A DNA stretch of 62,738 bases, filler included, from Ionaspis alba (lineage: Eukaryota), in assembly GCA_964255285.1 (NCBI GenBank). It is 8 parts of 8 records of this genome, joined end to end, with 100 filler letters (N's around TTAATTAATTAA, not from the genome) between each part and the next. Parts side by side here need not be neighbours in the genome. Positions count along the whole stretch, not along the records: positions 39,352 to 47,091 come from CAXUUL010000808.1; 7 more parts are not named here. One strand, given 5' to 3'. Positions 1 to 62,738 of the stretch are shown piece by piece. Each line of letters opens with the position of its first letter. Position 1 is the first letter of the stretch. A model generated the notes under the pieces. That model had not been told where the DNA came from and searched no databases. It worked only from the letters and a program-made list of their open reading frames with translations. Position numbers and translations under genes: made by a program.

Positions 1-640
1 CCCCATCTCCATCTCCCATCTCCAGATCCCCACTTTCGCCCATCGCTATGCCCTCATCTGCGCCCCCCTCTTCCTCGCCTTCACTATCCCACTCATCCTT
101 CAATCCCCATCCCACGCCCGTAAGACAATACCTCTCCGGTGGTAGCCTCAACCCGTAATACCTCCCCACGGCTGGCAGCGCAATTCGGTTTCTCTCCATC
201 GCTATATCCTGATAGAACTCCTTGGGCAGATTCGGATTATACTGATAGTGCGTCCGGCTCGCGATTGCCAATCTCAATCCCATCATCGTGACATTGTTCT
301 GATCCCCTCCCCCTCTGCCCCCACCGGTTGGTGCTGTGGGATACGTTTCTGAAGTGAGGTGGAGGGCGTCTTGCAAGATGGAAGATGTGTAGCGGTAAGC
401 GAAATCCATGAGCTGCAGAGGGACGCGCTCTTGGTAGGCAGTAAGCCCAAAGTTGGCGAGGATGAGATGAATGAGGCGGGCGTCACGGGGTCGTTTGCTC
501 AAACCGGGATCGGTGAGAGACGTGTTAGGGAAGGGTGCGTCGATGGGAGTGGTTGAGGGTTGTGAGGGAGGTGGAGTGAGTTGTGAGGGTTGAGGATTTG
601 TGGTTGGAGGTTCGGTGGCGGTGCCGTTTGGTTCAGCCAT
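1..640 (-). CDS. TAF9: TFIID/SAGA subunit TAF9 (3' end truncated at scaffold edge)
   Basis: Absent from the ORF track because it runs off the window. Manual translation from ATG 640 gives MAEPNGT...KRPRDARLIHLILANFGLTAYQERVPLQLMDFAYRYTSSILQDALH...LPKEFYQDIAMERNRIALP...GLRLPPERYCLTG, the TAF9 histone fold and conserved C-terminal block. Confidence 0.93.
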   Translation of the reverse strand, partial: MAEPNGTATEPPTTNPQPSQLTPPPSQPSTTPIDAPFPNTSLTDPGLSKRPRDARLIHLILANFGLTAYQERVPLQLMDFAYRYTSSILQDALHLTSETYPTAPTGGGRGGGDQNNVTMMGLRLAIASRTHYQYNPNLPKEFYQDIAMERNRIALPAVGRYYGLRLPPERYCLTGVGWGLKDEWDSEGEEEGGADEGIAMGESGDLEMGDGDG

Positions 641-1243
641 TGTGTGTGAGGTTATAATAGCATTGGGCGGATGTGAGGATTTCTTTTGGAGGCCAAATTG
701 ATGCTGCCTTCGAACGAGGTAATGTTTTGAAGTCGGAGTGATGATGGATGTGGTTGAGAGCTTCTGTGTCGCGCTAGTACTGATTGAGCGGTTTGCGACA
801 GAATTTATATATTTGGTGTTGACTGGTATTACAGTGATTCCTTCGGGAAAATGAATTCTGGGTTATTATACTGTAAACAATCGATTGATATCCGTACAAG
901 TACTCAAATCCATCCATTCTCTCAAGATGCCTAGCATATGCTTCAAAACTCCATGCCCAGCTGTCCAACGATGCATACTCCTTTCTTTTGTATGAACATA
1001 TTGTACACCAGAGGCGAGCTCCTTCTAAAATTCGCCAAATTGTAACTTCCTTTTTTACGGCCCTTAAAACCCGAACGATCCCGCCCCCACGATACCGGAA
1101 CGACTCCAGCAGATGCCGTCCGAAAGGCCCATAAGCCAGTCCCTAGTGTTTACCCATGTGCGAAACACCTTGCGATTGAAATTGTGGAATGCTTGAAGTC
1201 GAGATAAGAAACAGCCTAGTAACCAATGTCAAGCGGACGATCG

Positions 1244-3761
1244 TCATGCTGTAGAAGTCCGAATGGCAAGAGGACTCTCCTTCTCCTCCACAAGTGCCAA
1301 AGGTGTTGGCTCTTCCGTCTCTTCCTCGACCTCAATCGAAAGACTTCGTTCAAGCTCTTCATCTTCGATGCTCTCGAGGATAGAATCGACCAAGTCACCA
1401 GGCTCGTCAATCGATTCCCGGGACATGTAGCTATCCCCCATATCATCGCCTTGCTCTTCATCATCCAACCCTTCACTACCCTCATCCTCACTGCGAATAC
1501 TTCTCCTATCTCGTGTTTTAGGACCACCATCTTCGCTATCGCTGGCTGAGAAATCGTCAATATCAAGCGGGTTATCGCGCCAATAATTGAAATCCGTAAA
1601 TTCTTCGCCTCCGCCAGTGACCAGTAAGCCCACAGGAGGAAAGAAGTGATCCACAATCTCTCGCATAGTAACATAGCTGCTTTTGTATTTGTTCAGGGTA
1701 AGGAGATCAAGAGAGACCTCGGCATTAGAGTTGATAGTAAAGATTCGCGTTGGGGGGATGTTGACAGATCGGTAACTCAAAGCATCTGTGAATCTGTTGC
1801 CAAAGCCGGCATAGAAAGGACTGGGCGAGGTATTGAAGAGACTCATGATATCTCGTAGGCATGCCATCTTGAAAACCTCTGGTTTACGAAGATACACTTC
1901 TCTGCGAAGTGCTGCGATGGTGCGGTCCGGGCTGAGGATGACTGGCCCTCTAGGCAGCTTGTAGCCTTCCTGTGAAACACCATGCAGATATGCTCTTGTT
2001 GTGTCAGCTTGACCTACAGATCTGCTGGTCAGGTATAAAATATTATATCCGTTTGCAACGATATCAGTGTACAGCTTTGCCACGCCAATATGTGTCCAGT
2101 CCCGTCCAATCATATTAAGAACATGACCAAGGGCATCGGACCTGGTCCCGATAAATTAGTGAGAGCTAGCTCGGAAAAACAGACCAACCTACTTTGTAAT
2201 CGTGCCATCAATATCAGAGATGACAACTGGCACATTGTATGACCAGTAATACATATAAGCCTGACAGGTCGCTCTGTTGACACTAAAGCTCATCAAATTT
2301 GGACCCTGTTTTAAGTTCAGTCCTTTTAGCTGTTCACTAGTCAGGCGTAATGTCTTTGCGTAATTGCGATTCGGGTCGCCTGCAGTAACGGTATCGGGAG
2401 GCGTCTGTGGAGGCGTGATCAAACCTGCAGGGGAACGTTGACTCATCGGCAGTTGGTCTCGTGGTTTCGGCTTGGGACTGGTCGAGCCTCGTTCCTCGTC
2501 GCTATGGTATCCTGGATCTGAGGCCGCGTCACTAGTGATGGTTGTCGAAGCGAGTCCAGACAGAGTGGCCTTGCGAGATGCGGCTTCTTTAGCTTCCTCA
2601 CTACTGTAGATCCATAGATTCCCATGTTCGTCTGCGCCTATGAGGGCACCAATATCATAGTTGCCTTCTAGCTCTTCTGCTAGTATCTTCCGCGCGATTA
2701 CTTCCGCACGTAATGCTTCCTCTTCACTGGTTTTATATCCGTTCATGTCGAGCATTAGGTCACCATTTTCAGTTACATGAGTAGGGATGTTCGATCCGGA
2801 GAGCTTTTTGGATAATGCCATAGCACGATTGACGGCCTCTTTGGTTGATAACGGTGGGGGGCTGACCGAACGTTCTGCACTCGAAGACGTTTGATCTTGT
2901 TGAATCGCCGGAGGTTCAGAAGATCTCTCTCCAGGTAGCGTCTTCCGCGAAGCTTCAAAGGCTTCTAGTTGGGCCCTTGCAGCCACGGGTAACAACTCCT
3001 CTGACGTAGATCGCTCGAGGATTGCTCGCGCGCCTGGCTGTGCCGGAAACCCATGTTCTGAAACGGGCCGTTTATAATCATCGGGAGGCGAGACAGATAG
3101 CGGCGTTATATTCCCTTGTGGCCTATTAACAGGAACTCTCATTCATGCTTGCACGAACATACCTAGATCACTCTGCGCTCTTTGGGCCGCGGACAGGACA
3201 GGCACGCCATGTTGCTGGAGTACAGCAGATGAGGGTCGTCTTCTTGTTGTGGTGTTCTCGAGATCCAGATATTCCGGTTCTTGTAGCGTTATCCCGCTTG
3301 AGTTTTGTGCTGCCAGTCCATGAGGGCTTGTCGTCGGTGATATTATAGGGGAAGTTTGTAGGCTTTCGGGTATATCGGCAGATGTTTCGAAGACAAAAAA
3401 GGCTTCACCCCCTTCCCCGAGCTTCATGGCATAATCTTGCTTCACATTATTGACCTTAAATTCGACCTTGGTGATGTGTTAGCAACCGGTTTGACGTCTT
3501 ACCCAAGCTGCCTGGCGGGACATATGTTACCTTCTTTTCATAAGGCCTTAACAGGGAGAATTTTCCAAATCGGACATGAAACGGAGAGCAAGCCAACGAG
3601 CCTATGTCTCTCAGTATTTAGCCAGCGATATATTGGGGTTCTAGCTTCTGACCATCCTCTTGCTCAACAACGACTACGTCGATTGCGCCACTGAGTGTTG
3701 CCGGATTGATAGAGTTCCATGTCTTCGACACTGATCCGCTAAAGCTGCGCACATATTGCAT
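1244..3761 (-). CDS. PAH1: Lipin / phosphatidate phosphatase (Pah1/Ned1/Smp2), multi-exon
   Basis: N-LIP start MQYVRSFSGSVSKTWNSINPATLSGAIDVVVVEQEDG, then FHVRFGKF and MKLGEGGEAFFVFET. HAD catalytic motif SDIDGTITK and C-LIP GRDWTHIGVAKLY...FYAGFGNR. Exons joined by GT-AG introns. Confidence 0.96.
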
Positions 3762-4371
3762 ACCTCCGGCGAAGCTTGTTACTCCCTCGAGTCGAATGTC
3801 AGCCTAGCCCGGCTGCTCAAGCTTTTCAGTTGTCGCAATGCAAGGAGAATTGATCTGTACGTCCTTATAGTAAAAGGAGTCGTCGAAATGTTTTTGATCG
3901 TAGGTATTGTAGGTAATTTTGTAGTAGTGACTGGACAATGCTCCTGTCAGCGACCTTTCCACGCTGGAGTCCCTCAATGCGGCGCAACACCTAAGCCACA
4001 GAATTTGACGGCAAAATGGCTGTGTCAAGGTTTCCAGATGGCAATCGACTGGGTAAGGGCTTCTGAAGATGCTGACAACTGCTGGAATGTATTATTGAAG
4101 AGCAATTGACTGGGCAAGGTTGGCATCCCCAACACGGACTCTCTCCATCCTCGGATGATCAACGGATGTGACATGATCGTCATCAACGGCTTTTGCCAAG
4201 CTATTCGTCGACTTATATCGCCGATACCGTCCGGACACTACGCCCTACCCGCTTTGAAGGTAAGTCGCGGTTGTGGAAACCCACACGCTCTCGGTCATGA
4301 GCCAGAGTTTTGTGAGGGTTTCCTTTCCCATTTCTGGAGGCTCAAGTGTCTCCTGGTGGGCGCGGCCCTTC

Positions 4372-7300
4372 ATGTGGTATGGCTTTGGAGCGCAGCGGCT
4401 TCTGGTGCCCCTGCTAACCTACAGTGATTTTGTACTGTCATTTCTTTGGAACATAGCTTTTGCTGCCTCACTCATGTGGTACGTTTCTGGTAAGTTATTG
4501 GAGATTACAGTAACTAGCTAATGCCATATAGGATTGTCTATCGAATCTATGAGATCTACAAAAAGCCTGTCTCGGAACTTGTCGACATCCTGGGCATCGA
4601 CATTCCCCCAATTCCCGATGTTGCACTTGCCGGTATCACCCACGATTCTGTTTTACTCTATTGGAAACCGCCTGAAAACTACCACGCACCGCTAAAACAT
4701 TTCATTCAAGTTAATGGAATCAATGGTACGTACAGACAAGGTCCCTAACTCGTCTGGTGTTGAGCAAGGTATTGACACGACGGTTTTTTTAAAGTCGGCG
4801 ACTTCAATCGTACGGACGCCTCAGTCGAGGTGACTGGCTTAAAGCCAGGCAACTACTACAGTATCCGCGCAATTGCAAAGAACGCCGCAAACTTCTCTTC
4901 TCTTGGAAGGCTCATCAGGATCCGAACTATACCGCTTACTGGACATGAAGGAAGCAAAATACTCGCTACGTCTCATGGCGGAAGTCAAAAGCAAGGTAAA
5001 CGTGTTATTTCTGGACGCAGAAATTCGCCAGCAAGTATTGCTCCTGCAAATGGACAACCACAATCGAACCTGTCAGGAGGTGATGATGATGGATCAGAAG
5101 AGTCGATGGCAAGTCTGACCAAAAAGCTCGACACTCTACGACGTCAAAAAGAAGATCAGGATAGACAGATTGAGGACGAGGAAGCTGAGGCTGAAAGGAC
5201 GAAGTCTGCTCTCATCAAGGAACGCGATGATCTCAAGCAAGTGGTCGAAGAGAAGGAGAAGGCACACATTGAGTTCAGGAAACAAGTAAATGAACTCGAG
5301 AAACAGAGCAAAGCAGCCCAGAGGAAGAAGTCTGCCAAGGAACGGCTTCTACAACAGAAGAAGGCCGAGAAACAGAAGATGAAGGATGATGTCGCAAGAT
5401 GGAAGTCTGAAAGAGTCGAAATGCGCAAGGACACGGAGGCGATGAAGCAGGAGAAGACTCGACTTGACGAAGAGCACGAGACGAAAATGTCGGCTGTTCG
5501 CAAAACCATTGACGAGGGCCAAGCTGATTGTAAAGCTCTGGAGGAAGAAATCCGCGTTTGGGGCATCAAAATGAAGGCGTTGGAGGAAGAAAGGAAGAAG
5601 TCTGATCATGTGCAGAATGAGGAGGAGCGCGAGGCTGAACGACGGGAAAGGGAAGAGGACGCTGCCCATGAGAAGCGCATGCAGGAATATCAAAGCCAGT
5701 ATACGACGATGTGGACTATCACGCAACAGGTAGAATTCTTCTCGCGCACTTCCCCATGGGTCAGGCAATGATGCTAACAGTTGGGAACAGGCTAAAGTGG
5801 AATGCGAACAAGCTGAAGACCGCCTCTCGTACTGGTTAACCAAACGTGCTAAAGACCCTACTCAATTCGCACCCATCCCGCACCTTGACTTTTCCATTAG
5901 CTCCCAAAGACGAACGCGCCAAGGCACATCCCGAGGCAGCACAATCTCTACAGGATATCCCCCCAGCACCTCAGCTTACAACAGTATCTCCAGTGTCTCC
6001 CCAATTTTCTCATCCGTCGGACCGTTCTTCAATATAAGCAACGGCATGGCAACCTCAAATAACCCCGAGCAAGACGGAATGTTCTCGCGAGACGTGGATG
6101 GCCTTACAGGTGGTGCGCCATTGAGCCCCACCGCCAATGCGCTGTTACCTTCAGGCCTTCTCCGCGACGACGATCCTCCTCCGATACAGCCATTCCATCC
6201 GCTAGGAGACTTCAAAATGGACAATCCATATACCATGCAGGCTCGACATTCCTACAGACCCTCAAGCATTGACATGCATACGCAAGACCCTCAATCACCA
6301 AACTCCCTCAATAGCCGATCGCCAAGTCTCATGTCGAGCCCGCAGGAAAGTGTGCATAATCTCAATAGTTATTATCCGAGCAGAGACCAATTACCAGACA
6401 GCGACAGACAGTCCATGCACTCTACAAATTCTATGTATCATCCTGGTATTGCTGCAGAGGCCAGCACCAGTACAGGCCGTGGAATCTCTGGATTGTTCAA
6501 CTTCAATCGTCAACGTGGAAAAGTCTCGATCGGCGAAGGCCCTCCGCTGGGCACACTTAAACAAGGTCAGAGCCAATCTTTTCCTCGAAACCTAGATCAG
6601 GGTCCTATCGATCCGATGACTGGAGGACGACGAAGATTGAGCTCTGGCATTTGGCCAAATCAGATGACCAATTTCCTTGCTCGCAATAATATCGGAGTCG
6701 GAGTTGGCGATGGAAATGGTCAGCCGTCTGCTCGACTTCCAACTACGCGACGAAGTCGTCTACAACTATTTGGATCCAAGTTGGAGCCTTCAGAAGCGGC
6801 AGACTTTGACCGGGCCTCATCTTCTCGACCGTCATCCACTTACTCCTTCGAAAATGCACTTCCTCGCCCTTCTACTGATAGTCATTTCGGCTGGGGCTCG
6901 ACAGATGTTGCTCGTCAACGTAGTAGTCCTCTTGGAGCCGACTGGTCCTTACTTGGAGGACCATGGTCGCGCAGCCAGTCCCGTCGGCCTTCTGTACAGC
7001 ATGGCTCTACCAGCAATCTATCAATCGGGTCCACACCTTTAGATCCAGACGACTACTCCTCCCCATTTGGGAGCAAAGTCTCACCACCAGCACCCATTGG
7101 TACCGAGCGCTTCAAACTCGGTCAACGATCCATCACACCGAAACTCAACCCCGCCGCGCCCTCATTCACGACCCGCCTCTTCAGCCGCAACGACACCAAA
7201 AAATCGGCCAAGTCCGAAAAAGCTGCCGAAAAGTCCAAAGCCAAAGACGCAGAACCCGACACCATCCCCGAAGACTCCTCGCCACCCGTCTCCCGCCTCT

Positions 7301-7764
7301 CCCGCGACGCCCACTCCATCGCCACCGCCGCCTCCCTCGCCGACTCGCACTCCTCCCTCGACCACTCGACCTCCGGCGCCACACCCACAACCACCAACTC
7401 CTCCGACGCCGCCGGCGTCTCGACCTCCGTCCCCAAGGAATCCCTCATGCAACGCATCACGCGCAAAAGCAGCTCGAGCAAATTCAACCTGCCCTTTTCG
7501 AAAGAGCGGAGCGGGCTGTTCTCGAAAAAGGCGGGGGAGCCGTCGACGCCGAGTGCGGAGGTGGAGGAGGATGGCGGGAGCGATTATCTGGGGAAGAGTG
7601 TGGAGAGTGCGGGGAGTACGCCGCAGCCGGAGAAGGAGAAGGAGAAGGGGGGCAGGCCGAGTCTGAGTTGGAGTCGGGTTATGAGTCGGAAGTCGAAGGC
7701 TGGAAAGGTTAGTGAGAGTGATCGGGCTAGTGAGACGGAGACGGGGGAGGAGGAAGAGGGGTGA
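4372..7764 (+). CDS. Membrane-anchored fibronectin type III domain protein with long coiled coil and Ser/Pro-rich tail
   Basis: Spliced N-terminus MCDFVLSFLWNIAFAASLMWIVYRIYE (hydrophobic anchor). FN3-like block PDVALAGITHDSVLLYWKPP...VTGLKPGNYYSIRAIAKNAANFS. K/E-rich coiled coil ~5100-5730, then a disordered tail. Start could instead be the in-frame ATG at 4297. Confidence 0.8.
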
Positions 7765-7784
7765 TTGGAGGTTGAGGGCGGGTT

Positions 7785-7884
7785 NNNNNNNNNNNNNNNN
7801 NNNNNNNNNNNNNNNNNNNNNNNNNNNNTTAATTAATTAANNNNNNNNNNNNNNNNNNNNNNNNNNNNNNNNNNNNNNNNNNNN
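7785..7884. other. Artificial scaffold-joining spacer N44-TTAATTAATTAA-N44 (also at 15668-15767, 23548-23647, 31407-31506, 39252-39351, 47092-47191, 54920-55019)
   Basis: Identical 100-bp spacer occurs seven times. The 12-mer places stop codons in all six frames. Genes are cut mid-CDS at several spacer edges. Confidence 0.98.
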
Positions 7885-8075
7885 GGGGAGAGGAGGTGGG
7901 GCGCGAGGGCGCGGGAGATGTGCGCTGTCACGACGAGGAGGGAGGCGAGGCCGCGGAAACCCTGGGTGGTGGCTGTTAATTTTGGGAGAGGGGATGATGG
8001 GAGTGGGTTTGTGGGACTTACGTCGGCCCATTTGGTGTCGCGGTTGGTGGTTGAGGATGAGGATGAGGGAGCCAT
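7885..8075 (-). CDS. Acyltransferase-3 family membrane O-acyltransferase, 5' fragment
   Basis: After removing a 60-nt GTAAGT...TTAAC...CAG intron (7962-8021): MAPSSSSSTTNRDTKWADGFRGLASLLVVTAHISRAL, matching the family DGLRGxAxxxVVxxH N-terminal motif. Truncated by the scaffold edge. Confidence 0.8.
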
Positions 8076-10327
8076 GATACCCACAAAGATGAGGGGTAGG
8101 CCGACGATGAGGACAAAGAAGAAGAAGAAGCGGTAGCAAGGGTGAGCAGCAATGCCATTGAGGATTAGAAGCTGGAAAGAGGACAAGAGGAAAACGGAAG
8201 AGCACACGAGCACAATTAGAAAGTAGTAGGATTATTAGAGGACAAAGAAGACGACAAGACCTGAAGCACTACTACCATCGCCAAGCAGCAATACCAAGAC
8301 TTCGTCGGAGTAATAACACTCTCATGGCTTAGGAAATGAACGTCAATGGTAAGTTCAGGGGCTTTTCTTCTGCTGTTCGACAGGCCAGGAAAAAAACAAG
8401 ACGAGCTTGTGTAGGGGAAATAAGAGCCCAGCACAGGATAGGCGTTCGCGCAAAAGACCCGCTCGATCCGAAGGCGGAACCAGCCTTGGCTTGCAGGGTG
8501 AAGACAGTAGTACAGTGGGATAAGTGAGTAGTGGGAACTGGGAAGTCGCTTCCCGCTTTCTTCGTCACAAGGGGGAGGGGGAGGCAGAGGACAGGTTGAG
8601 AGAAGGAGAGTGGCACAAATCAGATTATCGGGTGTGGATTGGTGTGAGTTTTTTGTGGACTAGTCCCATGCAACGATGAGGTTCATCTGGTTTGATGGTT
8701 TGCGAAGGATTTCCTTTGCGCGTGCTGCTAATCTGCAGAAAGCATGTACGTAGGCGGATATGCATGCATGTATGCAGATGAAAGGGAGGCAGAGATGCGC
8801 TGGATGATGGCATCCATGCGGGAATCCTCTGTTCCAAGCGGATACTTTCTTCGCACTTCTGCCAAGATACGAGGGATCTGCTGCTGAGGCAGGTGGTGAT
8901 TGGAATAGGTTCTTTTCTTAGGATGGGGAAAAGATGTCGTTGGCCAAGAGAGACGGTTAGCTGGTGCGTGGCCCGGTAAGGGAAGTAAGATCCCCGCATA
9001 GAAAGCAAAGCGGCTGAGGGATGAGATGGAGGGTCGGTTGGTGGTCGTAGGAACTGCCAAGTGACACTGCAACGTTGTATGGCCTTCCATCTGGCAGCTT
9101 CCTGTCTCCCTCAGGATACGGCGTGAAGCTTTCATGGTTTCTTGGAGTTTCTGTGTTACAGCGGAGGGGTCAATTACGTGGTCTCCTGACACTGAAGATG
9201 TTACGCTCCTTGGGCAACTTGGTTTCCAGCGTGGCTTTGATGTGGCTTGCAGGGATTTATTGGTGGCAGCCGTGGCTAATCTACCCACAAGCCGGGGCGA
9301 CGGTTGTGCCAGTAGCGGTGGTGGAGCTGGAAAGAACAGGTGGTTATTCATGAAGTTGACTGTAGTCCGTTATCCAGAAATCGAGCAGGATCTGATTAGA
9401 TAGATGCTTCGCCATCAAGAGTGTCTCTCTATCTCTATCTTCGGATCAGATTACTCGGAGAGCATTAAGGTGTGGTTCCCCTTCACAGATTCATTCCTTG
9501 CCGAATTTCCCGAACCCTCAGGGGTTGACGTGGTCGTAATCTCTCCTCAGCCCTGAGGAATAATAACATTGTCGCGTGCTTACCTCGGTCGATCTCAGCC
9601 TGTGGGAAATAGCAGCTAAGGTAACAAATATTATTTTATCGATGATAAGTAATGATTTTACGCTTCGCCCGTGGATGCTACTATTCCGGTGCGGATGCGT
9701 ACACTCCAACGATCTCGGAAGCTGATTGCAATCGCATCAGATGACCCTCGTATTGTGTGAGCTGATAATGATGTGAAAGCACGTGGTCAACGACGAGGTT
9801 GACCTCAAGTCCTTGAGAATGAATGTCTAATGTCCGCTCTTTCTGGTTGAACCTATCGATAAGACAAGACGCTTAAGGACTTTGATATGGCATTGTTTGT
9901 GGCATTTCGAAAGACTGTACCTCGCAGCCAGTGTGCGATGGAGAATCCAGACGTGAAAACGCCTGCTTCCTAACTGTATTTGTAGCCGAGAGCTTCATCT
10001 TTGAAGCGTCTTAGTCCTTGGTCCCATCCGATAGTGGTCTTCCCGCTCAATATTGGCGTCTCTCAGAAGTGTCTAAGATCCCAAATCACCCAATTTGCTT
10101 GTGCCCGGGCTAGATCAGGTTGCCTGGGGAGCCTGAGAAAGAGCTTTCTAGCGGTCTAGAACCTTGCACTCCACTATGATTCTGATGGAGGACGGATTGT
10201 ACAGCTTCGACCAGATGTCTTAGTCCTGATGAGATCAGTGCTCCCTTCTCGAAAGGGCTTCTGCGCAGCAGCTTGCCTTCGTCTGGCGAATCGGTGATTG
10301 GTGTCAAAGACATTGGACTCATGATGT

Positions 10328-11954
10328 TCAACCTTCCTTCAACCTCTTCGCAGGTCTTCCACCAAAGCTATCATCAGGCAATCCACTCCTCTTCGTACCC
10401 GGAAGACTAGCCGTCCGGATATCATTATCGTCTTGACTGACTCGTCTGTGTGGATATTGCGTCGACAGACCCTCGAAACAATTCGCACTAACTTTCTCCC
10501 CATTCGCCGAGAAGTAAGGATGCTGAAGCGCGTCCCTAGCAGTCATGCGTTTCTCTGGATCATATTCGAGTAGCTTCGAAAGTAAGTCGAAGCCTTGCTG
10601 TCCAGGGTGTCCACATGGTTGTGTTTCGGAATATCCGATAGTTTTGAGAGTATTGTAATACCAGCACTCCAATCCTGAAGACTTGCCGTTTGTAGCCTCC
10701 CTCGAGGCATAGGAGAGTGTTTGTAGTTGGCTATACTCTGGTTGGTGGACCAATCCTGGCCAATTCTCTACTGTAGGCATACCAAGAATTTCGACAATTT
10801 TCTGCATCTGGTTTCGTTGAAAGGGAACAGTCTTCTTACTGTCCATCTTCGCTTCTTCGCCCTTGAAGATTGGTCGTAGGGAAAGTAGTTCTGCAAAGAT
10901 GCAGCCAACGGCCCACAGATCGATGGCCGGCGTGTAGTGTCGACTTCCTAGGAGTAACTCGGGAGCTCGATACCAAATGGTGACAACGACTTTATCGCCA
11001 TTGAAAAGAGTGGTAAGCGGCTTGTAGAAGAGACGAGCAAGGCCCAGATCACCGATTCGAATCTCCCCTTTCGAGGTCACCATAATGTTTGCCGGCTTCA
11101 GGTCTCGATGCAATACCCAGTTGCTATGCAGGTATAGTAGCCCGTTGAGGAGCTGAAATAAAACAGACTTGACCGTAGAGGCTGGTATGGGATGACGCGG
11201 TGGTTGGGTATGATGATGAATAATTTGAAGCAGATCATGCTCAGCATATTCGAAGACCATGAAGATGCACTTGTCTTCCAAAATGATTTCGATAAGCTCA
11301 ATCACATTGGGATGGCACAGCTCCGAGCACAAAGCCATTTCACGGCAGGCCGATTGTGATATCCCAGTATACTGGATCACCTCGCCCTCCTTGTCTGGCT
11401 TGAATCTGGATTCTGTCAGTCATCCTCCTGCGCACAAAGTCAAGTTGTCCTTACTTCTTGATTGCAAACTCTCTTGATTGCCCGTTTCGTCCAATAGCCT
11501 TGTAGACTCTCCCATAGGTACCACTGCTGATAAAGCCAACCACCTTGTACCGCTCGTGTACACGTACTTTACTGACATAGCCATTTGAAGGCATCGACTT
11601 TGGGTCTGACGGCTCTGCGAGAATACTTGTCTCAGAGACAGTCCAAGAACCCAGTTATGCACCGAATAACTAAAGCATAGGAGAACGGAGAGACGAATGA
11701 CGATCAAATATATGAAGGCTGACAGGAGAGAGAGTGAGATAGAGTTTCAGTAATAGCAAACAAAAATTGCCAAGGGTAGCAGATGCCGTTATCCGAATTT
11801 GTCAGGAAATGCATAAAACATTGCGTTTGAAGCTTATATTTAAATCCCCCTTACCGTCAAATGCAGTAAGCACGCTCCTCTTCAAATTGTTGGTAGTCTT
11901 AGTACCGGCCGAAGTAGACGAGGGTTCGCCAGTGGATGACGGAGGATTAGACAT
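10328..11954 (-). CDS. SSN3: Mediator kinase CDK8 (Ssn3/Srb10)
   Basis: [30 protein letters not shown] (CDK8-type helix), [35 protein letters not shown]. Exon 1 MSNPP...[11 protein letters not shown] (11855-11954) splices in frame over a 240-nt intron (11615-11854). Confidence 0.95.
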
Positions 11955-12006
11955 GCTGGTCCAGATTATCCTAACTGCCGAGTAGTGCTTGATAAGACCG
12001 CGAAGA

Positions 12007-12106
12007 NNNNNNNNNNNNNNNNNNNNNNNNNNNNNNNNNNNNNNNNNNNNNNNNNNNNNNNNNNNNNNNNNNNNNNNNNNNNNNNNNNNNNNNNNNNNNN
12101 NNNNNN
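12007..12106. other. Intra-scaffold 100-N gap of unknown true size (also 21765-21864, 41242-41341, 52308-52407)
   Basis: Exactly 100 N with no linker. Two of these gaps interrupt recognisable CDSs (SCC3 and ZNG1). Confidence 0.95.
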
Positions 12107-12437
12107 TCCACGACTTCATAACAGAACGTCGCACACAATCACGGGGAAAAAGATCCCTGCAAATGTACTCAGCCCTGTCGGCTTGACTTGCTTTTTGACG
12201 GATAACCAAAACATATCATTATCGAGACCTCTATCGCAACTCTCTATACACTAGATCACCATTGTCTTCGAGATTCCTTGGACAGTTACCGTTTGGCCCA
12301 AGATTCCAGGACAATGACCGTAATATCTCTGGACAATACAATCCTCTAAGACGTCAGAGCTACGTCAACATACCTCCTAGCTATCGTGGGGGCATAGCTC
12401 TGGCAAGTCACCGCCGATACCAGAATACCTTCAGGAC

Positions 12438-14038
12438 ATGGCATCTCTAGACTCCTCAAAGCAGCCTTGGTCAGCAGGCTTGACCTTCTTCTTGATCTAC
12501 TTGTCATTAATCACAACCATTGGCCCGCTACAATTCGGATACCATCTGGTAAGGAACCCCAGGAAATGCTCCCCAAATAGCACCTCGCTAACGCAATGCT
12601 CCTCCTACCAGGCAGAGCTCAACGCCCCCGAAGCTGTCCTACGTTGTCTCAAGTATGAAAATCCCAATGCCGATGTCCATACTTTCTCGGACGAATCTCG
12701 ACTTCCGCAATGCATTCCCATGACAGATGCTCAATTTGCCTTCGTCTCGAGCGTCTACACAGTCGGCGGCCTCATCGGAGCACTCGCTGCAGGGCCTCTG
12801 TCAACGCACAAAGGTCGTCTTTGGCCCTTGCGCTTGACTACAATCCTCCATACTCTTGGCCCTTTACTCTCTGCTCTTGCGCCATCGATGATTGTGATGG
12901 CTTTGGGTCGTTTCCTTTCTGGATTGGGCTCTGGCGCTTCTCTGGTAGTGGTACCAATTTATATCTCTGAGATTGCACCGTATAGATACAAAGGGCTTTT
13001 TGGAGCTTTGACACAGGTCATGATTAATTTGGGAATTCTGATTGCTTCGCTGTTGGGCTATTTCTTGAGTTATGGGAGTGTGTGGAGGGTTATTCTGGCC
13101 GTTGCTGGAGGTATAGGTGGTGTGCAATTTTTGGGTCTGATTTTTGTGGTGGAGAGTCCGAAATGGCTGGCCATTAATGGAGAGGTTGGAAAGGCCAAGC
13201 AGATAATGGCTAGAATAAGGGGGAAGGATAAATTTGAGGACGATGTCGAAGAATCAGGGACTTCGGAGGAAGGCCAAGGTACGCTTAACCGGAATGTCAA
13301 TTCTCGACTTCAACTGACATACTGGCAGACGAATATGACTCCCTCCTGGGCAGGTCCGATTCTCATTCTACCCGGCCTCAAAAGAGTCATGAAGCTCCTC
13401 TTGGTATCCTGAACGTCCTCATTCATCCTCACCACTACAAGGCCATCATCGCAGTCGCCAGCGTCATGCTCGCTCAGCAGCTCTGTGGTATCAACAGCGT
13501 CATTATGTACTCAGTATCCTTCCTCCGTGCCCTTCTCCCAACTACCGCTGGCCTTATCAACGTCGGCGTTGGTGTCCTTAATTTTGTGGTCACGATAGCT
13601 TGTGCACCATTGTCTGATAAGATCGGAAGGAAAACGTGCCTTCTCCTGTCTATCGCAGGAATGGGGACAAACGCTTTCATATTAGCATTTGGTATTCTTT
13701 TCGAAGTCAAGGTACTATCGGCCATCGCGACGCTCCTCTTCGTCGCCAGTTTCGCCGTTGGACTCGGCCCTGTCCCCTTTACCTTGTCAACAGAGCTTGT
13801 TGGCCCGGAAGCTGTTGGAGCAACTCAGAGCTGGGCTCTGGGAGCGAATTGGATCGCAACGTTTCTGGTCGCGCAGTTTTTTCCCATATTGAATCATGTG
13901 TTGGATCACGGAAGAGTCTTTTTTGTGTTCACGGCCATCGCTGCCGCTTTCTTTGCCTTCATAGCGTGGTGGCTACCGGAGACAAGGGGAAAGAAGGATG
14001 CGGATGAGGTTTGGGGCAGGGAGAGGAGAGAGGACTAG
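12438..14038 (+). CDS. MFS sugar porter (GLUT-like; resembles the yeast Vps73/YBR241C group)
   Basis: LQFGYHLAELNAP, GRFLSGLGSGASLVVVPIYISEIAP, VESPKWL, AQQLCGINSVIMYS, FAVGLGPVPF, LPETRGK. Two introns. Confidence 0.9.
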
Positions 14039-14492
14039 TTTATACCCAGTATCACGGATGACAGTTATTATCTAGGACCCTGTGTCTTATGAAGTGCATT
14101 TGTATGCTGAACTATGCCAAGATTTGCGAAGTGCTAGCGTGATCTTATGTTCGAGACTCGATATGACCCCTTTTGTACTTCATTAAATAGTCGCGTCAAC
14201 CAATCTCACCCAGTCGGGAGATCCTGCCTCCCAGGTGGTACTCTCTGCAATCAAGTTATTGCAATTGTCTCTGATTGGTACAAATGCACCTGTGAACAAT
14301 TCGTGGTGTGAGCTATCAATTCGTGCCGTGGTGTTGTCCATGTTCAAAGCTCTCATTCAATCATCCACTCTTTGCACAATATCCCTGGATCATTGAGACC
14401 TACTTCGCACGTGTTCCATACGACTGATACCCTTGGGATGAAAAGACAACAAATAATTTAATTAAGCCTGGAGTAAGAGACACGACACAGGC

Positions 14493-15667
14493 ATGAGCTT
14501 CGCACCTCCCATCTCAAAGGATGGGTTCTACTACAATGGTGATCTCTACGTCGAAGTCGGTGACCTGAACAGACACAAACGAGCACCCGTTCCCGAGCTG
14601 AGAGCTATCCTCCGCCCCGACCTCAAACAGAGCAAAGCAGCAGGCCCACCCCAAAACAAAGACCCTGTTGGCCATTGGTACGAAGCACAGCTTATACATT
14701 ATGGACTACCGCCATCTAAGACGAAAGCTGTGGCTAAGGTGCGATTACTCGAGGCATTGAACGCAAACAAGTTAGCTGTACCGGCATGGATAACAAAGTT
14801 GGAGGAGGGGCTTCGCAAGGAATTCAGTGCTGCGGAAAGGAAGGCAAAGTCTCTATACAAAGCTGGACTGGCAGAGGGACCCCCAGCTATTGCAGGCCCT
14901 TCGAGTGCGGCTGGGAGTAAGAAGCGGACACAGTCAGATTCCTTTGCTGTCAACGTCAATGTCAACATCAGCGGTTATCCTGGATCCTCGGGTGGGATGC
15001 CTCCGGTCATGAGTGGAGTAGGGATTGTGGAAGGTCCACCAGCAAAGAAGGCAAAAACAGCTGCGGCAAAAGCGACAAAGGATGAGGCTGCGACTCCGAA
15101 AAAGACTTCGATCAAGAAGAAGGAGGCTGTGGCTGGGAACAAGACAAGTTCTCTGGCAACTAAGCCCACTGTCAAGAAACCATCTGTAGGCGAGACATCG
15201 AAGAAGTCCGCAGCGTCACAGACCCCAGTTAGTAAGGCTGACCCAACGAAGAAGCAACCTACCGCAAAGAAGGAGGTCACCAAGAAAGAACCACTGGCAA
15301 AGAAAGAGCCAGTAGCGAAGAAGGAGCCCAATGTGAAAAAGGAACCAGTTGTCAAAAAAGAATCTACCACGAAAATGCAAACTGCCGTCAAAAAGGAGTC
15401 TACAGTCAAACCCGAGCCTGCGGTAAAAAAGGAAGCTAAGGTCAAAAAGGAACCTGCTATGAAGAAAGAAGCAACAATCAAGAAGGAGCCCCTAATCAAG
15501 AAAGAGCCTAGAGTAAAGAAGGAGCCAGCCATCCAGAGCGAGTCCTCTCCCCAAAACCCTCTCACTCCAGAAAAACAATATGCTAGAAAATCGGAACCCT
15601 TCTCATCTCCCCGCCCAGCCCTCGGCCTCATCAACGGCATCTACGAAATCGACTGTCCCTACATCAC
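14493..15667 (+). CDS. Hypothetical fungal protein with Lys/Glu-rich hexapeptide repeats, 3' truncated
   Basis: Open frame of about 390 codons to the scaffold edge. Globular-looking N-terminus (DPVGHWYEAQLIHYGLPPSKTKAVAKVRLL), central xxKKEP repeats, and the start of a further domain (LGLINGIYEIDCP). Confidence 0.75.
15249..15530 (+). repeat. Degenerate 18-bp coding tandem repeat (about 15 xxKKE[P/S/A] units)
   Basis: KKEVTKKEPLAKKEPVAKKEPNVKKEPVVKKES...AVKKESTVKPEPAVKKEAKVKKEPAMKKEATIKKEPLIKKEPRVKKEP. Confidence 0.85.
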
Positions 15668-15767
15668 NNNNNNNNNNNNNNNNNNNNNNNNNNNNNNNNN
15701 NNNNNNNNNNNTTAATTAATTAANNNNNNNNNNNNNNNNNNNNNNNNNNNNNNNNNNNNNNNNNNNN

Positions 15768-17798
15768 GCATCTTCCTCCTTGACACCCAGTCCTGACATC
15801 CCCAGCACCAACAGCTTCTATTCCACGAACGTAAATCCTCCCACCACGGACTCACTGAGCGGTCCAGAGCCCACATCAATAAGTTCGACGCCTACTCCAC
15901 GCCGACCCGTTCAGCGCCTCTCATCTCTCCGTGGCCGGCTCAATGCTGCTTCGTCTGCAAGTGCACCTGGCACTCGTCCTGCGGGCCTAAAGTTTCAGCC
16001 CAAAAGCGTCGTTAGAAGGAGTAGGGAGGAAAGAGAAGCGCAAGAAAGGGCTGAAGAGGAGAGACGGCTTGAGAGGATACGGGCCAATGCTGCTATTGTC
16101 AATTATACAAGCCGGGGAGGGAGAGGTGGACGAGGAGGGTTTCGAGGAGGATTGAGTGGGTGGAAGGGTGAGCGGAGGGGAGGGAGTGCTACAGGATTCT
16201 TGGGGGGTAAAACAGTCGATGATGGAGGCTATAGGCGGAGAGGTGGAAGAACTGGAGCAGGTGGTGCTACACAGAGGAGTGCCGCGGAGGTAGGTCCTAT
16301 AGCGGGAGTAAAGAGGGAAACAGGAATTGCTGTGGATCATAATGTTAAGCACGACACCTCGTCCATGAACACCGCCGGGAGGAAAAAGACAGATCCAAAG
16401 GTTAAAAGAGAGGATAAATTGCCTTTGCGCATTCCTTCGGACGATGAAGATGAAGAGGACGGGCCTCGAATCAACATCGAGCACATCAATCTCATCAGCG
16501 ACGATGAAAGTGGAGACGATGAGCCCGCAACGAGTGCGACAGCTCAAGGCAAGCAGCGAGCAAAGTCACTCAAACCGCCTGGCTGGACACTGAAGCCCAT
16601 TCGTCTGGACAGGCAGCAGCACGTCGAGCGTTCTGTGGGTGTGAACACAGATGCATCTCTCACTTCGGCGCAGTTGCGGCAAAAGGCGAAGGAGAGAGCA
16701 GAAGCTGAGGGAACACTCTTCCTGTCTGGGGACGACGAGGAAGAGGCCGTGAAGGCAAAACCCAGGAGAATAGGTAAGAAAGGCAAAGATGTAGAGTTTG
16801 TACGCCATAATAGAAAATGGAAAGGTGTCTACCAAGACGATGACGACCAGGCGACTGATACTCCAGCCATCAAAACAGAGCCGGCAGACAATGACGAGGT
16901 TATGGTCCTGGATGCGGCTGAAGTACATGAGGACGCCACTGACGGGGACGGGCATATGGAAGAGTCATCTGCCTCTACAAAGCCCACCACTGGGAAATCA
17001 CGGAAGGACGCTAGAGGAGATGAGCTTTCCGCACCCGGAAAGCCCAAACGTCGCCGCAAACCACCTTTTCGCCCCACAAAACCCGTGCTACAAACACAAG
17101 AAGACCGCGAAGAATGGGCAAGATACGAAGACGACATCCATACTCTAGCTGAAGAACTAGGGTCCCTGGATACCGAGCCAATTTCCTCATTAAAACAGGC
17201 AGTAGACGCAGAAGGCGATGTCGCTATGGCCCAAACAGGCGAAGCGGAGCAGGAAGAAGAAGAAACGAAGGACCGCCGGCAGGGCCTGGTCTACCTGTTC
17301 CAAATGCCCCCGATTCTGCCAAACCTCCTCAGCTCTGCACCCGCCATGGACGTCAACGACACTGAGAACGGGACCGCCGATGGCAACGCAAACGCCCTCG
17401 ATGCCGCTGCCATGCCGCCCCCAGCTGCTCCAGAACTATCGCCGTCTCCTTCAGCGCCAAAAACGGCTGCGCCTGCTAAGAAAGCGCATCCCGCTATCAA
17501 GATCGAGGAAGAAGCCTCGAGGGTGGGAAAGGCCGCGAATGCTGTTATGGCGGAAGACAAGGCGAAGTTCGAAGGCCAGGTTGGGACTTTACGGGTTTAT
17601 GACTCGGGTGCTATTGGGCTTGGATGGGGAGGGACGGAGTTTGAGCTTGCGAGGGGTGGCGAGGGCGAGCTGCTTAGAGAGGTGGTGGTTACGGAGGTGG
17701 GTGGGGAGAAGAGAAGGGGAAGGACTGGAGCAAGTATGGGGCAGATTACTGGAGGATTTGTGGTTATGCCCTATTGGGAGGGGTTGTTTGCTGGGTGA
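15768..17798 (+). CDS. RPC53: RNA polymerase III subunit RPC4/C53, probably 5' truncated
   Basis: N-terminal LKFQPKSVVRRSREER block and RGG tract. C-terminal Rpc4 dimerisation domain VYLFQMPPILPNL...GQVGTLRVYDSGAIGLGWGGTEFEL...MGQITGGFVVMP. Confidence 0.85.
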   Translation, partial: ASSSLTPSPDIPSTNSFYSTNVNPPTTDSLSGPEPTSISSTPTPRRPVQRLSSLRGRLNAASSASAPGTRPAGLKFQPKSVVRRSREEREAQERAEEERRLERIRANAAIVNYTSRGGRGGRGGFRGGLSGWKGERRGGSATGFLGGKTVDDGGYRRRGGRTGAGGATQRSAAEVGPIAGVKRETGIAVDHNVKHDTSSMNTAGRKKTDPKVKREDKLPLRIPSDDEDEEDGPRINIEHINLISDDESGDDEPATSATAQGKQRAKSLKPPGWTLKPIRLDRQQHVERSVGVNTDASLTSAQLRQKAKERAEAEGTLFLSGDDEEEAVKAKPRRIGKKGKDVEFVRHNRKWKGVYQDDDDQATDTPAIKTEPADNDEVMVLDAAEVHEDATDGDGHMEESSASTKPTTGKSRKDARGDELSAPGKPKRRRKPPFRPTKPVLQTQEDREEWARYEDDIHTLAEELGSLDTEPISSLKQAVDAEGDVAMAQTGEAEQEEEETKDRRQGLVYLFQMPPILPNLLSSAPAMDVNDTENGTADGNANALDAAAMPPPAAPELSPSPSAPKTAAPAKKAHPAIKIEEEASRVGKAANAVMAEDKAKFEGQVGTLRVYDSGAIGLGWGGTEFELARGGEGELLREVVVTEVGGEKRRGRTGASMGQITGGFVVMPYWEGLFAG

Positions 17799-18029
17799 AG
17801 GAGGCTTTTTGCTGCCAGAAAAAGCTTTGTCAGAGCATTTGCTGAGCAAAGGTTTTGTTGCATAGCGGTGGCGTTTTGGGGGATTTCCCGCCCGGAGGGA
17901 TACCAGGCACAACATTTTTGCTCCAAATGAGACATATTTTGTGTATATACACTTCCGTTTAGTTTACTCTCATCCTATTTTTACATACCCTTCTCTATGA
18001 CGACCTTCGTGATGTTTTATTCATGCTCG

Positions 18030-19280
18030 TCACCGCAGTGCCATCATCCCCCCTTCCCCAAACTCTTTCCTTACACTCCCTTCCCGTCCCACCATGTTCC
18101 CCATCCACACTCTCGCGCCTTCTGCTTCCCGAGCAGCGAACTTGACAACTACGCACTCTCTGACTTTCGCGGCGCTCCAGATGATACCGTCAGCCTTTTC
18201 CCGCTTGATCCTCTCGGCTCTCCACTGTTCTCGCGACAGTTTTGTACTTTCAGATTTGGCATTACTGGCGCCCGTCTCATTACTGGGAAGACTGGCTTTT
18301 CTCGCATCGCCCCAGTCTCTGCCGCCAATCCTAGGCATCTTCTCGAATTCTTCGACGAAGAACTTTGCCAAGGGCTCTAGGACAGGGCCTAGCAGGATCA
18401 ATGTGCCAAATATCCCGAAACCGTCCACCTGGTTGCTGAGAGACTTCCCACTGGCAGGAGATGGCGGGGAGAGGTGGAGTGTGTCTCTTAGGAGTAATCT
18501 TCTCTCCACATTCACCTTCCCTGCTTCTCCATTGAATCCTTCTTCACCTGCCACTGTTGGTATTTTGTGGGCTTCATCAAGGCTCCACACCTCGTTCACA
18601 CCTCTCCAATCGCCAAATACCCAACTTTCGCCTCTCGCACGTCGACCTTCGGTCACCCAATCCAGCAGCCCTAAGCTAGCGCTAGGAGTCACATCGAAAG
18701 TCTGTCGCTGAACATAATGGCTTTCGATGAACGGCTGTGTGGGGTCTGGAGCAAGCCAGAGAGCGGAGTGGGCGTGGAGACGCGTGTGGAGGGTTTGGGA
18801 GGCTGTGAGAGGCTGCTGGGAAAACGGACGGGCGCGAGAAGGGGAAGATCCAGCAGACGATGAGCGGGAACAAATAGAGTCGGAAGGAGTAGTGGGAATT
18901 TCTGGAGGTGGTGGTGAAGGAAAGATCTTGGTACTGCCTTGAGTTGTGATTGTCAAGCGAGTGCAAGGGTCTAAGGTTAGGTCTAGAGATAGGGCGTCAG
19001 GTGGAAGGAGGCCGCCGCCATAGGAGAGGAGGAAGAGAAGGGGCACTTTGGTTGGACGAAGAGGTTGAAAAGTCCGTGGCGACTGTGAGGAGGACTCCGC
19101 CAAAGGTTTAGATGCGGCGATGGGCAATTGCGGCAGAATGTGTGGGTTTGACGGAAGAAGTTTCAAGGGATAGGTATAGCTTAGAGTGCTGAAGGTTGGA
19201 GTCGCTGGTGGGAGGAGCGATAGATGGACGACTCCGCGGCCAGATACAGACGAGGAGGCTGCGAAGGGTGAGGTGGGCAT
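18030..19280 (-). CDS. ureD: Urease accessory protein UreD (fungal Ure4 type), intronless
   Basis: YTYPLKLL, FLLSYGGGLLPPD, TITTQGSTKIF, PDPTQPF...YVQRQTF, LLDWVTEGRRARGESW, LLLRD. Likely start MPTSPF at 19280. Confidence 0.92.
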   Translation of the reverse strand: MPTSPFAASSSVSGRGVVHLSLLPPATPTFSTLSYTYPLKLLPSNPHILPQLPIAASKPLAESSSQSPRTFQPLRPTKVPLLFLLSYGGGLLPPDALSLDLTLDPCTRLTITTQGSTKIFPSPPPPEIPTTPSDSICSRSSSAGSSPSRARPFSQQPLTASQTLHTRLHAHSALWLAPDPTQPFIESHYVQRQTFDVTPSASLGLLDWVTEGRRARGESWVFGDWRGVNEVWSLDEAHKIPTVAGEEGFNGEAGKVNVERRLLLRDTLHLSPPSPASGKSLSNQVDGFGIFGTLILLGPVLEPLAKFFVEEFEKMPRIGGRDWGDARKASLPSNETGASNAKSESTKLSREQWRAERIKREKADGIIWSAAKVRECVVVKFAAREAEGARVWMGNMVGREGSVRKEFGEGGMMALR

Positions 19281-19693
19281 AATAGTATTGCCGATACTGA
19301 GATCCTGGCATTTATATATGGGATTAGGGCATGATGGATCATGTGCTCTCAAAAGAAGGATAAATCCACCGAGCCAATTTGTAGTCTACATGATTGTTGT
19401 CCCAGCATCAATATAACAATGAGGTCGAAGGGCAAGCTTACATTGAATAGACCTATGGCTACACCAGTAGAAGTGTGTTAATAGAAAGGGTGTACAATTA
19501 GGCGTGCCGGGTGCCAGGACTGGCGTCGACGCGCTTGCAAGCTAGCGCATCGAAATCGCGTACTGGGATGAGGGACGTTTTGTCTCGATAATCGCCCACC
19601 AAAACATACTCGGTGACAACTTCAACGCTTCCAAGTCCTTTCATTCTCACCATTCTTAATTACTCAATCTAGATGCCTGGCAGGATTACTGTC

Positions 19694-22600
19694 ATGCAGT
19701 ACTCGGAGCCGTCAACGCCCGCAACCATGGACGCGACAAATCGGCGCAAATCGGGGCGCGCTGTCCAGAAACCAGTCTTGTATCAACAAGATCCTAATCT
19801 CTCTATAGCTAGCAGTGGCAGCGGAAAGAGGAAGCGTGGACATGATGTGGGAGGAGACGATGTCGACGACGAGGAACCTCTAGCTGAGGAGAGCAGCCCA
19901 GACGAAGAGGACAGCGAACCCGATGAGGAAGAGTTGAAGGAACAGAGAAAGCGCGCTGCAAGGGGCAAGAAGACACAAAGCAGACCAGCTACAAAGAAGG
20001 CAAAGACCGGGGGCGATGGAACGGTCAAGCTGGCAATGCGACCGGCGACGAATGGCATCAGGAGGGCTACGAAACCAAAAGCAGCACGTGCAAGGAAGAA
20101 AATTGGTGGTTTTGATGATGATAGTCTTTATGGTAACAACTTCGCTTTAGAGACTGTTCGATGCTTGAGCACTGACCTAGTCCAGCCGAAGTATTTTCCT
20201 CGGACCAGTCCGTTAAGAAGGTTGCCTCCGATTGGATAAAGAGGTACGATGACCATAACGCAAATGCTATGTGCGAATTAGTCAATTTTGTCCTCAGATG
20301 CACGGGGTGCGATCTGCAGGTTGATGTGAACGACATCGAAGATCCAGACAATGTCCCTAGCAAGCTTACAGATCTTCAAGACGAGTACCAAGCGCAGAAG
20401 ATAACGGATTACCCATTGATATCAAAAGCCAAAGGCAGTTTATTTTCACGAGCTGGGATGACAGGATTCTTTCATGGCTTGATAGAGGCTGGACATACTT
20501 CGGGCTTCCTGTATACCGATTTGGCTCTGATAGAAAACATCCAAATCTGGATTACGACAATGTCTTCGTCGGCAGTTCGACCATTCAGGCATACTGCTAC
20601 AGTAATAGCACTTTCGATAGCGACTGCAATATGTGATATCGTGAAGAACATCGTCGAGAGCATGGCTACCACAATGAGGCAAAAGGAAGGAGAGCAGAAG
20701 AGAAAGACTGTCAACAAAGGAAGGGTTGCCGATCTAAAAGCAAAGCTTGACGAGAACGAGAAGAAAAAAGCGTCAGCTGAAGGCTGGCTGAGAGATGTAT
20801 TTGATACTGTATTCATTCACCGCTACCGAGATGTGGATCCCAAGATACGGGTCGATTGTTCCGCGGCCTTGGGAAATTGGATATCTACATGTCCGGATAT
20901 CTTTTTCGAAGGTCAATACTTACGATACTTGGGCTGGGTCTTATCAGATACGTCTGCACCAACGAGAGCTGAAGTGGTCAAGCAGCTCTTGAGGCTTTAT
21001 AAGAACAAGGACAATGTTGGTAGACTACGAGCATTCACAGACCGGTTTCGACCAAGAATGGTCGAGATGGCTACTCAAGACTCGGAGCCTGGCATTAGAG
21101 CCTCTGCTGTGGAGCTTCTCGATGTCATCCGGGAGATAGGACTTCTTGCACCCAATGACATAGATACTGTCGGTCAACTCATCTTTGATGCGGAGCCTCG
21201 CGTGCGAAAAGCCGTTGCAGGATTCTTTGCCGAGAACATTTCAGATTTGTTTGAAAGCACTGTTGAAGAGCTGGGTGGGGAAGATGGACTCGATGAAGCC
21301 ATTGGTGAGGAGATTGAGAGCGACTATGACAACCCTCGAAAAGCATGGCTAAAGTTCAAATGCCTTGCAGAGGTTCTGCAATCATATGACACTGAAAACG
21401 GCGATGAGGAATTCCAGACACAGGAAGCACGTGGTTCAGATACGTTGGTCGCAACACCTCTGGATTCCAGATATTTCGTAGCGGCTCAGTCAATATGTGA
21501 AGCGATGCCAGAAGTGAAGGATTGGGAAGTATTGGCAGGATACCTACTTTACGATCATTCGGTTACCCTACAGGACAGCAATAATGACGATGCGCAGACA
21601 GCCTTCAGAATCCGATGCCAGCTTCGCGATAGGGAAGAGAGGCTGTTACTTGAGATATTGAATGCAGCTGTCAAGTTACGGCTCACCGAGGCCATATCGT
21701 CAGAGACAGACAAAAAGGGCAAAAGATCAAAGGCTCGGACGGACGAATCCAGAGAAATACAAGANNNNNNNNNNNNNNNNNNNNNNNNNNNNNNNNNNNN
21801 NNNNNNNNNNNNNNNNNNNNNNNNNNNNNNNNNNNNNNNNNNNNNNNNNNNNNNNNNNNNNNNNGACCTCGATGAAGTTACAGAAAGCAAGATGCAGGAG
21901 CTCTGGGATGATACCACTGGCGCTCTAAGACAACTCGCCAATGCCAAAGTCCCTAGTCTGATCGCGCTTTCCAACACTGTTCATCGCATTTCTAGCCTGG
22001 CTGGAATATCTAACTGTGTCGACGTGTTCGAAGCTGAACCCCGATCGACAGCTAAAGGAGCTGCGAAAAACACAACGACAAGAGTGGTAGATATCTTGCT
22101 TGAGCTGATCCGTGCCTGTGGCAGTGATGATGATCCAGATGCCGAACCCCTTGTCCTCAATGCAATGAAGGCAATGCTTTTCTACTACATGTGGATGGCG
22201 AGCTCCCTTCGAACAAAGATCGAGGCCAACGAGACCTTCGAAGATGTCCCAGACTATGAAGGCTTCACTGCCATTCTCCTAGAGCTCATCGACTCAAGGC
22301 CAAAGGTTGATGAGATTCGTCTGACAGCGATCGGCAACCTTTTGGATCTGTACACCCTCTTCGCAACCTTCAAGCATTCGAAAGCGGCATCCAGTGGCAA
22401 ACAAGACGATGGCTCCCACAGCAACGCGATCGCCGCATTAGCCCGAGAGATGCCTCTCAAGGTGCAGGAATCCATCACTTCTTCTTTCGTCACCATGGAA
22501 CGGATATTTGCCAAGAAATCAAAGAGGACGTTGGAATCTGCGTCCGATGATGATCCACCCGAAGACCCGGAGTCCGAGCCTGAAGACTCCTCCGATGAGG

Positions 22601-23094
22601 AAGACGACGACGACGAAGACGAGCAAGCTCGCCGATCAAGGCACCGTAAGCAGGAACTTCTCCTTTACGAAAAGCGTCTCTGCGAACTCACTGGCAAGAT
22701 CGTCCTGGCCATTGTCGGCCGTGTGCTTGATTCTTCAGGTCCTAAGAAGGGCAGTCTTCGGAAGAGGCTGCTCAGGAACAAGAGCAGGCTCGGTGCCAAC
22801 TTCAAAGAGGTGGTCGGATACCTGGATGAGCCAAAGCCAAAGAAATCGCACAAGGCGAAGGCGAAGACGCCGGTGAAGGGTCCTACGAAGGCGAAAGGAG
22901 GGGAAAAATCGAAAGAGTTGGTCGATGTGGAGGACGATGAGGATGAGGAGGTAGAGGAGGTTGAGGAGGGTGGGGAGGAGGATTTACGGCGGAGGGAGTT
23001 GGTGAGTGGAGGTGTGGAGGAGAGTGGTGGTGAGGAGCACGCAAGGGAGCAGGGCGGGGAGGAGGTAGAGGATGATGATGTTATGGGAGATTGA
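19694..23094 (+). CDS. SCC3: Cohesin subunit Scc3/Psc3/IRR1 (STAG domain), interrupted by an N gap
   Basis: RPFRHTAT, VFIHRYRDVDPKIRVDC...LGNWI...FFEGQYLRYLGWVLSD, FTDRFRPRMVEMA. One intron near 20133-20185. Acidic tail. Confidence 0.95.
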
Positions 23095-23647
23095 GCTTTG
23101 GCATGAGTAACTGGGATGTACAGCATGGTGTCGAGGGCGGCACTGGATGGGCTGGATATGATCGGGACCTTATTGTGATGGGGCATTGCTCGGTTGTCCG
23201 GTTAGTAGGATAAGGCGTTCGTGCAAGTAGGAGGCTTGCTTTAGGGTTTCGGCCTGTTGCATGCTTGATTAGGCTAGGCGCACTATGTATGAAGTATCAG
23301 GGTAGATGAAAGGCACGTTGATCATTCATTGGGCTCTTTAAGCTTTAGAGTTTGTACTGGAAGTCGTCGTAGTGAGACGGTATTGATTCCAACCATGGTC
23401 GTGCCTTCTGTTTTGGATAGGGTTTCCAGCGGACCATGAGGTTATTTCAACCACCATTTTCGAGGCTTACTCGATATCATGACATCTCACAAGTCACTAA
23501 TGCTCAACAAAGGCTATGCTTGACTTATTCGAGCAGTGGGAACATGTNNNNNNNNNNNNNNNNNNNNNNNNNNNNNNNNNNNNNNNNNNNNTTAATTAAT
23601 TAANNNNNNNNNNNNNNNNNNNNNNNNNNNNNNNNNNNNNNNNNNNN

Positions 23648-23749
23648 GTGGAGGTTAGGGTTGAGGGGGGGAGGGATGAGAGTGAGAAGAGGAAGGCGAC
23701 GCTGCTGGTGCTTACTAATGCGGAGAAGAGGAAGAGTTCGATGTTTTAG
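23648..23749 (+). CDS. Possible C-terminal fragment of an unidentified gene
   Basis: Open from the scaffold edge: VEVRVEGGRDESEKRKATLLVLTNAEKRKSSMF*, with G-rich codon usage like other 3' gene ends in the window. No family recognised. Confidence 0.3.
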   Translation: MEVRVEGGRDESEKRKATLLVLTNAEKRKSSMF

Positions 23750-25458
23750 GTGGATTTGACGTGTGGAGGGCTTGGGTTAAGCTGAGTGGTGGTCCCTGGC
23801 GAATTGGGTTTTATGGATCAGGTTTCTTGATGGGTTGCATGCTCGACATTGCTCTGCACGATATCAGCTCGATCGGTCGCTACCTCTTATTCAATCGACA
23901 TCTATCCGACCTCTTGGTGCCTTACGACCTTATTTCGACCTTTTCAACCCTTGTGTGCCAGTCCTTACAGTACAAAATGTTTAATGCACCAATCAGTTTT
24001 CACTTCTTCTCCGGCAATCGCGGGCTAGGCTTGTGGTCGTTGGACTTACGTCCTGGATAGCACAAAGCTGCATCTAGGCACTTTTTCCATCCGGTGGCTT
24101 GTGGTTGTTCATGACCGCTTCCCACCTTTTTCTCATTCTCACACTCATTTCACGGTATTCTCGATACAGAATGTTTAAAGATTGCTGGACGCTACTTGCA
24201 CCAAGATGCGGTGCGTCGTTAGGCTTTTCGATGCAGCAAGGAACAAGATTTTATGACTTGAGAATTGTGTGGGTATTGGCGTGATAGTTCGGGGGTGGTT
24301 TTGCTGTTGTGGTCGTGGTGGTTGGTGTTGTGCTTTGGAGAGGAAGGGAATCTACATAGCTAGAGAGACAATGCAATACTTACAGACATGCATTCGTTCT
24401 GTGTATCACTTGGCTTCACTTGTAGCTGCACCAAGCATCTTTGTTCCTACCAGCTTTACTCCGTAAAGCGCATATTGTCCGGCTCCAGAAACTAGTATCT
24501 GCCTGAACGAGCCACCCAATTATTTCATCCCAGATAGGGACTTGTTTCTAGATTATATAGATTTATGCAGCAGATCCTAGCTTCGCATCCACGAGCCGCA
24601 GGAATGTCTTTGTACGTTTGCGCCTCGAACAATCGAATTTCCAATCTGCCATACCCATTTGCCCATAATTCCGAATATAGAACACGCATCGAAATTTTCC
24701 TCTTCATGCGCAAGCTAGTTGCCACCAAACGCATCAGTCCTGATAACGCATCCCTATCACCTATTCCCGAATCCACATCAAGCTATCGGAAAGGATAATC
24801 CAGATAGAAGCAATCAATCAGTGTGTTCCACTACTATCTGCTTACTTCTTATGCTCCACCATAACTCTGCCCCTTCAACCAGTTAGATATCGGTAGACAG
24901 AGCCGACGTCAGGCCGAGCGGATGTTGGACCGCCACTAAAAAGGGAGAACCTCAATTCGGATCATCAGCAGTAAATGCTAGTGGGATTGACGACATGCTT
25001 TAGTTCTGCGTTACGGTGGCTCTTTCCGGATCGCAGACTGCTACGATCATGGATGCTGGGGACGTAGAGCGGAGCACTTGGGGCAACGTAACGTCTTTCG
25101 TTCTCGCATCAATCACCACCCACGCACTGACGGTTGTATAATTTCTGTGTGTATCCATTGCTATGTTTTGGCTCTTATTTCGAGTGCTGTTTCTCCTTGA
25201 CTTGTATTAACTACTACTGGAAACTTTGCTAGTGACTGATTGTTGTATTTTCTGCGGGCTTGCTTTTTGGCTGTTGTTTTATCTCGTTGTCGCCTCTCAT
25301 ATTCAGAGCGTATCGTAATCTTGGCTTTGCATTCCTCGTGGGCACATCAATGGAATTTGGCTTGGCATGACGATCGACCCTTATTTTTGCACTACAAAGT
25401 CTTATACCATATCTCCCGATTAACCTGGTTTTCTTCCAGACCAATGCTCTCGGTCAAC

Positions 25459-28310
25459 ATGGATCCTGGAGAGCAAGAGGGCCGGACCCATTCCCAGGAC
25501 CAGAGCAACGAGTCCAGCGCGACGAACTCACGGCGAGGAAGTGCTGTTGCCGGTGCTGAAGGCAAGCCCCCAAGAGAAAAGCACAGGGTACGCTTCAACT
25601 CTGGTGAGAGGTCTGATGATGGTCCATTCCGCAGATCGACATTGGGCTTTCCTGGTCGGAGCCCTTCTCCAGGACGCTCCGGTACTGCAGCCGATTCACC
25701 TGGTATTCTTCAAGGAGCAAAGCCCTTGCCGTCCGCCAGGCCTACTCATCGAGGCAATGGATCTTCTTCTGCTCGTCCTGCATATGTCGATGCGTCAACC
25801 AATATGTCAGAGTCGCCGAGTTGGTCTCCGAGCTCAAGATCTCGTCCTGGAATGTTCAGCTTGTCCTCGAACAGCTCCGAACTCGACGATGTCAGTGAAG
25901 AGCATCAAAGTCAAGACGACAACAAGGACGATGACGATCCAGAAGATGCAGACGAAAAGGCTACCTCTTCCCGTCTCGCACGCAGAGCAGCAGAGCGTCT
26001 ATCACGGTCCTTGACAGGACATCGAAGAACGCGATCTCTCCCCGGATCAAGGCACTCCTCACCCAACAGGTCTCCTAAATCATCCCCACCTCCATCACCA
26101 ACCCTCAATAAGGAAGTCGGCCTCCCCGCCGGCATCACCAGCCTCCCAATGAAAGACTTCTCCAAGCGCAGAAAATACGGCATAGAGGACGACACCGAAA
26201 GCGAAGACGACGACGACGCAACAACCTACATACCACACGACAAGATCAAGCGCCTCAAAGCCGCCGCCAAACGCCTCGTCAAAGCCCACACCTCCCACCG
26301 CCACGACGCTCTCTTCCGCGTCCGCGCCACAGACTCCGGTCTGCAATCCGGGCAAATTACCCCCGTGGAAGACCGCGGCGACCCCGAAGGCTATTTCCCC
26401 GTCCCCAAAGAATACCGAGGCGGCATCCTGGGCTCCCTCCTCCGCCTCTACAACGAACAAGGCATGGGCGCCGCAGTCGGCAATCACCCTTCCGGACCCG
26501 GCGTCAACGCCCGCGCCTACCGCCAAATCCGACGCAGCAGCGGCGAGAGTCTCCTCTACGGCGGCTTCACTCCTCAGGAAAGCCCAGCGGGAACGCCCGC
26601 CCGGCAGCACTCCCCGCCCTCGTCTGGCACAACGACGCCGAAGCAGCAGAAACCGCCGAAATGGTACCACAAGGCGTCGAACGCGGGCTCCACGACGTCG
26701 CTTGCGGAACTGGTGCAGTCGTCGCTTTCGTTGGCGCAGCCGGGAGGGAGTCCGGCGGCGGGTCAGAGACCTCCGATGAGGCATAAGGGTCGGAGTAGTG
26801 GGGCGATTGATACGGTGCTGGGGAGGAGGAAGAGGCAGAGGGGCGAGGAAACGATTCATATTCAGTTTCATATTCAGGAGACGTTGGCTCGGCAGCGGTA
26901 TTTGTTGAAGCTTTGTCGGGCTTTGATGGCTTATGGGGCGCCGACGCATCGGTTGGAAGGTCAGAACAACCCGCTCTCCTTTCTACTTCCGCTTCCCCCT
27001 TCTAGTAGGGTGGAAAGAGTTCTATAGCTAATAGGTGTGACAAAACAGAGTACATGCGTATGTCGGCCCGCGTCCTCGAAATCGAAGGCCAATTCCTCTA
27101 TATCCCCGGTTGCATGCTCATCTCCTTCGACGACAAATCAACACACACGACCGAAGTCAAAATCGTCCGCAGCCATCAAGCCGTTGACCTGGGAAAGCTG
27201 CGCGACATGCATGATATCTACAAAGAGGTCGTGCACGATCGGATCGGAGTCTCCGAAGCCTCGGAGCGGCTCGACGCTTTAGTATCTCGAAAGCAGAAAT
27301 TCAGTCCCTGGCTCCTAGTTGTCGTGTACGGACTTGCGTCCGCGTTCGTGGGGCCGTTTGCTTTTCAGGCGAGAATGATCGATATGCCTATTGCGTTTGT
27401 GCTGGGGTGCTTGTTGGGTTTTATGCAGTTGATCCTGGCACCTCGCTCAGAGCTTTATGCCAATGTCTTCGAAATCTCCGCTGCGGTCGTCACATCCTTC
27501 CTGGCCCGCGCCTTCGGCTCCATCGCCAATGGCTCTCTCTTCTGTTTCTCCGCTCTCGCTCAATCATCTATTGCGCTGATCCTCCCCGGTTATGTTGTGC
27601 TTTGCGGAGCGCTGGAATTGCAATCCCGGAACGTGGTTGCTGGCTCGGTCCGCATGGTCTATGCAATCATCTACTCCCTCTTCCTGGGCTTCGGCATCAC
27701 TATCGGAACGTCCTTCTACGGTGGCATTGATCGCACAGCGACGTCAGCGGTCGAGTGTGAGAGACCGCTTGAGGGCCTATGGCCCTTGCTATTCGTGCCA
27801 CCGTTCACGCTCTGCCTGGTGGTTATCAACCAGGGGAAGTGGAAACAGGTGCCCGTCATGCTAGCAATAGCTTTCGCCGGATATGTCGTGAACCATTTCT
27901 CGGCGCAGCGCTTCGCGTCCAACGTCCAGGTCTCGAATACCCTTGGTGCGCTGGCCATTGGCGTCCTGGGGAATCTTTATTCGCGCTTCTTGCACGGCCT
28001 GTCGGCTGCGGCACTCATTCCTGCGATCTTCGTCCAGGTTCCGTCCGGGTTGGCGGCTTCGGGGAGTCTGATCAGTGGGATCACGTCGGCGAATCAGATC
28101 ACGAATGGGACGAATGGCACGGGGGATGGGGTGACGACTGTGGCGAATGGAACGCAGGCTGGGAGTGCGGGGGTGAATGTTAATTCTTTGGTGTTTCATG
28201 TTGGGTATAGCATGATCCAGGTGGCGATTGGGATTACGGTGGGGTTGTTTCTGAGTAGTTTGTTGGTTTATCCTTTTGGAAAGAGGAGGAGTGGGTTGTT
28301 TAGTTTCTAG
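25459..28310 (+). CDS. PRM10: ThrE/DUF1212 family membrane protein (pheromone-regulated membrane protein Prm10-like)
   Basis: Long disordered N-terminus, then RQRYLLKLCRALMAYGAPTHRLE / EYMRMSARVLEIEGQFLYIPGCMLISFDD. About ten hydrophobic segments and a C-terminal YPFGKRRSGLFSF. One intron near 26960-27047. Confidence 0.88.
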
Positions 28311-28654
28311 GAAGTGGAGTGATGAATGGATGCTAGATGTGGATATGATTGGATATGGTTGGGATGGCATAGGGTTTGGCTTGGAATTGAGGCTTCTTGG
28401 GGGCATGACCGGCGTGACCGTTTAGGTGGATTTCGTGCTTGATACGCGGTACGTATCATTCAGGGAATAGGGTGTTCGTCCGAGGTGTATATCTACTAAA
28501 CAAAGCATATAGCATCGTCAAGCTCTTGAATTGTAGCAAGCGGAGTAAAGCTCTCCCAACATGTATGTAATCATTATTCCCGCAGACTTATCATTCCAAC
28601 CCCACCGATCATCTAGTTGTCACGCTCAGTCGCTTGCAGCATAACCTATAAATC

Positions 28655-30972
28655 TTACCTCGCAACCTTGAACAGCTCCCTCCCATTCCACTTCCCACAT
28701 CCCTTGCCCTCATCTCTTGTAATACCTTCCACGGCCTTCACCAAGTCATAGCATACGCCCTCGCTCACAACGCTATCATGTTTGTAGTCATCATGCCCCC
28801 TCACGAACTCCCTTATCCACGTCGCACCCGTCCACAACTGTCCAGACGCCCTCTTCCGAATCAAATCCAGATAGCGCGCAAGATCACACCTAGTCTCCAC
28901 ATCCACATTGACAGAATTCAGATAGCTCTCCACAAGCGGGATAAGACCCGGAAAGCCTTCAGCACACCCGTTAATGATTTCATCAATGCTCATGAGCATA
29001 TACTCGTCTTCGACAGGACCCACGGGGGTCGGTGGTCGGGATGGTTGTAAATTTGGTGTATTAGTACCTGACGGAGCCGCGCTAGCATTCCTGACAGGTC
29101 GAGGAGGGAAAGGATTTTTGCGGAAGTAGAACTTTTCATTGAGCACAGCGTTGCGAGCATGGGCTGTCTCCATGTTTTCGGTCGTGCGAGGAATAGGAAT
29201 GTAGAAATTGAGATCAAAGCTAAGGATAGCGCGAGTGACAAGTACGATGAAGATAGAGAATGCGGCATTTTCGAAATCGGTTATTTGGATTTCCATCGGT
29301 CTGAACTCGACACGCCAGCCGATGTCATTGTCGGCTGGCGGTGGCTTGAAGCGGATGTGCTGCCAGTTTGTGGACTGCAAATTTTCGAAGTGGTCGGTTT
29401 TGCTGAGGTCGAGTTTTTCGAGGTCTTCTGCGAAAATGACAATCGGGTCGCGGATGAAGAGATGGGCGAAATGCGTGGCGAGGAGGTCGTCCATGCCGCC
29501 ATGTTTAAGGCGCTGGTGGAGGTCAGGGTCGACAATGAGGTCGGGATCCAGGTATTCCTTTCTTAATCGTGGATCTTGTGAGATATATGTTGAGTTGGAG
29601 GCGTATCGAGACTTCGGTATCCGCCATCGGTCGGTCTTGAGAGGCTGCGGGACTTAGCTGAAAATTTTACATCGGGAGAGCCTGCGATCTCACCTTCTCT
29701 CCCAGCTCCTCTGGGGTACGATCATCTACAGCTCTGCTAATCTGGTTCCACCTGACATCGGTATCTGCTAGAAAGCCCTTGTAAATGGGTGTCGCAGCCG
29801 TCAAAGCAAGCATGATAGGTCCAAGCGGACTCAGTTGATCGTAAAGTTTCCGGCCTTCCGTGATATTCTTTGCCTGAAAGGTGATTTGCAGACAACAGCT
29901 TCCCATACCAAAAGCCATAGCGTCCATGTAAATGTGGTCGTCTTTGGCCGCACCATTCCGAACGTCGTCATCTTCCGGCCACTTATGGAGATCGTAGTTT
30001 ATAGTCGGATCTTTGAAAGGCACAGGAGTGTTTTGATCCTTGAAGATGTGCACATTGATCTCGACCTTCCGCCCCCTTCTTGACCGAATATTTGCAGCCA
30101 ATGTAGGAAATCGTATGTGAGGGTTGGCAATTTCATCAGGAAGAAATTGAGATCTGAGCCTTTCGCCGGAAGGGGGGAAGTAAGGACATATAAAATCATC
30201 CTTGGTACCAAGACGTGGAAAAGTTGTCAGAGTGATGGGAAATTCGTTTTGATACATATGGTCTTTAGCAATGACACGCCTTCAATCGACTGTTAGTATT
30301 TTTCGCAATAGACAGACAATGAAATGAACCGACCGCCATTTCATGTTTGGCTCGACGTCCAACAGGTCCTTGAAACCTATGCCCCACGGTTTACCTGGTG
30401 TAGATTCCAACATGAACCGTCCAAACTCAGGGTGGAAGACTGGAAGCTTGTCACCGTGCCTAAGGTATTGTAAGGCCCTCAATCTCTCTGGTATCGAGGA
30501 GTGTTTCTATACCTGTCGACTTGTTGTAGGTCCGGTACACACCCCCCTCGTGCGCACAACTTCTCATCCTTTGCCAGTGCTTCCAGAATATCTGCTTGCC
30601 GTAATGACAACTGCACTTTTCGTCTTGTATCATTGAAGGCAACCACGAGATATTCGATCTGCAAACGTCTCGTTAGACCTGTTCTTCATAGTGCCTTTCA
30701 GGACTGGCTATAACCTCGTCTCCCCATAGCAATGCATCACGCTCCTTCCCTTTTGCTCTCCTCCAAATAGCCAGGAGTTGCTGGGTACAGTTTAGACGCC
30801 AATAACGAAATCATGGAGCCGATGTCAACGTACTTCGATACCCCATTGTCTGACGTGGTCCGCATTTTTCTTCGCCTCTGGCCATGGCAATGGTGTTCCT
30901 ACCGCTCTTGACAGCGAAATTAGTACCAATTCAACACTATCCTTTCCAATGACATTCTCACAAAAGTCCCAT
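28655..30972 (-). CDS. GSH1: Glutamate-cysteine ligase catalytic subunit, multi-exon
   Basis: 11-nt first exon, then spliced MGLLAVGTPLPWPEAKK, LLWGDEIEY, FHPEFGRFMLESTPG, YMDAMAFGMGSCCLQITFQ, HFENLQSTNWQ, GWRVEFRPME. Confidence 0.97.
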
Positions 30973-31506
30973 TTTCGGCCCTAAACAGTGGAAAAAGGGC
31001 GGAAGAGCTGGTACTGTTCGGAGACTAGGTAACGAGACGCGCAGGTTCTAATCGGAGCTGTACCTGGTGAGTAATCGGCTGGCTGAACGTAACCCAAATG
31101 GCTCTTCGATCAAAAGTTTCCGAGTAATATACAAGGTGTAATGAGGAAGTTTGAGATGACGTCTTAAGAGACCAAAGTCAATTCGTAGGCGGCCGTCATG
31201 GTCTGTCCAGATCAAAGCACTCAACCGCCAGGGTCGGCGATGTCAACACCAGTATCGCCAGGTAGCAAGACACCTGGGCCGAGACTTAATGGTGTAGAGA
31301 AGTTGAAGACGACAATCCAGTATGACATTGTTGATGAATAATACGGATGAGACTCGGTTCCTTCAATGACGGAACTGCTCGGCGGCTTACTAGTGGATGT
31401 TGGAATNNNNNNNNNNNNNNNNNNNNNNNNNNNNNNNNNNNNNNNNNNNNTTAATTAATTAANNNNNNNNNNNNNNNNNNNNNNNNNNNNNNNNNNNNNN
31501 NNNNNN

Positions 31507-32301
31507 ATCTCTGCCTACGATGTCATCATGAAAAACGGAGTCCCAGCAAAAGGCACACTCCTCACGCTTCTATCTGCTCATTGGTTCGAAGTTCTTACCG
31601 CAGCATTGCCAGATCTACGTACCCACTTCATATCTCTTGACCTACCTTCTCAATTTCCACATGGCCTTCATACTCAATTTAAGGGACGGAGCATGCAGGT
31701 TCGCAAGCTCAAGGTCTTTCCAATTGAGGCTATCGTTAGAGGCTACATTACTGGTTCCGCGTGGAAGGAGTATCAAGCTAAAGGGACGGTGCATGGGATG
31801 CCAGTGCCTTCAGGCCTAGAAGAGAGCGAGGCGTTCCCTGACGGTGCAATCTACACTCCCAGCACCAAGGCCGAGGCTGGCCAAAACGATGAAAATATTC
31901 ATCCTGATGAAGCCGCAAAGATTGTAGGCGGGAAGTATGCCAAGCGAATCGAAGAGCTGGCATTGAGCCTCTACAGCACGGCACGACAATATGCGCTAGA
32001 GCGAGATATCATCATCGCTGACACCAAATTCGAATTCGGTCTGGACACCACTACGGATGAAGTGGTTCTGGTCGATGAGGTTTTAACGCCGGACTCCTCG
32101 CGATTTTGGCCTGCTTCTACGTATAAAGTTGGTCAGGGACAGGAGAGTTTCGATAAGCAGTACCTTCGGGACTGGTTGACAAGCAATGGGCTGAAAGGCA
32201 AACCAGATGTGGAAATGCCAGAAGATGTTGTGTCGAACACAGCCAGAAAGTATCAAGAAGCTTTCGAGAAATTAACTGGCAAAACATGGCAGGGCTTATA
32301 A
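31507..32301 (+). CDS. ADE1: SAICAR synthetase, 5' truncated
   Basis: ISAYDVIMKNGVPAKG, EAIVRGYITGSAWKEY, YTPSTKA, IIADTKFEFG, DEVLTPDSSRFW, SFDKQYLRDWL. Confidence 0.96.
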   Translation: MSAYDVIMKNGVPAKGTLLTLLSAHWFEVLTAALPDLRTHFISLDLPSQFPHGLHTQFKGRSMQVRKLKVFPIEAIVRGYITGSAWKEYQAKGTVHGMPVPSGLEESEAFPDGAIYTPSTKAEAGQNDENIHPDEAAKIVGGKYAKRIEELALSLYSTARQYALERDIIIADTKFEFGLDTTTDEVVLVDEVLTPDSSRFWPASTYKVGQGQESFDKQYLRDWLTSNGLKGKPDVEMPEDVVSNTARKYQEAFEKLTGKTWQGL

Positions 32302-32599
32302 TGCCGGAAAGAGGCCGGATATCTTATCTATTGCCCTTCACCTACGAAGGTCTCCATACGATGCTACCATAGATCATATGTCTTGATAAAGAAGTCAGTT
32401 TCCACCAACGGGTATTCTCTTCAAGCTCTCCAACTTGTTTCTTTTCGCAAGCCAATCATCTTTATCGACCTATTTGCAGGGCCTTATGAGCAGTGGTGCG
32501 AGGCTGACAAATTCTAGCGGAGTTCACATGCCTTCCTGATTGGGCATCGAGAAAAGAAGAGATGGTTGCAACAGTTCCATACTCGTTCTTGCACTATAT

Positions 32600-34306
32600 C
32601 TACCGTTTCACGACCTGATCACCAACAGTGTAACCTCTCGCAATTCCACTTCGTCCTTCCTCAATAGCTGTGCCGGCCTCTTTTCCCGATTCATCATACG
32701 CGATCACAAAATCGCTGCCGAGACCTTGCCAAGTTCTCTTCGAATGTAGGAATTCTGCACCAGGGGACACCTCACCACCAACGATAGCCAAGTCACCTTT
32801 GGCTCGTTTGATCAAGGAGTGGCTTGGGGTTGCAGAAGCATCACTGCTACCGTCTTTCAGCGGTTCGGCCATCGGAGCATCCTGACTTCGCATAGGTCGA
32901 GAATGCGATACATATCTTCCAGTCCTCAAGTCAAATTCAGGAGGTGCAGATTCTGGCTCCGAATCCAGATCACCTTCATCGGGTCTCTCCTCTGCAGCAT
33001 CACCGTTCGCAGTCGACCTGCTACCTCCATTCGGCTCCCCGTTGGTCTTTTCCTTGCCATCCAAAATCCCCTGGAAGTCCCCCGTCCACTCCCCAGTCCA
33101 TACTCTCTCGCCATCCCCCTTTAACGCAATCTCCAGTTCAAAAGGCGTCACAACCGGTTTCCAAAAATCTCCACTCTCCACCAACGAGCTCTCCCAGCAC
33201 CCAATCACGACCCAGCCGTCCACCTCGCTGAAGTTGGCAATCTTGGCCGCGTTCACCTTGCCGACGACGAAGGTGTAGCATTTCTTGCCAGTGGCTGCGA
33301 TTTGCGCTTTCACGTGCTCCACGATGTGAAGATAGTTCTTCACGCTGAGTGTGTTGATGAGGATGCCGAAAATGGAGGCTGTGCTTAGGGAGGTGAGGAG
33401 GGCGTATCGGCGGCGAAGAGCTAGTGCTGTGGATGCTTGGAGGGGCTTCGGGGAAGTGGTTGGGGAGTCGGTGGGGTATATGTGGATTGATGAAAGGCGG
33501 GAGGAAAGGGTGAGGAGAAGTGACTGGGGAGGCGAGGAAATGTGGAAAAGGTGCCATTCTCGAAGACTTGCTTCATCCTCTTCCAATCCTGCTGGTACAG
33601 TCCGGTTTGGCAAAGGGGACGAGGGATTGTGGACAATAGCTGCGGTGTAGACACTCGAATACCCTTTGGCTTCCAGTGACTCAGATATCTTGGGCAGATG
33701 ACTTGAGTATGTCACGTCCGACATCAATACAACCCTCTCCTGTAGATTTGGGTAAGTCTCGGTGAATGCTTGAAGCAGTGGCTGCATGTCCAGTGGCTGT
33801 TGTGTAAATACGTGAATAACAGGCAATCTCGCCGTTGGCGACAGACACGCTCGTCCATAATGCACAACCACGTCGGCGTCGACATGCTCGGCCGCAATTT
33901 CGTCAACGCAGCAGGCACCATAGGAGGTATCGGCTAAGATGTACAGCCGCTCATCTGGCAAAATATCTTGCCTTACTTCGAGCATTTCAACATCTTTCGT
34001 GACATCATCCACAGAACTATTATCACTGTTTCCATTTGCAGGCAGCTGATCCTTTGTCTTGAGACCTCTCTGCAAAGCTTCAAAGACTCGAGGTGCGTCT
34101 GAAAGCATGGCATCTGGAAACTGGAGGGCGATGCGGCGCCATTTACCTTTCCGGATTTCAGCGACGGTGCGCTGAATCTCGTATGTGATGAAAATCTCCT
34201 CATCGGATCTTTTCGATAATGCACCAACAATGCTAGAGGTAGATTCCTCGAAAATATGCGTGTCCGGCGTCGAGAGCACAGGAGCAGCCTGAGGAAGACC
34301 CGGCAT
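32600..34306 (-). CDS. DPH2: Diphthamide biosynthesis protein Dph2, intronless
   Basis: IALQFPDAML, YILADTSYGACCVDEIAAEHVDADVVVHYGRACLSP, VVGKVNAAKIANFSE, RTWQGLG, EEGRSGIARGY. Likely start MPGLPQ at 34306. Confidence 0.95.
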   Translation of the reverse strand: MPGLPQAAPVLSTPDTHIFEESTSSIVGALSKRSDEEIFITYEIQRTVAEIRKGKWRRIALQFPDAMLSDAPRVFEALQRGLKTKDQLPANGNSDNSSVDDVTKDVEMLEVRQDILPDERLYILADTSYGACCVDEIAAEHVDADVVVHYGRACLSPTARLPVIHVFTQQPLDMQPLLQAFTETYPNLQERVVLMSDVTYSSHLPKISESLEAKGYSSVYTAAIVHNPSSPLPNRTVPAGLEEDEASLREWHLFHISSPPQSLLLTLSSRLSSIHIYPTDSPTTSPKPLQASTALALRRRYALLTSLSTASIFGILINTLSVKNYLHIVEHVKAQIAATGKKCYTFVVGKVNAAKIANFSEVDGWVVIGCWESSLVESGDFWKPVVTPFELEIALKGDGERVWTGEWTGDFQGILDGKEKTNGEPNGGSRSTANGDAAEERPDEGDLDSEPESAPPEFDLRTGRYVSHSRPMRSQDAPMAEPLKDGSSDASATPSHSLIKRAKGDLAIVGGEVSPGAEFLHSKRTWQGLGSDFVIAYDESGKEAGTAIEEGRSGIARGYTVGDQVVKR

Positions 34307-34669
34307 GATTTCTTCGAGATATTCCTCTGGCCGCACCCGCACCTCACTTGCTGCTTGTACTGGTTCAGAAGCAAAAACGGGACTCCGTGGATCTTCAAAA
34401 AATATTCTGCAGCTACTTCCTGCCTTGAGAACGTTCTTGCTCGTCTTAGAAAGCTTACACTATGCTTGCACCGGCAGGTGCCGATTTGTGGGCCATTCGG
34501 GTACCGGCACCAAACCCTCTCAATCATTTGGGACTTTTACGTCTCTGCGTCACACGTCTTTCTTCTGTAACCATGTCTGCTGTTCATAACATGTCTTGCT
34601 GTCTTTGTTTGATTCACTTGATGTTATAGCTGATTTTAATTACGTTCGTTGCCTTTCGTGTTCTGCCTC

Positions 34670-36741
34670 ATGGCTTCCCCAGAGATAAAACTTCCACCGA
34701 CGTCATCAGACTTTGTTGAAAAAGATTCCAATTCAGACATTCAAAGAGCGGAAAAGGCTTCATCCGCGGAAGAAACAATCAAGTCAGAAAAGTCAGAGCA
34801 TACACCCAGCTCGACAGAAGCCTCCCAGTCCCGACTGGACCATGCAGACCAGGATGCTCCGATCATTTACCACTACCTGACCTTCGAAACCGACCTCCCA
34901 TCCCCTACAACCCTAATCTCTAGTGACCCAAACGCTCCTCCAGCCCCGGAAGCGCCGGACCTCAAGAACCACATCTCCCCTTTCCTATGGTCTGCATCCC
35001 GCAAAACCCTGATCACATGGCTCTCCTGTATCAGCACCGTGGTGACCGCCTACACCGCCGGCTCCTACAGCAGTGCAGCAGCCCAATTATCCGCTGAATG
35101 GAGCGTCAGCGAGACTGCTGTTCTCGTAGGCATCACGACTTTCTCGACGGGATTTGCAATCGCACCGATGGTCCTAGCCCCTTTTTCGGAGATCAATGGG
35201 AGATACCCTGTGTTTGTGGCTACCGGGGTTCTGTTTGTTATCTGTCAACTGGGCTGTGCACTTACAACTTCGTTTCCGGGTATGCTGATTGCAAGATTCT
35301 TTGCTGGAGTTGGGGGATCGACGTTTTCGACTATGGTTGGTGGGGTGGTGAGTGATATCTATCATGCTGAGGACAGAAATACACCAATGGCGATTTTTGC
35401 AGGCGGTGCTTTAGTGCGTATCTCCTTTGCAGATGAGATTTGTGCACTGATATTCAAAACCAGTTTGGCACCGGTCTGGGGCCTCTGGTTTCGGGGTTCA
35501 TTGCCCAGAATATGAACTGGCGCTGGGTGTTCTATCTTCAAGTCATAAGCTGCAGTACGGTTATCTTGGCAGTCATTGTCTTCTTCAAGGAGACAAGAGG
35601 AAGTGTGCTGCTTAGCAAGAAAGCCCGAATTCTCAACAAGTGGTATGAGGCTAGGGAAGCCGCCGGCTATGTGGGCTTCGAGATGCACTCGGCAGAAGAC
35701 GGTATCAAGACCAGTAGCCAAAGGATCAGATGGAAAGTCAAGTCGGACGAAGAAAGAGAGAGCTTAGCTAAAATGATGGCAATATCGCTATATCGGCCGT
35801 TCCGTAAGTGGCTCGTCGTTGTGATTGTGGAGCAGGAGGCGCGGAATACTGACCATCGTCTAGACTTGCTGTCCACCGAACCCGTCGTCTTTTTCTTCTC
35901 GCTATGGGTAGCTTTTAGCTGGGCAGTGCTCTACTTGACCTTCTCCTCCATACCTCTAGTCTTCACAACGAACCATCATTTCACCGTACAACAGAACGGA
36001 GCTGTTTTTGCAGGTAAGTCAGCTATGTGTCTCATCCCTGCCACATGTCTAACCACCACCCAGCTATGTGTGTGGCTTCCCTGCTTTCGTCAATTCTGAG
36101 CGTCTATCAAGAAAAGGTAGCTCGGCACTACGGCAAAATGTCAGCTACTCCCGAGGGTCGTCTCTACTTTTCCTGTGTTGAGTCGGCACTGCTGCCCATC
36201 GGTTTGTTTTGGTTCGGCTGGACTAGTTTTCCTCAAATACCCTGGATTGTTCCCACGCTTGCTGTCGGCTGCGCAACGATGGGCATTTTCTCCATCTATC
36301 TTGCGGTCTTCAATTATCTTGCAGATACGTACCATCGCTATGCTAGCTCAGCGCTTGCCGCTCAGTCGTTCTGTGAGTCTGCCACTTCTAAGTCGATATC
36401 ACGCCTCTGCGTGCTCAAGAACTGCGGCTAACACGCATCAAGGTCGAAATATGCTTGGAGGTATCTTCCCGCTTATCACCGCCGCCATGTTCAACCGTCT
36501 CACCTTCGCGGGTGCGTCAAGCTTTCTTGGTGGCGTTGTACGTACTCCGTTCTTTCTATCTTTCCACAGTCTCGGCTAACAACATTCCAGGGTGCTATCT
36601 TGACCATTGTCCCATGGGTCCTAGTCTTCTATGGCCCCAAGATTCGTGCGAGGAGCAAATTTGCAAGCGTATGGAACCTCTGACTCAATCCCTCAAAATG
36701 GAGACTTGGCTGATTCGTCTGAATAGGAAATTATGGATTGA
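34670..36741 (+). CDS. MFS drug:H+ antiporter (DHA1 family), multi-exon
   Basis: APMVLAPFSEINGRYPV, RFFAGVGGSTFSTMVGGVVSDIY, GTGLGPLVSGFIAQNMNWRWVFY, PEGRLY, FNYLADTYHRYASSALAA, YGPKIRARSKFA. Confidence 0.92.
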
Positions 36742-37344
36742 GTAGCACAACCTCGATCGTTTATCCCTACAAGGGTTGTATGGTTTAGGTTTTTGAAGGC
36801 GTCAAGCTTGCCTTGCACTACTCATAGCTCCAATACTTGGGGCTAAAGAAGAGACGACAGGTATGCTCTATTGCAATACGCAGCTTAGCAGTCAGTTGCT
36901 TCAACTTCGCCAGAGGCTTTGGCAAAGCAGGAACAGGTCGTATAAGTATCCACGTATCTCATGTTGGAAGTGACCTAGCAGATTAGAGAAGCGACAACTC
37001 GCCTGTTCTTCGAGTGTTCGAAGCACAAACCAGGGGGCATGACGCGGCTTCTTAAAACTTAGCACCACGGGGAATTCGGAGAAGGCAGTACATGCCAAAG
37101 GACTGGAAGAAGAAAGAAATACTCAAAGTACACAATGCGGAAAGCATAGTTGCAGGTTTTCTTCGAAGGTGCAATATTAGTCGAGGCATTATACCACAAC
37201 ATATGTATGTATTGCTCTACAGAACCATCCTTAGCCCAATAGAATACAAATACAATCCACGCGCACCACTCTCCATACAATAACATGCAACCCTTGCCTC
37301 CAAAGTCACCACCAACCTCGTCACTTCCTTCAAAGCCCCCGTAT

Positions 37345-39240
37345 TTACAGCTTCATCCCCAGCGCCTTATGCACTCTCAAAGCCTGCCTGATACTCAAAT
37401 CCAACATAATCTCCTCCGATCCTCCCGGAATAGCATAAGCCCTCACATCCCTATAAAGCCTCTCGATCTTCCCTCCCTGTCCTCCCCTCGAATAACTCAA
37501 CCCTCCAAAAATCTGACTCGCCTCCCTGGCACAGAACTCAAACGTCGTCGTCGCTTGAGCCTTCAGCCCGGCAATGGCTCCACCCAGCTTCAACATCGCC
37601 TCCGTTTCGGCCATCATCTGGCACTGGTAGATCAGGCTCTCGAGCCAGGAATAGGATGCTTCGATCTGCCGCGCCATGTGTGCGAGCTTGAGTCGGATAA
37701 CGGGGTGGTCGATGAGGCGCTTGCCGAAGGTGCGGCGTTTGTGGGCGTATTTGAGGGATTCGCTGAGGCAAACGCGGGAGAAGCGGATGCATTGGATCAC
37801 GATGCCGATGCGCTCGTGGTTGAAGTTTGTCATGACGACTAAGAGCGTGTTAGTGAGGGAGTCGAGGGAGGGAAAGGGATTGGCATGCTTACCTCCAAAA
37901 CCTTTATTCTCCTTTCCGATCAGGTTCTCGACGGGCACTTTGACATCTTCGAAGGTCACGTAGGTGGTTCCGCTGCTCCACACTCCCTGGCAGTCCATAC
38001 GCCTCGTGCTGACACCGCCGTGCTCGCGCTCGATCAGAAGCATGCTGACGCCGCCATGGCCTTCACCACCCGTGCGCACGGCCGTGGTGAAGTAGTCGCA
38101 CCAGATACCGTTCGTGATCCACTTTTTCTCGCCATTGACAATGTAGTGCTTACCGTCCTCGGTGAGTTTAGCCTCGCAAGTCAAGTTCGCAACATCACTT
38201 CCGGCATCAGGTTCGGTGATAGCAAGACAGATACGCTTGTCACCAGCTAAGATTCCAGGCAATATCCGATCCACAAGCGACTTCTTGCCGAACTTCACAA
38301 CAGGCGGACAGCCAATGCCAAAGCCGCCGATGAGATTCCAAACGAGTCCGCCACTGCCGGCTCGCGAGATCTCGTCAGTCAAAAGCAGTTCGTGGAACAT
38401 GTCCCACTTCTCAGGAGGCACGCTCTTGACGGTGGTTTTGGTGAGGTGGGTTGGGAATTTGTGCAGACCCATCAGGCCGGGGAGATAGCCGCGCTCGCCC
38501 ATTTGCTTGTAGATTTCCTGTGGCACCATCTTGGCTTCGTCCCAGTCGCCGACGTTGGGCTCGATCTCGGCGTCCACCCAGGCGCGGACTTCGGCTCGGA
38601 GCGCTTCGTGGGTGGAGTTGTAGTAGGGAGAGTGATACTATTGAGGCAGTCAGTATGCAAGGGTGATTCGAAGCATGAGAAGATGACGTACACCTTGATA
38701 CCATGATGGATCGGAGTAGGGGAGCAGTTCGCCAAAGGGATCCATGGATTCTGCAGCTTCTTCTGCGTCTTTGCCAGGGACTGGAGCGATCGTGCCAGAC
38801 TCGGATTGTGGCTTCACAATCTCTTTCTTTTCTGCTGCTGGAGGTGGAGTTGCGGGAGGGGTCGGTGGCGCGGCTTGTTTCTTGCTGTCTAGAGATCCGA
38901 CTTGCAATTGACCTTTGAATTTCTTGAGGATGGCCTCGTTGTGGTATTTCCAGAATTGCTTCGATGCATCCTTTCCGGCGACTCTTGTGAGAACTTTGTG
39001 TCATGTTAGCTGGAGGCGTTGCGTAGCATATCATGTAGCTATTGGGAGGTCGTACTCTTTTGTCCACCTGTACACGTTCAGTAATGGTTTCTAGCAACAT
39101 TGGCACACTGAACGGATAGACTCACCTGGATGCTCGGTCTGAAACTTGGTCAAGTCATACACATCCTCATCGACAATGATCCACAAATCATCCGCCTTCT
39201 TGTGCTCCGCAACCTGGGCGATAGAGAAAGTCTTCGACAT
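37345..39240 (-). CDS. Acyl-CoA dehydrogenase with N-terminal cytochrome b5-like domain
   Basis: b5 domain: [41 protein letters not shown]. ACAD domain: CLAITEPDAGSDVA, VNGEKKWITNG, NFNHER, QIFGGLSY, YAIPGGSEEIM. Confidence 0.94.
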
Positions 39241-42200
39241 GGTAAACAGGGNNNNNNNNNNNNNNNNNNNNNNNNNNNNNNNNNNNNNNNNNNNNTTAAT
39301 TAATTAANNNNNNNNNNNNNNNNNNNNNNNNNNNNNNNNNNNNNNNNNNNNACCGAACGGAGAGGTTAGGGTCAGCCAAGTAGCCCGCTCGGCCTAGAAC
39401 CGCCCGCCCCAAGACACCAAGGATCTGCCCACCATCCACCACAGTAAATGCAACATGATCGTACTTCATCTCGGACTTGCTGGCATTAAGTGAGGAAGGG
39501 GGGTGGGGACGATCGCTACCAGGTTGAGGCAGCGCTGGAAAGTCTATGGTTTTGATTCTGAGAAATGAATAAACGGTGCATGCATGCTTTCGTCGGGTCG
39601 GATAGACTTGGGGCAGGCATTCCTGCATCTGGCATGGCAGTGACAGGACGGATATTGAAGGCTGAGAGCGCTTGTGTTTCTTTCCAGAACGAGTCTTGCA
39701 TCAGCACTTCCCCACGCTACGATCATCTTTGCTGCGGTCTGCCCGGGTTTACGATTCTGTACGAAGCGGCCCCATCCACATTGCTGACGTTCGGTTCTTC
39801 GATAAATTCGATTTTGTAGCTGCGCATTGCCGTAAGACGAATATTCCCCTCTTGCCGATCTAGTCCAGAAGGATTGCGAAGTAGGATATGCAGCTCAGCA
39901 TGTAGCTTACGAGTGATTCGCGGCGCTGCTCTGCCAAATGAACTTTACATAGCATACATGACAAAGCAGAGGACCCACTCGTCTTCGCGGCCTTTACAAA
40001 AGGGTTCTCGAGAGACTGTTGATGTCTTAGGCAGACTAGTGGATGTATGGACAAAGTTTGACTTGGGCGTGCAGCTAAAATTCCCCACGTCAAGCAGGTC
40101 TTGGAAAGTCAAGACGCGTGGAAGGCGTAAATAGTCTGAACAAGCTCGAGTAGTGGCGGTCGGCGCAATTTTGTTAATTCATTGCTTGAAACATCGTCGA
40201 GAGGACCCTCGCCATGATTGCCGAACAGCGGTGCAAGCCTTTTGGTTGCCTTGTGACCACTCACAACCGCACAACATCTTGGAAATCTCGATTTCGTCGA
40301 TCCTGAATATCCTAAAGTTGCTTATTCCAATGCTTGCGGCTCTCTAGCAATTTTGTTCCTGTGCATCTTGTCGACGCGTCAATCCAACCTATATTTTCTC
40401 CAAATTGATAGGAGGTACACAACTAGCAACTGAGAGTGTCGAGACAAGTCGGACGTTCGTGGTTCGTAGCTGTGACTACTTACCTAGGAGGCACAACCAT
40501 CAAATAACGATTTTGTTGGACAAGACGTTTATTAAAGACTTCTCCTGGACTAGACAAGTGCCATTATCCTGTGGGTCCATGGTAGAGGGAAAACCTACAC
40601 ATAAGAATGAGTGAAGCAAAATTGACACGTGAGACGTCGAAAGTTCGAAGCCCAGGCCTTCATCAAGGTATACAGAATGGTTTCATTGGGCTTTTAGAAT
40701 CCTTCCACTGGCTGAACATGCTGGACTTGTACATAATGCAATGGATCAGAAAGTGGACGCCAATAATGATAAGGAATGGTCTGGCGGCTTCGGCTGAGCA
40801 ACAAAGGGCGGTGACGCAGAAGAGAACAACAATCACAAGGGCTTGGAAAAGCGACATGTAGAAGTCCGATGAAACGAGCAACAGTAAAGAGTAGGCAACT
40901 GTATAGGTACAAAGTATGATGCAACAGTCTTCTGGGTTTCTCAACTGCAACATTGCTTTCCCTGCTGGACGCCGTCTTACATACATTTTTGTACCACCAG
41001 CAACATAGCGGTAGTAGTGGTTGGCTAAGCTTGTTTGTCGTGTCGATGGAGTCAAAGCTCAGCTTAAGGTGTTCCAAAATCCAGTGGCATATTTGCCTGA
41101 CCCCAACATATGGCCCAAGGAAGTTGACCCATCGCTGCATAGTCAGCAGTCGGAAAAGGCGCTTTGCGAGGTTGTGTTACCTGATAGGGAACGCCTGAGG
41201 CAAGGCAGATGATTATTGTTGCTCCACTCCAAGGGGAGGGANNNNNNNNNNNNNNNNNNNNNNNNNNNNNNNNNNNNNNNNNNNNNNNNNNNNNNNNNNN
41301 NNNNNNNNNNNNNNNNNNNNNNNNNNNNNNNNNNNNNNNNNAGAGTTATCCTACCGTGCAGGCGACCCGACATGCCGAGTCCTTGAATCGTGGCGCATGG
41401 CACCAAAGTTGTCTCGACTTAGTTGCCTCGTGAAGCAAGAAAAGCGCCGAAAAGTCGTTCGAACCAACCCTTGCAGCGTCGATCAACGGAATGCAGCTTT
41501 CCATGGGCGCATTTGCTACATCTTTGTCCTAGTGCCTGTGACTTGGTAGTCCCGCTGGCTTGCCTCCCCGACGAGGCACGAAGAGCTCTAGTGTAAATGG
41601 GGAAGCAGAGCATTGCACTGGCTGGCAGGGAGATCCCTAGGCTGACTTGATTCCCAGCCTTGGCTTTCCCGCATTGCGGCACAGAAGACAATCTTTGCAT
41701 CGGTCCATGGCGTTCTCTAGATCGTGTTACCACAAACTTATCCTTTGCTTGGGATGCCCTTGCACAGCACTGTTGAGGCGGGCGTTTGGGAGCCTCCCAA
41801 GGGTTGACGAATCCGCTTCGGCTCCTTCTTCATCCTCAGCATCGTCAGCGCTTCCGACATCCTTACCGACTCGTACTTAGACTATGTGCAGCCATAGAGT
41901 CCCTTGCTAAATGCGTCTAGGCATCTATGGCATTGCATCTACCGCAAAGCCGTCAAAACGATCCCACGTTTCGATCGTTCAGCCAACTCTTGTCATGCAG
42001 AAGGGTGGAACGATGGAAAAAAGGCAAATTTGTTGCACTTCACGGACCCGACTAGTCCGCTAGTTGCCCATCCGATGTGGAAAAGCAATCATGGTTCTCT
42101 CTTTTACAATTGGATTAGCCAACATCCTTTGACGTCCGCTGAGTATGAGGATTAGGATATGTAGGGTTGATCGTGCCGGTTTGTTGGGGGCGCAGATCTA

Positions 42201-43620
42201 AGGAAGATACTACTCTGGAACATAGTCTTGTCTGACTTAGAGAACCGTATTACCCAGCACCAGCATGAGCCCATGTCGATGTCGTGAACGTCGGATGGCT
42301 AAGAATGGTATTTCAACAGCCGTAGGTAGTCATTACTGGCCACCTTTTCGTGGATATTGCATGTTGGACCTCTAATTCTGACCAGGTATCTTGACCTCGG
42401 CATCCCGATAAGGAGTTGTCGTCCTGCCTTGACCGTACTAACAGCCGATCGTATTCCATGGAGGTCTTCGAAATTTGCTAAAGCATCATTTAGAGGTGCC
42501 TAACTCCCTACGCATATACGCGTATGTATATTTAACGAGGCCGATGAGGCTTGTGGGTCATCCCGGCTTCTTAGCTAATTCTCTTTAATTGATTGCCTGT
42601 GCAGATTAAGAGGCATCTTCGACAAGTTACCACATTACGGTGCCTGGAGCAATCCAGGTATCCACCAAGGATTCAAGATGTGCAACGGCAGGTCACGGTG
42701 GCAGAAGTAGTAAACTTCAAATTCGCGCAGGAAGGCATGGTTGCAAGTACAACTGCCTCTCGAAACATATTGTGCGTCGAGCCACTGTCATCCTCCAGCA
42801 CCGAGCTGTACGTCTTACAAGTACAGGTACCAAATACTGTTGCCGTGGTGCCGTGCCAATTATCGCCCGAACCAACAGATTGGAAGAAAAGCAGAAGGCC
42901 AGATGGAGACGACGAGGGATCGTGCGTCGGTCGAACAAGGTGTCAGATAGATTTTTGATTGGCGCAACTGCATATGCAGACGCCCCCCAGGGTCAGAGAC
43001 GCAGGGAAGGTAACGAGTCTTGGTCTCCTTTTGGTTGCACTCTGCCGGAGTGGTAGGGATGCCAGTAGGGGGAGGGGAACTATGAGCACCAAGCAGCAAC
43101 AGCATACCACTACTCGTACTGCACTTACGTAGAACAGGGACGTTGAGAATCCGTGGCCACTCACAGCCATACCCTCCAAATCTGCTTTGCTCATTCCCAC
43201 CCACGCCCCTGTAACCTCAAACTTCCATGCATCCCCAATTAAAGCCCTTGTCCATCCTCCGTCACCACTGTTGCCGTCACCGTGCCCCCCTTGTCCGGCT
43301 GCGAAATGGTTGACCGCTTAATCCATCCCTTCCCCAAGCCTTCGCCGAAGGAAAAGAGTGTGTGGACTTAAGCTCCAAGTCAAAGCAGTGCGCCTGTGCC
43401 GCTAATGCTGCTAACCATTTCTCCCCCAAGCCCCCGTACGGAGTAGGATAGGCTTACGAGTAGGTAGTCCACCGACGGATCCTAGACGCGGGTTGCCTTC
43501 TTCGACAATCTCGCTCCTTACATCCCTCGTGCGTGTGGTTGCGCCCTGGTTTCTACGTCTCCTTTAAACAATATTTGCCTTTGGCTCTTACCATGTTCCA
43601 TAGTCTCCCTATGCGCCAAT

Positions 43621-43643
43621 ACACACACACACACACACACACA
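43621..43643 (+). repeat. (AC)11 microsatellite
   Basis: acacacacacacacacacacaca read directly from the sequence. Confidence 0.95.
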
Positions 43644-44138
43644 TTCCCAACCCATCATCCCATCACAAGCACAAACCCTAGTTTGGATCATCCCGAGCCC
43701 GTCGTGTTCGATGTTCCAATGCGGGCTGAAACTGTGAGTGGATGCAGGCATACCAACCGCTCGTCTGACTCAATCCTTCTTTCGTTGGCATCCCTCCGAG
43801 CTCCAATCTAATGCCTAGATGAGCCATGCAGCGGGGCTGCTTCTCTTGCCGGTCTCGTTATGTCCCTTGGTGGCCATGGTTCGTGGGGCTGGTGTGATAC
43901 TTTCGTCATGTAGTCGTGTACTCTCTTATTGCTTCTGTAGCACCGTGCTTTCTCCCCCTCTTTCCTATGCTGGTATCCCATCTCCACGCAAGCCTTTTTG
44001 ATGAAGCCTCCTTCCAGGTACTCAGGAAGTGCAGGCCATAGAGCATCGCCAGTCCTTATCCTCATTCTCTTCGCTCTCTCATAGTCAAACACCCAGAGGA
44101 AAGATACCTCTTCTCACTATCATTTCATATTGAGCATC

Positions 44139-45410
44139 ATGTATCAACACACCATGGGCAATACCTCAGTCCAGCAGTCCTCTTTAGACATTGATGCCAT
44201 GCTGTTCGATGTTTCCAATCGTATGGCTAGAGCACAACTGGCACGGCAAATATCAAGCAGCTCCTCCACATTCAGGCAGAGAGTATCGAGGATCTCGAAA
44301 GCGAACAGTGCTGGTAGCAGTCCTCAAAGCATTCAGAGAAGAAAGACAACATCGTCATACAAAGCACCTCGACAACAGACCGACATGCTCCATCAGGGTG
44401 TCCAGATGCCAAGACAAGATATGGTCCACAGTTCGCACCGATACCAGTCCTCAACAAATCCTATAAGACCAGTCAGCTGGCATCCATCTGTAGCATACAA
44501 TCGTGGTATGACACGGATGTCAAATTACGAAGTCCCAGCGAGGCACTCAACAGTTTATCAGACAATGGCTGTAAATGGTCTGCCAACTCCAATGACCCAA
44601 CCAGACCTTAGTACGGAAGTACCAGTCGATCCACACTTCAGCCTTGACGGGTCATCCCCTTCGTACCAACAGCAGATTATGGCATGCAATGGCTTCGACT
44701 CAGCTGGACTAAGCTTCGATCCCAACTACCAACCTGTCAATCCATATGACTCTCATAATTCGATGCATTACCCCAGCATGGCGGTATCCGACAGTACACC
44801 CACATGTTCAGCCATGGCCTATCCGACACAAGCCTGGGCTGAATCTCTCGCCACCTTCCCTCTACATACTGCACCACCATCACCCGACTTTCTTCCAATC
44901 CAGAATCCAATGGACATATGGGATGGTTCGAGGCTGAACTCCGCACCGTCACTACCGAAGAAAGCGAGCAAGGAACTCGTTGGCATGGGTCTCTATGACC
45001 ATCCGGATCGAAACAGCTTCTCTGCGGACAGCATCTTGGACAGCTACATCGGCAGCTTTGGCACGAACCCTCACCACGACTCGCAAGGCAAGGGGTTGAA
45101 GCTCGAGGAAACGTGGGAACCGCCGGAGGAGGACAAGGATAGTGATGAGGAGGAGGAGGAGGAGGAGGAAGAGACGCAAGGGGAGGAGAGTCCCCCCGCT
45201 GTTGAGGAACAGATGTTACCGGGTAGCTTCGCCGAGGGTGAGAAGCAGCACGAGCCATTCTACCCAACCTATCCGGACTTGTCAAATCAGTCGTTCTTCT
45301 TCGATAGCGATGATACTTACTTCGATGCAATTGGATATGGACATCAAACGAACCTACAGATGGTGTCGAATATCCATGGCTTTCCTGTACCGGATCCAAG
45401 ATGGGCGTGA
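44139..45410 (+). CDS. Hypothetical, largely disordered protein (Pezizomycotina type)
   Basis: Uninterrupted ORF of 423 codons with short motif-like islands RPVSWHP, GLPTP, TAPPSPDFLPIQ, ELVGMGLYD, GKGLKLEETWEPP and an acidic tract. Confidence 0.8.
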   Translation: MYQHTMGNTSVQQSSLDIDAMLFDVSNRMARAQLARQISSSSSTFRQRVSRISKANSAGSSPQSIQRRKTTSSYKAPRQQTDMLHQGVQMPRQDMVHSSHRYQSSTNPIRPVSWHPSVAYNRGMTRMSNYEVPARHSTVYQTMAVNGLPTPMTQPDLSTEVPVDPHFSLDGSSPSYQQQIMACNGFDSAGLSFDPNYQPVNPYDSHNSMHYPSMAVSDSTPTCSAMAYPTQAWAESLATFPLHTAPPSPDFLPIQNPMDIWDGSRLNSAPSLPKKASKELVGMGLYDHPDRNSFSADSILDSYIGSFGTNPHHDSQGKGLKLEETWEPPEEDKDSDEEEEEEEEETQGEESPPAVEEQMLPGSFAEGEKQHEPFYPTYPDLSNQSFFFDSDDTYFDAIGYGHQTNLQMVSNIHGFPVPDPRWA

Positions 45411-45640
45411 TGGATGTCGTCAGACATCATTTGCCTTCTAATTATATATTGTACATAAGATTGGGTATTACAAGAGAGTTGTGTTGAGGGACAAATTGCA
45501 TCGTTGTTGACCTGGAACGGTCGGGGCGGAGCGTTGATTGTGGAATCAACACCAGCTACTGAAGGCGCGTTGGTGGATGATGATTGGTGGAAATCTACCT
45601 AAACATATGAATATATTTTGTTCCAGGACATGGTCTTCCA

Positions 45641-45758
45641 ATGCAGGGAGTGGTGGCCCGTTGGTAGACCCATTTGTTGACCTTGCGAGCGAGAAGGCGT
45701 CTTCGCTAAGGCACCCGAATAGCCACACTGGACGTGGGTTCTCTGCACCCTTTTTTTT
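45641..45758 (+). ncRNA. Candidate RNA polymerase III-transcribed structured RNA of unknown family (~110 nt)
   Basis: TATA-like TATATTTT at 45612. Terminal stem TGCAGGGAG (45642-50) with TTCTCTGCA (45739-47). A-box-like TGGCCCGTTGG (45654-64). T8 tract at 45751-58. Near-consensus B-box 17 nt downstream. Confidence 0.55.
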
Positions 45759-45766
45759 CCCCCCTT

Positions 45767-45805
45767 GGTCACCGGGTTCGAGTCTCGATGATCACGTTCT
45801 TTTTT
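45767..45805 (+). promoter_or_regulatory. TFIIIC B-box (GGTTCGAGTCT, 45775-45785) in a T-arm-like hairpin, followed by T6
   Basis: GGTCA-C-CGGG-[TTCGAGT]-CTCG-A-TGATC. Matches the GGTTCGAnTCC consensus except at the last position. Confidence 0.7.
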
Positions 45806-46430
45806 CGCCTTCTTGAATTTCGAATCCATTCGCCCTTCCTTACTTACAGCAGATGTCATAAACTGAAGGCCAGGTCTATTAATATCTACGTAACTCCAAA
45901 CACTAAGCACTTACAATTGTGATTTACACAATCAAGTCTATTGCAGATAAAGCAGCATTACCGCATTTCTCTGCCCTACCACAATGACTTGCCTCGATTG
46001 TACTCTAGAAGATTTGAATCACGGAATGAATAACCAGCACAAAGCGAGACGCAATCAAAGTGTCCTGAGATGATCTTAACACTTCGATGGTGTCAAAACA
46101 AGCCCGTATGAGACAATGCCCAGTACCATTTTCTGAAGACAACACTGCCAATGACTCTACTCTGAAAATACTGCTGTATAATATCATATCATAGCATTGC
46201 TTAGACGAAGTCCTCTCTTTTGAAGAGGCTCTGAAACAAGCTTTGTGGCTTTAGCTAGTAGGACGATCATCCGTGCACTCACACAAGGATCCCTGTAAGC
46301 ACGTGCATCTTAGCACTCGAGCCTTTCCGAATATTGATAATTTTCATCATTTCCCGTCAATCACGATCTATGATAGTTCTGACAATGTACATACCGCCCG
46401 ACAAGCTCTTTACTGCCATAGGCTATCGTC

Positions 46431-47091
46431 ATGCCCCAGTTCGAAGTGACGGCCTGGCGCCATGTATCAGACTTGGTCGGTGTGCGGGATCGATTCTACC
46501 CTGTAAAATCAAATATGCCTCTCGGTGTGCGTAGGAATGCTTGCGACCAAGTACGTGGAACATTTTGCATACAAGTGGTTGAGAGGTTCGATCTGATATA
46601 TTCAAGGTTACAGCATGGAAGGCTCGAGGTAGTGTTCCACATGCTTTGGAAGCTACGTCTTCAATAACGGAAGCCGCTCTCAATGACGATCCCACGAGCT
46701 CTTCAACACAGGCCATTAGGGCAACCTATTCCATTGCGTTTTCGCGGTACGCTTCTACCGCGTTTCACCACACATCAAATCTCACACTTTCCAGTTTTGT
46801 CACTGGGCTCACAGACGTTGAGCAAACTAAGAAACGCAAAAGGTCAATGTTCGAGGTTGGAAGAGGCATCGGTCTTCCTTCTTCATTTATTCAACTTCGT
46901 CATCAGATTACTCATGAGGATCTGCCCTCCCTGACTTTATTGCGCCGAGCTACCAAACAAGCACTCGACTGGCTCTACAACGACTATTGGAGATACCTCG
47001 AAATACCACCTGCAGATATGCCTAATCCGTGGAGTACATATTACAACGCGGCGCCTTCCGCAATGTCATCTGCAATGGCTAACCCGTGGAG
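46431..47091 (+). CDS. LAS1: Las1 HEPN endoribonuclease (pre-rRNA ITS2 processing), 3' truncated
   Basis: Spliced VTAWKARGSVPHALEATS...YSIAFSRFVTGLTD...IGLPSSFIQLRHQITHEDLPSL...ALDWLYNDYW, containing the HEPN RHxxxH motif. Confidence 0.92.
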
Positions 47092-47191
47092 NNNNNNNNN
47101 NNNNNNNNNNNNNNNNNNNNNNNNNNNNNNNNNNNTTAATTAATTAANNNNNNNNNNNNNNNNNNNNNNNNNNNNNNNNNNNNNNNNNNNN

Positions 47192-50100
47192 CCGGTAACC
47201 CCACCCCAACCGGCTCCTGAAACTCATTCGCAATCGGCGTAAAAAGTAACTTCATATCAAGCGTAAGATGATCAACGCCATAACTCTCGTCAATATCGCC
47301 GACCGCACCCAATTCCTGCCCCATCTGGCGTCCACTCTCTGCCATAACATGCCTAATCCTCTTAATAACACCCATCACATACTGGAACCTCTCTTCGGGC
47401 GGCGTCTGCCAATCCACAGGGACTTTAATATTACTGCGGTTCATGTACGCCGCTAACCAATAGAAGTGGATGCCATCGCGGCAAAAGCCGATGCGGGGCG
47501 TTTCGGGGGGGTATTGGAGGGGGATATCCATGTCCCAGATTCTTTTCCACTTGGCGAAAGCGTTGTGGGCGGCTTTGAGGACTTGGTGAGTTATGGGGGA
47601 TTGGGTTCCGGAGGAGGTGGTGGTGTCGGTGGGTGTTGCTTGGCCGCTGTTGCTGGTGCTTGTGCGGGCGCTGGTGTCGACGCGTGAGGTCCAGTCGTTG
47701 GGGGAGAGGGTTCCGGTGCCGAGGAGATTGAATTCGTGCAGGCCGAAGAGGGTGTTTCCTTGGGCTACTTGGCGTTGGAGGTTCCAGAGGTGAACATGCA
47801 GGCCGTGGATTAGGATGAATTTTGAGTAGGCGTTGGTTGACCGCGGCTTGAATTCGGAAGTAGAGTTTATCAATGCCACCATCGCTTTGTGCATTTCTGG
47901 TTGCTTGTTACGTCGACTTCCAGTGACGTTCGTTAGTTGAGCCTTGGGACCACGCAGTCCCAAAGCGATAGCACAGGTCTCGGCATCGGGTGCTTCCCAA
48001 GCAGCGTCGTCAGCCGGCAGAGGTAGCTTGGGTTCGAATGGGTCGAATCTAGGCTGGCAATTGAAGTAGATGACCAGAGCAGCGTCGAGCAAGAGGAAAG
48101 CATAGAAGAGTCGAGATCGCTTCTCTTGCTCCACCCAGCCCGACCAATTCCATGTTTCCCCGGTTGCTTGCTCCTGCGCAGGATGCGGTTGGTGGAACAT
48201 ACTATAAGACGGGCTGCCCTTCGGACCGGGTTCCAACAAACGAAGATGCCGGGCAAGTTTAGCATACTCGACAAATTCTTCCCGTGAGACCTGCTGTTGT
48301 TCCGGACTGCCATGCCAGATGGAGATTGTCAACAAGAGGATCATAGCCTGAACTTGCTGATACCCAAGCGTACCCTTCAGATCAAGGTATTGCGAGCTCA
48401 ATGAATTTTCGTGGAAGCTTGCAAAGAGGTGTGACTCGATCTGAAGAGCATCCTTGACAATCCTCATCAAATCTCGTGTCTGCTCGAGGGTGGTTCGATT
48501 GGAGTAAACGGCACCGATGCATATCATCACCATGACCAGGCCATCATAGTGCTCGATAGGATCAAAGGTTGGCAAATGGATTACGGGCCAATGACCTTGG
48601 AAGTTGAGAAATTGACCCAAAAAGTGCTCAAGATTATCAGCCGTCAAGCAGGAATGAATCAATTGTCCATCTGGGTGCTCGAGGGGATGATTGTTGGGGC
48701 CAAGACAAAATTTGATCAGTCGTTCGGCTTTCGTCTGATATGAATGGGTCTGAGGATGTGGTGTCCACTGCTGTTGGGTAGTCGTATGATTGGACGGTAA
48801 CTCGAATATGCTGCCGAATTGATAGTCTTGGTGTTCTGGTACAGTCTCGTATGGCAATTTCGAGTTTGCAGCTTCTGGTTTGACGTTCAGCACATCGACA
48901 TGCCCGTTTGACGACAAAAGCGCGTTCGAGTAGCCGTTCGTTACAGCTGGCTGGATAGATGCCCAGTCAAAGGAATTACTCGACAGATTCGAACTGCCAT
49001 TGAGTTGCGGTAAGCTACTTCGATTGGATGCGAACGAAGCCGGAGAGAAGGGTTGAGACAGCGAATCTGCATCAGGAGTCATTTGATGTGGTGCGGCGAC
49101 AGGAAAGAAGTTGTCCGAATGTCTTTCTCTTTTCGGATTAAAGGGTGTCGAGACGGCACTTGCTGGCATCGAGATGGTGCCGGTCTGTTGAGATGGATAC
49201 ACAAAGCTACCACGATTGAAGACTGGAGGCATCGGTCCTGTCATACTCCGCTTATCTCGAACAAGGACGCCATTACTATTTCGCTTTAGACTGGTGGCCC
49301 GAGATACTGGGGTCGAAGCAGCTTGAAAGTCGTTGTCAAAGCCGTCAATGCCAAGACCCATGTGATTTGTATCAATGGGGGAAGGTGACCTCGTTGGTAA
49401 AGCGCTTTCGGCGATGTCTGGCTGTTCCAGATCGGGTCCTGTTTTCTTTCCCGCTTGTTTCTTGAGACCAGATGAGGAGTGTGATAAATGGGTGGCGCCA
49501 GTCGGGTTCCCTCGTCGAATCGAGCACTTTTGAAAATGTCTCTTGAGTATGTCGCTTCGAGAGAAGGTGTCGCTACATAAGAAGCATGTGTAAGGACGGT
49601 CACCAGTATCTACGAGTTATTAGCATGTCAAAGCTATGATAGATCGACTACAATACTTACGACGTAGAAGATGCCTCTTCAGATGCTTGGCGTGTAAATA
49701 GGTCTTATTGCAATGCGGACAAGGAAATTTGCCATCGGAATCCTTCACTGGCGCAACCGCAGCTTTCGTTGCGACGGCCCCATTGTTGGTAAGAGCAGCA
49801 GGTCGGCCTTCAGCACTAGGTAGTATACCTCGACGCCCTTGCGAGCCAACCACATGTATTCGTTCTAGAGGATCGTTTTCTGGAGCATGAATAGTAGAAG
49901 CTAATGATCGCGATGAAGCGTAGGAGGTGGATGAGGCAGGCTGAGTCACACCACCGGCTGGCATGGGACGAAGGTCTGCTAGACGTCCTTGGCCTGACTG
50001 GATGTTATGGTTCTGATTGAAGCCGTATGGACTCGTAATCCGACTGTCGTATGATGCATTATTCGAGAGTTGTTGTAGTCCTTGCGGGTAGGTAGGTTGA

Positions 50101-50372
50101 AAGCTGGTTTGATGGTTTTGGCCTTGCAATGCTGCATTGCTAAAAAGGCTCGTATTGGTAGGATAGGCAGGTTGCGGATGCCGCGCTGGCGACGGATGAT
50201 TGAAGAAGTCATGAGTGAAAGTAAAGGCAGTTCGCTGGGGAACGAGTGGTGGCAAGGTGTTTGAACCTTGGTGGGGGTTTTGCGAATATCGAGCTTGGAG
50301 GTTTGGAAGACCTGCGTACGCCTGAGAATTCTCTGTTGGGTATATAGTACCAGTGCTGAAGTGCGAGTCCAT
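47192..50372 (-). CDS. C2H2 zinc-finger transcription factor with fungal-specific TF middle homology domain (RfeC-like), extreme 3' end truncated
   Basis: FPCPHCNKTYLHAKHLKRHLLRH spliced to TGDRPYTCFLCSDTFSRSDILKRHFQKC, in frame with the 741-aa ORF carrying FQGHWPVIHLPTF, EKRSRLFYAFLLLDAAL and LPLPADDAAWEA. Confidence 0.9.
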
Positions 50373-51366
50373 CACAAGATAGGCAAACGATGGAACAAGG
50401 ATGCAAGGTCAATCAAATCTTCTTCATGAAAGGTCTCGTCTTGTGTTCCGGGGGTAAAGTACACGGTCGACGTCCTTTTGCGTCGCCTAGTAGATCAGAT
50501 GTCGATGCCGATGTCGATGAATGGATAACTGGCCTCGTTCGTTTACTCGAGGTTTCTATGCTCGATGATATCCCGACGACTGCAAGAGAAAAAAAAAGGT
50601 TCGGATAGCCCGATTTGGCACCCCAACACTCCGCGATCGCACGACTGTGGCGAGTGTGTCACCAACGACGACCAGCGTCAGACACACGGCCTGGTGAAAG
50701 CAGTTGTAAACGCCAGGACGGTTGCTGCTATTTAGACTCGCACGGGATCGATGATGATGGCGATGGTTACTGCAGAAAGGTGGAGACTGTGAAGAACGCG
50801 GCTCCTCTGGAATTGTTTAATTGAGGGATGTCATCCACTAAGACGACGGCAAGGTGGATCGGATTGCGTGCAGCTTCAGAGCCGGCTGGCGGGCGGCCCA
50901 GCGTCACAAAACCAGGAACAGGTGGGAGTGGAGCGCCCGGGTGGGGTCTAAAGACTCGTGGAAGCTTCTTCGAAGGATTTCCGTTACACAGCGGACTTAG
51001 CCTGACGCAGCTGTTTTCTTCTGACTTTGATGGACGCGGTAAACAGACTTGTTAACTCTGTCTCGTCTCCAAGATGATTAGGATAGACAGCAGGATGGCA
51101 AGATGTTGTGAAGAAGGAAGTTTTCTTGTTGGGAAAAGAGAAAATCCTCGAGAGCGCACGCAATACGTGGGAGAGAGCGCGAAGGTCGGCAATTCTTCCT
51201 CCCACTCTTCCCCGATGACGAATCATTCAGTGGCTACGGGCTATTTTTTATCGCCATCACAGTGAAATGCCGGCTGAAGGGGGAAAATCGGCGGAATCCG
51301 AAGGATCATCCTCCAACCAATCAATTTGTCACGCATGTGTGATATTATTCTTCTCCAACTTTCTAC

Positions 51367-52689
51367 TCATTCTGCCTCTTTAGTGAGAAGCGAGAGCAGA
51401 CTCTTCTCCCAAGGCAGGTCCGCAACATCTCGTCCTATAATGACTATCTTCCCGTAATCAAGGTCTGCAGCTGCTTTGTTTGCTCCCACAGTAAGGTCTG
51501 TGATCTCAAATACTTCTCGGACCCCCTGTACCATTTTTACCAAGCCCGAATCGAGAGGTAGACGACCTTTCAATCGATGAACCTCGAATGAAGCATCCTG
51601 CTTGGATGTTTCGACTCGTCCTGGGAGAGGAAGATAGGAATCCCACAAGACCTTTCTCAACCAACTGTCTACCTGCTTGAGCTGGTTGTCTGAGAGCCCC
51701 GGAACTGTGATACTTATGGTTGCAATAGTCTAATGCATGCCATTAGGTTTGCTGATCTCCAAACTCATCTGTACGTGTGAGAAATTATCTCACCGGATCA
51801 AGATGACTGTGCACATTCTTCGCCGTCTCCAACGATCCGATCTTGTCATAAGCATGAAGATCGAGCACCACTCCCTCGAGTCTCGGTACCTGGCCGTATT
51901 GAGTCACAAGGACAGTAGCCAGACTATTGATAGCTTCGATTCTCTTTTGGACCTCTTCTAGTTGCGGCAAAGACACCGCATCGCTCTTATTAAGCAGAAT
52001 AATATCCGCATGAGAAATCTGTGAATGGGCAGTCGTCACATGTGGTCCAGCCGCATGAGACAAGCCATCGTTGGACTTTACCACCTCTGTTGGGTTTTCT
52101 TCTAGGCTTCGTAGAATGTTCTTAGCATCAATGAGCGTGACGATCCCGTCTAGATATATGGTACTTCCGAGTCCATCGTCTACCCAGAAGAGCGGAGCAA
52201 TGTTTCCAGGGTCGGCTAGACCGGACGTTTCAAGTAAGATGTAGTCGAAGGCTCCACGACGGTCCATAAGAGATTCTATGGCATTGACTCCCGAGTCTCT
52301 GGTCAAGNNNNNNNNNNNNNNNNNNNNNNNNNNNNNNNNNNNNNNNNNNNNNNNNNNNNNNNNNNNNNNNNNNNNNNNNNNNNNNNNNNNNNNNNNNNNN
52401 NNNNNNNTTTTCCATATTCGGCATGAGTGATGACAAGCCATTCAATATCACCGCAATTTTCTTGCCGTGCTGTTCTTTCAATATATAGTTCAACAGCGTA
52501 GTCTTTCCAGCTCCTAGGTAGCCTGAAGCACATTCAGTTGGGTTTAAGAGACTCCTCAACCGAGACAGATCTACCCGTAACAATGGTAATAGGGACTTTA
52601 ATTTTCTCTGGATCTAGCGGCCGTTCTTGTATTATAGAAGTCTTTGCAGTCTCTACTAAAGTTGGCGCCTCCTCCTCATCTATATCCAT
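51367..52689 (-). CDS. ZNG1: COG0523/CobW G3E GTPase zinc metallochaperone (Zng1), interrupted by an N gap
   Basis: [22 protein letters not shown]...[28 protein letters not shown], and CobW_C LRKVLW...VHRLKG...VQGVREVFE...KIVIIGR. The exon with the CxCC motif falls in the gap. Confidence 0.9.
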
Positions 52690-53010
52690 TTTTGATATCC
52701 AATGTTGAATGTCGTGTTCGGCATGGAGAACAACACACAAATGCTCTTCGTCAACTTTGGTAGATTGGTAGAGACGAGATCTGAAATTGATTGTTAGGGT
52801 TTGCCTATCACAAAGAAGCGCTAGTTCCTTCTCGGCATGAATCGGTTTAATGAAAGAGCGAGCCGAGCTGCGACCTGCAGAGCTTCTCGAGCTTCCACCA
52901 ATGCCAATGCTTTTGGTCTAAACAATCCACCCCTCGTCGCAAACAAATCGTCCTTGAGCAAATCTCTTCCCTCCTATCGACAAACTATCTGCCACTATCC
53001 TCGCCCGACT

Positions 53011-54502
53011 ATGACGTCTGTCCTAGGGCCACCACCAGGGAGCATGTCTCCTTCGAGCTCTCCTCGACTACCCTCTCCTCCTCCCTTCCCTGAAGTTCAG
53101 ATTGGCCCAAAATCACCTGTACCAGGGGCAATCACTGGATCGTCCATTCAAGACCTCGATGAGTCCTCCATGCTTGATAATGGTGCGACTCGGAGGATCA
53201 GACCAGGAACTAAAGCCGCCGATATGGCTTCGGGACCTCCATTAATACCACTCTCTGAGGTATGATCCATCCCATTGCTCTAGTTTGAGATCATGTTGCT
53301 AAGATGAAGTTTCACAGCTCGACTCAGCCTTCCAATTACAAGAACATCTCAAAGCACTCTACTTCAATGCTACCAAATCAGAACAAAACAACACCACCAT
53401 ACCCATAACTCGCGAGACAGCATTGATGCTCGCCACACCTCCCGAAAACGTCGACCGCTCGCTATGGCTCTACGAGTTGTGCCGCTTCCTCGTCCAAAAA
53501 GTAAACAATCTGATCGTTGGCTTCTTCTCCGACGCGCCTCCTTGTTCTGCGCTCAACTGTCCCGAAATGCGAGCCTCAGAATGGCAGTACCTCTGCGCTG
53601 TGCACGATCCACCAAAGTCTTGCTGTGCAATTGATTACTGCTGCCACACTCTCGACTGGGCGGCAAATATCCTCACCTCGCAGAAGCATTTCCCAAGTCG
53701 GCTAACCCTCGGAAGTGATGCCTCTGGCGGCGGTCAGCAAAGTGTACGGCACCTCACCAATGTTTTTCGACGCGTATATCGCATGTTTGCACATGCATGG
53801 TTCCAGCATCGTGATGTATTTTGGGCTGTGGAGAGTCACGAGGGGCTATACATCTTCTACAAGACCGTCTGTGACGTCTACAACCTCATTCCCGAAGACA
53901 ACTACACCGTTCCAAAAGAGGCAGAAGGAACGGAAGGCGATGAAGACCATTCCCGACGTGAGGAGCCGAGCGAGCGCATCCCGTTCAATCCAAGCATGAG
54001 ACACCCCGGTGTCATGGATGACGACAAGGAAGTGTCAACGCCGATCGAGGAAGGAGACGATATCACTACGATTAGTACTGGAGCCACTACTAGAAGACAC
54101 AAGCACACACCGTCCATCGGGTCCTTTGTCACGACCATAGCCGAAGGCGATGAGGAGAATGAAGAGCCGAAAATCGAGGGTATTAAGCGCACTGAGACTA
54201 TGCAGAAGGTCGGGTCTCCAGCGCGAGAGTCCTCGAGCCCGCCTCTTCCACCGACGCCGGGTTCTAGCACTGAACAGTCCACGGGAAGTTCGACGCAGGA
54301 GTCGGGACGAAGTAGCGAGTCTGCTGGAGAGGAAGGTAGGAATGAAATAAGGAGCGACGAAAGTATCAAGAAGGAAAGGCCCGAGGACGAAGAGAACCAT
54401 AAAATTTTGATAGAGGATTCGCATACCACAGACTTGAGAGATTCCGGGAAAGACGAGATTGCGGAAGTGAAGGAACCAGAGCCGAAAGAGGCAGCCTCTT
54501 GA
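53011..54502 (+). CDS. MOB3: Mob3/phocein, STRIPAK complex subunit
   Basis: RRIRPGTKAADMASGPPLIPL spliced to LDSAFQLQEHL, then LWLYELCRFL, CPEMRASEWQYLCAVHDPPKSCCAIDYCCHTLDWA, HFPSRL, VFRRVYRMFAHAWFQH. Confidence 0.93.
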
Positions 54503-54768
54503 GAATTGTATCATACCAGGTTACTCTGTGCTTTGCATTTACACGATACCCTAACAGCGTTTCTATTACTTTGGGACTCCATGGCATAATATATGTGTAC
54601 GTAGGAGGTATCAATAGTTTTCGCCGAGAATAGAGAAGGTACGGCATTATCTTCAATCAACTTGTACCACTTACTTTTTCCTAAGCTACACTACGAACCT
54701 CAATTGCTCTGATGGTCACTTGTGCGTAGAACAGAGGTTTCGGATCAAAACAACTCATTGACCACATC

Positions 54769-54919
54769 ATGGCAGAAACTGCACAGGTGAATCTATCAAA
54801 CGCCACGCTAATTTCCCCACCAAAAGCCCCAAGCATGCCAAAACCAGCACCCCTATTTCTCCGACCCTCCCTCAGCCATGCCTTCACTACCTCCCTGCCC
54901 CTGGCCCGCCTTCCTTCCC
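54769..54919 (+). CDS. Possible 5' fragment of an unidentified gene
   Basis: ATG-initiated frame open to the scaffold edge (MAETAQ...MPKPAPLFLRPSLSHAFTTSLPLARLPS, presequence-like). Too short to identify. Confidence 0.25.
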
Positions 54920-55019
54920 NNNNNNNNNNNNNNNNNNNNNNNNNNNNNNNNNNNNNNNNNNNNTTAATTAATTAANNNNNNNNNNNNNNNNNNNNNNNNN
55001 NNNNNNNNNNNNNNNNNNN

Positions 55020-55599
55020 CTAGGATGCTTGAATCTTTTCGTACTCTCGTTCCCTAGTGCTTCGAGCTCTTCGTCTTCGAGGATACGGACCCCCTCGAAT
55101 TCATTAGGATGGGAAGCAATCAAGCCATTCAGAGACTCATATTCAGTAGGATGATGAGCGACGAGAGCAGCAGTTTTGAAAAGGCGCATGAACTTGGTCA
55201 ATTCTTTCTCTTTGACGAATTCTTCAACTTCTTCCAGGACCTCCTGGCGATTGAGAAGTGCCAGTGGATTTGGGAAGCTAATGTTGGTATTCAGTAAAAC
55301 GAATCCATAGCTTACATGATCTTTTGGTGCATACCTGGTTTGTTCATCCTGGCTATTGGTGGATGGTGGAGCTAATTCGTCCGATGTCCTATAGGGCAGA
55401 TTTCAGCATACCCTAATCCGGGTTCAAGAAACTTTGTTCAGAGCAAGCAATTGACGAACCGTGCATTCGATCTGACTGCTATTAGTTCGACATCTTGGTC
55501 CTTACTATCATTGTCTTGTAAGTAATTGTTTTGATATTATTGCCGACGCCATGAGACTCCTTACCGGCTCTCGGCCGACGGCCCCGCCAAGTCCGGCAT
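55020..55599 (-). CDS. MFS sugar/polyol porter, 5' fragment
   Basis: Four exons splice in frame: MPDLAGPSAESR / KDQDVELIAVRSNAR / TSDELAPP...EQTS / FPNPLALLNRQEVLEEVEEFVKEKELTKFMRLFKTAALVAHHP...ELEALGNESTKRFKHP. This resembles the NPL...GALVA...W/FxxP cytosolic leader of a fungal sugar-porter subfamily. The TM core lies beyond the edge. Confidence 0.65.
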
Positions 55600-56172
55600 A
55601 ATCAACACTCAAGGTATGATTATTTCTTCAGCTCTTTATTCGACACGCTGGGGAACAAGGCAAGAAAGAAAGACTGGACAACGCAGTCTCTTTTTCTCTG
55701 GCGCAGATTGCCTTTTCATGCGGCAAATCCTAAAGGATGAAGAGAAGGAATCTCTGCGACTGGTGAAGGAGGCTTCAGCCTCACTATTACTTATGCGATA
55801 GAGGCGGAGCCAGATTGTGCAACGGCTGCAACCACGAGATCTTGGCCAGCTTGGCTTTACCGCTCTCGTGAGTGGAGCAGCACCCTGTTCCTCTTCCTGT
55901 AGCCCCCAAAATCCCCCCAATGTCCCCCAGCATCCCCTCACTCTGCAGTCGTATTTGTCGGTCAAAGTTAGGCAATATAAGGCGAAGTGCATCAGCCCGA
56001 AACCACCACTCAACCCTGGTCTAATTACGGCATCGAGATTCTAGTGACGCAGCATCAGCCGTGAGGAGAAGCAATTTCATGATTGCGAAGGCATCAATCA
56101 TTCAAATCCACAGCAACATCTCCATGCGCCGCCATCTACCACGCAACTGCGATCGCAGGATCTCTGCCAAGC

Positions 56173-57397
56173 ATGAGCTTCGGCTTCAGTCCTACTGATG
56201 TCGCCAAAGTCGTCGAGTTCGCGGCACAGGTGTACAAGACCTACAAAGCATCACCACGCGAGTTCCAGGCCCTTTCCGATGAGGTGCAAGCCCTGCAGTC
56301 TATACTCGAGCAAGTCGAAGAGGCTTTCAAGAAGATCGACTTCGCCGTGGATCATAAGACGGTTCTCAAGAAACGCATCCGTGCTTCCCAGACCCTGCTG
56401 GAGGAGTTGAATGATTTTGTTACGAAATACGATAGCCTGGCCGGTTCTTCACAGCGGAAATGGGATCGCTTGAGGTGGAGCTCTGGCACCGCTGAGAAAT
56501 TTCGCAATCGTATCATCGCCAATGTATCCCTCCTTACTTCGTCTTATATCATCATCGTGAGGTTTGTTTTCGGCTCTCTTTTACTTTGCCCTGTCATTTG
56601 CTGATGCGCGAACTAGTACAACGAAGCAAGAAACGAGGAACGAACTCCGAATCATTGCGCTCCATCAGAGCAACAATACAGGCTTCCACGGTACTTATCA
56701 GACGGAACAACTCCTCGGTGGTACACAACCTTTAGCTATAACTAGCGGTAGACAGCCTCTGGCCATAACGGGACCGGAAAGCGATGGGGACCTGAATCAG
56801 ATTGTCCAAGATTGGGAAGGTGCTGGTGTACCGCCTAGGGTTATCGAAACGCTCGCAAGAGAGCCGTCTACACGAATCAGACAGGTGCTCGCGGAGCAGG
56901 TATTGGACAGTGACGGACCCCAAGTCGAGGAGATAGAACAGGTCGGAGACAATGATGTTCTTTCCTGCAGTCCAAAAACTTCGCCGCCCATCAAATTCAG
57001 CGAATCTCCTCCCCCATCAGCGAATTGTCCCGCGAAAAAGAGAAGGACTTCGTTCTTCACCGGACTTGGTCAATCTGGCACCAGCCTGGACGTTGGATTC
57101 GGGGGAGCGGCGCCAAATATGCGGAGGGCTAAGAGCACGGGTAGTGAAAGTACATCGATTAGCAGAACAGATTCCAACTCGACGAACGACTCTAAGAGGA
57201 GAAAATCACGGCCTTCATTCTCGATAGCGTCTCTAGGCAAGTCGGCGCCCAGCATCTCGCATGAGCATTCTCCTTTCAAGGGCGGGACTTTGTCGTCGGC
57301 CAGTACCATGTATAGCAGCCATACGGGAACCTCCAGCCGCCGACGGGACTCAGAACAAACTACTAGCTCGGGAGGCACGCTACCACGATCGGCTTGA
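56173..57397 (+). CDS. HeLo-like/SesA-type N-terminal helical domain protein with Ser-rich disordered tail
   Basis: MSFGFSPTDVAKVVEFAAQVYKTYKASPREFQALSDEVQALQSILEQ...LLEELNDFVTKYDSL...KWDRLRW is typical of fungal STAND N-terminal effector domains. Intron 56562-56616 joins it in frame to the 56564-57397 ORF. Confidence 0.75.
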
Positions 57398-59877
57398 TCG
57401 TTCATCTTTTGTGCATATTTGACTTCCTACTGGGAAGATATTTGATCAAATAGGGGCTTACTCTACCAAAAGTTGGCTCCGGATTTTGCTTGTCGATGGA
57501 TTCTATGGATATGATACATCTCAGTAATTTAGCAAGGCGTCTGGGAATTGCGAGGACTCGCTCTTCCCGGAGATGCACATTGGAAGGAGAAGATATGGGA
57601 ATCTTCATGGGTTTATGTCTACTACGACCAGTTTATAAGGGATCTCACGAAAGGGAAGGCAAGGCTGATCTATTGGGCAAATGCCCGTTGGTATTCGGTC
57701 TTGCAATCAGTCCGTCAGGGCAAGAATGAGTAGGAGTAGCTTGATTTGGTTTCGGTCGATGGTTTACGGCCGGCGTGTAATTATACCCCTTTCGTTGTCA
57801 ACGATCGTTGATGAAGAGAAGATCTGTCCATAGTGATTGTCTCTACTGAAGAGGCACGAGGAAGAATAATCAGTCTTTATAAGTACCCGAGAGCACGTTC
57901 GTACAGTACAGAGATCGTGAATGACGTGATCACCTTTCTCCCAGAAAATCGCCCAAGAGTTCGTAAAGTTGTATCCCCAAATACACTCGTGTTACAACAC
58001 AACCTTACGAGAATCGGACACAGATTTCTGGAGATCGTTGCATCGCTACACAAAAATGCACAATGACATAGATGATAACTGCCTAGACCTCCAAACCTAC
58101 GGACCACAACACTACCAGCACTGCTGGCATCTCCTCTCGCTTTTCCATCCTTCGACAGGAGCGCAAACAAAAGGTGCTCCTCAAACCTGCAGCATACGTT
58201 AGAGATTGACGCCCTTCCCACTGCATGGCACCTCCTGTTGGCCGTTCTCTCCTGCGAGGAAGGTGCCATCTGCTGAGTCTCATTGGTCAGCCCCAAAACA
58301 GCGGCGATTGGAAACTCTACCGCCCTTGGTGGAGAAGCGAGAAAAGAGTAACCGCAGGACCGGGATTGGCACTCAGGGAAGTTCGAACCCGGATGGGAGG
58401 TTGGGTATGACTCCCACCTGCAGGTCAGCCTTTGCAGTTTCGAGCACTACGCTACTGATGAAACGAAGGGGGAATTTTCTTGGAGGAAGGGTTCGGTGTT
58501 TTTATGGATTGTAGTGTACACGAGAGTACAATGGATATGGGTCCATTGACTATGACCAGACAAGAGAAGAGGAGGGAAAGATAATGAGATAGTGATGTTA
58601 GTTGCACTTCTTTTCCAGCTCATAAACGACAACTGCCGCTCGACCAATGGGACGCTTGATCTATCACTTTGGCACTGATATCCGAAGTTAGGGGTAATAC
58701 TCTCTGTCTACTGTCGTCGAAGTCAACCTCCCCAGAAATAGGCACAAGCGGCTGCAAACCCACATGAATTGTCTCCAAACCAATTACTACGAGATCAAAT
58801 AGTCAACAGTAATGCAGAAGCCATAGCTATTATGACTTCCAAGCCGTAGAAGCATCTATTCTAGGACATCTTCCCCGTCGGCAAAGCACGAGGAGATTGC
58901 TTCCTCGCTACCAAGAACCCGCCAAAGCCCGATCCACTGCCAAAGCACCCCAGTATCATTTCATCATGGTCCAGATTTGCTTTGCCGGGCTTCGACTACC
59001 CTCTCCCAAGGGCAAGGTAATCATCTACAGCAGAGCCCTAAGGTAGCCCGCTCGTCATCATCAGCTCGGGCGAGCCTATCTGAGGCCCGTGTGTGAACAA
59101 TAATCATCCCCCCTTCCCGTGCTGGTGCTGGAAAGCAGGAACACCCACCACAACCACCACCACTATTCGTGCCGTCTTGCTACCCACTCTCCGCTCTCCG
59201 GTTCAGCTGGGCAACGGCCGGCCAGCTCCTGCGAATCAATTATCCCTATTTGGATCGACCTCTGAATTCTTGAGTTCGTTCTACTCTAACTCTCTTGCTC
59301 CCTTTTCCCCCCACTACGGCCCGAAATAAGCCAACCTCCTACTGCCCTGCTTAAATCTCTGGTACATGCAGGAGAGACATCAATCTTGCATCTGCGGCTA
59401 TCTCGACCACGGAAAAAGGTCTCATTTCTTTGGGAATGACAGATTGAAATCCTGGTACGTGCGTTGTGTCTGAGAAGAAGCGGCGGCTCCCACGTTTAGA
59501 CTGTCTAGTCCACGTTGAAGTGTGGAATTCTCTTTGGCTGATTCTGTGCTCCTTTTCTACTTCTAGGAAATCTTTTCGACTTGGATTGTATCTATTCGTC
59601 TGACTCCGAAGACCGTTAGCCTAGTATCTTTCGACATGTGTGCATAAGGATACCTCTATTGCAATTGATCCCCAATGAAATTCTCCTAATCGGCGTTACG
59701 ACTTCTACGGCCTTTTATGAGTCCATTGACCAATAATTTCTATTGCATACTTCAACTCAATCTATTCATACCTTCAGTGCTTGTGCAGCTGTACAGTATT
59801 CAGACTCTACGACAACTTCTTGTAGTCAAATCCTGAAGATTGGCTGGCTGTCAGATACCATTCTTGCCAAAATTGCT

Positions 59878-62485
59878 ATGAGTTGGGATCAGCCGGTATA
59901 CAGGTGTGTCGTGCCATTGCTACTTGCACACATTCAACCTCAATCCCCCCTTCAAGGGCTCTTGACGACATCATTGACTGACTCTCTTCTGACTCCAGTT
60001 TCAACTACGGGCAACCACCGACACCCACCAGGACACCTACTTCTGCGACTTTCGGCTCGAACACATTCAGTACACCCAAGGCCGAGTCAAGCTTCTATGA
60101 TCCTCGGGTCACTTGGAATACCGCAGACCCCCATGCCACCAGTCCCAATCTGCTTAAAACCCCAAAGCCATTCACTTTTTCAACTCCAATCGCCAAACCG
60201 CCAATATCATCCCCAAGCTCAGATACACCACTTTCTGGCGAAGACCTTGAAGCACAGATTGCCTCTCATGTACACCATCTCTCCACCACACCGAATCTCT
60301 CGTTACCGCCAGTAGAGCCTTCTCGCCAGTTGTCATCGTCGCCCGTTCCTAAATCTAGCAAGAGGCGTTATTCGGATACAGAGGAAGAAAGTGACCCACG
60401 AACATCAGGTCTGGCTCTGGATACTGGTTCCGCCATGCGTTCTGCAGGTTCCATGCAGACCCCTCCCCCAACGAGTACTTCTGCTTCCAGACGGAGAGCA
60501 CAACAAGCTCAAGTTGCCAAACTCGTCCAACAATCTGCTTCAGCAGGCCGGCGGATGTCGACTCCGCTGTTCCCCAAGAACCAAAATGGCCCTGTGTCGG
60601 CTGGACCGGTCGAAACTTCACCACAACCGTTCTCGGAACTTCAATTCTCTCCTGATGTTTTTGACTTCTCCATGACAGGACCTGCCACTGCACCCATCTT
60701 GCCGCAGCATAAATTGTTCTGGGATTCGAAACCTGACGATGGACTGAGTATGGATTTCTCGGACGATCTTACGAGTGCTTTTGATCGCCCTAATCAACCT
60801 GCTCTGGATCCTTTTGTTTCGGCTCACCACCATCCAACAGGATCAAACCTGACGACTTCGTCCTTTTCTTTGAGTTTCCCCAAGAATGATCTCATGCATT
60901 CGTCTATGACAACTGCCGCCTCTACCTTTGACCAGGGAAACCATTTCTCTACGGATGGATCCAAAAGACAGAACTCATCCTACCCCACAAGACGTCTGGC
61001 TCACGGCGTTGATCCGAGTCTTCTCTTCAGCTCTCCCGGTCGATCATTGGATTCAAGGGATGGTCCTGCCGACTCTTCCGTTATATTGGATGAGGAGTCG
61101 CTACAACCATACGCATATCAAATGCAAGAAGCGAGGAGAGAATTGGCTTCTGGGACGATATCAAAACCTAAGAAGAAGAGAAAGCCGGACGTTGATTCTC
61201 CTGCTGTGAAGGCTGCGCTGAAGACACTAAGGGATGGCGATGCTGATCAACCCCAACTGCAGCCGGACAGAATAGAGAGTGAGCTACCGTCACATACAGG
61301 ATAGCGATTTATTGAACATCGTACTGACTCAACTACAGCTACCTCTATCGTCAGGCGCGCGTCTCCCGTCAAGCGGAGCCACAGCAGTCTTTCCCGCCGT
61401 CGAAGCAGTCGCCCATCCAAGCATCGAACTTCTATCGCTCTTACAATTGATGCCAGTGGTAGAGCAAGGACAGAGACACGAACCTTTGTCGAGAGCAAAA
61501 GCAATGGTTCGGCCGAGGACCAAATGGATATGAACAGCGATTCGGAAAGTAGTGACAGTGACACCTCATCCGATGACACTCAGACTGCCATAATCACAAG
61601 CCAGCCACCGTCTTTCCAATTCCCGGCAGAGACAACGACGACGAAGCTTCCCAAACTTGGTCGATTTGTGACAAAGTCAAGCAACCATTCGCAGAAATCG
61701 TCCTACACGTCAGTGTACACGTCGAGCAGCTATGCAGAAAGTCTACCCTTACCCAATGGCAACAAACCCCGAACGATGTCGACACTCTCGCGGGAATCAA
61801 AGAGACAGGCTCAAGCTGACCTACCTGCCCTTCTGCCCCCAGCGTTGGTGACTACGTTTGATAATCGACTGAATAGCCGAGAAGACATAGGCAGTGAAGA
61901 CGAAACGATTATGGAAACGGATGAAGGAGATGGAAGCGCGCAGCACGAGCTCAGGAAGGTCCTACGAAGTCGGGAAAGGACTCAAAGCGCCAATCGATCT
62001 GCAAAAGCTCGAAGCAAATCTAGACATCGCCTTCATTCTCCCCTAGGTGCTCGCCCTACTTCACGCGATACAGGCGGGACTTTGTACGCTGGTCAATGGC
62101 ATACGCAGAACACTTCTCCCAGCACGATCACCGATCCAGATCTGGCGACTCCGAGCAGTACCAGGAGTACGCGAGACTTGGAGGCTATTCGTTGTGTGTG
62201 CCATATGACGAGTCGGGAGGGGCAGACGATACAATGGTAAGCTCGTGGCTCATCACTCAAGCCCCTGATCAAGTACTGATAATTTGGGATAGCGAATCTT
62301 GCAAGAAATACTCGCATATCAAATGCGTTGGACTGAACGTTCAGCGACTCCCGAAAATCTATCTCTGCGTCTTTTGTACGGGCCAGACTCCGGTTGTGAG
62401 GGGTGGGAGAGTGAGGGATGGGGCGACAGCTGGCTTCGCTCCCCCTAGCTCGCCATTGGCGCAGAAGTCAAATCGGTTTCGGTAG
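59878..62485 (+). CDS. PHD finger protein with long Ser/Thr/Pro-rich region, 4 exons
   Basis: Spliced MSWDQPVYSFNYGQPPTPTRTPTS...MQTPPPT...GVDPSLLFSSP...RTSIALTIDASGRARTET. C-terminal IRCVC...IQCESCKKYSHIKCVG...YLCVFC (C4HC3). Confidence 0.88.
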
Positions 62486-62738
62486 TGCTTAAGGGTATGA
62501 GAGAGATGGTGAACGAGAGACACTAGTTGAGGGTGTCTATATTTGGGCTGGATTGTTTTTTGCGTTCCATATATACACATCATCGTGCATGACGCTCTTT
62601 AGCGGATCTTCTTTTTTTGGTTGATGGAATATAGCATTGCTGAAAACGAGTGTTGGATTGGCATGTTATTTCATGGTAGTTTAGCAGACTCGTACATTTT
62701 GGCGGATGAGCTTAAGCACAAAACTGGTCGACGCTTAA

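What the first reader, a model, noticed from the sequence alone, without database searches (positions are those of the whole stretch)
45612..45805. Unassigned ~110-nt structured RNA with a full Pol III promoter layout and a B-box downstream of its terminator
Seen, in order on the + strand: TATATTTT (45612) about 30 nt before a purine start (45641/45643); an A-box-like TGGCCCGTTGG at about +12; a T8 terminator (45751-58); then B-box GGTTCGAGTCT (45775-85) and a second T6 (45800-05). The body folds by eye into a closing stem TGCAGGGAG/TTCTCTGCA, an inner stem AGTG(G)TGGC/GCCACACT and an apical hairpin CCTT..AGC..GAAG-GCGT-CTTC-GCT-AAGG. ACCCAT/GTGGGT could add a pseudoknot. Established: TATA + internal A-box + extragenic downstream B-box is the S. 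cerevisiae SNR6 (U6) promoter type. However, the U6 ACAGAGA box, the U5 loop GCCTTTTAC, 5S sequence and a cloverleaf are all absent. Inference: a small Pol III ncRNA of a family I cannot name, lying upstream of LAS1.
Basis: partly seen in the sequence, partly recalled or inferred. Interest (0 to 1): 0.78.

Follow-up and report, generated by a model that had tools for sequence, protein, structure and literature searches.

The report
Possible new Pol III RNA gene
A short stretch between two genes of an ascomycete fungus carries, in the right order and spacing, all the signals of a small RNA gene read by RNA polymerase III, but it matches no known RNA family and nothing here shows that the RNA is made.

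Summary
Taken singly the motifs are at chance level: the B-box core occurs once against 0.60 expected, and the A-box-like match is one of 281 against 264 expected. The arrangement is not at chance level. The window's only B-box core is the loop of a T-arm-like hairpin (45766-45794). It lies between the only + strand T8 and a T6 placed as a tRNA gene's terminator would be. Upstream, a TATA, an A-box-like block and a terminal stem frame a 110-nt GC-rich body. In my simulations, whose definitions were set after seeing the locus, none of 333 chance B-box cores had the downstream features together, and 1 of 5013 T-run anchors had the upstream set.

Rfam gives no match. ARAGORN finds no tRNA at normal thresholds. 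No fold is more stable than shuffled sequence. I could obtain no related fungal DNA and no RNA data, so conservation and expression are untested.

My odds: about 0.4 an active SNR6-type Pol III unit of an unnamed family, 0.3 a decayed tRNA-type gene or TFIIIC-only site, 0.2 chance.

The parts
45612..45619 (+). TATA-like element TATATTTT, 23-24 nt (its end) or 29-31 nt (its start) before the proposed start
   Evidence: TATAWW occurs only 30 times on the + strand of the window. It could equally be a 3'-end signal of the upstream mRNA gene (inference).
45641..45643 (+). Proposed Pol III start (purines A45641 / G45643). Inferred, not observed.
   Evidence: Position relative to the TATA and to the first base of the terminal stem. 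No read data.
45641..45750 (+). 110-nt GC-rich body of the putative RNA
   Evidence: 59% G+C against 44% for the 45411-46430 intergene. No Rfam match at E<=10. Fold z=+0.32.
45642..45650 (+). 5' strand of the 9-bp terminal stem (pairs with 45739-45747)
   Evidence: It is kept in the MFE and centroid folds. Such stems occur at 10 of 19 T>=6 runs.
45654..45664 (+). A-box-like block TGGCCCGTTGG at +12 to +14
   Evidence: It has 2 mismatches to the recalled consensus TRGCNNAGTGG. Matches of this quality are at chance frequency in the window (281 against 264).
45681..45711 (+). Apical hairpin of the body (CCTT..GAAG / CTTC..AAGG with bulges)
   Evidence: z=-0.38 for 45675-45713, not better than shuffles.
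45739..45747 (+). 3' strand of the terminal stem, 3 nt before the T8
45751..45758 (+). T8 run, the proposed Pol III terminator of the body
   Evidence: It is the only T>=8 on the + strand and one of 10 T>=6 runs there.
45766..45794 (+). Hairpin resembling a tRNA acceptor/T-arm minihelix: 6 bp, a C.A mismatch, a 4-bp T-stem-like helix and a 7-nt loop TTCGAGT
   Evidence: MFE and centroid agree. 9 of 10 flanking positions pair. This was seen in 0 of 216 and 1 of 117 simulated chance B-box cores. Thermodynamic z is only -1.03.
45775..45785 (+). B box GGTTCGAGTCT, 17 nt after the T8
   Evidence: It holds the only match to the core GGTTCGANTC (45775-45784) in 62.7 kb on both strands.
45800..45805 (+). 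T6 run, beginning 3 nt after what would be tRNA position 73 if the B box is numbered as in a tRNA
   Evidence: A T>=5 run in that place was seen at 3 of 216 and 5 of 117 simulated chance cores.

Best explanation
The stretch is a Pol III transcription unit of the SNR6 type, built from tRNA-gene parts, and it encodes a small RNA of about 110-118 nt that belongs to no described family.

Proposed mechanism:
1. TFIIIC binds the B box at 45775-85, which sits just past the terminator inside a T-arm-like hairpin sequence, and also binds the weak A-box-like block at 45654-64, 121 bp upstream.
2. TFIIIC places TFIIIB over the TATA element at 45612.
3. Pol III starts at about 45641-43, transcribes the GC-rich body, and stops in the T8 (45751-58).
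4. The product has paired 5' and 3' ends and an oligo-U tail.

Shown: the presence, order and spacing of all the elements; that the ensemble is far from chance; that the locus is single copy; and that no known family matches.

Inferred: factor binding, transcription, the RNA ends, stability, and any function of the RNA. The function is unknown. A La-bound stable small RNA is the default expectation for such a product.
For: - Motifs and order are confirmed.
- The sole B-box core of the window lies 17 nt after the sole + strand T8 and 15 nt before a T6.
- Among simulated chance B-box cores from the window model, 14 of 216 had the three extra T-stem pairs, 3 of 216 a terminator in place, and 2 of 216 an upstream T>=6. 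From the intergene model the figures were 10, 5 and 3 of 117. None had all three.
- A terminal stem + TATA at 25-35 nt + an A-box-like block at +5 to +25 occurred at 1 of 19 real T>=6 runs (this one), and at 0 of 1168 and 1 of 3845 simulated anchors.
- The body is a GC island: 59% against 44% for the intergene.
- The locus is single copy. The contig over it has depth 96 against 108 for its neighbour, and there is no second copy in the window.
- No ORF over it has a Pfam family at significance.
- An upstream TATA, an internal A block and a B block downstream of the coding region is the published layout of S. cerevisiae SNR6, and promoter make-up of fungal U6 genes is said to be flexible (PMC5855946, passages).
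Against: - No fold of the body, of the hairpins or of the whole is more stable than dinucleotide shuffles: z=+0.44, +0.32, -0.38, -1.03, +0.04 and +1.37.
- The A-box-like block has 2 mismatches and is of a quality seen 281 times in the window.
- The terminal stem is of a kind found at 10 of 19 T-runs.
- The TATA and the T-runs lie where the 3' end of the upstream mRNA gene (stop at about 45410) is expected, and they could serve that instead.
- The A-to-B distance of 121 bp is outside the 30-90 bp given for tRNA genes and differs from the ~200 bp of SNR6.
- The simulation criteria were set after seeing the locus.
- There is no independent sequence from a relative, so there is no conservation or covariation evidence at all.
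Confidence: 0.4

Rival explanations
1. A decayed tRNA-type gene, or two adjacent ones, or a TFIIIC-only site. In this reading the B-box hairpin with its T6 is the surviving 3' end of a former tRNA gene. It may still bind TFIIIC as an 'extra TFIIIC' site or a boundary upstream of LAS1, but no stable RNA of function is made. The upstream TATA, A-box-like block and stem are leftovers or coincidence.
For: - The T-stem-like pairs, the 7-nt T-loop and a T-run 3 nt after position 73 give the geometry of a tRNA gene's 3' end.
- ARAGORN at an 80% threshold draws a poor tRNA-like cloverleaf over 45675-45795, which needs a 46-nt 'intron' that holds most of the T8.
- The body shows no thermodynamic sign of selected structure.
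- TFIIIC-bound sites without Pol III are established in yeast (PMC3395662, abstract and passages).
Against: - A relic does not explain the T8 17 nt upstream of the B box (2 of 216 and 3 of 117 chance cores had one).
- It does not explain the TATA/A-box/stem set in front of that T8 (0 of 1168 and 1 of 3845).
- No 5' half that pairs with the 3' acceptor-like strand is present, and Rfam's tRNA model gives nothing at E<=10.
- Six of the eight yeast ETC sites lie between divergent genes. This intergene lies between two + strand genes.
- All promoter elements are intact, which is unexpected in a long-dead gene.
Confidence: 0.3
2. Ordinary intergenic DNA. The TATA and the T- and C-rich runs are 3'-end and promoter signals of the flanking Pol II genes (the upstream ORF ending at 45410, and LAS1 starting near 46431). 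The B box is the one chance match expected per window, and the stems are what any 59% G+C sequence gives.
For: - The B-box core is expected 0.60 times per window, and 44 of 100 shuffles have one or more.
- The A-box-like motif and the T8 are at chance frequency.
- No fold beats its shuffles.
- There is no Rfam match.
- A second GC-rich island without any Pol III signal lies just upstream at 45470-45590.
Against: The joint layout was not reproduced in simulation: no simulated B-box core of 333 carried all three features tested (T-stem pairs, terminator in place, upstream T>=6), and 1 of 5013 T-run anchors had the upstream set. It also occurred at none of the other 18 real T>=6 runs. The multiplied marginal rates give roughly 1e-5 per window or less for the B-box module alone. 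This is an inference, and it rests on small counts and post-hoc definitions.
Confidence: 0.2
3. A very divergent member of a known family that the models miss. Examples would be an aberrant tRNA-like gene whose internal B box has been replaced by an external one, or a Pol III-driven precursor of small RNAs.
For: - The minimum-energy fold of the body is a four-way junction with a 9-bp end stem.
- The A-box-like block resembles the D-loop region of ordinary tRNAs. This resemblance is recalled, not tested.
- External B boxes ~41 bp downstream of 66% of tRNA genes are known in Dictyostelium (PMC3159450, passage).
Against: - ARAGORN with introns allowed finds nothing over 45641-45758 at its default threshold or with the -ps option without a value. 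At 80% its only call is the poor 45675-45795 one, which overlaps the 3' part of the body, and at 70% it adds two poor ones.
- Rfam gives nothing at E<=10.
- The would-be T arm of the body has no T-loop sequence, and the would-be anticodon loop would carry a pyrimidine at position 37 (read).
- The fold has a frequency of 0.005 in the ensemble.
Confidence: 0.1

Closest known systems
S. cerevisiae SNR6 (U6 snRNA gene) promoter: upstream TATA, internal A block, B block downstream of the coding region
   Same: The order of elements is the same: TATA about 30 nt before the start, an A-box-like block inside the transcribed part, a T-run terminator, then the B box (layout per PMC5855946).
   Different: The RNA is not U6: there is no ACAGAGA and no Rfam U6 match. 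The A-to-B distance is 121 bp, not ~200 bp. The B box follows the terminator by 17 nt and is embedded in a T-arm-like hairpin with its own T6.
tRNA genes (type 2 Pol III promoter), including Dictyostelium tRNA genes with an external B box
   Same: It shares the A-box-like block, the B box as a 7-nt loop on a 4-bp stem, and a terminator a few nt after the acceptor-like strand. An extra B box shortly downstream of a Pol III gene is known (~41 bp downstream of 66% of D. discoideum tRNA genes, PMC3159450).
   Different: There is no tRNA by ARAGORN at normal thresholds or by Rfam. The body lacks an internal B box or T-loop. The organism is an ascomycete, not an amoeba.
Extra TFIIIC (ETC) sites of budding yeast
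   Same: It is an isolated B box in an intergene outside any recognisable tRNA gene, and might bind TFIIIC without making a useful RNA (PMC3395662).
   Different: ETC sites are defined by ChIP and by a 10-base conserved 3' extension of the B box, whose letters I could not see because they are in a figure. Most lie between divergent genes, whereas this one lies between two + strand genes and has TATA, A-box-like and terminator elements around it.
Other fungal Pol III small RNA genes (5S rRNA, SRP RNA, RNase P RNA, snR52-type snoRNA)
   Same: The size class and the T-run terminator are shared, as is the pairing of the 5' and 3' ends as in 5S.
   Different: No Rfam model of any of these matches even at E<=10. 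The body has no C/D boxes.

Membership tests
tRNA (Rfam RF00005 / ARAGORN) | Cloverleaf with conserved D- and T-loop nucleotides, detected by standard tools | tested here: not met
   ARAGORN finds 0 genes in the window, and 0 with introns allowed both at the default threshold and with the -ps option without a value. At 80% there is only a poor call at 45675-45795 with a 46-nt insert holding most of the T8. Rfam gives nothing at E<=10.
U6 snRNA | ACAGAGA box and match to the U6 covariance model | tested here: not met
   ACAGAGA is absent from 45560-45860 on both strands. There is no Rfam hit.
SNR6-type Pol III promoter | TATA near -30, intragenic A block, T-run terminator, B block downstream of the terminator, all on one strand | tested here: met
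   This holds at the level of sequence only, and the A block is a 2-mismatch match to the recalled consensus.
SNR6-type Pol III promoter | B block needed for transcription; TFIIIC, TFIIIB and Pol III occupancy | not testable with these tools
   Needs ChIP and promoter mutants. No RNA run was listed for this organism.
ETC (extra TFIIIC) site | B box with a conserved 10-base 3' extension | not testable with these tools
   The consensus letters are in a figure of PMC3395662 that is not held, and I did not use a recalled sequence.
ETC (extra TFIIIC) site | Tendency to lie between divergently transcribed genes (6 of 8 in yeast) | tested here: not met
   The flanking ORF 44085-45410 and LAS1 (46431 onward) are both on the + strand.
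SINE / tRNA-derived repeat | Many dispersed copies | tested here: not met
   The contig over the locus has depth 96 against 108 for the neighbouring contig in run X1, with no piece fitting two places. There is no second copy in the window.
C/D-box snoRNA | C box RUGAUGA and D box CUGA near the ends of the RNA | tested here: not met
   There is no TGATGA and no CTGA in 45641-45758. A lone TGATGA lies upstream at 45578-83, and the Rfam C/D hits there have E of 0.6-3.5.
5S rRNA, SRP RNA, RNase P/MRP RNA, Y RNA, vault RNA | Match to the family covariance model | tested here: not met
   There are 0 matches at E<=10 in 45636-45810 and 0 at gathering score in the whole window.

The most novel reading that the evidence does not exclude
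This is an undescribed family of ascomycete Pol III small RNA. Its gene arose from tRNA-gene parts, has lost any internal B box, and depends on a tRNA-derived B-box minihelix placed just behind its terminator. That would be a second natural example, beside U6, of the 'TATA + internal A + extragenic B' promoter, here driving a new RNA.
Probability: 0.3. Interest if true: 0.6.

Novelty: new variant of a known kind. Interest (0 to 1): 0.42.

Why it matters
The list of Pol III transcripts in fungi is short and is largely taken from budding and fission yeast. A new Pol III small RNA in a filamentous or lichen-type ascomycete, driven by the rare promoter type so far tied to U6, would extend that list. 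It would also show how tRNA-gene debris can be recruited to build a new RNA gene. If the site instead binds TFIIIC without making RNA, it would be a candidate ETC-like site next to a ribosome-biogenesis gene in a fungus where none are mapped. Either outcome can be tested with one Northern blot and one ChIP. As it stands it is a well-formed candidate, not a discovery.

Tried and rejected
- Whole genome: none is held.
- Earlier notes of this scan: none on this genome or on this sequence.
- Sequencing runs: 3 were listed and no RNA holder was listed. Laying them gave only contigs.
  - X1 is probably the source sample.
  - X2 gave two low-depth, near-identical pieces (45626-45819 with 1 other letter, and 45878-46200). 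It may be carry-over within the same study and is not independent.
  - X3 gave nothing.
  - So these runs gave no comparative or expression information.
- Metagenome scan with the LAS1 fragment: one locus, L001. Read through, it looks like a bacterial helicase-type gene, not LAS1 (my reading), and it shows no similarity to the candidate.
- Pattern scans for the A-box block and the layout: 0 hits in genome contigs (2 scans) and 0 in viral contigs (1 scan). These collections hold almost no fungal DNA, so the blanks mean little.
- Rfam at gathering score and at permissive E-values: nothing relevant.
- tRNA with an intron, tRNA-Sec-like, SRP Alu-domain-like, intron-split U6 and snoRNA readings: I considered each by eye and dropped it, because the defining nucleotides are missing and no model matches. 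The resemblances I weighed were recalled, not tested.
- ORFs across the locus: no Pfam family at significance.
- Literature: 4 searches found nothing on a Pol III RNA of this kind in filamentous fungi. The paper on fungal U6 promoters and introns that PMC5855946 cites (Canzler et al. 2016) is not in the library and was not read.

Full report
**What is there.** The window is a chain of short contigs joined by N spacers. The piece that holds the finding runs from 41342 to 47091. It carries three + strand features:
- A 441-codon stop-to-stop open frame at 44085-45410 with no Pfam family. Its part 44136-45407, 424 aa, was scanned.
- A 1-kb intergene.
- The start of LAS1. The Pfam Las1 domain has E=3.6e-38 at 46583-47095, the likely ATG is near 46431, and the gene is cut by the contig end.

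A neighbouring fungal-type transcription factor groups with Ascomycota proteins.

- TATATTTT at 45612-19.
- An A-box-like TGGCCCGTTGG at 45654-64.
- T8 at 45751-58.
- B box GGTTCGAGTCT at 45775-85.
- T6 at 45800-05.
- The 9-bp end stem (45642-50 with 45739-47).
- The inner stem, the apical hairpin and the possible pseudoknot words.

The U6 and U5 signature words and the C/D boxes are absent from the body.

The B box is the 7-nt loop of a hairpin at 45766-45794: six pairs, a C.A mismatch, then four pairs. If the B box is numbered as in a tRNA, the four inner pairs are the T stem. The T6 then begins 3 nt after position 73, which is the geometry of the 3' end of a tRNA gene. The body (45641-45750) is a 59% G+C island in a 44% intergene.

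**Is it more than chance?** Motif by motif, no:
- The B-box core occurs once against 0.60 expected; 44 of 100 shuffles have one.
- A-box matches of this quality number 281 against 264 expected.
- T8 is at chance frequency.
- An end stem of 8 bp or more next to a T-run is found at 10 of the window's 19 T>=6 runs.

As an ensemble, yes:
- T>=6 runs are rare, 10 on the + strand.
- Of 216 chance B-box cores in 40 Mb simulated from the window's trinucleotide statistics, 14 had the three extra T-stem pairs, 3 had a T>=5 run in the terminator position, 2 had a T>=6 within 45 nt upstream, and none had all three.
- With a model of the intergene alone the figures were 10, 5 and 3 of 117, again none with all three.
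- Independently, an end stem plus a TATA 25-35 nt before it plus an A-box-like block at +5 to +25 was found at only this one of 19 real T-runs.
- In simulated sequence that set was found at 0 of 1168 and 1 of 3845 T-run anchors.

I set these definitions after looking at the locus, so the true odds are less extreme.

**What it is not.**
- Rfam (4227 families) gives no match at gathering score in the window. It gives none at E<=10 in 45636-45810. The only weak hits nearby are meaningless C/D-like matches upstream.
- ARAGORN finds no tRNA, also with introns allowed. At 80% of its threshold it draws a poor cloverleaf over 45675-45795, with 4 Watson-Crick pairs in a 6-bp acceptor stem and a 46-nt insert that holds most of the T8.
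- The locus is single copy, so it is not a SINE.
- The ORFs over it have no family.

**Structure.** None of the folds beats dinucleotide shuffles:

| Segment | z |
|---|---|
| Body with T8 | +0.44 |
| Body | +0.32 |
| Apical hairpin | -0.38 |
| B-box hairpin | -1.03 and +0.04 |
| Whole | +1.37 |

Only the end stem survives in the centroid. 'Structured RNA' is therefore not shown. Many real small RNAs also fail this test, so it is weak evidence against.

**Conservation and expression.** Neither could be tested:
- No genome is held.
- Three runs hold or might hold the stretch, and none is on record as RNA.
- Laid as contigs they give the probable source sample, a low-depth near-identical second sample from the same study, and nothing from the third.
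- The one metagenome scan returned a locus that looks like a bacterial helicase-type gene.
- Scans of the prokaryote and viral collections found nothing.

**How it most likely works.** The published model for yeast SNR6 is an upstream TATA, an internal A block and a B block downstream of the coding region. TFIIIC binds A and B and places TFIIIB on the TATA (PMC5855946, passages). The same order is present here, so I commit to an SNR6-type unit:
1. TFIIIC sits on the B-box hairpin DNA and on the weak A block 121 bp upstream.
2. TFIIIB sits on the TATA at 45612.
3. Transcription starts near 45641-43 and terminates in the T8.
4. The product is a 110-118-nt RNA with paired ends and a U tail.

The T-arm-like setting of the B box suggests that the promoter half was inherited from a tRNA gene. 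My confidence is 0.4. Only the sequence layout is shown; binding, transcription and function are inferred.

**Rivals.**
- (a) A dead tRNA-type gene or a TFIIIC-only site (0.3). This explains the hairpin and the T6, but not the T8 and the upstream set. The yeast ETC sites that define that class mostly lie between divergent genes, and they have a 3' extension that I could not compare (PMC3395662).
- (b) Chance plus Pol II 3'-end and promoter signals (0.2). This fits the single-motif statistics and the unremarkable folds, but not the simulations.
- (c) A very divergent member of a known family (0.1), for example a tRNA-like gene with an external B box. Such boxes occur ~41 bp downstream of 66% of Dictyostelium tRNA genes (PMC3159450).

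**Verdict.** This is a well-formed, statistically non-random candidate Pol III unit of no named family. It lacks the two things that would make it a finding, a transcript and conservation.

Noticed in passing
window 45493-45624: The probable source run holds two alleles here, at depth 70 against 39. They differ at 8 sites, all within 45523-45594, just upstream of the TATA. The 323 bases before and the 606 bases after, within the stretch laid, show no difference. It is a dense, local polymorphism cluster of unknown cause.
   Followed up: partly
window 45470-45590: This is a second GC-rich island (50-55%) in the intergene. It has a perfect C-box-like GATGATGA (TGATGA at 45578-83) and weak Rfam C/D snoRNA hits (E 0.6-3.5), but no D box downstream. 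It probably lies in the 3' UTR of the upstream gene.
   Followed up: partly
window 7785-7884, 15668-15767, 23548-23647, 31407-31506, 39252-39351, 47092-47191, 54920-55019; also N100 at 12007, 21765, 41242, 52308: The window is not one molecule. Contigs are joined by N44 + a 12-base all-frame stop spacer + N44, and there are 100-N scaffold gaps. LAS1 is cut off at 47091 by such a join.
   Followed up: yes
L001 1-6087 (metagenome contig): This was the only 'LAS1 relative' returned by the metagenome scan. It is a 29-residue match at 55% inside what reads as a bacterial helicase-type gene, so it is a false positive.
   Followed up: yes
window 44085-45410 (+): This is a long open frame (441 codons, stop to stop) with an acidic run and no Pfam family at E<=0.01 (424 aa of it, 44136-45407, were scanned). 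It is the gene whose 3' end must lie close to, or over, the candidate's TATA.
   Followed up: no
window 45626-45819 in run X2: A second sample of the same study, labelled as another organism, holds a 194-base contig at depth 2.3 that spans almost exactly the candidate, with one other letter. It is most simply low-depth carry-over or a near-identical strain. The run's kind is not on record.
   Followed up: no
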